NCBI RefSeq assembly: GCF_009834535.1
Contig: NC_045696.1
Location: forward strand, 61,692,001-61,756,000
Source of the DNA: Camelus ferus
Lineage: Eukaryota
Direction: 5' to 3'
DNA length: 64,000 nucleotides
Shown: positions 1 to 64,000 of the stretch, one piece after another
How positions within the stretch are numbered: position 1 is the first letter of the stretch
Layout of the letters: every line of letters begins with the position of its first letter
Program-made: the position numbers and the translations under genes
The notes under the pieces: generated by a model
The model's input: only the letters and a program-made list of their open reading frames with translations
Database searches by the model: none
What the model was told of the DNA's origin: nothing

Positions 1-164
1 ACCTTATCTCTGAGTGGTAAAAATGTTTCGCTCTTGTTTAAGAAATGTTAACCAACAATTTGGGGTAGGAGAGAAAAGCAGACTTTCCTTGTGCTTGGAA
101 ATCACTTAATTCATACCAGAATTATCCCATCTGAGCTGGAATTTGAAGAGAATCATAGGATCAG

Positions 165-655
165 TGTTTTTATTTTATTTTATTTTTTTGCTCCAAAATA
201 TTTTATTAAAAGTTTTATATAAAAAAGATAGATATGTATCACACTGAATAATGTGCATTGAAAGCATGTGTATGGGTGTATTCCCTAATTTCTCTATAAA
301 ATTAACCAGCCATAATGGAGTTAGAGTACATATATTCATTTTTGGGAGGGAATCCTTCAGAGTACAAAATGTAGTGTTTTTTAAGTGCAAAAAAAGCTTA
401 TAATAAGATAGACTTTTAAAATTACAAATAAAAATCTGTACATCAAGGATATTTTTCAGGCCTTTCTGTGTGCATAGCACTGTGTAGAAAGAGAAGAGGA
501 CCTGCCCAGAGAGGACCCATCCCATCAGGTGTTACAGGTCTTGCAGGACCATCTTCTCTTTCCTCAAGGGAAATGTGTCGATCAGGTTGAAAAGGGCCAC
601 AGGCGTCACCAGGGAGACATAGCGCTCCTTGTTTTAGAGACTTGAATTCCATTTT
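165..655 (-). pseudogene. Possible 5'-truncated processed retrocopy of an unidentified mRNA 3' UTR
   Basis: Minus strand ends TTTTAATAAAATATTTTGGAGC followed by a degenerate A-tail (AAAAAAATAAAATAAAATAAAAA). The body has 3'-UTR-like composition and matches no repeat I recognise. No clean TSD. Confidence 0.45.
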
Positions 656-769
656 TTTCTATGCATATGGTTTGTTTTTTAATTGGGGTCATATTACATT
701 TATGATTAACATCTGATGGACCAACATGGTCCACTGAAAGACATAATTGTTAGGTGGTTTGATGCACAA

Positions 770-965
770 ATTCCAGAGCCAGGTGACTTCAGTTCAAATC
801 CTAGCTCTCCCATGTGTTATCTGTGTGTCCTTGGGGAGGTTATTAAACTGCTCTGTGCCTCAGTTTCCTTATCTACAAAATAGGCTTATTGGGAGGGTTA
901 AATAAGTGAATAGGTCGAAAACACTTAGAACAGTGTTCAACACTTAGTAAGGATTAGCTAGTATT
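770..965 (+). mobile_element. MIR SINE
   Basis: GTTCAAATCCTAGCTCT...CTCTGTGCCTCAGTTTCCTTATCTACAAAAT core. Other MIR/L2 relics near 4350-4470, 12720-12840, 20100-20290, 20870-21050, 22120-22320, 34090-34290 and 47290-47500. Confidence 0.75.
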
Positions 966-2045
966 TATTATAATTACATGTTAAAAGTTCGAGCCATCCA
1001 GAAATTTATTTTTAAAAATTTAAGAAAATCTCACTTAAACTCCTCCCACTTTAACTTCACTCCCCTCTCCACAGGCAATGATTAACAGTTAACTTGTGAC
1101 AATCCTTCAAGAGTTTTTATTGATTTCTTTTAATGATGGGAATATAAAATGCTCACTATCTGGCAACTTGTTTTTCTCACTTAACTATGCAGCTAAGAGG
1201 TATTTCCAGGTCACTAGTCTACCTCCTTGTTTTGATGGGCTTTACAATATGCCACGACATGAACACGCCACAATTTACTTATTGATGGATATTTGGGTTG
1301 TTTCCAATTCTCCACTATTATGTTCACTTTTTACTCGCTCTTTTCTTTTTGTCATTCAAAATCATCACACTGAAAATTTAGCAGGGCTTCCTCATTGCAC
1401 CACCATAGCTCATTTCCTATTGAGCAAACTTCTTCCTCAGGTCAGCTCTTGCCACACGCTGCAGGGGTGGGGGCTTTTTCCACGGAAAGAAGAAGTGGAA
1501 TTATCTATCCTAGGCCTTAGGAGCAAACATGCTCAGTCCCTTGACAGTGATGCCCACGCTGCCTGGCCCACATAGCACTGCTGCCCCTGGGGCTCCCGAA
1601 CAGCCCAATAACCTGAAACAACAAAATCAGCATCACTTTCCCTCCAGTGTGGTTGATGGCACTTGGTAAGTTTTAATAGATCTGGCAACAGACAGGATGC
1701 CTTCCCACAACACAGAAGAGATGCGAACCCTTTTTTGAAGCTTTCCCAATTGCCTCGGCCTATACTAATACTTCCCTTTTCCGAATTTCTTCAGCAAGAA
1801 TGCCTTCTAAGTGCACAACACCTTGTGAGGGTGAACCCCTGGGCCACAGAACCATGAGTTGTGGGAAGGTGTGAAATAGAAGACCATCACATACCCAAAT
1901 CTCATAGAAATCATGCTATTGTAAGAGGAGAGGCCCAGACGCAGAGACACTATGGAATATATTGGAGTTAATATGAACAAAAGGAAAGGGTAGATTTGAT
2001 GCAGGAATACCCACAACAAAAAAAGAAGGAAAGCAAAAGTGTAGC

Positions 2046-2205
2046 ACAGTGTTTCTCAAAAAGTCTGGGGAATTTGCTAGAAATGCAAATTCTTAGACCC
2101 CACTCCAGACCTACTGAATTAGAAACCCTAAGGGTGGGGCCCATCAGTCTGTGGTTTAACAAGCCCTCCAGGTGAGCCTGTACTTGGAAGTTTAAGAACC
2201 AGTGG
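2046..2205. mobile_element. MER5A-like hAT-Charlie MITE (second copy at about 2438-2615)
   Basis: CAGTGTTTCTCAAA...AAATGCAAATTCTTAGACCCCACTCCAGACCTACTGAATTAGAA...AGTTTAAGAACCAGTG. Confidence 0.75.
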
Positions 2206-2918
2206 TAGCAAAGAAGAGACTTTGGGGAAAAAGTCTCGGGAGAAGTAAAGCAAGCAGAGAGGACTCCAGGTGCTACTGATGCTTTCCCCATCATCAGCTG
2301 CTGCAGTCTGGACCTGGTGGTAGGAAGTGGAGGAACAAATCCAAGTGACACAGTGGTCCTTCACTTTAAGACGTGATGTGTGAGTAAGACAGTTATACAT
2401 GGTATGATGGGCTCAGTGCCAAAGTGATGGGAGAGACCAGTGGTTCCTAACCAAGGTGCCTTGGGAAAACCTGTTACAAATACAGATTCCTAGATCTGAT
2501 CCCATCCTGAGAGATTCTGATTCAGATCTGAGGAGTGACTGAGACTACACTTTTAAAAGCTGCTCAACTTTGTATGACAATTGTAAAGAGAAGCCTAGTT
2601 TGGGAAGCCTTGGTATAAACAGTGGTAATGAGGAGGTTCTGAGTAGGGAGGAGAGAACTCAAGCCTGGGATGGCTGCGAGACGCCAGCTAGCAGGAAGGG
2701 CCAAGCTCCCCTCCAGGGCCTGTGCTGAACACTGTCTCCTGGAGGGCCTGCTGGGCAGGAGAAGTACTGACGCCCAGGGCTAGAGTTCTGGCTAAAGCGT
2801 GGCCTCAGGATTTCTCTCCTTGGACAGAGGGGCACGCCTTGTCTGCCAAAGGTGGAGACTGGTGGAGGAGGCAGGACAGGAGGAAGGTCTTCTGAGGAAA
2901 CAAACCAAAGGGGGAAGG

Positions 2919-3010
2919 GGTTCCCTCCAGATATATGCCCAGGATGGGGATTATGCTGTACACCAGAAATTCACACATTGTAACTGACTATACTTCAATA
3001 AGGGAAAAAG
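2919..3010 (+). mobile_element. Very short lineage-specific L1 3' end with a 5'-inverted piece
   Basis: TATGCTGTACACCAGAAATTCACACATTGTAACTGACTATACTTCAATA matches the L1 terminus at 38735-38785. It is preceded by antisense-L1-like CCAGATATATGCCCAGGATGGGGATT. Confidence 0.65.
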
Positions 3011-3539
3011 GTGGTGGGGCATGATGATGAAGTCTTAAAGGTTAATGCTAAGTATCCAGCAAATTGTCAGCCTTCTAAAGGGCTACTAACCAAAAGACTG
3101 AGACTGGTTTTTTGTTTTGTTTTGTTTTGTTTTTTAAGAGAAGTGGGGATGAGAGGGACCATTGAGAAAGCTCCAGAAGTGATTGAGCTCGGACAAAGTT
3201 AAGGTTTATCTAGTCTCTGCTCTACAGTGCTGACGGTCATGGTCTTAAGAGAGGGGTTGCTGGGTCACCATCTGAGTTGGAGAGAAAGCCATCGTCTCCA
3301 GTAGTTTTCAAATTTTGATTTTAGTAGCAGAATTTTTAAGAAATACCTCAAGTGGAACTGGAACTGGATTAAACTGAAGGACATAAGAGCTGAGCTGCTG
3401 TGGTTAAATTGGGGATCCAGTTCCCACATCCTTGGTCTCCTTCCTATCTCTGAACAATTATCATTCCCCACCCCCTACCCCCACCCTGGCTCCCTGAGAT
3501 GCCACTCCATAGAGAGCAGTTTGAAAAACGCTGACCTGG

Positions 3540-4230
3540 TTAACCTCCCATCCAGCGCCTTGCTAGACTGCTTTCAGGGACAGCCAGATCACGACTTCAC
3601 AAAGTCATCCTTCCTATTGCTAGAAGCTTTGAACCTCAGAAAGTTCTTTCTTGTATTGAGGTAGGAACTGCTCCCTAAACATTCACCGCGCCTAGTTTTT
3701 CCCTCTGGAAGTACTGCTTCCACATGAAAAGTCTTTGAATAAATATTTGTTAAGAGTGATCTTCTCTTTTTCAGGCAAAGTCTTCATCACGTCTTCCAAT
3801 AGATCCTCGTGTGACATGGTCACTCTCTGTGGGACATACTCCAGTTTGTCAATGTCCCCTTTAAAATGAGGCTCCTGAAAGAGAACATGGCTCCAGACAG
3901 GATCTGGCCAGGACAGTGTGCAACGGGGCCATTCCTCCCCTTGACCTGGACATTAAGCTTCAATTAGTGCAGAGTGGGATTACATTAGCTTCCTTGGCAG
4001 ACACTCTCCAGTCTGTTCAGTTGGAATCTGCTGTCTATGAAACCCTCTCTGTTTCCCAGTAATTGCTGTTAAGTGAATTCTTTCCCATCCTGTGCTCCTG
4101 CAGTGGATATTTCTTAATGTAAGTGCTGGACTTTATTTTTAGCCCCATAATATTTCATCCTGTTGGTTTTAGTCCAGTCATTTAAAATACTATAAAATCT
4201 TGATTCTGTTCATCAGTGGCTTTATCTCCC
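3540..4230 (-). mobile_element. Ancient CR1/L3 LINE fragment (others at about 22750-23400 and 34480-35470)
   Basis: CR1-like phrases GAAAGTTCTTTCTTGTATTGA, GATTACATTAGCTTCCTTGGCAG and ATTTCATCCTGTT. Confidence 0.55.
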
Positions 4231-7200
4231 AACCTTAGTTGCCTTGAATTTTAGTGAGGGTTATTTTTGTACATTGGGAATACTGCTAACACATATCTGA
4301 ACTTAGGTGAGAGGTAGAAACGAGAGACATTATTTTAAACTTCCACTTATTAAATACTTATTCCTTGTCAGATACTGTACTATGCATACACTATCTTATT
4401 TAATCTTTAATTTTTACACTGGCCCAGTGAAGACAGGTATTAATACTGCATTTTACAAATGAGGAAGCTTAGAGGAAGGGAGAAAAATGACAATCTTCCC
4501 CTCAGTCATCAAACTCGGTGACTAGTGGGCATGCAGGTGCTTCTGCTCACACAGCATGTAAGCCCCACCCTGCGGTCTTAAAGGAAGATTTAGGCTCAAC
4601 TGTAGCTGAGAGCCTTGGACCAATGGGAGGAAGAGGAGAAAAATTTATTCTTGGGTCCTTCATCTTACAGTGACATCTCATCAGCCTTTTGAAGAAAATG
4701 AAATCAGGCACAGGTATGGACAAAAATTGAAAACAGCTAGAAAAAAGATGAAGTTGGATTTAAAAAAATAAAGCTTATTGAGTATATAATGCTATAAAGT
4801 GTGACTTGGTCATACAGGTGTTTTTAGTTACATAATCTTGGAATTTGCACTTGTGGCTTTATCAGGCTGACAGAATTTTTTTCCTTGATCTTCCTTTTTA
4901 GATTCTGCAGAAAGAAGTGATGATTAAGTGAAGGATTATCCCCATATCACCCTACTTTATTTACCTGCATAGTATTTATGAATACATGATATTTTTCTTA
5001 TTTACTTATTTCTCCCCACCGAAATGTGAGCTCCAGGAAAGCAGGGTCCCGCCTACCTTATTCTCTTCTATATCCTTGTTACCTAGAATAGTACTTGGCT
5101 TAAAATGAATGAATTTAAGTATGACCCAGAAAACCCAGCATTTTTAAAAGATTATTTTTAAATAACATAAAGGCTGAGCACAAGTCTCCCCTCAGACTCA
5201 TCCTGGATGTGGATGTAGGCACATTGTTTAAATTTTAAGAAAATATTAAACATCCTTTCAGGGCCAATCCAAAGCTAGTTTTTGATAAATTAAAATATAT
5301 ATATATATATACTGCCCTCTGATGGTAGTGGGGGTTTTTAGTTTTCATTTTTGCAGCAGTAGTTGGATATCCTAATTTCCTTAAGATCAAACTATGGCTT
5401 TGGGTAATGGCAGCGCCAAGGTGTGGCCTGGGAGGGACTATAAAGTGAACAATGTGTTTGCTATTCATATCCAAGGCAATTCTCCTAGCTACTCCCACCT
5501 ATCCCCAACCTTTCCAGCCAGGTTGCTGTCCCCGGCCCTCTTATTTGGGAGTCCCACTGGTCAAATTAGCAGTGCTAGGTGGGCCTGCCCAGAGGTGGTG
5601 TCAGGAAGATGGTGACACTGCTTGCTTGCTTGGGCCTGCTGGGACCCAAAGAAGGGTGACCCCCTCATACGGCAATTGTCCTTTATTTGTGTAACTTCTC
5701 AGTTTGGCCTTTTTCTCTTTTGCCTCAAGCTTTCCGCTCTTTCCTGCCTTCTGTTCTGAGCTCCTCTCATAGATGGAAATGTCAAAAGTTGGAAGTTTAA
5801 AATATGTCAGCCCATTATGTCAAAAGTATGCCTCAAAAGACAAAAAAGATGTTAATCCTTTTATCATATGGGCTATCAGGTGTCAAAGTATAATTTTCAA
5901 AATTTTAAAAACAATTCTCATAACCAATTTAATTTCATTTATAGCCAATATAAAATGAACACATGCTAAAGACTATTAACTCATTGATGAAGGGGACCAA
6001 TGAGATGGTATAGCTGGTTCCAAAAGTATTTTGAAGAACTAAGTATTTATATGTTTTCACAAAGGAATGTTAGAATAAAATTGCTAGATTAGAGACAAAA
6101 GTGGTTAATATCTTATTAGACAAATAAACCTATAAGTTATCTTCTCTACGGGACAGAAATTTTCAGGTTAACAGTGTCTGGGTTCTAATCAAATAGTAAA
6201 GCTCAAAGTCAAACACAGATACATTGTCCTAGAAAATTAAGCAGTCTTTGGGAAAGCTTTTAAACAACGCTGTAGTATAATATTGAAAAGACATGAGGCC
6301 CTTATGTTTTGTCTTATTTGTAAGTTTTGGATAATTTTTCATTACATAAGTTTTTTAATACACATTTTTATATAAATTTTATATTTTTAATATAAACCTT
6401 ATGTGTATTTCTCCTGTTAGTCTTTTCCCTGTTTTGGAGTGTGTTAGTATTTTTCAAATAGTAAACAGTGGATATAAGAGAGAAAACATAAATCTCTCAA
6501 AACTTCTTTTGTTACTGGTTGATAAGTCTAATTTCAGGGTGAAAGTGGTTAGAGTGGAGGAAAAAGAGGTAAAGTGAGAGAAGACTTTAAACGTTTTGGA
6601 TAAAATGAACTTTGAGGATTACATTAGGGTTTTAATTTATCCATTTTATTATGGTTCATTATCAGAAATAATGGATACTTCTAAGTTTCTTGTCAGTGGA
6701 GAATCCATTGGACCCAAAATGTGGAAATTATATAGTACTCATATCTAATAATAAGGAAAAGGGACAGTGGAATCAATAAATATTTAATAACAGTGATGAC
6801 AGATGCCTGGCTCTGGTTAAGATCTCCTTTTAAGTGTTGAGGCATATGGTAATTTTGCTGTCCCAACTACGTCATGCTACTACTAACAAGGTCAAGAAGG
6901 CAACCCTTATGGAATTTGCTAACCTAAGAGTTCTTACCAGAAACTGAAAGTTTCCTGGATCCATAGTCATATATCAGGGTGTCCATATTTAGGTTAGGAA
7001 CAAGGAGTATTCATTCAATATAAAGAAAATCCTGTCTTAAACATGTATTGCCAATTTTTTGTTTGTTTTTTTGCTTCTGGTGGGACACATATAGAAAGTT
7101 TTTTCTGACTTAAAAAAAAATCAGACCCTCTAATCTTTTATCACTTTTCTCCTCTGTACCTTTTCTCTCCCTCTTCCTAAGCATCTAATATTTAATCTCA

Positions 7201-7789
7201 TCCTTCTACAATTTCTTCTTTGAATTATTAATGCAGTTGCTCAAAGCTGTAGCAAGCATTTCATACCTACCCAAATGACTTTGGGATCTGGCTGACTTTC
7301 TTCTCTCCTTTGCCCATCATCAGTCAGTGGTCCCAGGATCTTTCAATATCTGAGCTATTGCTCCTTCAGACTCCTTAATTTCACATGGCTCCACAACTTT
7401 TTTGATTTTATGGACTTCCCTCTTTATCAGTCTTGGTCTGTAAAGTTCAGATGTTGAATCTCATCACTGCCAGGACTTACTGAACTTCTGATACCTATCA
7501 ACTCAGCACTTCCCTTCTCTGACTCAATTGCTTTATTGTTTTCTCCCAAGTTCACCTGTCACAACTTGCCAGACCTGCCCTCTTCTGCCACCCTTTCTAG
7601 TACTTTTCATTGTTCGGCCCCTCCCATTTGACTCAGCTTCCTTCCGGCTCAAAATGACTCCATCTAGCCTTAGATTCCAAGGTCCACCATATCAGTCTCT
7701 TCCCAGAGGTCTCTGGGCCTATGCTTAAAACACAAATGGACCCTACTGGGTCCAGCAATGAAAAAGGCCAATGGAAGAGATTTGTTCCT

Positions 7790-8270
7790 TTGTTAACAGG
7801 AATTTTTGGTTGCAAAAACAGAAAAATAGCCATTTGAATTGGTTTTAAAATGGGGACATTTGTTATTTCATGTAACAAAATGTCCAAAGGTAGGGCAGGC
7901 TCCAGGCGCAGTCTGCCGGAGCTCTGGCTCTGTCTTTCTGTGATTCTCTTTGTCCTGCCCTCATTAATGATTCATCCTCAGACTGGCCACAACATGCCTC
8001 CAACATTTCCAGGTGTCAGACTCAGATACAGCCATGTCCAGAGAAACAGAGGAGACATTTCTGTTCTTCAACAAATAGAGAACACCTTTTTCACAAGTTC
8101 CTGTAGAGCCTCCTTCACTCTCGTTGGCTAGAACTGGGTAACATACCCATTTCTAAACCAATCATAGACAATGAAATAGAACCACTGGGATTTACTGAGA
8201 CCAAAGAGGATTTGCCTCAAGATCAGAGATGTGTGCAGGAGGGGTTAAACCTGAACAAACAGTATTAGAC
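7790..8270 (+). mobile_element. Old MaLR LTR (MLT1J-like)
   Basis: TTTTTGGTTGCAAAAACAGAAA...CATTTCTAAACCAATCA motifs. Confidence 0.55.
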
Positions 8271-8608
8271 CTCAGCAGGCAATGAAGAAAGTGAAAGGAC
8301 AGGGTAATCTGCTATACAACAGAATCTGCCATAGTGTGAAATGGTGAACACTGAGAAGACAAAATAGCCATGAAAGCTAAAACTTGAGCTTGAAGGCTGA
8401 TTGTTCATTTAGCCATTAACAGTCTTGTAAACTTGTCCATGGGAAGTTCTTTTGTTAGTTTGTTTTTAGGAGAGAGGAGTTGAGGATAGGGGAGATCCTT
8501 TTCAGTTTGTGACTTCTAGAGTGTAGATTTTCATTTCATTCAGCCTACTTTCTCCGTCTACATTGAACACATCTAATCTCACCCTTCCATCTGAATAAAG
8601 CTCCTGCT

Positions 8609-9848
8609 TGATGAAATGAAAGTTCACATTTTAAAGCAAGTCAAGAAAAATTTAAACATAAACATTTCATGTGCCCATTGCACTTCCTCTCTCCCTTCTT
8701 GTGTGTACTGTGCATCTGCATCTCTCTCCAGTGGTAGGATGCCTGTTTTTCTTCCTCTGGCACCAGCCATGTAACTCCTTAGAAGATAACATTTTCTTTC
8801 CCAATCCTGTAAGGGGTCACTATGACCCCCTACTCACCGTGTATGTGCAGACATCTTTGGCGAACTTTATGTACAAGGCTAATATATCATTTCCCTTAAA
8901 GATAGTGATTGGTGCAGAACAGACTGGTCAGACAACCTGGGGGGATACTGGGTCACACTCAATGGAACTTCTTAGCTTAAATACTTCCTTGTGATCTTAT
9001 TAGTGTTACTAGATATATTACTTATATTCTGCCTATTTTACAAGATTACTGTTTCTTGCATTACCAAATGTGTGACTGAGTCTCAGATAAAATTAATGAT
9101 GATTAGGTGACCTGAAATGATTGACCAAATACATAGTCCTGTAAAATCAATGACTGTAGTAGTGTAACCTTTGATATGGGGAGAAGCAAGAGGAGGGAAC
9201 CATTTCCTGGACCATAACAGACTAGTAAGACAGGTGGTCCAGAGGCTTTTGGCTACTATTAACAGGGCCCAGTCCAGGAACAACACATTGAATGGCCTAT
9301 CAACAAAAGCCTCACCTGACTTGGAAATAGGCATTTTTCACACCATGGGACAAATTGGTCACAAAATGCCTCCCTAACCCTTGGTTAAAATTAAGACCGA
9401 AAGAGAAGGGATTGTAAAATAAAGAATGCTGCTCACCATCCAGTTCAAGAATTGAGTCATTAACCACTGCAGTCTCTGACCTACACTACACCTCGAATGG
9501 AATTCAGGGCAAATATCAGGATGAGGTCCTCTGTGCTCTGGGAAAACTGACAGAACTGGCCCTCAGATAGAGATTTTCATGAACTTGGATTCTTCCCATA
9601 CTTAGAAAAGCACTAAAACCGTTAATTAAGATGTCTGTTCCTTGTGACCAGCTGCAACCTTCTACCGAAATGTATGCTTGATGGCATGTACCCCCTTCGC
9701 CAAAATCACATATGTACTGACTCCCCCACCTACATCTTCCCCACAGTTCTTAGAGCTCTCTGGGAGACTGTCTCCCAGGTTATAATCCTCAGTTTGGCGT
9801 GAATAAAAATTTCCACTTCTTTCTTAGTTTGACCGTTTTTTGTTAACA
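8609..9848 (+). mobile_element. Solo LTR, ERV1-class-like (1240 bp)
   Basis: TG...CA termini (TGATGAAATGAAA ... TTTTTTGTTAACA) flanked by exact 4-bp TSD TGCT (8605-8608, 9849-9852). AATAAA at 9802-9807 near the 3' end. Confidence 0.8.
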
Positions 9849-10990
9849 TGCTCATCTCTCATTTTCACCCTAACTCCTCACTCTTACCCCCAGCTCTTCC
9901 TCAGTCTCACTATAATCAGCTGGCTCTGCCTGGTTCATTGAGGAGAAGACTGAAATCATGCACTTCTACCTGTACCTGGCATCGTAACTGGCCCAGAAAC
10001 AGTCTTCTCTCCTACTCTTCCCTTTCTTTGAAGCCATCCCTTTTTGGACATCTTGGGGAACTTCCACAGAGTAAATACTCAGAAAGTGTCCATTGAATGA
10101 ATACATTTATTCCATCTCTTCTCCAGTCTTTTTCAATCTCCACCTCTATTTGGGTTCAAAGAGGTTTTGCACATATCTTTGATCACCCTTGTTCATTAGA
10201 ATAAAAGATTGATAGATGTTGATTCTATTCCATTTCCTATTTTTTGAACAGCTTTATTGAGGTATAACTTATATACCACAAAATTCACCTGTTTTTAAGT
10301 GCACAAATCAATGAATTTTAGTGAAGTCACAGAATTGTGCAAACTTTACACAGTCAAGTTTCAGTGTTTCCATCACTCCCTGAGTATCTTTCATGCCCAT
10401 TTATAGTCAGTTACCATTGCTTAGTCCCAGCCCCAGGAAACCACTAATCTGCTTTCTGTCTCTATACAGTTTCCTTTTTTGGGCTATTTCATATAAATAG
10501 TTATGATATGTAGTCTGGCTCCTTTATGTGTTTTGTTGGTGAGTGGTATTCTCTTGTATGGATATTACACATTACATTTTGTTCCTCCACTCACCAATTG
10601 ATTGGTGTTGGGAGTTTTTCCACTTTTAGGCTATTATTAATAACACTGTTATGAACATTCGAGTACAGGTCTTTGGGTGGACATTTGTTTTCATTTCTCT
10701 TGCATAGATTCCTAGGGGTAGAATTACTGGGTAGTATAGTAAGTTTATGTGTAACTTTTTAACAAACTGCCAAAAACATTTTCCAAAGTAGCTGTACCAT
10801 TTTATATTCCCACCAGCAAAGTATGAGGGTTACAGTTTCTCTACATCCTCACTAACACTTATTATTACCTGTCTTTCTTTTACTGTAGACATTCTAGTGT
10901 GTGTGAAGTACTAGCTCATTGTAGTTTTAATTTACATTTCCCTAGTGGCTGAGATGTTGAGCATCTTTTCATTGCTTATTAACATTTGCA

Positions 10991-11112
10991 AGGGGGAGGG
11001 TATATAGCTCAGTGGTAAGAGTGTGTACTTAGTATGCACAAGGTCCTGAGTTCAATCCCCAGTACCTCCACTTACAAAAAAAATACATAAATAAAACCTA
11101 ACACCCCCCCAC
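10991..11112 (+). mobile_element. tRNA-derived SINE (camelid-type) inserted in an older L1
   Basis: GGGGAGGGTATATAGCTCAGTGG (A box)...GAGTTCAATCCC (B box) and A-rich tail. TSD TAACATTTGCA / TAAAATTTGCA. Confidence 0.88.
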
Positions 11113-11414
11113 TAAAATTTGCATATCTTCTTTAGTGAAATGTCTGTGCAAATGTTTTGCTCATTTAAAAACGGGTTGCTTCTCTTGTTATTGAGTTGTT
11201 AAGGGTTCTTTATATATACTGGATACAAGTCCTTTATCAGATATATGATTTGATGTTTTTTTCTCAGTCTGTGGATTGTCCTTTTATGTTCTCAATGTTG
11301 TCTTTGAAGTACAAAATTTTAAAAATTTTTATGAAGTCCAATATATATCAATTTTTTTTCTTTTATAGATCATGCTTTTGGTGTCAATTCGAAGAACTCT
11401 TTGCCTAACCCAAC

Positions 11415-11785
11415 TGTTATGGGCTGAATATTTCTGTATTTCCAAAATTAATTTGTTGAAACCCTACTCCCCAATGTGGTATTAGGAGGTGGGACTTTTG
11501 GGACGTGATTAGGATGAAATCATAGGGGTAGGGCTCTCATGAATGGGATTAGTGCCCTTAAAGGAGTCAGGAGAGAGTTTGCTTGCTCTGCTCTGCTCTC
11601 TACCACGTGAAGATACAACTAGAAGTCCATAGTCTGCACCTTTGAAGAAGGTTCTCACCAGAAACTGACCATGCTGTCACTCCGATCTCAGACTTTCAGT
11701 CCCCAGAACCGTGAGAAATAAAATTCTGATTTTTATAGGCCATCCAGTTTATAGCATTTTGTTATAGCAGCCTGAGCTGGCTGTC
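11415..11785 (+). mobile_element. MaLR LTR (MLT1A/MST-like)
   Basis: TGTTATGGGCTGAAT...ATGAATGGGATTAGTGCCCTTA...AGAACCGTGAGAAATAAA...TTTGTTATAGCAGCC. Confidence 0.78.
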
Positions 11786-13210
11786 TTAACCAAGGTCATG
11801 AAGATTTTCTCTTTTATTTTCTTCTAAAAGTTGTATAGTTTTAGCTTCTTCATTTAAACAAAGGAGATAGATCTGATGAACCTCTCAGGACATAATGTTT
11901 AACATGACTACTCATAGTCTTTCAACCTAGAGGGTGCTTGATACATACTTGCTTAATGGGTAAATAGGAAAAAACCCTTTAGCTCAATTCTTGGGCTGAT
12001 CCAGAGTTTCATATACAATCTTTAGTCAAGAATACAGTACACTAAGAGGTCCAAAATGAATTGCATTTCTAGGCTCACGTGTGAACAAACCTTCACCCTC
12101 AATGAGCCAGAGATTCTTAGGGATTCAGCAGAAACAGAGGATAACCTAGAGCCAAATGAACTTTCAGGGCAGCTCTTGAAGTATTTAGCTTCATAGTCTG
12201 AACATACATCTCTACAATTGGATTAGAGCTAGATCAGTTCTAAAGGGGACTGGAGGGTTAGATTTATCTAACAAACTAAATGAGCTAAAATTTGGTTAGA
12301 TATAGTATTAGGTAAAGAAAGACAAAGCAATGTATTTTCTTGTTTTAATGCGGAAGTCTTACTAAGTTTACAGACTGCAGAGAAAGCCAGCAGAGAATGT
12401 AGCTGAAAATGAGAAAGACAGGGGCAGAGAGAGAGCAAGAATAATTGATGAAGTCGAGTCACAAGAGAATCCAGAACCCTCTAGGGAAGCCAATTACTCT
12501 GCAGAGAGGGAATCAAGAGAAGGGGAGGGAAGAATATTCCCATTTCACTTTTATAACCTGGTATTTATCTAAAATTTTAAGGTAACAAATAGGTATTAAC
12601 TTTATAATGCAAAAACTTTTAAAAGAGCCCAGCAGAATTAGCGAATTAGCTTTGACATGATACATGGAAGGAAAAACTCCATTAACTGTTCAGCTCACAT
12701 GATCTCCCCCTTCTGCTCTAGACTGTGAACCTTGAAAGGAAAGGACTGGTGCACACTGCCATATCCCAGACTCTACAGCAGTACAGGCTCAGCATGCAGT
12801 AGGTGCTTGTTAATATATTACTGAAGGAATGAATGAATAAATGAAACTCTTTGGAGGCCAATCCCGCAGTATCTATTAAAATTCACAATGCACATACCTC
12901 GCAGTTCCCCTCCAGGCTTCGTTTATAGTCCTGCACACGTGCAAAATAGGGAATGTACAAGGTTTACCGTGGCCCTGTTTGTAATAGTGAAAGGGGAAAA
13001 CCACCTAAGGTCAACCTTTAAAATATATCATCTATATTTATACAATGAAATACTATGTAGTTATGGAAGGATCTTTCATTCTGAAAATTCTTTTGCTACC
13101 TTTGGCAAATACACATATGAGACATGACTATCTTAATTCCTTGGTAATATCACTAGAAGAATGATCTCTTTAATGAGGCTTTTTTTCCCCAGCTCTGAAC
13201 CTTCTGCTTT

Positions 13211-13673
13211 TTCTTTCTTTAAGAAAATTACTTTATTGCGTGTGTTAAAATATTACTGAATTCTTATAGGCAGCTTTCTAAGGGGTTTTGAAATGTTTTA
13301 CCCCTATTTCTCTTACAGTGCTTCACCTCACTTTCCATGTTTGTACCTGTGTATTTATTTGTGTTGATCTGCTCAGCAGCTGTCTGTCCCTTCTGACTGT
13401 CCAGGTGACATTTTGAAAGTTCACTATTTTGCACCTAGTCTCAAAATAGTGTGTCTTGGCAAAGATGTGAAACGATGAAGATGCTCATACACGATTGGTG
13501 AGAGTGTCAGTGGACAGCATCTCTCCTTTTTATCTAATAAAGTTAAAATGTGCATCATGGGCAGTGACTCCACCTCAGATTATCAGCCCCAGAGGAATCT
13601 TAAAAGATATATTTAGCCACTGCATACATCTTAGCAGAGTCATGGCAGAGCGATACCTTTCTTAGCCCTGGGG
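13211..13673 (-). mobile_element. Retroposed polyadenylated non-L1 sequence (orphan transduction or retrocopy)
   Basis: Flanked by a 20-bp near-identical repeat AGCT(C/G)TGAACCTTCTGCTTT (13191-13210, 13674-13693). Minus-strand AATAAA (13232-13237) sits about 11 nt before a decayed A tail (13211-13220). Confidence 0.7.
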
Positions 13674-13693
13674 AGCTGTGAACCTTCTGCTTT

Positions 13694-13961
13694 AATTTTT
13701 TTTTTATTGAAGTATTGTTAATTTACAATGTGTTAGTTTCTGGTGTACAGCAAAGTGATTCAGTTATATATATACACATATTTTCCTTTTCATATTTTTT
13801 CATTTTAGGTTATTACAAGATATTGAATATAATTTCCTGTGCTGTACTGTAGGACCTTCTTGTTTATCTATTTTATATATAGTTAGTACCTACAAATCTC
13901 TAACTCCCAGTTTATCCCTTGCTACCCTCTTCCCCACAGATTCACAGACACAGAAAACAAA
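13694..13961 (-). mobile_element. Lineage-specific L1 3' end with short 5' inversion
   Basis: Poly(T)-ATTGAAGTATTGTTAATTTACAATGTG... is antisense to 13935, then sense ACAGATTCACAGACACAGAAAACAAAC. Outer TSD CTTTAATGAGGCTT at 13168-13181 and 13962-13975. Confidence 0.85.
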
Positions 13962-14401
13962 CTTTAATGAGGCTTCTGATGGTAAAGAGAGTAGGGATTG
14001 ACAGGTAGAAAGAATGAATAGCTTTTACAGTTTTATTTAATGAGTATTAATTTCCTTGCAGGAAAAGAGGATTTCTAGCAATTAAATAATATTCTAATAT
14101 GAAGAAAGATGTATCTGTACACACATAACCTTGTTTAATATAGATCTTCTCTTTGTAGATACCAATTCATGAATAGGCCTAAACTGATAGTACCTATTTC
14201 ATTTATTACGGGTAGAGATTTCCCATTTTACAAACAAACCTTAGTTATAGGAAGAGGTTCAGGTTTTCAGAATGTCTTTAGTATACGTCTGCTGCTACTG
14301 GAGGGGCAGAATTCCCTTGCCATCCGTCAGGTGACACCCACTTGCAGCTGCAGGGCACTCTGCAGGAGTACTCTTCTACGCTAGATTTAAGTACAAACAG
14401 C

Positions 14402-14473
14402 GGGGAGGGAAATAGCTCAGTGGTAGAGCATGAGGTCCTAGGTTCAATCCCAGTACCTCCATTAAAAAAAAAA
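14402..14473 (+). mobile_element. tRNA-derived SINE with internal deletion (antisense, probably within the CEP19 3' UTR)
   Basis: GGGGAGGGAAATAGCTCAGTGGTAGAGCATGAGGTCCTAGGTTCAATCCCAGTACCTCC plus A tail. The anticodon-arm region is missing relative to the other copies. Confidence 0.85.
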
Positions 14474-15115
14474 GCATATAAAGATGATGTATACGGGATA
14501 ATCCCCTGGTAACTATATATGCCCTCTGTTCTTATCAAACTATAATTTGCTTATTTTTCCTCAAATAAAATTTTCTCATTCCTATCTCTTTACCAGTCTC
14601 CCCCACCATCACCACCACCACCTTTTTTTCTCCCAGTTTCTCTAATCTGGAATCCTATATAAGCTTCTATGCAAATATAACGTTTTCAAGGGTCAAAGTA
14701 CTATCTTGCCCTTAAAGGACTTAGATTAAAGACTTAGGAAGATTAAAGTCTTCCCTGCCTATTCTACCCTACAGTAATCTAGGTAGGTTCTGACCTTTTT
14801 TAGTCTTTATCAAACATTTGGATCTAGTATTTTTGCTACCTAATACCACTAATTAGCTCTTCACAAACTTTTTTACCTTCCAATTAGATTGTAAGCTCCT
14901 TCAAGGCAGATTCCTATCTTCTGTTTTTCCTGTATTCCACACGCACCTACATAGTAGATGCTCTACATATCCTGGTTTTGAAAAGTAACATGGTCAACCC
15001 CAACATGACTCAACATAGTGTTCTTTACAGATTTTTCTAGAGCCAAAATATGTTCTTTGTATAAACATGGATTTTCTGCTACCCAATCTTTTTCTCTTTT
15101 TTTTAGTTTTTGGTA

Positions 15116-15477
15116 TCAGAATTCGTCAGCTGACTCTGTGTCCCAGCCACAGGACTGCAGTTGTTCATCCTGTGGGAAATCAACTTCAATGTCATAAACA
15201 AAATTTGGATCATCCTTCTTCTTCTGATTTTTCTCAAAAAGTTCATCCATGATGCTCTTCCTTTTGGCAAGTTCCTTGTCATCTAGTTTGTTCAGGTCTT
15301 CCTCAGGATCAATGGTTGTTTCCCGCTGAATTTGTTCCATTGTTTCTGCCAAACTCTGCCCCAACAAGTAACCTCGTAAAAAACTGAATAACTTCTCTAG
15401 CTGCCTCAGGGATACTTGTTCCAGGTAGCCCTTGTGTCGCGGATTATTCTTTAGTTGTTCAGCAGCTCTGCCACAAT
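15116..15477 (-). CDS. CEP19: CEP19 second (terminal) coding exon
   Basis: Acceptor TTTATTCCTCCCTCCTAG|AT gives [22 protein letters not shown]...[16 protein letters not shown]. 362 nt + 130 nt = 492 nt = 163 aa + stop, the length I recall for CEP19. Confidence 0.96.
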
Positions 15478-16089
15478 CTAGGAGGGAGGAATAAAACTAT
15501 CATACCACACACACCACCACAAACTACTGAGGCACCACAATTACTGAAAGCATTGCCAGCCATTAAAGTCAAGTAGCTATTTGGCTTTTGGGGAATGAAT
15601 TATTTTGCAGAACTATTTCTTTATCTCAAGCTTTGAGTGCAGTGAGGGAAGGAGGGATATATTTTTTATTTCCTTAACTTAAAATTACTTTGAGGAGATG
15701 TTAAATGCTTTTAACTGGAGAAAAGGTATGAGAAGAAATAGTATTACAGCTTTAGATATTAGTATTGGTACTAAGAAAATATCAGGACTATAAATAAAAA
15801 ACACATTTGGAGGGAGAGAAGAGAGTTAATATTATTTGAAAAATGTTATCTCATTTAATTCACACTGCAGTTCTGAAAGGTTGGGTTTATCAATTTACTT
15901 TTACAGATTAGGAAACTCATGCTCACTGAGTAATTTAGCCAAGATCATACACCTACCCTGACTGTCATGACTTGAACCTAGGCCTATTTAACTATGAAGG
16001 CCACGTCACTCCATTACCTGAGACTCTAATCGTTCTTATTAAGTGGCTCAGAGAATATTTAAGGTAGGAGGCAAGATAAAACAAGGTAC

Positions 16090-16219
16090 CTGAAAACTTT
16101 GAAAAGTTTCGGACTGGCATGATGCGCTGGCGATTTTTCCCCTTCATTTCATTCTCATAGATTAAGATAATAGCCGGAGGCTGGAACCTAACTCCACATT
16201 TCTTGGCAGTGCACATCAT
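16090..16219 (-). CDS. CEP19: CEP19 (centrosomal protein 19 kDa), first coding exon
   Basis: ATG at 16219 gives [43 protein letters not shown], recognisable as the CEP19 N-terminus. Ends at donor TCAG|GTACC (130 nt, phase 1). The exon's acceptor is ...CCCCTTTAGCAG at about 16287-16292. Confidence 0.96.
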
Positions 16220-18284
16220 TCTCACATACACTTCAGGGTAAATCAGAGGAAGTCTGATGAAAATGTGTTAGTCACACAATGACTTCCTGCTAAAGGGGAA
16301 AAAAAATTAAGTGTTGGATAAACCACATTCCCTCCTACTCTTCCTCCCCAGCAGATCTGGCTCTAGTCCAGTCTAGAGATGCATGTGCTGTCTGTCAAGC
16401 TCTGTATTTCAAGGGCTACCTTGAAAGTTCAATTTGGCCCTGGGTTATCCTTAGTCTGTAGAATCTCTGGTTCACTGAGGAGTGTAGGTTTGTTCACAAG
16501 TGAGCCTAGAAATGCAGTTCAGTTTGGATCTCTTAGTGTATTGTACTCTTAACTAAAGATTGTATATGAACCCCTGCGTCAGCCTAAGAATCAACTTACA
16601 GAATCTTTTTTATTCACCAATTAAATAAGTGTGTATAAGCTCCCTCTATGTCAAAGTACTAAGAGTTTTTTAACCTTATACATTATGTCCTGAGAGGTTC
16701 ACCAGACATCTCCTTTGTACTTTCCCAATCATTTTACTCATTGAAATTTTTTGTAATTACTTATTTAATTAAAAAACTTACCTTCCCTTCTATTCTTTAT
16801 GCTCCACAAGGTCAGGGAATATATTCATTGTTCACCACAATATGCCCAGCACAGTAACTGCACTGTAGCAGGCATTCCATTGTTTAAGTCAATGTATTAA
16901 TATAAGACACAGTCCCTGTACATCCTCTAAGTATTGACAGTCTAGAATTCTGATCAAAAAGACAGACTCAACACAGAATCAGCCACTATATATACAAGGC
17001 AATAAAGCTTACATGGCTTTTATTCCAATTTATGTCTCATTACATGATGTTTTTCAGTTACAAGAAACAGCCATTTTGCAGGTTAATACTTTTTTACTCC
17101 CCCTTCGTTTCCCTGCTCTCAGTGCCAAAATACATTTAATTATAGGAACTGCTTTAGATGTGACTTATATTCCCGGGAAGATTTGCAAATGTCAAAGCAC
17201 CTAGAGGTAAAGCAGCATAGGGATGATATCTTCATAAACACAGTTCTGTTACAGAATCACTATAAGAACATAGTTATTTAACACATGTTTATTGTAGAAA
17301 ACTGGGGTGGGGTGGGGGAGGGGGAGAAGAAACATAAAATTATCACCCTTGATTCCTTCCAGTCTTTTCTCTAGTATGTTTCATCTTTTTAAACTATAGT
17401 ATGTTTCTTGTATTATACATACTATTTCCTGCCTTTTAAATTTAACAACCTATGTAATTTTGTCATTAAATGTCTTTCTAAAAATGCAAATTTTTATGAC
17501 TGCAAATGTTTTGTCCTGTGGATATACCACAATCTGTATTATCTACCCCTTACTGTTGAATGTGAGAATTTTTACTCTTAGGAAATGAATCATTTATTAA
17601 AAAATGCTTTTTCAAATTATTGTGCTCTGCCTCTGATCTGATGCAATGACCCCACCCCAGCCCTTCTTTGTTCTTTTCCCTCTTTTTTTTTTTTTAAACA
17701 AATATCCTTGCAGTTCACCTCATTAAAATTTGTTAACACAGTTCTTAACTGCATGCTTATACTGCTATTTTCAGTTTCAGGTAGTATCTTCTGACATTTT
17801 TCCTCTTTAGGACATCCGTCCTAGAGCCCTCTGTTCTGCTCTAATTTGCATTTAATACTCTCTAAGTTTGCTTACAGATTCAATTCATAAAGACTGAGGA
17901 CACATTTACCTAGCTCTTCTTCCTACACATTTAAATTTTTCTCCGCAGGGATCAGTGACCAGCGAAATCTTGCCAAGCATCCCCACAGCACCTAAAAGTG
18001 TACGGATTTGATCATCAGGTAGACGATCCTTTCCCTACTTAAGTCAGGACACGGCTGACTAGATGGGGCTGTGGTTTCTTACCCATAGAGAAGTACAGAA
18101 AGAGCATCTTCTGCAGGCCAATGTCTAAAGCTTCCGTGAGGCGGCTGTTTCCAGCAGTGCACAGAGGAACACAACTTGACTTTGAGGCCGGGCAGAGCCT
18201 GGCGCTGCATAAAGAGGCGACAGCTACAGGCCCGCAGACGTGACTGAATGAATTCCCCGGTAGGAGGCCCGCATTGGCAAATAC

Positions 18285-18600
18285 CTGGAAGTGGAGGTGG
18301 ACACTGGGAGTTCAGCCAGCCGTATCCCAGGACAGCTTACGGAGCTCAGGGTCAGGCTGGGGGCCCAGGGACCCGTCCCCAGGGACCCGTCCCCAGAGTA
18401 ACAGCCCCTGCATACGCCACGCGCTTGCGCACTCCTCGCCCCGCCCCCGACCGGGCCGGTGAGGGGCTAGGCGCTGCGGCGAAGGGGTGGGACTGTTTCC
18501 CGCGACGCCGGAACCTTTGGGGGCCGGGACTGTGGGGAGCCGGGAACGGCAGGACCGCAGGCATGCGCACAGCCATTCTTCCGTCCCGGTCGCTAACTCC
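18285..18600 (-). other. CEP19: Probable non-coding exon 1 of CEP19 (boundaries approximate)
   Basis: Lies in the CpG island, divergent from PIGX. Candidate donor CTTCCAG|GTATTT at 18285/18284; other donor-like sites near 18082 and 18341. The TSS cannot be determined from sequence. Confidence 0.45.
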
Positions 18601-18698
18601 GTGACAGTGCTCTCTAAGAGCGGTGTGAGGCGTGTGCAGGTTCCTCCGACCGCATTTTGTCCCCGCGCGCTCTTCTCGGGCGCGCGTTCTCTGGCGTC

Positions 18699-18795
18699 CT
18701 GGCTGCCCGGGCCGTGGCTTGGCTGCTCCTCTGGGGGGCAGCTGGGCTTGCCTGCTTACCAGTTACAGCCTTTGACACCTCCGGGACCCACGCCG
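18699..18795 (+). CDS. PIGX: PIGX exon 1 coding part (CUG start, signal-peptide-like N-terminus)
   Basis: GGCGTC-CTG-G gives (M)AARAVAWLLLWGAAGLACLPVTAFDTSGTHA-G, then donor CCG|GTAAAG (phase 1), in frame with exon 2. Resembles the human PIGX N-terminus (MAARVAAVRAAAWLLLGAA...). Confidence 0.82.
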
Positions 18796-21236
18796 GTAAA
18801 GGGAGGGGCGGGGCTTCGGCGGTGGGGGCGGGGTTTAGAGTCGAGGGGCTGGGGAGCAGGTCCCGGGTCCTCCCCGTCCTGCGTTTTGCGAAGGTACTTC
18901 ACAGTACCTTGGCGCGCGACTCTAAACCTGTAAGGTGAGCTAGAGGAGGTTAAACACAAAGGCCACAAGCCTCCGGCCCCCATTCCCCCAGCCTTCGCAG
19001 CTTTGTGGCCGCTCCTGGTTATCTGGGGAGTCGGGCTTTGTCGTTCTGAGGCGAGACTGGCCGCACTATTACTAAAATATTGCAAAGGAAATACAGCAGT
19101 GAAGCGTTTTGGGATGCTCTTAAGATGCATGAAACTTCGGACTACCAAGGAGCTAACAAAGCCTAAGCACCCTGTGAGAACCCTAATCTAGAATACAGCG
19201 ACTTTGTGGGAGTGGGAAGAGGAAGACGACTGGTTTTATTTACAAACATTTTTGATAATAGACTAGATTCGGCTGTGGTTTCTTTATGACTGTGGGCTGG
19301 GCAAGTGAGTTGATTCATTTCTTTGGGCCAGAGTCCGTGGGCTGGAGTTCTGTGCTAGATGCTGTGGATCCAACCCTCGTTGAGCTTGCAGTGTAGTAGG
19401 ACAGAGGGATACGTCAGTAGTAATTAGAACAAAGTGATAATGTTTGAGAGGGAAAGGAAGGCCAGTACAAACCAGGTGAGTTTCTCCATCTGTAAAACGA
19501 GGATATTAGATTACTATCAGTGCAGTTCTGCTTTTGTGTGTTTACATATTAGCTTCTCAAATTTATTTGAGGAAAGGATTATTAGGCCAAGAAGAATTTT
19601 AAAATAGACTAATTGTTATCTGAAGAGTTCTCCAGCCCTGGCATTTTACGATTAAAAAGGGGCCAATTTCCAGAGCCATTTCAGGCCACAGTAACCAAGT
19701 AAAGTAATATTTAAGAGGAAAAATCTCGGTGAATTCAGATACAACAAATTCGTTTTAAAAATGGTACTTTTGCTTTAAAAACCATAATAATCTAGTATTT
19801 GCTATACTGTTTGTAAATTAGCCTTTCTACCATCTCAAGATGAATGGGATTTACTGTTCTCTGGTGTATATCTCAATAGAATTTAAGCCTATTAATCTGG
19901 CCTTTTTTCTAATTTAATTTATTGGTAGACATAAACCCTTACTCCCTACCTCCATTAGAATTAAACATTGAAGAAACATCTGGATTTATACAAGACATAT
20001 TCTATAAGTTATTTGGGAAAAGATGACATAGGCTTTTCCAAAGCAATTAAGGATTTCTTTAAATAGCTGGGAGAGTGGAAATACCTTAGGCTTTAAAAGT
20101 TAGGCAAATCTTGCTTCTAATAACTTACTTAGTTGTATGACCTAGACAGTAACTGTTTATAAGTCAGAGTTTCCTTCTGTGTACAAATGGCATTAATTGT
20201 GTTTGTCTATTTTGATGGTTGTGAAAGTTAAAATATATGTGAAAGCCCCAAGTAGAGGATCTGTCATATAGATATTATTAACAAATGTTATTTTTTCCAT
20301 ACTTTTTTCCTTCCTTCCCTTGTATTTTTCAGATGTTTCCATCAACACTCATATTTTTTTTTAATCTCCTCCGGATTACGTCTAATGGACTTAACAACAT
20401 AAGGCAGTATATGGTTTTCTGTGTGTTTGTTTTAATATTCTTCCCACACATTTTCAGTCTTTGAAATGAAGTAAAATTCCATTGCAAGGTGCCTGGACAG
20501 AGTTGGTGATCATTAGGAGCTGAATTTTTAACTTTAGAAGGCAAACATCAAGTAATAGTTTTAATGTCTGAATTCTGCATGAAGTCAGTATAGTCAGATT
20601 TCTGGTTATTCTAAGTTTATAAAGGAACCCTTTGAACGTTTGAAAAGCCTCCAGTTCTTGTTTTTTCTTTAAACTCTCCCAGCGTCTCCACAAGGTATAA
20701 ATGTACCATCTTTTCAGTTTTCTATGTGTGGATGGTAGAATATAGAAGTTGCCAGTTTGTATCTGATACTCAGTTTCAGTGAGCTAGGATTAAAACAGAT
20801 TTCCTGGCTCTTTGGCCATTCTGGTTTTCTTTGTGTCCTAGGATCACCTGAATAAAGTAATATAAATAACCATTTATATAGAGTGCTTGCTCTGTGGTAT
20901 GCCCTCTTCTAAGTGCTTCTACATATATTAAATTCTCATGACAACTAGCAGAGAGATAAACTATCTTGCCCAAAGTCACACAGCTGTTAAGTGACAGACT
21001 GGGATTTGAAACTAGCCGATCTAACTCCAAAGTCAGTGTTTTTAACCCTAATGCTCTTCTAGGAGTAGATTTATGTGTAGCTCAAATTGCTTAACTTTTA
21101 AAAGTTTTTGTTTTGTTTTTGGGTTGGTTAGATTTTCCAGGTAAATAAAGCCTTTTCAAACAATTATTTTATAATTATTTAAATATTCTTTCATTGAATA
21201 CTTATTTTATTTAAAAAAATCTTTTGCTTGTTATAG

Positions 21237-21300
21237 GCATAAGGGCCACTTGTTCTGAAATTATTTTGAGGCAAGAAGTTTTGAAAGATGGTTTCCACAG
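21237..21300 (+). CDS. PIGX: PIGX exon 2
   Basis: TTATAG|GC ATA AGG GCC ACT TGT...CAC AG|GTAAGT = G-IRATCSEIILRQEVLKDGFH-R. 64 nt. Confidence 0.95.
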
Positions 21301-24169
21301 GTAAGTTTCCCATTGACTTATGCTTAAATCAGACTACTGTTTAATATAATTTAGAGCAAAAAAATAGAGCAACTGTTGAGCTGAAAAATGGATAAACTGA
21401 AAAAGTCACTTGTTTTCTTAAAGTTATAAGTGACAGATGTGTGGTTCATAGTTTGAAATACTGATTAAAATAACAGTGGAGAAAAGAAGGAGAAAACCAA
21501 CATTTATTATTTATTATGCATATTTACTATGCATATATTTACATAGCTAGGGGCTATATATACAGCATTCCATTTAATCTTCACAATGGTTGTGAGATAG
21601 ATGATACTTTTCTTGTATTTCCGATGAAGGAACTAGTGTTCAGAGAATTTAAATAATTTGGTATAGGGTAGGGTGGTAGAGCTCTGAATCAAATTTAGGA
21701 CTATCATATCCCAAAGCCACACTCTCAAGTACTGAGATATTATACCACCCAAACTCACTATTTCTGATTTACAGGACTTGGTTCCAAAGACCAAGCTGTT
21801 TCCAAAATAGAAATTATCCTCAAAAATGAATATTTGCCAGTATTGAAGGTATTAAAAAGACTGATAAAAAGTTGTGTTAACTGTTCTATAAGAAGTTCCC
21901 AAACTTTAAAGCTTCTCAAGGTGATGACTTTGAAATTATTCTCAGATGTTTGATTTATGAGTTCTAATACATTTATTTTTTAAATCCTTTCATTTTATAA
22001 GTCACCTTAAACTAAAATAACTCACTTTCCTTCCTCTTCAAGGTTAGCCTATGTGTGAATGGCTAGGAGGTATTGTAGAAAGAACTTTGGGTTTTTTTTG
22101 TTTGTTTTTAATTTAGATCAATTTGGGCTCAAAGTGTAGCTCTATTATTTAGTATCTGTGTGGCCTTAGTCAAGTTACTTAAGTCTTTGCTACCCTTACT
22201 GGTACAATTAAACCATGATTGTATTTCTTTATTAGGGTTGTGAGGATTAAATTGGAGAATATAAGGAAAGCTCCTTAATGTAGTGCTTGTCACACAGTAC
22301 ATACCCAGGAAATGTTAGCTATTATTAATAATGAGATAGGTGATCAATCTGCGCAGTGCAGTTTCAAAGAGGAGATGTGACTGTAAAGTAATAAAACTGA
22401 TTTGGGGAGGGAAGGCACTTCTGAAGGGAGTTTTTGACAGAGTTCCAGACACATTTTAAGCAATATCAGGGTAATTATGCCAGTTATGTAGCTTCTCTCT
22501 TTAACGTTAATTGGAATGTATTTTTAAGAGGAATGGGAGATAACTGATTCCAATAAAGAAGAAAGAAGTGCCCAAAGAGGCTTTTGTGACAACAAAAGTG
22601 GCTCAAAACTTGTCCAATTGCAAGTACTGAGGATAAAAAGCAGGACATAAAACCAAAAATGAAGAGTTGCAGAATCCACAAGAATAGCTTCACAAACTAG
22701 AAATGTCAGAGTTACTTGAGACCTTCAGAAAATGCCAACAGTAATTTTTTTTTTCAGGCTTCCTAGTTATATTTGGAGCAGGTGTAGTCTTGCTGAGAGG
22801 GTGGATGAGAAAATACTAGCATATTATAGAATGTAGAATTTGTTAGCTCCTCTTATTTCTATCTTCTTAGTCAAGAATTACTTCCACTCTCGAAAGGGCC
22901 AAGCAGTTGCGGGTAGTAGGAAACTGTGAAGTGCAGGAAAGGTAAGGGAATTGTACTAAAGGGCCTTAGTACTGTAAATGAGTTTAGAGTCTCCCCTCTC
23001 TGATGAACTATATCTCACTGCAGTAGGAGAACTTGCTTAAACGATTGCTGAACTTTTGTTGGTAATCTTTGGATAATCTGGAAGCTAGTTAGTTGATGTC
23101 GATTTTGGGCAAAATTCTGGACCGATTATTAAAAGGGTGCTTGTGAACACAGAAAAGGAATTGTTGGCCTCTAGGAATTAGCATGAATTTATTACAAGCT
23201 TATTTCTTTTATAGAGCTACTAGATAAATGAAGCAGAGAAATGCTATAGCTTTAGTATATCGGATTTTCTGCAAGACTTTTGATAAAATTTTATGTCATG
23301 TTTGTGAACAAGATGAATAATGTGAACTGGAGGGTAATACAGGTGAATAACTTCAGAAAGATGAACAAATACATCCAACATGTTCTGATTAATTGATTGT
23401 CATCTCCAAGAGATGTCCTGTCTTTTTAGAAGGGTCTCTGTCTCTGTCTGTGTTTTTTCTGATGATAAAATATTGCATGTTCATAAATACTTAGATAGTA
23501 CCCAGAAGAAAAAAGATGATTGATATATTCCACTTTTGTAGAGGCAGAATGAAATGGTAGCTAAGAATTTGGGTTTTAGAGTAAAACTACAGAGTTTGAA
23601 TCTTGGCTCTTGGATGATTTATTTAGTCTCTTTGTGCTTTCCTTTCCTTTCTTTTTTCTTTTTTGAAAAAGGGAAAATATTTTTGTTTACTCATATGTGT
23701 ATAGAGAACTTTTGGATTTAATTGATTTCCTTATTGTGTGATTAGCTTTTACATTACTAGAAATGATATTTGGGGGCAAAAATAGACTAGAACAATGCTA
23801 CAGATATATTCAAAATTCTTTCAATGAATGCAAATTATTAGGAAAATGAAATGCTATATGTAAAATTACATCAGACTACTTTAAAGAATAAAAGCTAATA
23901 TATATAGATAGATAGCTGCTCTTGATATTTAATTCTTGAAATTTCTGCTGTGTTCCTGGAGCAATGAGTTCATATAAATTTATTGATTATCTGTAAACAA
24001 AAAACTATCATACGTTTATGTAAAGGCTGAAAGTGTTTCCCCATACTTTTTGAGTTGGAGGTGACAATTTTTCTATGAAGAGGGTGACATGGATATTTTA
24101 ACCCCAGTGCTTTGTTTTCTTACAGGTAAAAATAGGAAGTATAATAGTACTATTTCATAGTGTTTTTTT

Positions 24170-25800
24170 AATCAGCTTCATTGAGTTTGGCAATTATATA
24201 CACCCATGTAACCACTACCCCAATCAAAATATAGAACATTTCCATCATCTCCAAAAATACTCATACGCTAGTTGCAGTTATTCTCCTTATCCATACCCAC
24301 ACTCAGCCAACCAATAATCTACTTTCTATCATTCAATAGATTTTCTAGAATTTTATATAAATGAAATCGCATGGTATGTACTTCTTGATATCTGGCTCCT
24401 TTCATTCAGCATTATATCAATAAGATTCAACCATGTTTTGTGTGGCGTTAATTTGTTCTTTTTGTTGCAGAGTATTGAAATTTGTTTATTCATTCATGTA
24501 TCTAAGGCATTGGAGTCATTTCTAGGCTTGGGGTTGTGATAAGTAAAACTGTAATGAACATTTGTGTACAAGTCTTTGTGTGGACATATTTTCATTAATT
24601 TTGGGTAAATATCGATAGACAGAATTTCTGGATATATGGTAGATAAATGCTGAATTTTTTAAGAAACTGCCAGACTCTTTTCCAAAGCATTCATACTGTT
24701 TCACATTCAGCATCAACATCTCATACACCAAAAATGTATGAGAGTTCTATTTCTGTCACATCCTTACCAACACATGGTATGGTTAGTCTTCTTAATTTTA
24801 GACATTCTGGTGGAGATGTAGTGGTATCTCGTAGTTTTAATTTGTATTTCCCTGATGACCGATGACATCGAGCATCTTTTCATGTGCTTATGGGCTGCTG
24901 GTGTATCTTCCTTTGTGAAGTGTCTTAGTGTTTTGTCCATTTTTAAACTGGGTTGTTTGTCATTTTATTATTGCGTTTTAAGAATTCTAATTTTGATGGA
25001 GTATAGTTTATCAATTTTTTTTTGTTTGTAGTTCATGGGTTTTGTGTCCTGTGAAAGAAATCCTTGCCTATTCCAGGATAGTGGAAATTTTCTTTTAGAA
25101 GTGTTATATGGGATATGATCCTTTTTTTTTTTTGTATGGAGGTACTGGGGATTGAACTCAGGAGCTTGTGCATGCGAAGCACATGCTCTGCCACTGAGCC
25201 ATACCCACCCCCTACCCTGTGTATGGTCCATTTTGAATTAATTTTTGTGTATACTGTTAGGTAAGGGTTAAGGTTAATTTTCCATAAGGATAGCCAGTTG
25301 ATCCAGCATCATTTGGTGAAAAGTCTGTTCTTTCCTCATCAAATTACTTCTACACCTTTGTTAAAAATTTGATTACCTTGTATGTGAACATCTGTTTGTA
25401 TATTGTATTCAGACTGTGGCCCATGGGCCAAATCCTGCTCATTTTGTATTGCCCTTGAGCTAAAGATGATTTTTACAATTTTAAAGGTTGTTTTAAAAAA
25501 AAAGCAAAGAAAAATATTCAACAGAAACTTTATGTGGCTCACAAAGCCTCAATTATTTTACTATTAGGGCCTTCACAGAAAAAGTTTGCCAACCCCTGAT
25601 CTGTATGTCCATCCATATGTCAGTAATGTACTCTTTTGATAACCGTAACTTGATATTACATCTTCAAATCACAGTCCTTCACCTTTTTTTTTTTCAAAGT
25701 TGTTTTGGTTATTCTAGATGTTTTGCATTTTCATATAACTTTTACAATCAGCTTGTAGATTTTTTCAAAAAAGCTTCAGGAAATTTTGATTGGGATTCTA
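24170..25800 (-). mobile_element. Old L1M antisense segment containing a SINE and a MER58-like element (about 25410-25600); further L1 pieces continue at 26346-28250
   Basis: L1 antisense phrases. MER58-like end CAGAAAAAGTTTGCCAACCCCTG. Confidence 0.72.
25122..25214 (-). mobile_element. tRNA-derived SINE
   Basis: Poly(T)-GTATGGAGGTACTGGGGATTGAACTC...CCACTGAGCCATACCCACCCC on the plus strand. Confidence 0.85.
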
Positions 25801-26345
25801 TTAAAGAACTTCAGAGGCAAGTTCTTTGACTCAGATTTTCGTTCTTGCAAAGGACTCCTCATTTGTGGTATCATATGCAACTAATGGCTGCCTGTACTCC
25901 TCTGTAGTACATTGCTGCTAAGATACCGTTCTTGACCAGCTGTATCACATATCCCAAATTTCACATGGCTTTAAAAAACAGCCCCAGTGGTACTCTCATG
26001 AAATTGGCTCCTCACAAAGAGAAACACTAGGTTTCATTTGCTAATAGCAGGCTCTCCCAGAAGTATTAGTTTGAACTGGCATATTTTATTTCCAGTGTTT
26101 GGCCGTTTGGATCTTGTTACTCGTTGATTAGCCATGTTCAAATTTGAAAGAAGTCCTTAATTTTAGTCTCTTAGATGAATTTCAAGGATGCAAGGGGTCA
26201 ATTTTTCTCTTTCTGGAGGTGAGGAAACCTGAGACCACACATGGAAGGCTGTGAGGCTGAATCTTTCTGGCAGCAGATCCCAGGCATAGTCTGAAGAACA
26301 AGGCAGTCTGAGGCTGTGGCTTTGGTGGAGGCAGTCTCCTCCTCC
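25801..26345 (-). pseudogene. RAB5A: RAB5A processed pseudogene fragment (5' UTR plus about codons 1-121)
   Basis: Minus-strand ATG at 26135 gives [33 protein letters not shown] versus RAB5[35 protein letters not shown]. Further remnants: GATACAGCTGGTCAAGAACGG (DTAGQER), ATGTACTACAGAGGA (MYYRG), AATGAGGAGTCCTTTGCAAGA (NEESFAR). Intronless, with a stop, deletions and frameshifts. Confidence 0.92.
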
Positions 26346-28415
26346 TGTTGATTTCCAATTTAATTTCATGTGGTTGGAGACCATATTCTGCATGATTTCA
26401 GTTCTTTTAAACTTCTAGAGACTTCTTTTATTGCCCACCATATAGTTTTTCTTATGTACTTAAAAATGTGCTTTTGTTTGGTAGAATGTTCTATAATTCT
26501 CAGATCAAGTAAATTGAAGGTTGTTCATGCCTTCTATATCTTTCCTGATTTTCTATTTGTTCTATCCATTACTGAGAAAAGAGGATCAAAATCTTTTGTT
26601 GTAATTGTGGATTTGTCTGTTTATCCTTGTAGTTCTACCAGTTTTTGCTATTAAGTAAACTAAATGAACACTTTGAAGCTGCTTTTCAGGGCATATAGTA
26701 CATTTAGAATTGCTAAATTTTCCTGATGAATTGATCCATTTATTTTTGTGTAATGTCCTTCTTTATCCCTGACAATGCTCCTTGTCCTGAAGTCTACTTT
26801 TTAAATCGTAGTATAGCTACTCCATATTTATTGTTATTAATATTTGCATATATTTTCTATCCTTTTACTTTTAACTTATCTGTGTGTTTATATTTAATGT
26901 GTTTCTTGTAGACAGCATGTAGTTAAGCGTTGCTATTTTATCCATTTTGTCAGTCCCTATATTCTATTTGGAGTCATTAGACCATTTACTTTTAATGTAA
27001 ATATTGACTTGATTGGTTTGTTTTAAGTCTATCCATCTTGCTACTTTTTTTTCTGTATTTTTTTCTATTTGTTCCGTGGAATCTTTTCTCTCTTTTCTTG
27101 CCTTGCTTTGGACTAAATGGAGTATTTTTTAAGCACTTCCATTTTATCTCCATTTTTGGCTTATTAACTATACTTCTCTCTCTCTTTTTAATTGGTTACT
27201 TTTAGAGTTTGCAATTTTAACTTATCACAGTCTACCTTCATATAATATTATTCCAACCATGAATAATGTATGACTCTTATATCAGAATAGTTCATTTACT
27301 TCTCCTCCTTTTTATGCTATTCTTACCATACATTTATTAACTATGTATTTTTTACTTATGTTTAAAACCTCACCATATATTTTTTATTTTTGCTTTGAAC
27401 AGTCATTTTTTTTGCATTGTTTACTTTAATTATGGTAAAATATCCATAACGTAAAATTTGCCATCTTAACCATTTTTAACTGTATACTTCAGTGGCATTA
27501 AGGACATTCACATTGTTGTGTTACCATGACCACCATCCACCCACAGAACTCTCTTCATCTTGCAAAACTGAAACACTGTACCTTTTAAACAATAACTCCT
27601 CACTCATCCCTTCCCCCAGTCCCTGGCAACCACCATTCTACTTTCTATCTCTTTGGGAATCTCCACTGAACACTGGTCTGTAGGCTTTGGTTGGTTGGAA
27701 TGCAGATGTCTCCCAACCCTATGTAAAATTTCAGAATTTCTCATCTTTCAGTTCCCAGGTCATTCTTTGTCCAGTATTGTGGAGTTACACCTTACTCATA
27801 CTTATCTTAGTATTCAACAAAAACTTAAGGGGACTCCAATTCAGACCTCTAGAACTCTTTCTACAAAGTTCTCTCCTCTCTGGAACTTAGTGCTGTGATT
27901 TCTAGCTGCTTAAGCCTCCCTTATCTTCTATCTCTATTTTCTCACTTAAGCAAAACCACTGTGCTTTGGACTGCCTTCCCTGCACTTGGTCCAAAATGGG
28001 CCTTCAGATAGAAAGCTGGGACAATTATACATTTAGGTTTATAATCTACTTCAAATTAATATTTGTATATACTATGATGTAGAGGTCAAAGTTTAATTTT
28101 TTCTATATAGATATACAGTTGTTTGAGTACTATTTGCTGAAAAGATGACCCTTTCCCCCATCAAATTATATTGGCACCTTTCTTTTAAAAAAGTGTGTGC
28201 CCATTTCTGGACTCTATTCCTTTCCACTGATCTTTGTTTTCACACTAATACTATTATGAAAGAGCTAATGAGTGATGTGATATAAATATTTTTTATAATC
28301 TAATTTTGAAAAGCTAATTTGAAATGTAGTATTTCTACTAATTTGAATGTAATGTTATACTATCTCATTTAACAATTGAATGAAGAGATTTACTTTAAGC
28401 ATACTTGTTTTGCAG

Positions 28416-28557
28416 AGAACTGTTAATAAAAGTGAAATTTGGAGAGAGCATTGAGGACTTACAGACTTGCCGACTCTTACTTAGACAGTACATCCCGACA
28501 GGACTTTTTGTGGATCCTTATGAGTTGGCTTCATTACAAGAGAGAAACATAACAGAG
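28416..28557 (+). CDS. PIGX: PIGX exon 3
   Basis: TTTTGCAG|A GAA CTG...ACA GAG|GTAC = ELLIKVKFGESIEDLQTCRLLLRQYIPTGLFVDPYELASLQERNITE. 142 nt; phases match the neighbouring exons. Confidence 0.96.
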
Positions 28558-30556
28558 GTACAACTGTTAGAGGATGTTTTTGAGAGAGAAGTTATCTTAG
28601 GAATGCTATAATTTGGATTAAGACAAAATAGTAGATAAGATAACATTGTAGTATTTTTTATTCATTTTTGTTTAAGTGTGTAAAAGTAATTATTCTTAGA
28701 TAGGATGGGACTATTCTTTAAAAAGTAAGTGACACTTGTCATACTTGTCAGTAATAAGCCAACTAAACTGAATTAGTTAAAGCTTGTCTTTGAGAAGATT
28801 AATGATTAATACTGCTTCAACAGAAACTTTGTTAAATTGATGTATAACCCAACATGTGTATCACTTGGGTATGGGAGGAAATGAAATGAATATTGGATAT
28901 CTATATACCAGATATCTTCATATTTTTTAAAGGAAACAAGGTGAAATTAAGCATTCTAAGAAAGATTATGTCCCACACCCTTTACATAAATTAATCTTTA
29001 TAACAACCTTGGAAGTATTCCATTTTGTAGATAAAGATACAGGCACAAAGAATCTAAATAGTTTATCTAAGAACTTACAGGTAAATAGAAGAGCCAAGAA
29101 ATGAATGAAGGATTGTCTAATTGCAAAGTTGTTGTTCTTTCTGGAAATGAATCATGCTTCTTAGTTAGTTTCTCTAACTTTGATAAGAATCATCTGGGAA
29201 CACTTTTTGTACAGATCATTGTCTTCTTGAGAGAGCTTAACTCAGCAGGTCATATTGGACCCAAAAATCTGTTAATGACTCAGTGATTCCTATAAAGAAA
29301 TTTTGGGAAACATGGTCTTAGTTCATAATTCTATATATGAATTTTAAAAAGGCAAAATGGATACACTTGGAGTCCATGATGGCAGTTTATTTCTAATTGT
29401 GGTTTAGGCCAGTTTCTTCACCTGTTTTATTTGTTCACATTTCGTTTTGACTAGGTAATTACATTCTCATGGTTGAAAATTCAGGAGGTATAAAAAGGTA
29501 TACAATGATAAGCTTTCACCTATTTTAACTCCCAGTCACCAAGTTTCTTTCTGTGTTTTGTTTTTTTGTGTGTACATATGACAGTTTAGATACATATGTT
29601 CACATATATAGAGTTTAGATACGTTTACACATGTGGGAAGATGCCATTGCTTTTTTTTCTCATTTGTTTCTTTTTTTCACTGAGCCATGAATTCAGAATG
29701 AGGGTTTTTAATTTTTAAATAATATGTTTCAAATTTGGCTTGTAGTGACATGGATTAGAAACATACTTAAACCTACTTAATAAAATTGCTTACCATGTTT
29801 TAATAAAATTGAATTTTTTTGCATTATGAGTACCCAAAAAGAGGTCATATACTCACACCTTTGACTGGGATGAGGTAAGGATATATGCAGGTAGATTGTA
29901 ACAAAAAAATAGAGTGGGTAAAGGGTATGACTATAGATTGATTGACAAGTTTATCTTGATTTTCTGCTTCCTAATTGTCTAATCCCTAATTATAATCTCT
30001 GAAGTACATTTACTCTTTCATTTTGGAAGTTTCTAGAAAAGTAGGTGTCTCATTTGTATAACTGGAAGTTGATTGCTTAATGTACTAGATGTTATTTCCT
30101 TCTGCCTACCTGAATTGACACTGTGGCCCAGTTCTTTCTGAGGAGAAGTGATATTCTATGGTGAGTTTAACTAGATAGAAGGGAATTTATACATAGGGAA
30201 TGATTATTGGTTATGTATTTAGATTGATATCTTGACTATGTTAGATGAGATAAAATTTTTGGCTGTAGTACATATGGGTCCAAATTAAGTGGGGAGTAAG
30301 GCAGCAAAATATTTTGTAGGGAATTCGTGTTGGCTTGTGAGCAATTTGAAAATAAAAACAAGTCTTAAATAGGTTCAACATGGCACCTCAAATGAACTTC
30401 ATTTCATTTTTAGGTAGGACGGATAAATTTAATCAAAATATCTCACATTCTTTGGAAACAGCATAATGTTAGGTTGAAACATATGAAATTGCTGTTTTGT
30501 AGGTCAGAATGGAAATGTGTTTGAAATCATAAGTTTCACTCAATTAAAATGTGTAG

Positions 30557-32780
30557 TCTAAGGATTTCTACTTTGGTCAAGTTGGAGAACAGGGACCAGA
30601 TTTACTTTCCCACTTAAAACAACCAAGAAATAGACAAAATATATTAATAATGGAAAAAATAAGTGAATATCAGGCAGCGAAGGCAGTGATATCTGAGACG
30701 TGGGAAATAGATAAGGTGAACCTTTTGATTGTCCCAGCTTACTGCATGAGAGAGTTTTCAGGCTGTAATGCAGGAAGAGGGAACCTAAGCAGAGCCAGGT
30801 GGATTTCATGAGTTGAGGAGATGAAAGTGAGATTTTGGGAGGACCATGGTCTCTAGAATTCATGAGACAGTGTACCAGAGCGGGGAGAACTGCACAGAGA
30901 GAAACTTCAGAGATCCATGCAAGATTCTTCTTAAGCATGTAGTTAAGTATTGATTAATGCATGCATGTGAGCAAAGTGCTTGATGCTAGGAAAAGAACCA
31001 TATGAAAAAATTAGAGGTGACAGTATCTCACACAGGCCCAGTAGTAGTGCCTGTTCCCACCAGCCAGACTAGGAAATCCGTGTAATTCACTGGGAATTGG
31101 ATAGAGTCAACAGAAGAACTTTTACTCAGTAGTGGGGAATACTCAGTCCTAGACTGAACATTGCTTCAGTCCTACTTAACACATTTTAAAACCAAGAACT
31201 TCCAAAAATCAGACTGTTTGCAAGTACCTTTACTGCATTCCAAACAAAGCTCAAGAATATTTATAGGAATACAGAAATATCTAGCACCCAACAAGATGAA
31301 AATCACAATGTCTTGACTGTAATAAAAAATTAACAGGTATGCAAGGATGTGGGAAAATATAACCTGTAATGAGGAGATAAATGGACCAATCAAAACTAAT
31401 CCAGACTGACCCAGATACCAAAATAAACAGGCTAAGAAAACAGTATGACTGTATTCCATATGTTCAAAAAGTTAAGTACAGAAATAGAAGATATGTAAAA
31501 GAACAATTGAACTTTTAAAGTTTAAGATACGAAGTGTGAGGTAGAAAATATTCTGGATGAAACTCGTGGCAGATAAACGCAGAAGAAAAGATCAATGAAC
31601 TTGAAATCATAGCAACAGAAACTACCAAAAATGTAAAATAGATAAGATAAAAAAAGAAATGTAAGAAGTGAGTGGAGCATTAATGAGTTGTGGGACAACT
31701 TCAATTGGCCTACCATATGTATAACTGGGCTATTTCTAAGAGATAGGTGCACCCCCATGTTCATCACAGCATTATTAACAATAGCCAGGGTATGGAAACA
31801 ACCTAAGTGTCCATTGATGGATGAGTAGACAAGAAAACAGAGCAGCACCATCTTTAAAGTATTGAAAGAAAAAAACCCAGAATTTAGAATTCCGTATCCA
31901 GTGAAAATACCTTTCAAAGTGAAGGTGAAATAAAAGACTTTTTCAGACATACAGGCTGAAAGAATTCATCACCATCAGACCTTCAATATAAGAAATGTTA
32001 AAAGAGGCCCTTCAGGCAGAAAGAAAATGATAATATCTCTCAATATTTGATATAAAAAGTAGACAAAATTGGTATGGATATGGAAGATTTGAACAAAACT
32101 ATCATCCAACTTGACCTAATTGGCATTTATAGAACACTCCATCCAACAACAGCAGAATACACATTCTTTTACGGTGTAAATGGAACATTTACAAAAATAG
32201 ATCATTCTAGGCCATAAAACAAGCCTCAATAAATTTAGAAGAATTCATGTCTTACAAAGAATATTCTCACACTACAAAGGAATTGTATTAGAAATCAAAA
32301 ACAAAAAGATCTCTAGAAAAGCAATTAAATTAGAATTTAAGTTAAAAATCAAGGACAGAAAGATCTCCAGAAAAGCGTCAAACATTTGGGAACTAATTTA
32401 CATACTTCTAAGTAATCCATGGATCAAAAAAGAAATAAAAAAGGAAATAAAGTATTTCAAACTGACTAAAAATGAAAACACAATATATCAAAATCGGGTA
32501 CTGCTAAGGCTGTGTTTAGGGGGAAATTTGTAGTTCTAAAATGCATGTTTTAGAAACAAGAAAAGTCTCAATCAGTATTCTCAGCTAAGCCTCCATAACC
32601 TATGAAAAGAAGAGCACATGAAACCAAAGTAGAAGAATGGAAAAACGTGAAGATTGTAGCAGAAATCAATTAACTAGAAAACAGAAACACAGTAGGGAAA
32701 ATCAGTGAAACCAAAAGCTGGTTTTTTAGATGAATAAAATTGATAAACCCTTAGCCAGACTGATTATAAAAAAAAAAATG
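30557..32780 (+). mobile_element. Old L1M 5' region (5' UTR, ORF1, start of ORF2), decayed
   Basis: A-rich sense strand with AAAGATCAATGAACTTGAA, GAATTCATCACCATCAGACC, CTTGACCTAATTGGCATTTATAGAACACTCCATCCAACAACAGCAGAATACACATTCTT and GAAACCAAAAGCTGGTT. Confidence 0.75.
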
Positions 32781-34689
32781 TACTATTAGAATCAATACCC
32801 CAATGCTAGAAAAGTATTATATATTTCATTTTTATAAAGATTTACATTTTTAGATTATACAAGTTATTCAGACACCAATTACTATGTCTTAATTGGGGAG
32901 TGTTTTTTTTTTTTTTTTTTTTTAAGAGCTCTAGTCTATATGAGAAAGACCTGTCGAATGTTACAGATATGGTACAAAAATTTCATAGTTTAATTCATTT
33001 AACTTTGCTGTGGTAGTTTATGACATGTGTAGTTGAATATTGTCAAGAAACAGTATAGATCCTTGTCTGTTTACCAGTGCATGTTGCTTTAGGAATAATT
33101 TTTGATGCATAATTTCAATTTCTTGGTAACATTCATTGCTATTGTTTTATCATAGTAAAAATGGAATAATGAAATAATGAATTATGATTTTTGCAAATCA
33201 GCATACAATCACTGGACTTTTAGGAGTTGCATTGACAGTTTGGCACATGTTTGGAAGATTTGCCAGCAGCCAGCTATTGTCTAGACCACTTTTGATTGTC
33301 AGGTTATGATTTTCAAAACTGTTTTTCTATTGTTTTGAATCAAAGTGATACCCATACCTCCAACTATCTTGAGATTATGATCACTTGTCAATTGGTGTGG
33401 CTACTTGTACATTTTTGCCCTTCCCTATTGTAGCTAGGTTTCAAGAAATTTATAACCGAAACTCCTGAGTCATCTCTAGGATCTCAGACTGTTGTTTATG
33501 GGCTCGCTTCTGCTAGTTCTTATTTGATCTTGCTTTAAAGTAGATTTGGGTCTCTGTTGAGGTTCATTTTTAAAAATTACCCTCATTTTAAAAATTGAGG
33601 TATAATTCATAAGTCACCCTTTTGAAATGTATAATTTAGTAGTTTTTAGCATATTCATAAAGTTATACAACCATCACCACTATCTAATTCCAGAATATTC
33701 TCATCACCTGCAAAAGAAAACTCCTGTAATGCTGATTTTTGAGATTCAGATACCCAGAATAAAAATTTTTGAACCATCACCAAATAATCCTTTGACCAAC
33801 AGAGCCCTTTCTGAAGGCCAAAATTCCATTTACAGCAGTCTGCCTCATTTTCATTATATCCCAATTTAAATTCATATTTTAAATATTCTCAATTTTGGGA
33901 AGTTGCCATATTTTTATTTCTATAGAAAAAATAAACAAAACAACTCAATAATTAGAGAAGCTGAAGATCATAGTACCATCATAAATTCTAAATAGCAGAA
34001 TTAGGAATATACTTTATACTTAATTTTCAACTAGATAAATATTGGCTATTTTATATTATTTAACCTAATTGAATAGGGGAGTCAGTTTGATCTGGCTTTG
34101 ACTCTTGGCTCCTCTACTTACTGGCTGTAGTATATTGTTTATCCACCCTGATACTTTGTTTGCTCATTTATATAATGGAGCTAAGAGTTCCTACTTGATA
34201 GTGTTCTTGTGAAAATTAAAGGAAACAATGTATATAAACCACTTAGTGAAATACCTAGCTACATAGTAAGTACTCAAAGAAAGTTATCTTTATTATTATC
34301 GGGTCATTATATACGTCCTTGTTGACAAGATAGAAAATTTGGGTTACATGTTATTTTGATTTGTTATCTAGTTGTACCCAAAGAGAATTAGTTCATTAAT
34401 AAATTTCTAGCAGGAGTTCTTTAGTAAAATTCCTTACGGCTTTGCTCTTGTGAGCCTTCTGATTAACATTTTTATCCTTAGATAAAAATACAGAAGACAT
34501 TCATAACATTCATAAATGTTACATATATGTTGGTTAACAGATTGGGATTTCAATTAAATCTCAACAGCCTAGAAAAAGATGGATTATAGCCAGAAAGATA
34601 AAATTTAATAGAGATAAATCTAAAGTCAGCTACTTGAAAAAATAGGATAGGGGTTACTTAAAGTTTTCTGCAAAAAGTTCCAATGAAAA

Positions 34690-35010
34690 ATGTAGGGATG
34701 AATAGGTGGAGCACAGGGTCAGTGAAACTATTCTGTATGATGCTGTAATGGTGGATACATATCATTTTACATTTGTCAAAATCCATAGAATGTACAACAT
34801 GAAGAGTGAACCTTAACTTAAGCTTGGACTTTAGTTAGTAATGTATCAACATTGGCTTATCAATTGTAACAAATGTAGGACACTGATGTTAATGATAGAG
34901 AAAAATATGAGAGGTGTGTGGGGGTGTCTGTGGGAATGCTGTGTATTCTGCTCAGTTTTTCTGTAAACCTAAAACAGCTCTAAAAAATGAAGTCTATTAA
35001 TTTTTAAAAA
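34690..35010 (+). mobile_element. L1MC-like 3' end
   Basis: GTGAAACTATTCTGTATGAT...CATAGAATGTACAAC...TCTGTAAACCTAAAAC...AAGTCTATT. Confidence 0.72.
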
Positions 35011-35677
35011 TAACATATAGTTAGAGAGATAGATATGTATCACACTGAAATGAGGCTGCTAAAAAGCGAATGCAATTTTTGCCAAAGAAGGTAATATTGC
35101 TCCTATTTTCTGAGTATTTCAAAAGGCAACTGATATGGTGAATGGTTTGGAAACCATGTCATGAGAAACTGGGAAAACTGTGAATATTTCTTTGAAGAGG
35201 AGAAAACTTCGTGGAGGCAGCATGGTGAAATAAAGAACATATTTATCGCAGATATTGTAAGCAAGGACAATTGGTGAATTGTTATGGGTCAGAGCATTAA
35301 GTTTCTACTCATAAAAAAGGAATAATTTTAACAGTACATAAAGTGAGATGACTCAAAGTAATGAACTCCTTTCCAGTCACAGAAAGTATTAAAGCAGTGG
35401 CTGGATACCTGAAAAATACCCTCAATGGCACAGTGGTTTAATTTGATCACCTCTGAGGTTCCTTATGACTCATAAGATGATATAATTCCTCGACCTTTGC
35501 CAATGAGTTCTGTTACTCTTATAATGAATATGTGAAAATACAGCACTTGGTCACTATCAAATAGGAGAATTAGGATGCTTGCTGTGGTGGGTAGAAGTTA
35601 ATGCTGGTTTTTTCTCTGAGATACCTTAGGGCTTTGCATAGAGAATCTAGAGAAAACTTGTGTATGTATATTCACCA

Positions 35678-35825
35678 TACACACACACACACACACACAC
35701 GCACACACACAGATTATGTATATGTCGATATACATGTGTATATGTATGTGTATGCGTGTGTAAATTTGGTTTCATAGATAAATATGTACATATTTATACA
35801 GATATATTATGTATACACATGCACA
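35678..35825. repeat. (CA)n and compound (TA/TG) microsatellite
   Basis: ACACACAC...GCACACACAC followed by TATGTATA/TGTG runs. Confidence 0.9.
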
Positions 35826-36473
35826 CGTTATAATTTAGGACTGATTTCTGCCACATGTGCATTTTTACTTTTGGTGTAGAATACTTACTTTAAAATGTTT
35901 TTTTACCATATTATTTTTTAAAAGAATCATTTACCATTTTTTCCATTAACTTTTTATACCCAGTATAGAAAGAGTGCTGACCTTTGCTTTGACTTCCTGA
36001 CCACAATGCTCTATCTTATTCACTACCGTCTTACTTGCTTCTCTGAAGAACAGGAAATTACCAGAAAGATACCAATCATTTTAACCTAATACTGAGTTAA
36101 CTGTTTTTGTCATAGTTTTCATACTTGTTGAATAATGCTATATTATTCACAAAATTTCTTTTCTTGGTACCTGTTTTTTTACCTAAACAAAGGTTGAAAA
36201 GAAAATTACAGAGAAGTCTTTATTATGGGGAAATTTCACACTCCAGTGTGTAATTTTCTCAGTTTACTTTTGGTAAACTTTTATTAAACACAGATCACAT
36301 CTTGTGTTTTCTACATAAAACTGAAGATGAAAGGGCAATGGAAATTGTTTATAAGGGGAGTGTGTTTGACATTGTTGTTCATCTGTATAGCGTTCTTCTG
36401 GTTTTATTTTTGTTTTTTAAATGTTCCTTATTCATTTCTTCTTTTGGATTAATGTTTGTTTTCCTTTTGACAG

Positions 36474-36687
36474 GCAATGATGGTTTCAGAAAATTTTAAT
36501 ATAGAGGCACCCAACTATTTGTCCAAAGAATCTGAAGTTCTCATTTATGTGAGACAAGATTCACAGTGCATTGATTGTTTCCAAGCTTTTTTGCCTGTGC
36601 ACTATCGCTATCATCGGCCACATAGTAAAGATGGAGAAACCTTTATTGTGGTCAATAACCCTGAGTTATTGATGTATTGTGACCAAG
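36474..36687 (+). CDS. PIGX: PIGX exon 4
   Basis: TTTTGACAG|GCA ATG ATG GTT...GAC CAA G|GTAAG = AMMVSENFNIEAPNYLSKESEVLIY...LPVHYRYHRP...LLMYCDQ. Contains the PIG-X/PBN1-family LPVHxRYH motif. 214 nt. Confidence 0.96.
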
Positions 36688-38290
36688 GTAAGGGTTGCAA
36701 GTCTTTTTGGAGGGTTGAAAATAAAAATAAAGGTATAGTGGTAAGTCTGAAAGTCAAGGACAGTACTAACAAAATCGTATTTCTTTTTTTTTCTTTTTAA
36801 CTCTGTAACATAAAGCACAGATATAGAAAAACTTTACAAATACATAGGCTAGTGAATTATTAGAAGGCAAATACTCTTGTAGCTACCACCCAGGTCAAGA
36901 AACAGGACTTTGCCAGCCACCGTAGCAGCAGCCCTGTGTGTCCTGTCCAAATCATAGCCCCCTCCCTTCCTCTAAGAGTAACCCACTCTGCTGACTTTTA
37001 ATCACATCCTTATGTTTCTTTATACTTTTGTCACCAAAGTGAGCATTCTTAGACACTATAGCTTAGTCTTGCCCATTAAAAAAATTATTTCCATTAAGTG
37101 TCTTAATTTACAGGTTTCCCCTCTATCTCTTTTAAAAAAATTATCTGTTGAAGAACTTGGGTCATTTGACCTGCAGTTTGTCATTGTTGGGGTTTGGGTA
37201 ATTACACTCATGCAGTTCATCTGAGTTCTTTATTACCTGGAAATTGGTAACTGGTTCCAGAGGTGTGATCAGATTCAGGTTTGATTCTTTTGGCAAGACT
37301 ATAGGTGGTGCTGTCTTCTTTTATGAGTGGGTGTGTAATGTCTGGTGCGTTTCTTTTTTCAGCCATTGATCCTCATTGCCCCTTTGCTGCTTTCTGTTTT
37401 TTCATATTGATATTGTAGCATTTTAACTATTAGTGTTTTATCTCTACTTGCATGTATTTTGGGGTTTAAGGGGATACTTTATCACCTAGTTTTGTTGTAA
37501 AAGTTGTCTAATGAGTTTTTGGTTTTGTGTGTAATTGTTCTTTCTGTTTTATGTGTGGATTTAACTATATTAAAAAACTATGCTTTCACCATTTTCAGTC
37601 TTCCTAGAATCAAGACTTTAAGAAGCCCCCTTCAGATTCAGATCTTTTTGTCTCTAAATTTGGGGAAATTAAAATGTTTACAAAAGTCAATAGCACTGTT
37701 ACTAAAGACTGGCAGATAGGAAGTTTTTAACTATACATTTGCTACTGTCATATATTTTATGATGAGAAAATAAAAAAGTATTCAACCATGTGGGGTTTGT
37801 TTATCTAACCTAGTTTTCTGTTTCTTTTAGTGGTAGCTTTTACTTACCCTATATAAAGTTTGGAAAAGTGCCCCATCCTGAGAGAGCAAATGGGGTTCTG
37901 GAATTGTTTGTTTTTTTGGTCTGAGAGTTCTTTACTTGGGTGTGTTTTCTCTATGGAAACTTACTGAGTTATAGGCTTAGGATCTGTTCAGTTTTCTGAG
38001 TATATATTATAGTTTTAAAAAGTTTAAATTTAAAAAAAAAAAGGTCCCTGGAGTAATGGGATTTGTTAAGAAGTCATGCTCAACTTCTGTACAGTTTTTA
38101 TAACTTTATAATTTCTTAAGCATCCACTTGGAACAAGCTGTTAAAATAAAACAGCATGTGATAGATGGGTCCAAATCACGTACATTGTGTATTAAAATGT
38201 TTTGAATATTCATATCCCAACATGAGAGATGGCCTAGACTCTAGTCCAGATATAGCTTTTCTGATATGATGTTCTACCACTTTTTCTCAG

Positions 38291-38391
38291 AGTTTCCAAT
38301 TTTGAAATGCTGGGCTCAGTCAGAAGTGACAGCTGCTTGTGCTTTGAACAGTAAGGATATCTGCCAGTGGAACAATATGAAATATAAATCA
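38291..38391 (+). CDS. PIGX: PIGX exon 5
   Basis: TTTTTCTCAG|AG TTT CCA...AAA TCA|GTAAGT = E-FPILKCWAQSEVTAACALNSKDICQWNNMKYKS. 101 nt. Confidence 0.95.
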
Positions 38392-38447
38392 GTAAGTTAA
38401 CATTTTATGTTGTTTTCGGTCATGCAGCCTCATTTAAAACTCTTTTT

Positions 38448-38805
38448 AATGGTATCACTTATATGTGGAATCTGAAACAAAAGACAAATAAACTTATCTG
38501 CAAAACAGAAACAGTCTCTCATAGAGGACAAACTTGTAGTTATAGGTTGGGGGAGCGTGGAGAGGGGATAAATTGGGAGCTAGAGATTTGCAGATACTAA
38601 CTGATATATATAGAATAGATAAATAACAAGTTCATGCTGTATAGTGCAGGGAACTATGTTCTATATCTTATAGTAACTTATGGTGAAAAAGAATATGAAA
38701 ATGAATATATGTACATCCATGTATGACAGGCATTGTGCTGTACACCAGAAATTGACACATTGTAAACTGACTATACTTCAATAAAAAAAAATATATAAAC
38801 ACAAA
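38448..38805 (+). mobile_element. Lineage-specific L1 3' end, sense to PIGX, in intron 5
   Basis: TATCACTTATATGTGGAATCT...CTGACTATACTTCAATAAAAAAAAA. TSD AAAACTCTTTTT (38436-38447) / AAAACCTCTTTTT (38806-38818). Confidence 0.9.
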
Positions 38806-41073
38806 AAAACCTCTTTTTGTAATGTTTCTGCCACATTTAAGGGATTAGCGTTTTATATTCTACCATAGGAAGCTGTCTTTTGTTTGCTTTTAATGTTGTT
38901 TCTCTGTCACTAATGGCAATAGTGGTTTCGCATTTATATAGAGTCATAGAATCATTTAATTTGGGGGGTGAAGATTTAAAGTTAGTCCCATGCTTCATTG
39001 ATCCAGAGCTTGAGTATAGCTGATACACTTTTTTTAAAAAACTGATTTTACTGAATAAAACTTCAATTTGTTTAGAACTTTTTATTCATTTTCAAACAAC
39101 AAATTAGTTTACTTATATTACACAGAATAAGTGAAAGAAGGGAAATAAAACTCTATAAAGTTGTATCATTTCAACTGTGATGAAGTTTCTAGGCAGTTGT
39201 ATTCTTATTATAATTCTAAATCTAGGCTATGTCAGGACATTTGTATAGTTTGTACCTCCCAACTTGTTTTCAGTTATTAAATAGATAAGTGTTAGTACTT
39301 CATTAACACTGGCTTTGTCTGAGAAGTCTACACTTTTCTACTTACCTTCTTTAGTTAACATGGTCTACCTCTTTCTTCTCTTCAGAGTGGTAAGTCTTTG
39401 TACAACACATTTCTTTTCTTTCCCTCTTTTTTTCTGTCCTTTTTTCCTCTTTTAAGAGCTGCCTTTTAAGTGATGCTTGTAGTATCTGAGTTTCTCTTTG
39501 TTCCTAATTCTATTTAAGGCCTGCTTTCTTTGGTTGAATGGCACAATCTGTGTCATTATTTTTACAATTTATTTTTACAAGGAGTCAAATGAGTTTGCAA
39601 CAAAAGTAAAATAAATTTAAAAAGTAGCAGACAACATAACTGTTTATCAGATAAACATAAAGCAGATTTATTCATATGTACTAATGTGAATAGATAGATT
39701 TGAACTGTTTTCCTCATAGTTACTTAGAAGTCTGTCTATCAGCTAGCTCAGGAAACTACTACTGATGGTAAAGGCTTACTACAAAGCACTACTATTTTGT
39801 AGAGGAGAACCTACTTTGAACTGATAGTTGGAAAGATGTATGATTACTTTATGCAACATAGAATTGCTTTTGAGATTTCCATTGCCATAGGGTACCTGAA
39901 TTTTTTTCAAACTCTAAAATACATCTGGAGAATTGCATTTGATTTTCTTATGTGAATGAAGAGTGTGATTAGTGTTTGTTCATGATTTATTGGTTTAAAA
40001 AATTGGTGGTATATGTTGCTACAAAATAAATCACCATATTAAAACATTTTAATTCAGTTCTCTTTAAGACCATGTAAATTGAAGTAAGCGGTCATAATTA
40101 AGTACTTTGATTTATTTCTTTGTTACATTTCTTGTGTGTGTACATGTATATATACATACATACACATACATACATACCAGAAAAATAGGTGACCATTACT
40201 AAGATGGTAATCTGTATACTAAGGCTCATTTTGTTTGAGATGCCATTATTTGAAAGATAGTTTCAGATGGCACTTTGTTACAGATTGTGTCAGTAACACT
40301 TTTGTGGGGGGAGGGATGTGAAAGTAGAATCCATGCATTTATAAAAAGAAACCAAAAATAAAAGTATTCCCAAGTTACCTAAATTCTAATGTTTTTAAAA
40401 ATCTATTTTTAAACAATAAAATTTCCCAAAGTTTCTAATTTCTCAAAGTTTCTAAATTTCCCAGAGTTTCTAGGTCTAATTGAAACCCTTTATCTTCAAA
40501 ACTGAATAGAAAATAGGAAGAAAATTGAACATAGGAAAACTTTTGCATTGCTAGTCAGTATCACAACTAATTGATGTTGTAATAACAGTAAAGGACACAT
40601 TCAGTTGTGTAATTTGTGAATAACAAACTTTTAAAAAGCTGAGGAGAGAAACAGCAGAATAGGAATGAATGGATGCTTTAGTTTTATTGTTGTTTTAGGG
40701 CTTCAACTTATAGAGAATTCTGTATTCTAATATGAAACATAGTAAGAGGAAATAAATGTTTCTATTGATTACAGAAGTGACAGAATATAGTTAGAATTTT
40801 TTTTAACAGTATACTCAACTCTATGTAAGAAGCAGAAAATGTCAAAAGTAATGAGAATTTAAGAATTATTGTGGGAATTGAGTCTGATTCTGTTACATTA
40901 ACTGATATACTGAATCTAAAAGAATCATTTAAACAGTAATGTTACAGGTAGTGTAGCATTGGCTGAGAGATATTTAGAAGAAAAAGTTAAATTAAAAATC
41001 AAAGAAGTAGTGGTCTCACCTTAGAACATTGATCTTAGATGTCTCTAACTTCTCTATCCATTTCTCTCCATAG

Positions 41074-41217
41074 GTTTATAAGAATGTGACTCTACAGGCT
41101 CCAGTGGGACTGACCATACATACCTCTTTAGTATGTTCTGTGACTCTGCTCATTACCATCTTGTGTTCTACTCTGATCCTTGTGGCTGTTTTCAAATATG
41201 GCCATTTTTCCCTCTAA
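41074..41217 (+). CDS. PIGX: PIGX exon 6 (C-terminal transmembrane helix, stop)
   Basis: CTCTCCATAG|GTT TAT AAG...TCC CTC TAA = VYKNVTLQAPVGLTIHTSLVCSVTLLITILCSTLILVAVFKYGHFSL*. Spliced CDS totals 762 nt = 253 aa. Product is the stabilising subunit of GPI mannosyltransferase I. Confidence 0.96.
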   Translation, partial: VYKNVTLQAPVGLTIHTSLVCSVTLLITILCSTLILVAVFKYGHFSL

Positions 41218-42990
41218 GTTTTATGCAGTTAAATGCGTTCCAGAAACCTAAGTAAGACCTATTCATTTGCGACTAGAAGCGTTCTTCTAGAATTACATCA
41301 TTACTTTTGTCTTTTGTCTTCATTTATGGCTAATATTATGTTTACTAGAGGAAATTCTGGATCATTCTCAACTAATTTCAAAATTCAGTGTTCTGTAGTA
41401 TAGACCTTTGATAATCCTCAAGCATCAAGTGCCAACAGAGGAAACTTAATTCTGTTAAATTAATATTTATTTTGTGAGAAGTGACTTTATCTTCATTTAG
41501 GTTATAAGTGAGTACTTTAGTAGAGACAAATTATTGCTAAAAATTGAGAAAATTGTTTTGAGTAAGAATAATTTGGATGAATCAGACTTTATTTAACTGT
41601 TTATCTTAACGAGAATATTAGAGTAATTTATCCAGGATTTCAAAGAAAATCATTAAAGTAGGACAGCTAAGAAGTTATGAAAATTGGTTATTTCTTAAAG
41701 CATTTCCATTCTCCTTTTATAGTTTATAGTACTTCTTTTGAATATATGAATTGGCAAAGGGCTTATGAAATTACGTACTAAGATTTAGTTCTGATTTAAT
41801 TCTGAATTTGTCAGGAACACAATTCAGATTGTCATTTTAAAGAGTATATTTTATTAAGTTGTACAGCTACAAAACTTTTTTTGTATTTTCAGGTGATTTT
41901 AAAAAAAAAAAAAGGTCTGATTGACTCTTTTTCTTTGGAAAAAATTAGAAAATAAAGTAAGTGCCATAAGCTAATTAAAAAATAAAAGGATAAGCATGTT
42001 TCAAAACAGAAACCAATGAACTGGGGTATGTTTGACACTGTTTGTTTTGTATGGCATAATGGGATATGATATACTTTATACATACTATCATTCTTAATTT
42101 CCTAAAACTTTCTGGTGTTTTTATGGGAATAAATCTTTTATAATTTGCCATGTACAGCTTGACCTAGTAAAAAGAGTTCTTTTTAAGGTGTGTTTGAGAA
42201 CATTTATTTTGGAAAAGGCAAGCCAGTGCCATAAAGCATAAATATTAGAGATCTTTAAAATGATGAAAATTTCAGCCTAGTCTTGTTTCATAGCTGTTTA
42301 TTGTTTTCTTATAAGAAAGAATTCCACGTTTTCCAGGCATTTTTTTTTCACAATAGGATTAAGTATAGTGGCACTGAAATAGAATTATATGCCAGTTAAA
42401 ATTCAGTAACATCAACAACCTTTTGGAATATGGCTAGACTAGGTGGAGGAATACAGTACTGTTTAACCTCTGAAGAGCTTTGGGATGTGTGTGTGTGTGT
42501 GTGAGAGTGTGAGTGTGATCTTTATTTTCTTTTGTACATCAAAGCCAAGATTCATCAGTATTTAAATGTTTTCAAGTTAATATTCAAGATTGTGGCTTGG
42601 AACATGATTCAGCCATTTTCTCATTTATACAGGTGTTCAGAAGTGTAATAAAAATGTGAACGTGACTAAAGATACTTTGATATGACTTTTCTTGCCTGAT
42701 AAATGTTGCAGATGACATTACTATTGGTATAACAGAACATTTCTGGTTTTGAATCTTTACATTATCTTCTTTGGATACTTAAAAAGTGAATAAGCACTTT
42801 ATTTTTTAAAAACTTTAAATTTTTTAAAGTTTCATAATTCTGTGTATGGTCTTTTTTGTTTATAGCCAAGAAAATGGGTACTGTTCTCCTGGTCATTGTA
42901 TTCCAGTATTTGTTCCACTTTTATGGTTTATTTTTCTCAAAGTATTCTGTAATTTTTTTGGAAAATAAAAGAGACACAGGTTACCTCAAC
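41218..42990 (+). other. PIGX: PIGX 3' UTR with several candidate poly(A) signals
   Basis: AT-rich, repeat-poor sequence after the stop. AATAAA near 41951, 41981, 42128, 42647 and 42964; the site actually used cannot be determined. Confidence 0.5.
42486..42517. repeat. (TG)n microsatellite in the PIGX 3' region; also (TACA)n at about 40150-40178 and (TG)n at about 48817-48843
   Basis: Direct inspection. Confidence 0.85.
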
Positions 42991-44111
42991 TAAGGGTGGA
43001 GGTGGGGCAGAGATTGTTGTGTGTGTATCTCAGCCATTCTACCAGGAACTTAGATTATTCAGCCAGATCTCCTGGAGGGTGGTGCATACATGGCTTAGGA
43101 ACTGGGAAGATATATTTCCACTCTAGTGATTTCAGAATATAATGAGTATAAGGATTATTCTAGTCAGGTAGTCTACTCATTTTGTGCTACTCATCTATAT
43201 TTTGATGATTGATGTTAATTGACATGATATGGAGATAAAGAACTTAGGGTGAAGTGACTATCCTTTCAGGCCTGGGCTGAGAGTCAATCTGTTCAATGAG
43301 GATTTGTATTTGTTCCTTCTAGGCCCCCCAGCACCACCAGCCTGGGACATTTTCTTGACTTGAGGTTTCCTGGACAGTGTAGGTATTATAATTTGAACTT
43401 TCAAACCCACATGAGGGAAAGTGTGTGTTCATGAATTCTAAAGGGAATGTTTTTTCCCCCTCAATGCCAAGTCCAGGCTAAAACATGCAAATATCTTCAT
43501 GTCTCCCTGGGCTGGTACAGGTGATTTTTATTTTTCCAGGCTGTTTTTGGAGGGTATAGCCTTTTGAGTTTTCCAGCCTTGTACAGGATTACAGTCCCAA
43601 CCTCTTTTACAGGCCCAAGGCCTTGTGTTTGGTCTCTTGCCTCCTGTGCAGCCAGTAAAACCACAGATTTCTGAAATAAGTAGCTTTTCTCAGTACAAGT
43701 ATGGCTTCATTGACCTGTTTACCACTCTGGTTTCTTGCTCCCTCTTTGGGTTAGTGTGGAGTTTGGAAGACTATCAGAGGTATTCCTCTTTCTTTCTTGA
43801 AAGCTTAGTTATGCCTTTGAAAGGATGTTCTTTTTTATCGAGCAGACTGTGTGTTTAAGAGCTGACAGTTTTTCAAGTTATCTAATACTGTGCCATATTG
43901 CTCCTTGAATCCTTTCTCTTGTAATCATACCAATTGAATTTTTTGCTCTACATCTATCAATAAGAACAATCTGGCTACCCAGATCTACTTCCCCTGCTGC
44001 CTCCCTAGTATCAATCATGATTACTGCCTCCCTAGTTCGTTCCCTTTAGAAAGAGGGGACAGGGAGGGGGAGAGAGGGAGAGGGAGAGGGAGAGGTTGTA
44101 CACATTTCAAA

Positions 44112-44130
44112 ACTACAGTTCCCAGCAGCC
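44112..44130 (+). promoter_or_regulatory. ZNF143/THAP11 (SBS) motif ACTACAGTTCCCAGCAGCC
   Basis: Matches the ACTACAnnTCCCAG consensus, about 100-150 bp upstream of PAK2 exon 1. Confidence 0.8.
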
Positions 44131-44229
44131 ACCGCGTGGGCCCGCCCTCTGGGAGGTGGTGCCCGTCTCCGCCCAGTGGAGCTCCCGGCTTCGGCCCCGC
44201 CCCTCCCCGCTCCCTGCCGTCGCCCTCCC

Positions 44230-44520
44230 CTAGGGTTGTGGCCACGCGCGGCGGCGGCGGTTGTTCCGCTTCCCCTCTGGCCTGGGCCGTCGCCATTGCC
44301 GAAGGCTCTCTGCCCTCCCCTCCCGGCGCCCACGGGGCTCGGCTGCCGCTCGGCCTAGCAGTAGCAGCGGCTGCGCTCCAGCGCGGCTCCTCTTCCCGCC
44401 CCGCTTCCCCTTCCCTCCCCTCCCCGTCCCGCGTCGCGCGCTTGCTCGGGGCGGCTCCTGAGCCCGCTGGGAGCTCGGCCGGAGGCTCCTCGCTGGGGCG
44501 GGGACCTTTCCTCGCCTGGG
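44230..44520 (+). other. PAK2: PAK2 non-coding exon 1 (5' end approximate); intron 1 runs past the window end
   Basis: GGCCGTCGCCATTGCCGAAGGCTC...CCTAGCAGTAGCAGCGGCTGC...GGGGCGGGACCTTTCCTCGCCTGGG resembles the PAK2 5' UTR as I recall it. Strong donor GGG|GTAAGT at 44520/44521. Conserved CEP19-PIGX-PAK2 order. No PAK2 coding exon found in the window. Confidence 0.82.
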
Positions 44521-45898
44521 GTAAGTGTGCAGACAGGCCGGGACGCGGGCCGTCGCTTTCCTTCCTCCTTCCTTCTCCGCGGCCTGGCCGGCGCGAGCGA
44601 CCCGGGGCAGCCGACCTGGCCCGCGCAGGGCCGGGAAGCCGCCACCTGCGTGCCTCGAGCCGCAGCTCTTGGGGCGGTGGCTCATTGTCTGCGCCCGTGG
44701 GCTGTTTTCTTCTCCAGCTTTAGCCTGAAATGGGAAGCTTGCTGGGCTGGTGAGATCTAACTCTTCCTGGACCCGGCCCTGCCCTGAACCTTGTCGCGCC
44801 ACAGCCTCTGCCCTCTGTTGGTCTCCCTTCCCTCACGTTTCAAACCTCCTTGTTTTCTCCATTTACCTCACTGTTCGACAAAACGTTTCGGGTTTTGTTC
44901 CTCGATTTTTCGCCTCTTACCGAGTCCCAGCCCCTCCTTGCTACCTCTCTGGTCATCCCAGTTTCATTGCTTAGGCAAGTTGTCTGGAGTCACTTTACTC
45001 TTTTCTAAACTGCAACCTGTGATCTCTTCCATATTCCTCATTAGTAGAAACGTATCGTTTCCCGAGGGTTTGAGGGCCTCCGCTTAAGAACAGAACTTTC
45101 GGATCTTCTCGTGATTCTTGTTTGATCTTCAGCCAGAAGGTGAATATTTGCTTCTTTAGGTAATTCGGGTGAAGATTGGCTTTTCACCATGTTTGACTTC
45201 CTTTAAAATAACAGACACTAAACGTTGCCGAAAATTCCTCAGTGGACTCAAACTTTTGACTAATTCTTTAAAGATAGAGTCATCCAAGAACTGAAGAGTG
45301 GGAAGTAATTGCCATTATCGTCGATTGTGGGGTTGGTATCCGTCCTTGTCTCTTATCTTTAATGGGAATACTCTGAGCAGTGTGAGCGTGATTTCTGCCC
45401 TCCTAGGTAAACAACTCCCATTGGTATAATTATCTCAACTCTGTTTTACAAGTGATTTATAGTTTTTTGTCGTCTTTTTTAACCTTTGTAAAAAAGACAA
45501 TCAAAGTGGTTAGGCCTAAAATTAGACTACGACGAGCAGTGTTTTGGATCAAGGTTGTGCACGTCACGTTTTTTCCCCTGCTCTGTTTGACTCTTCCGCT
45601 CTTATAAGTAGGCAGGATATTGAAATGTAGAAGAATTTGCTCTGGGGGTTTTGTTTTCTTGGGGTTATTCAAAGAATAACATTAAATAAAGTTAGATTGG
45701 AATGAAGGCAGTGAGTAGTAATTTTTAAAAGCAGGTTAGAACTTGTCAACTTTGCAAGAAACTGGCATTTATAGAAAACTCATAATCACTTCTGTATATA
45801 ATATATGTATGAAAAAAATATGTAAAAATGAAAAGCTTTGTTCATGTTCTCCTGTTAAAGGTGTTAATTTAAGGCAGCTCCTTCATCCTTGGCTTTTA

Positions 45899-46093
45899 TT
45901 TTTATTCATTTATTTATCGAAAGTATAGTCAATTACAATGTGTCAATTTCTGGTATACAACACAATGTCCCAGTCATACATATACATACATATATTCATT
46001 TTCATATTCTTTTTCATTAAAGGTTATTGCAAGATGTTGAATCTAGTTCCCTATGCTATACAGAATAAATCTGGTTTTTAAAATCTATTTTTA
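45899..46093 (-). mobile_element. Lineage-specific L1 3' end
   Basis: Same family terminus, antisense. Exact 15-bp TSD CATCCTTGGCTTTTA at 45884-45898 and 46094-46108. Confidence 0.9.
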
Positions 46094-48279
46094 CATCCTT
46101 GGCTTTTAAATCTGGTTATTAATTAGCCAAGAACACTGACTTACATTTTGAAAAATGAACCTTAAAATGTTTCTGACCTGTAATATATATGGGTCTTAAA
46201 CCCACTTTTTAGGTTTTGGTGAAAGAGTTTGACCTAAATTCAGTGAATTTTATATTTTCACTAAATAGTTTATCGTTACCTAAATGACTTAGTACTGAGC
46301 TTCAATACCGTCATTTTTGTAGTGTGAGTTGTCCTTAATTCAGTGAGATGTCTACTTTGCCTAAGGGGTTAAGGTATAGAAATGCTTGAGTGTGAAACTA
46401 AGTCTGTTGATGTCAGCTTCTCTGCCAGTTCTTTCTATAAGCAGATACTTTTATTGAGGAAAAGTTCTAGGTGTTCTGCTTCCCTTAGGGCCTTAATTCC
46501 TGGTTTACAGTTATTCAAAGAGAGAATTATTCTTCTGGACTTTGTGACATTAAATACTAACCTTGCAAACCCAAATTCATAAAGTAAGTTTGTAGTTGAG
46601 TCTATCTACTAAACAAATGAATAGAGGTTCCTATGATTCTCTATCTTTAGATAGGCAGGTTTCCAAGTAGACATGGTTAACAGTGGCTGTATATATCTTT
46701 TCAGTTGTAGTTTTTTAAAGAGAAAACTTAGAACTTGCTCAGGTAGCTAAGGATTAAACATTCTTTTTAAAAGAGAGACCTTGTTCAAATAGCTAGGGAT
46801 GAAATAAGTAGGTATTGTTAAATACTTCCTATGTTTAATCTGTCAATATTGATTATTCTGATATTTGAGTATAACATTTCTCTTGGCTTTTTAAATTTTC
46901 CACCTTTGAATAAAATGTGAAACTTCACCTTGTTCAAGTCTTTAAGGCTTTGGCGTTCTGATCAGTTTTCAAAAGCCCTTCCAGTTATTTAGAGGGCTAA
47001 TTCCAGACTAGTCAGAGGGAGGGTATTAAGTTACTTGCAAATCTGAGTTGTCCTTTATATCCTTCTTGTACCTTGGTAGAAGCAGAAAGAGATGGAACAA
47101 AATAGCCCCTGTTGCCTTGAAGAAATACGTATTGTTTTCCTCTGTGATCAGAATTGAGTTTCACTACTTCTTCATTTTAGGATCACTAACCTGAATATGA
47201 TAGTCAGTCTGGACATTCATGCTGGATTTCAGACGTCTAGCCTATTATCTCTGGGGTACATTAGTACTTATCATTCCATGTATCACAAGTGGTTAGGAGC
47301 TGAAGACCTGGGTTTGAATCCTGCCTCTTCTGCTTCACCCTGGGCAAGATACGCATTCTTCTCAAGACTTGTTTTTTTCATCTGTAAAATGAGAATTAAT
47401 AATAATAACAATATAATACAAATTTCATAGGGGTATTTAGAGCAAATGAAATAATGCAGCACAAGTACTTAGCAAATTCAGTGTCCACATGCTTAATAAG
47501 TGTTAGTTAATATTCCATTCTAAAATAGGTTTTATATTTAATTGCTTCTACAGCAGATGTTATACTTCCAAACTTAGACTGCTTTCTGAAAGTGGTTGGA
47601 ATTTCAGAGCCAATTTTCAGGGACCATAATTGTTAAATTAAAATTTACTTTTCAGGGAAGAAAAAATAGTTTCACCACTGAAAGAAAATACAGGTTTTTT
47701 TGAATACACATTTCTCAGATTTTAAAATATGCATACTTCTCATAGAAAATTTAGAAAGTAGTGACAGTTATTAAGAAACAGGACAAAAATTACTGTACAA
47801 AAATCACTCAGCCCCAAAGATAACCATCATAACTAGAATAGAAGTGTGTTTTTCCTTATTTTTAAATTACATTCCAAAAGCAGTCAGTACATGCTTATTA
47901 CAAAAGAGTCTAGCAAGTCAGTTATATAGAGTGAAAAGTGAAAATTACTTTCCTTACCTTCTAGTCGCTTTCCTTACAGATATCCACTGTTAACAATTTT
48001 GTTTTCTCTATGCAATTAGAAATGAGCACTGTGTGGGTGTAGTTTTACCTTTTTTTTTTTTAATGAAAAAAATCTAATTATAAATTTTTTTCCATCTCAG
48101 TATGTATAGTTCTGCTTCATCTTTTTCATGGTTGTACTTTACTTAATTATTCATGGTTGTTATTTCCACTTTTGAGCAACTAAAACTGGAGCTTTAATGA
48201 AGTTTCTTATACCTTTGTGCCCATGCATATGTATACAAGTATTTCCATAAAAAGGATTTTTAAGTGTATATTTTAAGTG

Positions 48280-48590
48280 TTTTTTTTTAATTGAAATATA
48301 GTCAGTTACAGTGTGTCAGTTTCTGGTGTACAGCACAGTGTCTCAGTCGTACACATAAATACATATATTCAGTTTCATATTCTTTTTCACTAAAGGTTAT
48401 TACAAGATATTGAGTCTGGTTCCCTGTGCTAAACAGAAGAAATTCGGGGTTTTTTAAATTCTGTTTTTATATATAGTGGCGAACATTTGCAAATCTCAAA
48501 CTCCCAGATTTATCCCTTCCCACTCCCTGGTAACCATAAGATTGTTTACTATGTCTGCGAGTCTGTTTCTGTTTTGTAGATGAGTTCATT
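48280..48590 (-). mobile_element. Lineage-specific L1 3' end
   Basis: Poly(T)-AATTGAAATATAGTCAGTTACAGTGTGTC...GTCTGTTTCTGTTTTGTAGATGAGTTCAT; homologous to 38448-38805 on the opposite strand. Confidence 0.88.
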
Positions 48591-50427
48591 AGGTTCTCTT
48601 ACTAAGTTTTGATAGATGCCAAATTGCTTCCTAAAAGGCTATATTAACCTGTATTTCCTTACTGAATTGTAGAAGCTCTTTACATATAGTAGATATTAAT
48701 CCTTTCCTTTCTGTTTAAGAAGATCTTTCCCATTTTACCTTTATCAAAAAAACGATCTTCTATATTTTCTTCTGGTACTTTAATTCTTGTTCTAGTTGAA
48801 TCTTAAACTTCTGTTTTGTGTGTGTGTGTGTGTATGTGTGGTGGAGTAAGAGTTTTTGAAGTATGAAGTAGTTTGGCTACTGAAATAAAATATAGGTATA
48901 AAAATATTGCAGGAGTTTGAGGTTTGTTTGAAAATCAGTCACATTATAGAGATTCAGAGAGGAATATTTTCATGGTTTTATTGTAAGCAGCACACCTGTA
49001 AATGGGGGAGAAATACCCCTTGTTGGCCCCTATTTCTTGTCATCTACCTAATTCATCCTCATCCTTCAAATTTCAGCTTTTGAGTATAGCTTTGGGAGTC
49101 TTTTTTGATCTCCACTATGACTCAGGTATTCTTACTGCTCTTATATATTTTCTTAACATGTTGATCCATAATCTCTATTTGCAGTGTGCTGAAAGAATGA
49201 GTTATTCATCTGGAAATGAGAATTATTTCTCAATTTTTGTCAGTTGAAACTAATCAAAAGGGAGATGAAAGGAAGAACTTAGTGATGTTGGTTAAAAGAG
49301 ACACACATATATACATTTGCATACAGGGCCCTTTTAACCTGGATTACTGAGTTCTTCCTTACATCTTTCTGATCCAGCTGTTCTGTTACCTTGCAGGTAA
49401 TATTTTTTCATGGGAATATTTAATAGGTTCTGGAAAAATAGAAGGTTTTATTTTGATCTTGCATTTATTTTGTAAGACTAAGGTGTATTTTAAGGTATAA
49501 TCTCAGGTTTAAAAAATTAATTCCTGCATTAGTTTTGAGATTATTTAGTAATTTATAGGCTTATGAAGCAAAATTTTTATATAATAAACACATGAATTTC
49601 AAGAATTGAGGTAAAACTTTTAGACACAATTTCAGTTACTATAAAGAGCAAATTACTAAAGGATAAAAAGTCACAATGGCAGATATAATAGTAGAAATAT
49701 AGCCAGATGTTTAAGTATTTCTGTTGTAAATTCTTCCTGAACTTTTTTCACTTTCCTGATTAAATATTTGAAAAGAATGAAGTTTAAAAAAAAACCTTAT
49801 TTCAGTACCTATGAGTAACTACGGTTAGTATTTTGATATGTTTCTTTGTGTATGTACATACTTTACCCTTCTAAAATTGGAATCATGTTCTATATAATTT
49901 GCTATCTTGCTTTTTTTTTTTACTTAGCATTAAGTCTTGAAAGTTTCCCTGTGTTCTCCTTAAAAATTCTTTTAAAAAATGATTTTTTAATGTTTGCCTA
50001 ACATTTCATTGTACAGTTATACCTTAGTTTCACTATTTTCCTATTGGTGAATATGTAACTTATTTTCAGTATTTTATATAAATAATGCTATAGCAAATAT
50101 CTTTTTATTCATTCCTGATTATTACTTTAGAATATTTTCCCAGAAGTGGAATTACTGAATGAAAGGGTATAAGCATTTAAAAGTGTTAAATTACCCTTCA
50201 GAAAGTTTTGATGTGTACCATCACTAGCATTGTGAATCTCACTTTGTTGCTATTCTCATTGAAGTAACCATCATTCTTAATGAAATTATTAATTTTGTAT
50301 ATTGCTAGGCAAATAAAAATACAGTTTAATTTGCATTTCTTGTTTAAATTATAACAAATTTTGTTTTTGTGAACTTGATTTTGTTCCATTGTTTCTGATA
50401 AATATACAGAAGTAACTAGAATTTTTT

Positions 50428-50577
50428 TTAGTAAGTTCACTTTTCTCCCCTTCTAAACTTTTTATACAATTTTAAAAGTTACTTTCCATTTACAGTTATT
50501 ACAAAATATTAGCTATATTCCTCATGTTGTACAGTACGTCCTTGGGCTTATTTTACACCCAATAGTTTGTGTCTCTA
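50428..50577 (-). mobile_element. Short L1 3'-region fragment
   Basis: GTTACTTTCCATTTACAGTTATTACAAAATATTAGCTATATTCC... flanked by near-duplicate AGAAGTAAC(T/C)AGA. Confidence 0.6.
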
Positions 50578-52539
50578 GAAGTAACCAGATTTTTGTGTTC
50601 ACTATTATTTTTATTGTCTTACTGCACTTCAGTAAAATTTTATTTACTTTTGTTGTCCAGGTTCATCTTCTTATCTGAAAATAATAGTAACTTTTACTTC
50701 CTTACCAATAGTTATAATATTTGTTTTTTATTTTAGGTCTTTATCACATTGGTAAGAATCTCAGAGACAGTTAAATAAGAGAAGTGATAATTGTCTTGGA
50801 ATGTCTCTGGTATTTTTACAATTAAAGATGAATTCAGCTTTTAGTTTAAGAGAGAAATTCTTTATTATTTTATTCTTTTTTTTTAATTAAAAAAAGGAAT
50901 GACTTCTGAATTTTATCAGATGTTTTTGTAACACTTATTTAGGGGGTGATAGGGTTTTTCTTCTTTTAACTACTGATAAGAGTATATAAATAAATTATTG
51001 CTGATAACCCAAAGGTACCCTAAGGCATATATTACGAGGAACCAAAACCTCACTCGTGTTAGTTAAGTGTACAGGATTTATTGAAAGGATAAAAGAGAAT
51101 CTCATAGAAATTTAATAAGAGTATGTACTCTGTATAGTAACTTCTCTAGTTCCTTCTGTAGTCTGTTGAGAAGTCCTTACTTACTCATGAGTCAGTTTTG
51201 ATAAATTTATATTTCCCAGATTCTGTTTTTTAAATTTTTCAAATTTATTATTATACTGGTGTATATGATTTTTTTTAAAGCAAATCACTTTATAATCACT
51301 TAATTCATATACAGCTTATGGTTTTCCTCCATTTCTGAGGTCCAAAGGAATTGTCCCTATTAGCAAATATGCCCTGGCTATACCAGCATTTTCCAGTGGC
51401 TTTTCTTCTTCACCATGCCATCTTAGTCCCAAGAAAAGAAAAACCAAAATGAACAGATAGGAGAAGCTGGGATTTCTACTTTCTCTCACATAGTCACAGC
51501 TAACATGTGTTTTTTTTTTTATAATTAAAACCTGTTGTGTTCATTCCATCTTTTATTAGTGATTTCATTATTTTTCTTGATTTGATTTGCCAACTGTTTA
51601 TGTTTGTCTACTTAGTGGTTTTCAATAAGCAGCTTTGAGATTTATTTTGTTGGTTTTCTGTTTTCTGATTTCCTAATTTCTACTTTTCTCTTAATTTTTT
51701 TCTTTCTTTTCTTCTCCTTTTTTGTTATACTTTTCTTAACTCAGTAAATTCTTTGTTCCCCACCCTTTTTTAAAAAATGAAAACACTCAGTGGCCTTAAT
51801 TTGCCTCTGAGTACAGCTTTGGCTGCACTCTAAAATTTATATGAATGATATTCTTATAGTTATTGCTTTCCAAATAGTTGGTACTTCTAGTTTGATTACC
51901 TCTTTGACTTAGAAGCTTAGTATAGTTCTATTCACTCAATTTTCTTTCATTGTTAGTGACTGTGGTCTTTTAAAATATCTTTTAAATTTATTGAGTTTCT
52001 TTGTGACTTAAAGCATAATCCAATTAGCTAAATGTTCTGTGAAAACTTAAAAAGAATATTGTTTGCATGTACAGTTTTATATACACATGTATGTCTGTTA
52101 ATTAAACTTTATTCAAATATTTTATTTGATTTATTATTCCTTATGAATAGTTTTTATTAACTATAAGATTTAGTTCCTATTAATTTTTTAATCTTAACCT
52201 GTCAAAGACTGAGAGGTAGCATTGTTACTGAGAAGCTTGTTCTTACACTGGGGACTTTACATTTTTGTTTCTTCTGCCTGAATCCTGTCTTCCTTTCGTA
52301 TTTCACTGTTTTAAAGAGGCCTTTCCTGATCAGTCATCTAAAATAGCCTCCACCTAACCCCACTCACTATCTCACTTCTGTGTTTTTCTTTATAGCACTT
52401 CTGTCTGAAATTATTTTTTTTATTTACTAGTTACTTTATTTCTTTGCTATTATTCTGTTCAGAACTTAGAACAAGTAGGTATGCAGTAAGTACTGTGTTT
52501 ACTGAGTAGAGTGTCTTTTTTAATGTCTAATGATTTTTA

Positions 52540-53750
52540 TTTTTCTTTAATTAATAGACTTTATTTTGTACTATTTTAGATTCACAGCAAAATTGAGCAA
52601 AAAGTACAGAATTCTGATATACCCTGATTTCACTCCTCCCCCACCTTCCCCTACGGTCAACTTTCTGTGGTGTGTGGTACATTTGTTGTGATTGATGAAC
52701 CAACACTGACACATCATTATCAAAGTCCATGGTTTACATTAGGGCTCACTCTTGATATTATACACCGTATGGGTGTGGACAAATGGTGGATAGTGACATG
52801 TATCCACCATCACAGTATTGTACACAATAGTTTCTCAGCCCCAAAATTCCCTGTGCTCCACTTATTCATCCCTCCCTTCTCCCTAATGCCTGGCAACCAA
52901 CCGCTGGTACTTCAACTGTCTCCATAGTTTTGTCTTTTCCAGAATGCCATATAGTTGGGATTATACAGTATGTAATCTTTTAAACTTGACTTCTTTCACT
53001 TAGGAATATGTATTTGAGTTTCCTTCTTACCTTTTCATGGCTTGATATCTCATTGCTTTTTTGTGCTGAATAATATTCTATTGTTGGGATACACCATTTA
53101 CCCTCTGCAGGACATCTTGGTTGCGTCCACGTTTGACACTTACGAATAAAGCTTCTATAAATATCCATGTTTGGGTTTTGTATGGACATAAGTTTTCAGC
53201 TGATTTGAGTAAATAGCAAAAAATATGGTTGCTGGGAATTTATGCTAAGAATATATTTAGTTTTGTAAGAATCTGCTAAAACTCTCTTTCAAAGTGGTTG
53301 AACCATTTTGCTTTCCCAACAGCAATGAATGAGAGTCACTCAAATCCTCATCAGCATTTGATGTTGTTAGTGTTTTGGATTTTAGCCATTCTGGTAGGAG
53401 TGTAGTGGTATCTCATTGTTTTGATTTGCAGTTCCCCAATGAAGTATGATGCTAAGAATCTCATTTCTCTTTGCCATCTGTATATCATCTTTGGTGAGGT
53501 ATCTCTTCAAATCTTATGCTCATAATTTTTTTTTAATGGAGGCTAGGTACTGCACCCAGGATCCTCATGCATGCTAAGCATGAGCTCTACCATCAAACTA
53601 TACCCACCTCCCCTCTTATTTTTCAATTGGGTTCTTTATTTTCCTATTGTTGAGTTTTAAGAGTTCTTTGTATATTTTGTATCTTTATATTAGATACCTC
53701 TTTTGCAAATATTTCTCTCGCCCTGTGGCTTGTCTTCTTGTTCTCTCCAC
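52540..53750 (-). mobile_element. Old L1MB/L1MC 3' region
   Basis: TAGACTTTATTTT...TTCACAGCAAAATTGAGC...CCCAACAGCAATGAATGAGAG...GTAGTGGTATCTCATTG. Confidence 0.78.
53526..53614 (-). mobile_element. tRNA-derived SINE (diverged)
   Basis: Poly(T)-AATGGAGG...CCCAGGATCCTCATGCATGCTAAGCATGAGCTCTACC...CTATACCCACCTCCCC. Confidence 0.8.
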
Positions 53751-54165
53751 TCTAATTATTTTTATCATGTTTTTGCTGCAATATTATGGATGCATGTGTA
53801 AATTCTGTACTGCTAAAGATCTACATTATACCTAATCAATAAAAATAATTGTCATATTTAATCTTGAGTCTTACATTTTACTTACCTTAGATTTATATCT
53901 GTACTATACTTTGTTCAGTAAATTTTATCCAACTTTGTCTTTACATACCATTTTTCGTTGTCTCTTAAATTACATATAGCTTATTTTTGTTTTAATCCAA
54001 AATGAATACTGAAAACATTTATGTGTATTGTCATAATTAATTTTGTTAGGAATGTTTCTGTCATTTTATTTAATGCTTTTGGGTTTTTAATGATTTATTG
54101 CTACTATTTTTACATTTTTGTAAGATATACATAATGTAAAGTTACCATCTTAACCATTTTTAAAT

Positions 54166-54415
54166 AGAGTTGACCTTTGAACAACCCAGGTTTGAACTGC
54201 ACAGGTCCACTTATATGTGGGTTTTTTCAATAGTAAATACTATAGTACTACACTACTTGAGGTTGATTGAATTCTGGGATGCAGAGCCATACATACAGAG
54301 GAACTTTGGACTTGGAGGAACCATCTATACAGAGGGCCAGACTATAAATTATACTCAGATTTTTTACTGTGTGAAGGGTTGCATCCCTAACCCCTAAGCT
54401 GTTCAGTGTCAGCTG
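54166..54415. mobile_element. Tigger2/MER8-like Tc-mariner MITE inside an L1MB fragment (about 54120-54760)
   Basis: GTTGACCTTTGAACAACCCAGGTTTGAACTGCACAGGTCCACTTATA...CTAACCCCTAAGCTGTTCAGTGTCAGCTG, with degenerate terminal inverted repeats. Confidence 0.7.
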
Positions 54416-57128
54416 CATACAGTTCTTTACCATTAGGTACATTTACATTGTTGTACAACCATCATCACCACCCATCTCTAGAATTTTTCATCTTCCTCAG
54501 CTGAACCTCTGCACTCATTAAACACTAACTCCCTATTCCTCCCTACTCACAAAGCGTAGTGACTGTCTCTAATCTACTTTTCTCTATTTTGCCTATTGCT
54601 AGATGATTAATATAAGTGGAATCATGCAGTATCTTGTCCTTTTGTGTCTGGCTTATTTCATGTAGCATGTTTTCAAGGTTTGTCCATGTTATAGCATGTA
54701 TTAGTACTTAATTCCTTTTTTAAGGCTGAGTAATATTCCATACTATACACATTTTGTTTATCCTGCTATCTGTCTGTTTTCTGTTTTAAAGCTCACTTAT
54801 CTATAATTTAAATGTGTTTAACTGTAAATCTAAAATTTAAAAAAAATTTGATTTGTCAGTTAAAAAAGACAATCATACTTTGACTTCCCCTATGTTTGAA
54901 GACTGGCTTATTCTCTTCACTCATCCTCACTTTAGTCCTTGTCATTTTCTCAATCTTACATTTAAATTGATTAATCACGTGTGTCAGCTAACGTACATTT
55001 TCAGCTAATATATTTAGTAGGAGTAACTAGAAGGCATATTTAATAATTATTAGGTCACTAATAGTCTCAGAAATTCTGTAGATATATTGTGTCATCTTGT
55101 AGCAGTCATTTTGTTTCGGAGCATCCTGTGCCTGATGGTGGTAGGAATTTTCCCTTTTCTTGAAATATTTTGACAGACTGTGTCTTGTCCATGTTAATTA
55201 ATGTTGCCTGGTACACTGACTCCTTATGATCTTCACACTTGGGGTTTTTTTCATTTCCAAAAATATTTTTGTTTATTTTTAGTTGTTTTCTTCCTACAGA
55301 ATGCTTGTAATAATTAGATTGGCTTATGATTTCTGTCTTTTGTATGAGCTTCTCAAATGTTTGTCCTTATCGCTCATTTGATTTTCCTTTATCACCTTCA
55401 GTGTAGGCTTTACTTCTGCCATTGAAATTTTAGTGTCTTTGCATCCTTTAAAAATTTACTCCACGCCTAGGAAACTAGTAAAGAGACCAGAGATAGAAAG
55501 AAACCAATTTCCTAGAAATTTGTATGTTTTGCATCCTACTGGCTGTGAACTCCAGAAAAAGTGTCAACCCTGAGGTATAGAGTTTATTATCTTTCTTTCT
55601 ACCTCATTATTTTTTTCCCAGTATTTTTAATCAGTATATCAAAATAATTTTAAAATGTTAAAAATTATTGACAATATTGTCAAGAAAAGTAAAAGTAGCT
55701 ACTAGTAGGATATAAATATATGGCAGTTTCCATTTTATGAAAGGAAAAAAAGAAACAAGAAAAATCATCAGTTCACCAAATGTAAAGAAAGGAACCAAGA
55801 AAGCATAATAACCATAAAGCATTAAATAACCAGAAGAAAGCTTGATACGTGTATAACAACAAATGTAAACAGGTTGACTTTATCTATTAAAAAACAAAAA
55901 CAGTAAAAAGAAATTTTTTTTTTTACTTCACTCCCTTTTCTTCTTAAATTACTCTCATTTCATCTTGGTCTTTTCTCTCCATGTATGCCTGTTTTAGGGA
56001 GTTTGCCAAACAGTGTTTGGAAGTTAATTCTGTGTTCTTGAAGCAATTCACCTTCGAAGTTAGACTTTGCTTCCATGTGAAGGTAATTTTCTCTCTTCCC
56101 TATGCTGCATTATTTTTTTGTTGGGATCTATGCTTGATTTTTTTCTGCTTATTCATCTTTAAATGGTAACTGTTATCTGTTATCTAATATGCATTTGTGA
56201 GGAACGTTTCTGGGATTGATTGCCCTTGCCTCTACAGTTGATTGGGATTCTGGTTGAAACCTTTTCTTCTAAATACCCAGCTCCTAGCCTGAGTTCCAGT
56301 GATTAATTGGCATTCATCTAAAAAGACAGTTCTAGACTAGGATGATGGGATCTTACCCTACCCTGGTTTCTAGCATGTGCTGCTGTTAGGGCACTTCCTG
56401 ATTCTAACCTTGTACCCACAACACAGCAGTTGGCTTGTATGACTACACCTCCCAGGAAGTCACGTGCCAGTCCAGGTTTTGCTGCCCTTTCACAGCTTCA
56501 CCTGCATCTTATGTATGCACAGGCATATGGAAAGACACTTGCTTGTTCTCTGGAACTTACCTGGTAGTCTTCTATGTACCAAGAGGGTAGTCTGTATGTA
56601 CAAAGAGCAGAAAAGAAGATAAGGAGCTCTAGCTGCCACAGATCTGCCTCTATATAGCAAGAAATCAGTTACCGAGGATAACTGACTAGCTTGTTTCTTT
56701 GAGGCGGACTTTGGGTCTCCAAATAAAAGGATGGCTAGCAGAGAGGGACAAGCTATCTTTATATCTTCTTTTAGGTAGATGGTTGAACTTTCTTGTATGA
56801 AGCAGATAAGAATGGTGGGAATCTTTTCTCTTGAGTGACCTTGTAGCTAATGGAAAGCCTTCAGAGATTTGATAAAATTGTCTTCATGGAAATTTGGGAT
56901 AGATTACATGGTGACTTCTGATTTGATACTATTTTTTACTAGAATAAACGGGTTCCAGTTTTTGTTTAACCTATGTCACCACCTAAGGAATCAAGTAATC
57001 AGTCTGCAGTTGACCTTCATTTTTCATTGTAAAGCCTTAGGTTGATTTACACTTTGATTGTAGGAAGATGGTGCCCTGTTTCAGTTTGCATCTTTTTGAT
57101 GTCTAGTTGAACAGTTTTCATATACGTA

Positions 57129-57590
57129 CAGTCCCCCTACTTATGATTTTTTTTGACTTTACTAGGGTGCAAAAGTGATATGCATTTAGTAGAAACCATA
57201 CTTTGAATTTTGACCTTTTCCTGGACTAGCTATACAGGGTTCCATAGTCTGGTGGTGCTGGACACAGGTAGCAAGCTGCAGCTCCCAGTCAAGCCACACG
57301 ATCACAAGGGTATAACCAATACACTTAACAACTATTCTGTTTTTCACTTTAAGTACAGTATTCAGTAAATTACATGAGATATTCAGTGCTTTATTAGAAG
57401 ATAGGCTTTGTGTTAGATGATTTTGCCCAACTGTCAGCAAATGTGTTTTGAGCATGTTTAAGGTATGCTAGGCTAAGCTATGATGTTCTTTGATAGGTTT
57501 ATGTGTATTAAATGCATTTCAATTCAAGAATATTTTTAACGTACAATGGATTTATGGGTATGTAACCCCATCTTAAGTCAAGAAAGATCT
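57129..57590. mobile_element. MER6-like Tigger element
   Basis: TA-CAGTCCCCCTACTTATGA...GTAACCCCATCTTAAGTCAAGAAAGATCTG. Confidence 0.68.
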
Positions 57591-59134
57591 GTGTTTGTTC
57601 CCCCTCCCCTCTTTTTCATTTTGAATTGCTGTTTGGAGTTTTTGGCCAAACTTGAGAAAAGCTTGACTTCATACTGTTGAGTAGCCTTCTTCTTAACTAC
57701 TTTTTTATATTTTTAATTTGTTATTGTTACTTCCCCATTCACTACCTTATAGGCAATTTTGAAGCATTTTCTGTCTCACCTCTTTACTTCTTTCATGCTT
57801 AGTCATAGTTTCACTTTTTTAGTGTAGTGATTGGGTGAAGGCTAAGGGGAAGTAAAAAAAAAAAAAAGGAATCACATTTAAATTACAAAGTTTCTTTAAC
57901 ATACTGCTTCCTCTGTTTATGGAGACCTTCTCTTTTTGCTTGGCAGATTCTCGTCCTTCAAAAGCCAGTTCTGATTTCTTTGCCTGATTACTCTCATATA
58001 AGTAGGAGCCTCTTTTCTATTGCATTCCACTCATCTGTATCAGCTCTTATCTCATTGCACAGTAGTTATTAGTTACTTTTTTTCCACTGATGGTGAGCTC
58101 AAAACTGAGACTAAATCTTAGTTTTTGATTTCTAGCATCTGACATATTGTAGACACAAAATAAATACTTAAATGACCTAGAAAAGACTTACTAAGAGTTT
58201 TCCTTTTTTTCCCCCCCTTCAGCCATGTCATTTCCTTGCTTCTAGATTAAAATATAAAAAACAGGTCTTTCTGGGAAGTGTGATTGTGAATATTCTGTTT
58301 TTCTTAAGCTTTTATCCTGGTTTGGATTTCTTTGTAATGACCTTGTACTACTTTTATTATGAGAATAAAAAAAACATAACCAGACCTCTCAAATATCCAG
58401 GTTCTCCCCATTGCCCAGCCCCTGCCACTTTCTGGCCCACTCAACAGTCTTATTTCCCACTACTTGCTGCTGTATGTCCTTTTGTCTCCTTCTGTCTTCT
58501 GTCTTCTGAACCAGATCATTCGTATAGTTCCCACTGCCTAGACTCCCATCTTCTGGGTAGGAAATTGTTGTAAATTGAGAAGTGCTTGTGATAGGGATTA
58601 AATATTAATGTCTTGCTGACTTTATCCTGAATATGTGGTGGTTAAAGTGAGGTTCTTGGATAAGTTTTATCAGTTGTAAGGATCAGGATAAATGGAGCAT
58701 TTAATTGCCTTAGCTTTGTGGAGTGGTGACCTTAAAGAAGATAGTATGGTGAAAGTGTCTTCAAATTTTCCTGGGTCTCCCCTAGCCTAAAAGAGAAAAA
58801 CAAAACAAAACAAAACTTTTCTTGACTCTGATGCCATCACGGACACACCTTTCTTTGATTGATTTATTCTTTCAACAAGTACTTATCTCCAAGACACATG
58901 AACTAGACACAGTGCTCTGCATTAGTGATATAATGGTCAACAGAATACTCACTGGATTCATGCTTCTGGAGTTTATAATGTAGTTAGGGTAGACAGATAT
59001 TTAAAAAGCAAATCCAGTGTGATGAATGTTAAGACAGAATAAACTAATGAGTATCGGATGGCAGTGAGGAGGCATCAGAGGTTTCCTGAATACTTGAAGT
59101 AGGTGTTTGACAGGTGGAGGTGGTGGACAGAAAG

Positions 59135-59249
59135 TAGGGTGGCTGACTCAATCCCAGTTTGCCCAGGACTTTCCTGGGTTTAGCACTGAAAGTCTTGTGT
59201 CCCAGGATAACTCTCTCAGTTTCAGGAAAACTGAATGATTGATCACTGA
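59135..59249. mobile_element. MER81-like hAT MITE
   Basis: TAGGGTGGC...CCCAGTTTGCCCAGGACT...TTTAGCACTGAAAGTC... with an 8-bp TSD-like pair ACAGAAAG / ACAGAAAA. Confidence 0.65.
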
Positions 59250-60149
59250 ACAGAAAATCTTCCAGAAAGGTCATGTGTGAAGGCCTGAGATGGCTAATAG
59301 TGACAAAACTTAAAGGCTGTATAGGGAAAGTCTACAGAGAGATGAGTCTGGTAAAGTAGGAGTCTGATCACGCATGGACTATGGGATGGGGCTTCATCGT
59401 AAATACTCTACTTAAAGGCTTTAAGTAGGGAACTGAAGTGATAAAGTTTAATATATTTTAAAGTTGCTCTCTGTGGTGTGAAGAATAGACTGGAAGGACT
59501 GAGAATGGATTTAGGACAGTAAATAACAATGGTTAAGTTATAAGCTACAGCCACATAGAAATTGAGGAAACTGTTTTGGGAAGCATGGATACTTTTCAGA
59601 ATTAGGTTATGATAGAGGTGTGAAAGCTTGAAGCAAATGATTTTCAAAAATCGCTTTCCTCCAAGACTGCTAATTTCTTAAAAATGGAAAACCTAACATT
59701 TTTACTTCTTTCTAGATAAAAACTTTACTAGCAGAGTAAATTCAGACAGCAGTTTTTTTTTTTAAACTGTCAGCCTTTTTTTTTTTTCTCTAAATTTGAA
59801 GAACAGCAGTATAGAATGTAGGAGACATGAAGTTTGAAAGTGATTATTTTCCTGAATACGGCAAAAAATGTAACTTTAAATAGTTTTGTCAACTTCAAAG
59901 TAGTCCTGTTGAAAGACGGTGTGATTATTCCAGTGATGTGTGTGTTCTTCAGATCATTTTTTAGAGCTGTTCTCTTTGAAATACTCTAGGAGACTGCCAC
60001 CTAGTCTTTAGAGTATCTTCTTCACTAGAGGCAAACCCCTCCATCTTTGCCTGTTCCTATTTCCATCTGTCCCTCTTGCCTTCTCCATCTCCATCTGCCC
60101 CATCATGGTTTCTTCCTTTTCCCTTAAATTAAAAAAAAAAAAAAGATAT

Positions 60150-60965
60150 AATTCGTATATGATAAAACCTACCCTTTAAAAGATCTACAGTTAAGTGGGG
60201 TTTTGTCATTGTTTTTTTATTGTATTCACAGGTTGTACAACCATCACCACTGTCTAATTCCAGAATATTTGCATTACTGTATGGAGAAATCTTGCATCCA
60301 GTAACAGTCACTCATTTTACCCTAAACTGTACCCTTGCCTCAGGCAGCTAATCTATTTTCTGTCTATAAATTAGTCTATTCTGTACATATAAGCAGATTT
60401 ATATAATACACATAATACACATGGTCTTTTGTGATTGGTTTCTTTCATTTAGCACAAGGTTTTCAAGGTTCATCCATATTGTAGCATGTTTGAGTACTTC
60501 ATATCTTTTTATGACTGAATAACATTCCATTTTATGGATAAACCACATTTTATTTGTCCATTCATGAGTTAATGGAAATCTGGGTTGCTTTCACTTTTTG
60601 ACTTCTATGAATAGTGCTTCTGTGAACGTTTGTATATAGGTTTCTGTGGGGACATATTTTCACTTATTTTGAGTTTATACATAGGAGTAGAATTGCTGAG
60701 TCATATAGTAACTCTATGTTTGACCTTTTGAGGAGCCACCAGACTGTTTTGCAAAGCAGCTGCACCATTTTGCAATCCTGCCAGCAGTGTATGGGGATTC
60801 CAGTTTCTCTACTTCCTCACTAACACTTGCAATTTTCTGTCTTTTGAGTATAGCCACCCTAATGGGTGTGAAATGTTATTTCATGTGGTTTTAATTTGCA
60901 TTTCTCTGGTCACTAATGATGTTGAGTATCTTTCCATGTGCTTATTGCCCATTTGTGTATTTTCA
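60150..60965 (-). mobile_element. Old L1MB 3' region
   Basis: TTGTACAACCATCACCACT...TTTTCAAGGTTCATCCAT...GCAGCTGCACCATTTT...CTAATGATGTTGAG. Confidence 0.8.
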
Positions 60966-62067
60966 AATCCTTTGGGAAAACATTTTATGTTCAGAATTGA
61001 GTGCCTTAGATCAGTGCTTCTTAGGAACTTTCTGTAATGGACTAATTGTAAAATATCATAAAATGGAAATGAAAGGAAAGCCAGACGTGTAAAATGTAAA
61101 TGTAAGTCCCGTTTGTTGTTGTTGTTTTTAGAGTCAATAGCAAATTATTCTGTCAGATTGCTCTAAAAGTTTCTAAACACTTATTCTCAAATTTTTGTAT
61201 TTCATTGAGTAACAGTAATAAATAGCCAGCCCACATAACACTCTTCCTGGGGCATTGCTTTAAATGACTAAAAGGCATTTGAAAAGTAGTTCAACTTTTC
61301 CCATTTTTAAACTCAAAGCAATTGCTTGGTTCTTGTATTTTCTCACTTCTGACTATGGCTACCAATTCTAATTTGCTGTTGAATTAATCCTACAGACAGC
61401 TGGTTTTGAGGCTTGTAAACAAGCACTTTATTACAGATTTTATACAAGCTAGTTACATTTTGTTGGGATAAGTCGGAGGGGACAGTTTTAGCAAAAGATA
61501 ACAAGGCAAGTTGGGTTTGGGGCCAATGAGGGTAGCTTTCTCACCCTCTCCTAGTTTTCCTCATGAGAGATGCCCTTGGTGCTGATGATGTTCTTGTTGA
61601 AGGGGTTTCTGCTATAGGTTCAGAAGTGCTGAGGAGAAGCTTACCTTAAAGCCTCTTAGACTTCCAGCCATGACCCCCTAAAATCCCAACATCATTACCT
61701 TGTTTGTAAATAATTTCTCACTTGGCTGTAACATCCTCATTCTGAGTAATTTTTTACCTTATTGTTCACATTTATATAAAAATAAGCATTAGTCATGCTC
61801 AGCCCTTTTATTACCCTGTAGCCATGAACAGTCTGTGAGCAAGAGCAGTTCATTATCTCATGTCTTACAAGGTCTAAAAATTCTTAAGTCCACAGAACAA
61901 AACGTTATAGTCTAGGAACACTGAGGGATGTATTCCTATACTATCTGAATTACTTATGCTTTTGGTGGTGAAAATTCTTGAAAAAAGTGGGTTATTAGAA
62001 CATTTTTTTTATAAAGGCCTTAAACTAATGAAGGGGTATAGAGTATTTATGAATCATTTGAAGTGTG

Positions 62068-62229
62068 TGGGGGTTTTTTCCAATTTTTTATTTTATTTAT
62101 TTTTGGGGAAAAGCAATTAGGTTTGTTTGTTTGTTTGTTTGTTTGTTTTTAATGGAGGGACTGGGGATTGAACCCAGGACCTCGTGCATGCTAAGCATGC
62201 TCTCTGCCACTGAGCTATACCCTCCCCGC
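62068..62229 (-). mobile_element. tRNA-derived SINE with extended (TTTG)n tail
   Basis: GGGGATTGAACCCAGGACCTCGTGCATGCTAAGCATGCTCTCTGCCACTGAGCTATACCCTCCCC. TSD TGAAGTGTG at 62059-62067 and 62230-62238. Confidence 0.88.
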
Positions 62230-62425
62230 TGAAGTGTGATTTTAAACATCTGTTGGTGCCTTTGTATTAAAAAGTGTTGTGTTACACAATGTCAGATTGG
62301 TACAGAGAAGTATGAAAGGTGTTCCTTGGCAGCCAGGAATTTATAATCATGTAGAAAGAAAAAAAGTTAGAAGTCAGTTGGCTGAAATTCAAGGAAGTGT
62401 GTAAGTGTCAAATTAATGAAAGGAC

Positions 62426-63030
62426 TGTATCACTCTGGGTCCAATCAAGAGAGAAGCCACAGTAATTTGAACATGGAAAGAATTATTAACTAACAGGAGA
62501 ATGGAGTAATGAGGGATTAGCTAGTAATAAGTAAATAGAATTCTAAAGAACATAAGAATAACAGAAATAAGGAGCAGCTGCTACCCCTAGCACAGCACCT
62601 AGGGAAGAGCCCTCCTCCCCCCCAGAAGGTGGAGGTTCAGCCTTGCTGGAGAGAGCATAGCTGTGGCTCATCGAATGGCAGAGAAGCTGAAGTGGTGCTG
62701 TGTTGGTGGAATGTGCTGGACATCTGCTCTTTAGGGTGCTAGGGAAGCTGCTCATGGGGAGGTGTTAACTGCACTGCAAACCTCCTAAGAAGGAAGCGTG
62801 AGGAAGCTGCTGGCTGCTGGGTATGCTACTGGCCACCTTGCCATATAGGAGCCTGATAAGCAAGCACACCAGATCCAGGAAGCAAAACTTTTCTCCTGCA
62901 GTATCTCTCCTGCGCCCTCTACTGATAAAGCTCAACACCATGCCAGATGGCCATGGAAAAATACCTAAAGATCCCAGATCATTTTCAGAGTAGACAAAAA
63001 GGATGAATTTGGAATTGAGAGACACTGTAT
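62426..63030. mobile_element. Ancient LTR-like element (family uncertain)
   Basis: TGTATCACTCTGGGTCCAATCAAGAGAGAAGCCAC start and a GC-richer body resembling old ERVL/Gypsy-type LTR relics. Confidence 0.4.
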
Positions 63031-64000
63031 CAGTAATCAGCATGGGAGTGGCATTAGTGCTGTTGGAGTTCAGAGGAGTAGAGATCATGTGACAGTTAAG
63101 GAAGAAGTACTATTTGAAAGAGCTCTTGTAGCATGAGTAGAGTTTTTTTTAAGTTGAAAGTGACATTGTTTTTTCCTCATTGCAAGAACAGTACATACTC
63201 ATTTCTAAAAATCAGAATATAGACAAGTATTTTTTGTCTGTAGTCTATGAAGAAGGGGAAAGCACTCAGCTCTCTTACCCATAAAGAGAACCAGTGTTAA
63301 GTGCTTGATAAAATATGGCTAGGTAGTGGATATAGTAGGGAAGAAAAGCTTTCTATGATGGTGCTTGGTGCTGCTTTTGTATCTTTGTTTACAGGGGATA
63401 AAATTGGCTTTGAGATATAATAATGCCAAATTATATAAACTAACATTTTGAGGAACTTTCTATATTTGGTGTTTATGTGAGATTTATTTATGTAACTTCT
63501 TTAAGAAGTTTTCAAATAGACAATCACTAGACAACACTTTCTTGCTCTTTAAGTGACTATTAGGAAGAAGGGATTTTTTGTTGTAATCACACTGAATGTT
63601 GTGTCTTAGAAGTCCATTGTGCTTTTCTCTCCTCTTTGCTCAAAGATTGTCATGTGAATGCTCATCTTTGGAACAGGGTTCTAGCAGATTTAATCTGAGA
63701 AGACAAATTGAAAACTGAATCTTGCCCTCACTGAGATATGGGGATTAATCCCCCCCCAGATAGCAAAGACTGTAAGATTCTCATGAAAGAGAAAGACTTT
63801 ATATCACTATTTATTAACATTTGTACTTTAAAAGTTAGAAAGTAATTCTAGAGAATGAAAACAAAGTTCCTGTGTATTATTAACAACCAGCTCATGAGTG
63901 ATTAGAATATATAATGTTAGGCCTGTTTTCAGAAAAATATGCTACTAAATTCAGACTAGTTCGTGTTGACTTAGTCTTTTAACCAAGTTGGTATAAAAGT

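Follow-up and report, generated by a model that had tools for sequence, protein, structure and literature searches.

Translation of camel PIGX most likely, and in our judgment very probably, starts at a CUG codon at position 18699 of the window (the whole 64,000-nt stretch of Camelus ferus DNA analyzed here), so that the protein would have 253 residues and carry a predicted signal peptide at its N-terminus. PIGX takes part in making the lipid anchors that hold proteins on the cell surface, and PIG-M is GPI mannosyltransferase I. PIG-X binds and stabilizes PIG-M in mammals, according to the portion of a 2024 review that deals with this protein (PMC10895387). The proposal of the initial annotation, that full-length, ER-targeted PIG-X needs non-AUG initiation at this CTG, is supported by that portion of the review, by the N-termini of human, mouse, and rat PIGX, by leucine at the start column in 77 of 77 placeable read-through eutherian-set proteins, and by a spliced, AUG-free contig. 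The features of the locus are as follows.

18083..18491, minus strand: CEP19 first-exon region, overlapping the ATG at 18248 of extended camel models (contigs of runs X4, X6, X7, and X9)
18509..18698, plus strand: leader, with unbroken contig cover running into exon 1 and exon 2 (run X6, record 5, unstranded)
18563..18604, plus strand: out-of-frame upstream ATG and its 13-residue ORF, with 94 nt between its end and the CTG (sequence; within the X6 contig)
18615..18617, plus strand: in-frame TAA closing the PIGX frame on the 5' side (sequence)
18699..18701, plus strand: CTG, likely PIGX start codon (Met1 column of human, mouse, and rat references; Leu in 77/77 placeable read-through models)
18699..18795, plus strand: coding part of PIGX exon 1, with residues ~1-20 as predicted signal peptide (hydropathy, AlphaFold helix, human annotation)
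18714..18716, plus strand: GTG, the sixth codon of the PIGX frame, a possible minor second start with G at both -3 and +4 (sequence)
18716..18748, plus strand: predicted 15-bp hairpin, 14 nt past the CUG, about -24 kcal/mol (folding, best of 33 overlapping windows)
21237..21300, plus strand: PIGX exon 2 (GT-AG; joint with exon 1 shown by a loose end of the run X6 contig, then mapped)
28416..28557, plus strand: PIGX exon 3, PIG-X domain, profile positions 11-50 (GT-AG; PF08320)
36474..36687, plus strand: PIGX exon 4, with the earliest in-frame ATGs at 36477-36482 (GT-AG; PF08320)
38291..38391, plus strand: PIGX exon 5 (GT-AG)
41074..41217, plus strand: PIGX exon 6, C-terminal transmembrane segment and stop (GT-AG; hydropathy, AlphaFold model)

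From the CTG the PIGX frame runs for 253 codons without a stop, spliced over six GT-AG exons, and its only in-frame methionines are codons 103, 104, 168, and 202. The sequence confirms two points of the initial annotation: the near-cognate CTG (18699-18701) has a strong Kozak context, its surroundings reading GGCGTC-CTG-G and so supplying G at both -3 and +4, and exons 1-3 hold no in-frame ATG, the earliest in the spliced frame being codons 103-104 in exon 4 (36477-36482). The coding part of exon 1 stops at 18795 and is followed by GTAAAG; 5' of the CTG the frame stays open for 27 codons, none of them ATG, until it is closed by the TAA at 18615. Neither this frame nor the unbroken spliced contig, which comes from one of four sequencing runs, holds an in-frame AUG that would give the full PIGX protein. 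An exon-4 query matched one locus in the whole genome, and no second copy or retrocopy was found with it; this single locus adjoins CEP19, as orthology predicts, and CEP19 is likewise the neighbor of human PIGX, both genes appearing in the human 3q29 table. The top database match is a PIGX model from Camelus bactrianus, identical to the window frame over its final 253 residues. Codon 127 (exon 4) encodes Val in the window, as it does in the Bactrian and wild-camel models, and Ala in both dromedary models.

The CTG at 18699 is not singled out by the sequence alone, because a Met-free stretch of 102 codons is not rare in itself (chance estimated at ~0.1 for a typical Met frequency of 2%) and a second near-cognate codon in strong context, the GTG, lies at codon 6; cross-species data do single it out. 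Met1 of human (NP_060331.3/Q8TBF5), mouse (NP_001104495.1), and rat (Q60GF7) PIGX falls at the camel CTG column, and the human, mouse, and rat proteins resemble the camel one in the start column, signal-peptide core, domain, and C-terminal anchor, with 207, 203, and 201 identical residues, respectively; the database Met1 in other species may have been projected from human. Over-extended automatic gene models, which read past the true start, reveal the residue encoded there, and read-through proteins in the human and mouse clusters carry Leu at the CTG column. With the start residue left free, Leu is found in 77 and an internal Met in none of 138 eutherian-set cluster representatives, among which contig proteins were taken in by likeness; all 77 placeable read-through proteins thus have Leu. 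The rest comprise 13 whose first residue is a Met at this column or close to it, 2 misplaced by the pattern (also Met-first), 28 unplaced, and 18 without the exon-2 motif. On the conservation of the CTG across species, which the initial annotation had singled out for checking, the proteins show Leu in 77/77 placed eutherian-set models, and Leu means a Leu codon rather than CTG as such. The residue before the start, also left free, is Val in 65 of 67 models and Ala in the other 2 (36 of 120 were dropped for want of exon 1 or 2), so G at -3 is kept throughout. As a positive control, six turtle-type read-through models have an internal Met at the point where five others begin. Among distant full-length relatives, 84 of 102 have a Met start 30-70 residues before the anchor residue, compared with 26 of 121 in the eutherian set, and 78 of those distant relatives with a Met start shortly before the domain have a hydrophobic stretch at the front.

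The sequence following the start has varied among mammals. The camel N-terminus (window 18699-18722) is five residues shorter than that of human just past the start, as in mouse and rat; the distance from start to Trp is 7 codons in 11 of 67 models, which are those of camel and muroid rodents, and 12 in 49 of 67. Longer forms carry a repeated RAVA-like unit, and the shortening therefore likely arose by independent slippage deletions. In exon 2, camel reads IRATCSE and human NP_060331.3 reads IRAMCSE, as the initial annotation had stated, but the change that it assigned to this species is not special to it: Thr is present in 87 of 102 mammals and Met in 8, among which every named species is an Old World monkey or an ape. 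Besides Thr for this exon-2 Met, camel differs from human in having Met for Val at codon 103 and in a cassette exon without an AG acceptor. The last lies at window 37251-37304, which is homologous to a 54-nt cassette exon from the longer human PIGX isoform; its donor GT is kept, but it looks unusable here because the acceptor reads AA instead of AG.

The transcript evidence comes from assembled contigs of 4 of 24 sequencing runs (X4, X6, X7, and X9), unstranded and RNA by guess, compared over 17900-19300. The contig of run X6 is unbroken over 18509-18796, passes across the in-frame TAA, and continues with the letters of exon 2, marking the exon 1-2 joint; this transcript type holds the TAA and no in-frame AUG. 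An alternative first exon with an in-frame AUG, which the initial annotation had named as an RNA result that would refute it, is not what this one contig in four runs contains; the contig is unstranded and does not fix the 5' end. In exon 2 (window 21250, codon 37) the loose end of the X6 contig reads ACA where the window reads ACT, both Thr; the ACA allele, seen in one contig, would make an out-of-frame ATG. CEP19 lies head-to-head with PIGX on the minus strand, with coding exons at 16088-16204 and 15140-15493. In X4, X6, and X7 its contigs are spliced between 18083 and the acceptor of CEP19 exon 2 near 16289, the intron ends being GT-AG on the minus strand, and the X9 contig has a CT..AC joint, which also denotes the minus strand. 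The CEP19 first exon at 18083-18491 (minus strand) is non-coding, with an 80-nt minus-strand intron within it in X9 (18205-18284). The CEP19 and PIGX contigs come within ~20 nt of each other (18491 and 18509), a layout like that of a bidirectional promoter, and CpG o/e is 0.8-0.9 at 18401-18800, marking a CpG island.

These contigs bear directly on the start chosen by the NCBI 350- and 384-residue camel models, in which translation begins at the ATG at 18248, a short intron ends at 18618, and the CTG encodes an internal Leu. Three of five named camel models take this start, the intron that the 350-aa model requires (18459-18618) has canonical GT-AG ends, and a similar MNSP beginning occurs in one primate-like protein. 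Against it, the donor differs between models, the 384-aa form implying a 58-nt GC-AG intron, and the X6 contig, which continues into PIGX exon 2, has no break through 18509-18618. The contig cover over the ATG at 18248 is explained by CEP19, because the contigs at 18083-18491 splice on the minus strand, in three of the four runs to CEP19 exon 2. No joint into 18619 is listed in the four runs and an exon-1 contig is missing in three of them, neither of which proves absence. The 5' extensions in other mammalian models range from 6 to 235 residues with no common start, and the camel extension, modeled by AlphaFold as low-confidence coil, would leave the signal peptide ~100 residues inside the protein. 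A start at 18248 is accordingly very improbable.

Initiation within the 253-codon frame but downstream of the CUG has to be weighed as well. The in-frame GUG at codon 6 (18714) would give 248 residues with the hydrophobic core of the signal peptide kept; it has a strong context, with G at -3 and +4, and is picked by gene calls on assembled contigs (P0125 and P0126), which look as if GTG had simply been called as Met and give no evidence of initiation. The CUG precedes it and stands at the start column of the human, mouse, and rat references, the G at -3 of the CUG is fixed by the preceding residue in 67 of 67 models, and the GUG is located at the foot of the predicted hairpin. CUG is also generally a stronger near-cognate start codon than GUG, so the GUG is improbable as the main start; a minor share of starts there is possible. 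A still fainter prospect, the least probable of the alternatives, is that the functional product begins at Met103/104 in exon 4 and has 151 residues. These are the earliest in-frame AUGs, Met104 is in strong context, and one dromedary model and several rodent models begin here; yet exons 2-3 place two out-of-frame AUGs ahead of them, and the product would be without the signal peptide, the glycosylation sequon at N98, the PIG-X profile up to ~55, and the invariant residues of exons 2-3. The in-frame ATT and TTG upstream of the CTG (18654 and 18657) were rejected as starts, their column having Leu in just 22 of 65 models.

The protein that starts at the CUG has the make-up of the PIG-X/PBN1 family. 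The PF08320 profile matches exon 4 (E 2.9e-15) and exon 3 (E 2.4e-6), both over the cut-off; exon 6 scores 20.6 bits, under the cut-off, and exons 1 and 5 gave no match to this profile. Hydropathy reaches 1.95 over 11 residues at the N-terminus and 2.64 over 19 residues from residue 225, the C-terminal membrane segment, and the structural model combines strands with a C-terminal helix, in keeping with a lumenal beta-rich domain and a single C-terminal transmembrane segment. The sequon at N98 corresponds to human N103 by the five-residue offset. The AlphaFold model is that of the 350-aa camel form (50 sequences, mean pLDDT 63.9); in it the 97-residue extension is coil with pLDDT 36-55, and a helix begins at the CUG column. 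By hydropathy, this model, and the human record, the hydrophobic N-terminal helix aligns with the human residues annotated as signal peptide, which are residues 1-21 in the section of the review that covers PIGX (PMC10895387). Four strands and one helix of the domain precede Met103 in the model, and a Met103 product would thus lack part of the domain as well as the targeting signal. A sequence search matched no solved structure for PIG-X, and the ESM Atlas returned PIG-X clusters and one weak match only.

With initiation at the CUG, ribosomes would scan from the CpG-island promoter common to CEP19 and PIGX and be held at 18699 by G-3 and G+4, the CUG being read as initiator, and the hairpin 14 nt downstream would probably help this start in camels. 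The signal peptide would direct PIG-X to the ER; once there, its lumenal domain together with the C-terminal anchor would stabilize PIG-M. Ribosomes that leak past the CUG would meet the in-frame GUG at codon 6 and then the out-of-frame AUG at 21288 in exon 2, which is in strong context and opens a 7-residue ORF that would catch leaky scanners, so that few would reach Met103.

A hairpin ~14 nt downstream aids weak start codons (the effect of Kozak, 1990), as described in the portion of PMC5666671 that treats it, and the same portion describes a strong hairpin after the weak AUU start of PTEN-beta, an arrangement that camel PIGX resembles. The PTEN hairpin is conserved and experimentally tested, whereas that of camel PIGX is only predicted and its spacing fits no lineages but those with short N-termini (11 of 67 models). 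None of 100 shuffles was as stable as 18716-18748, which is the best of 33 overlapping windows, picked after the scan; exon 1 as a whole folds no better than shuffles (z -0.43), as does the leader. In 49 of 67 mammals the residues of the hairpin stretch lie 15 nt (five codons) further from the start, the camel-like spacing occurring in 11 of 67 models. Because the hairpin was picked after a scan, the exon folds like shuffles, and the spacing differs in those 49 mammals, a predicted general role in the PIGX start is counted against. The 13-residue ORF at 18563 is a candidate uORF if the mRNA begins upstream of its ATG. This ATG sits within GCATGCGCA (window 18558-18570), which we take to be NRF1-site-like, and the region may be promoter sequence in most transcripts.

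Annotation of PIGX has handled this start in several ways. The five named camel models have 350, 384, 384, 280 (partial), and 151 aa, and none starts at the CUG. The three long ones take the ATG at 18248 as their start and enter the PIGX frame by a splice joint at 18619, just 3' of the in-frame TAA; the 151-aa model, from dromedary, starts at Met103. The expectation that AUG-only annotation would truncate the protein by ~100 aa describes this last model, one of five, but not the three that are extended to 18248 or the one that is partial. An over-long N-terminal part is present in 78 of 121 full-length eutherian-set database proteins, and annotation extends PIGX more often than it truncates it; variant calls, constructs, and signal-peptide predictions built on over-long models will be wrong. 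By eye, several whale, bat, ruminant, and carnivore models seem to enter the frame from unrelated exons at an ER-type junction ~27 codons upstream, corresponding to window 18615-18620, which suggests a common gene-finder escape around the in-frame stop.

CTG initiation was reportedly demonstrated for rat PIG-X by Ashida et al. in 2005. Section 4 of the 2024 review states that the PIGX CTG start is well conserved in mammals, giving Ensembl rather than an experiment as its source (PMC10895387). This section, together with the human, mouse, and rat reference records, bears out the statement in the initial annotation that CUG initiation of mammalian PIG-X had already been reported; the start is known, and the camel window is an added species, not an added mechanism. 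PIGX is not named in the available main text of four papers on non-AUG initiation (PMC9789052, PMC9082881, PMC5666671, and PMC3105428), and the CUG start, though known, is therefore little cited in that literature. Nor was PIGX found in the 11 supplementary files of PMC9789052 that were searched; in PMC6001798 it appears in a gene list only. Like main ORFs with exclusive non-AUG initiation, among which it would be a candidate, camel PIGX has no usable AUG and a near-cognate codon in strong context. Unlike them, it encodes an ER membrane protein that would owe its signal peptide to the non-AUG start.

The distribution of the start residue suggests that the CUG would date to at least the marsupial-placental ancestor, a dating that was not found in the literature searched, whose coverage left out most subscription journals. 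In three of five marsupials (koala, Tasmanian devil, and brushtail possum) the CUG column holds Leu preceded by Gly-Ala, and the opossum model has a different N-terminus. Such a dating makes testable why an essential gene of the GPI pathway kept a weak start codon. A speculative and rather doubtful extension is that the CUG is an old, selected throttle rather than a tolerated accident, and that by the time of this ancestor, or perhaps earlier, it had replaced an AUG like the one apparently used in reptiles, amphibians, coelacanth, and invertebrates. Together with the hairpin and the short ORF upstream, the CUG would make the supply of PIG-X, and through it the stability of PIG-M and the output of GPI anchors, depend on stress signaling and on how stringently start codons are chosen. 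If this were true, PIGX would belong, so far unnoticed, to the few genes with exclusively non-AUG initiation. The platypus model has a marsupial-like GA-LAP motif, a hint of an origin earlier than the marsupial-placental ancestor, and the echidna has an internal Met before its hydrophobic stretch. A bilby model (P0220) has Arg at the CUG column and Met 13 codons upstream; either this lineage may have gone back to starting at AUG, or the model may be wrong.
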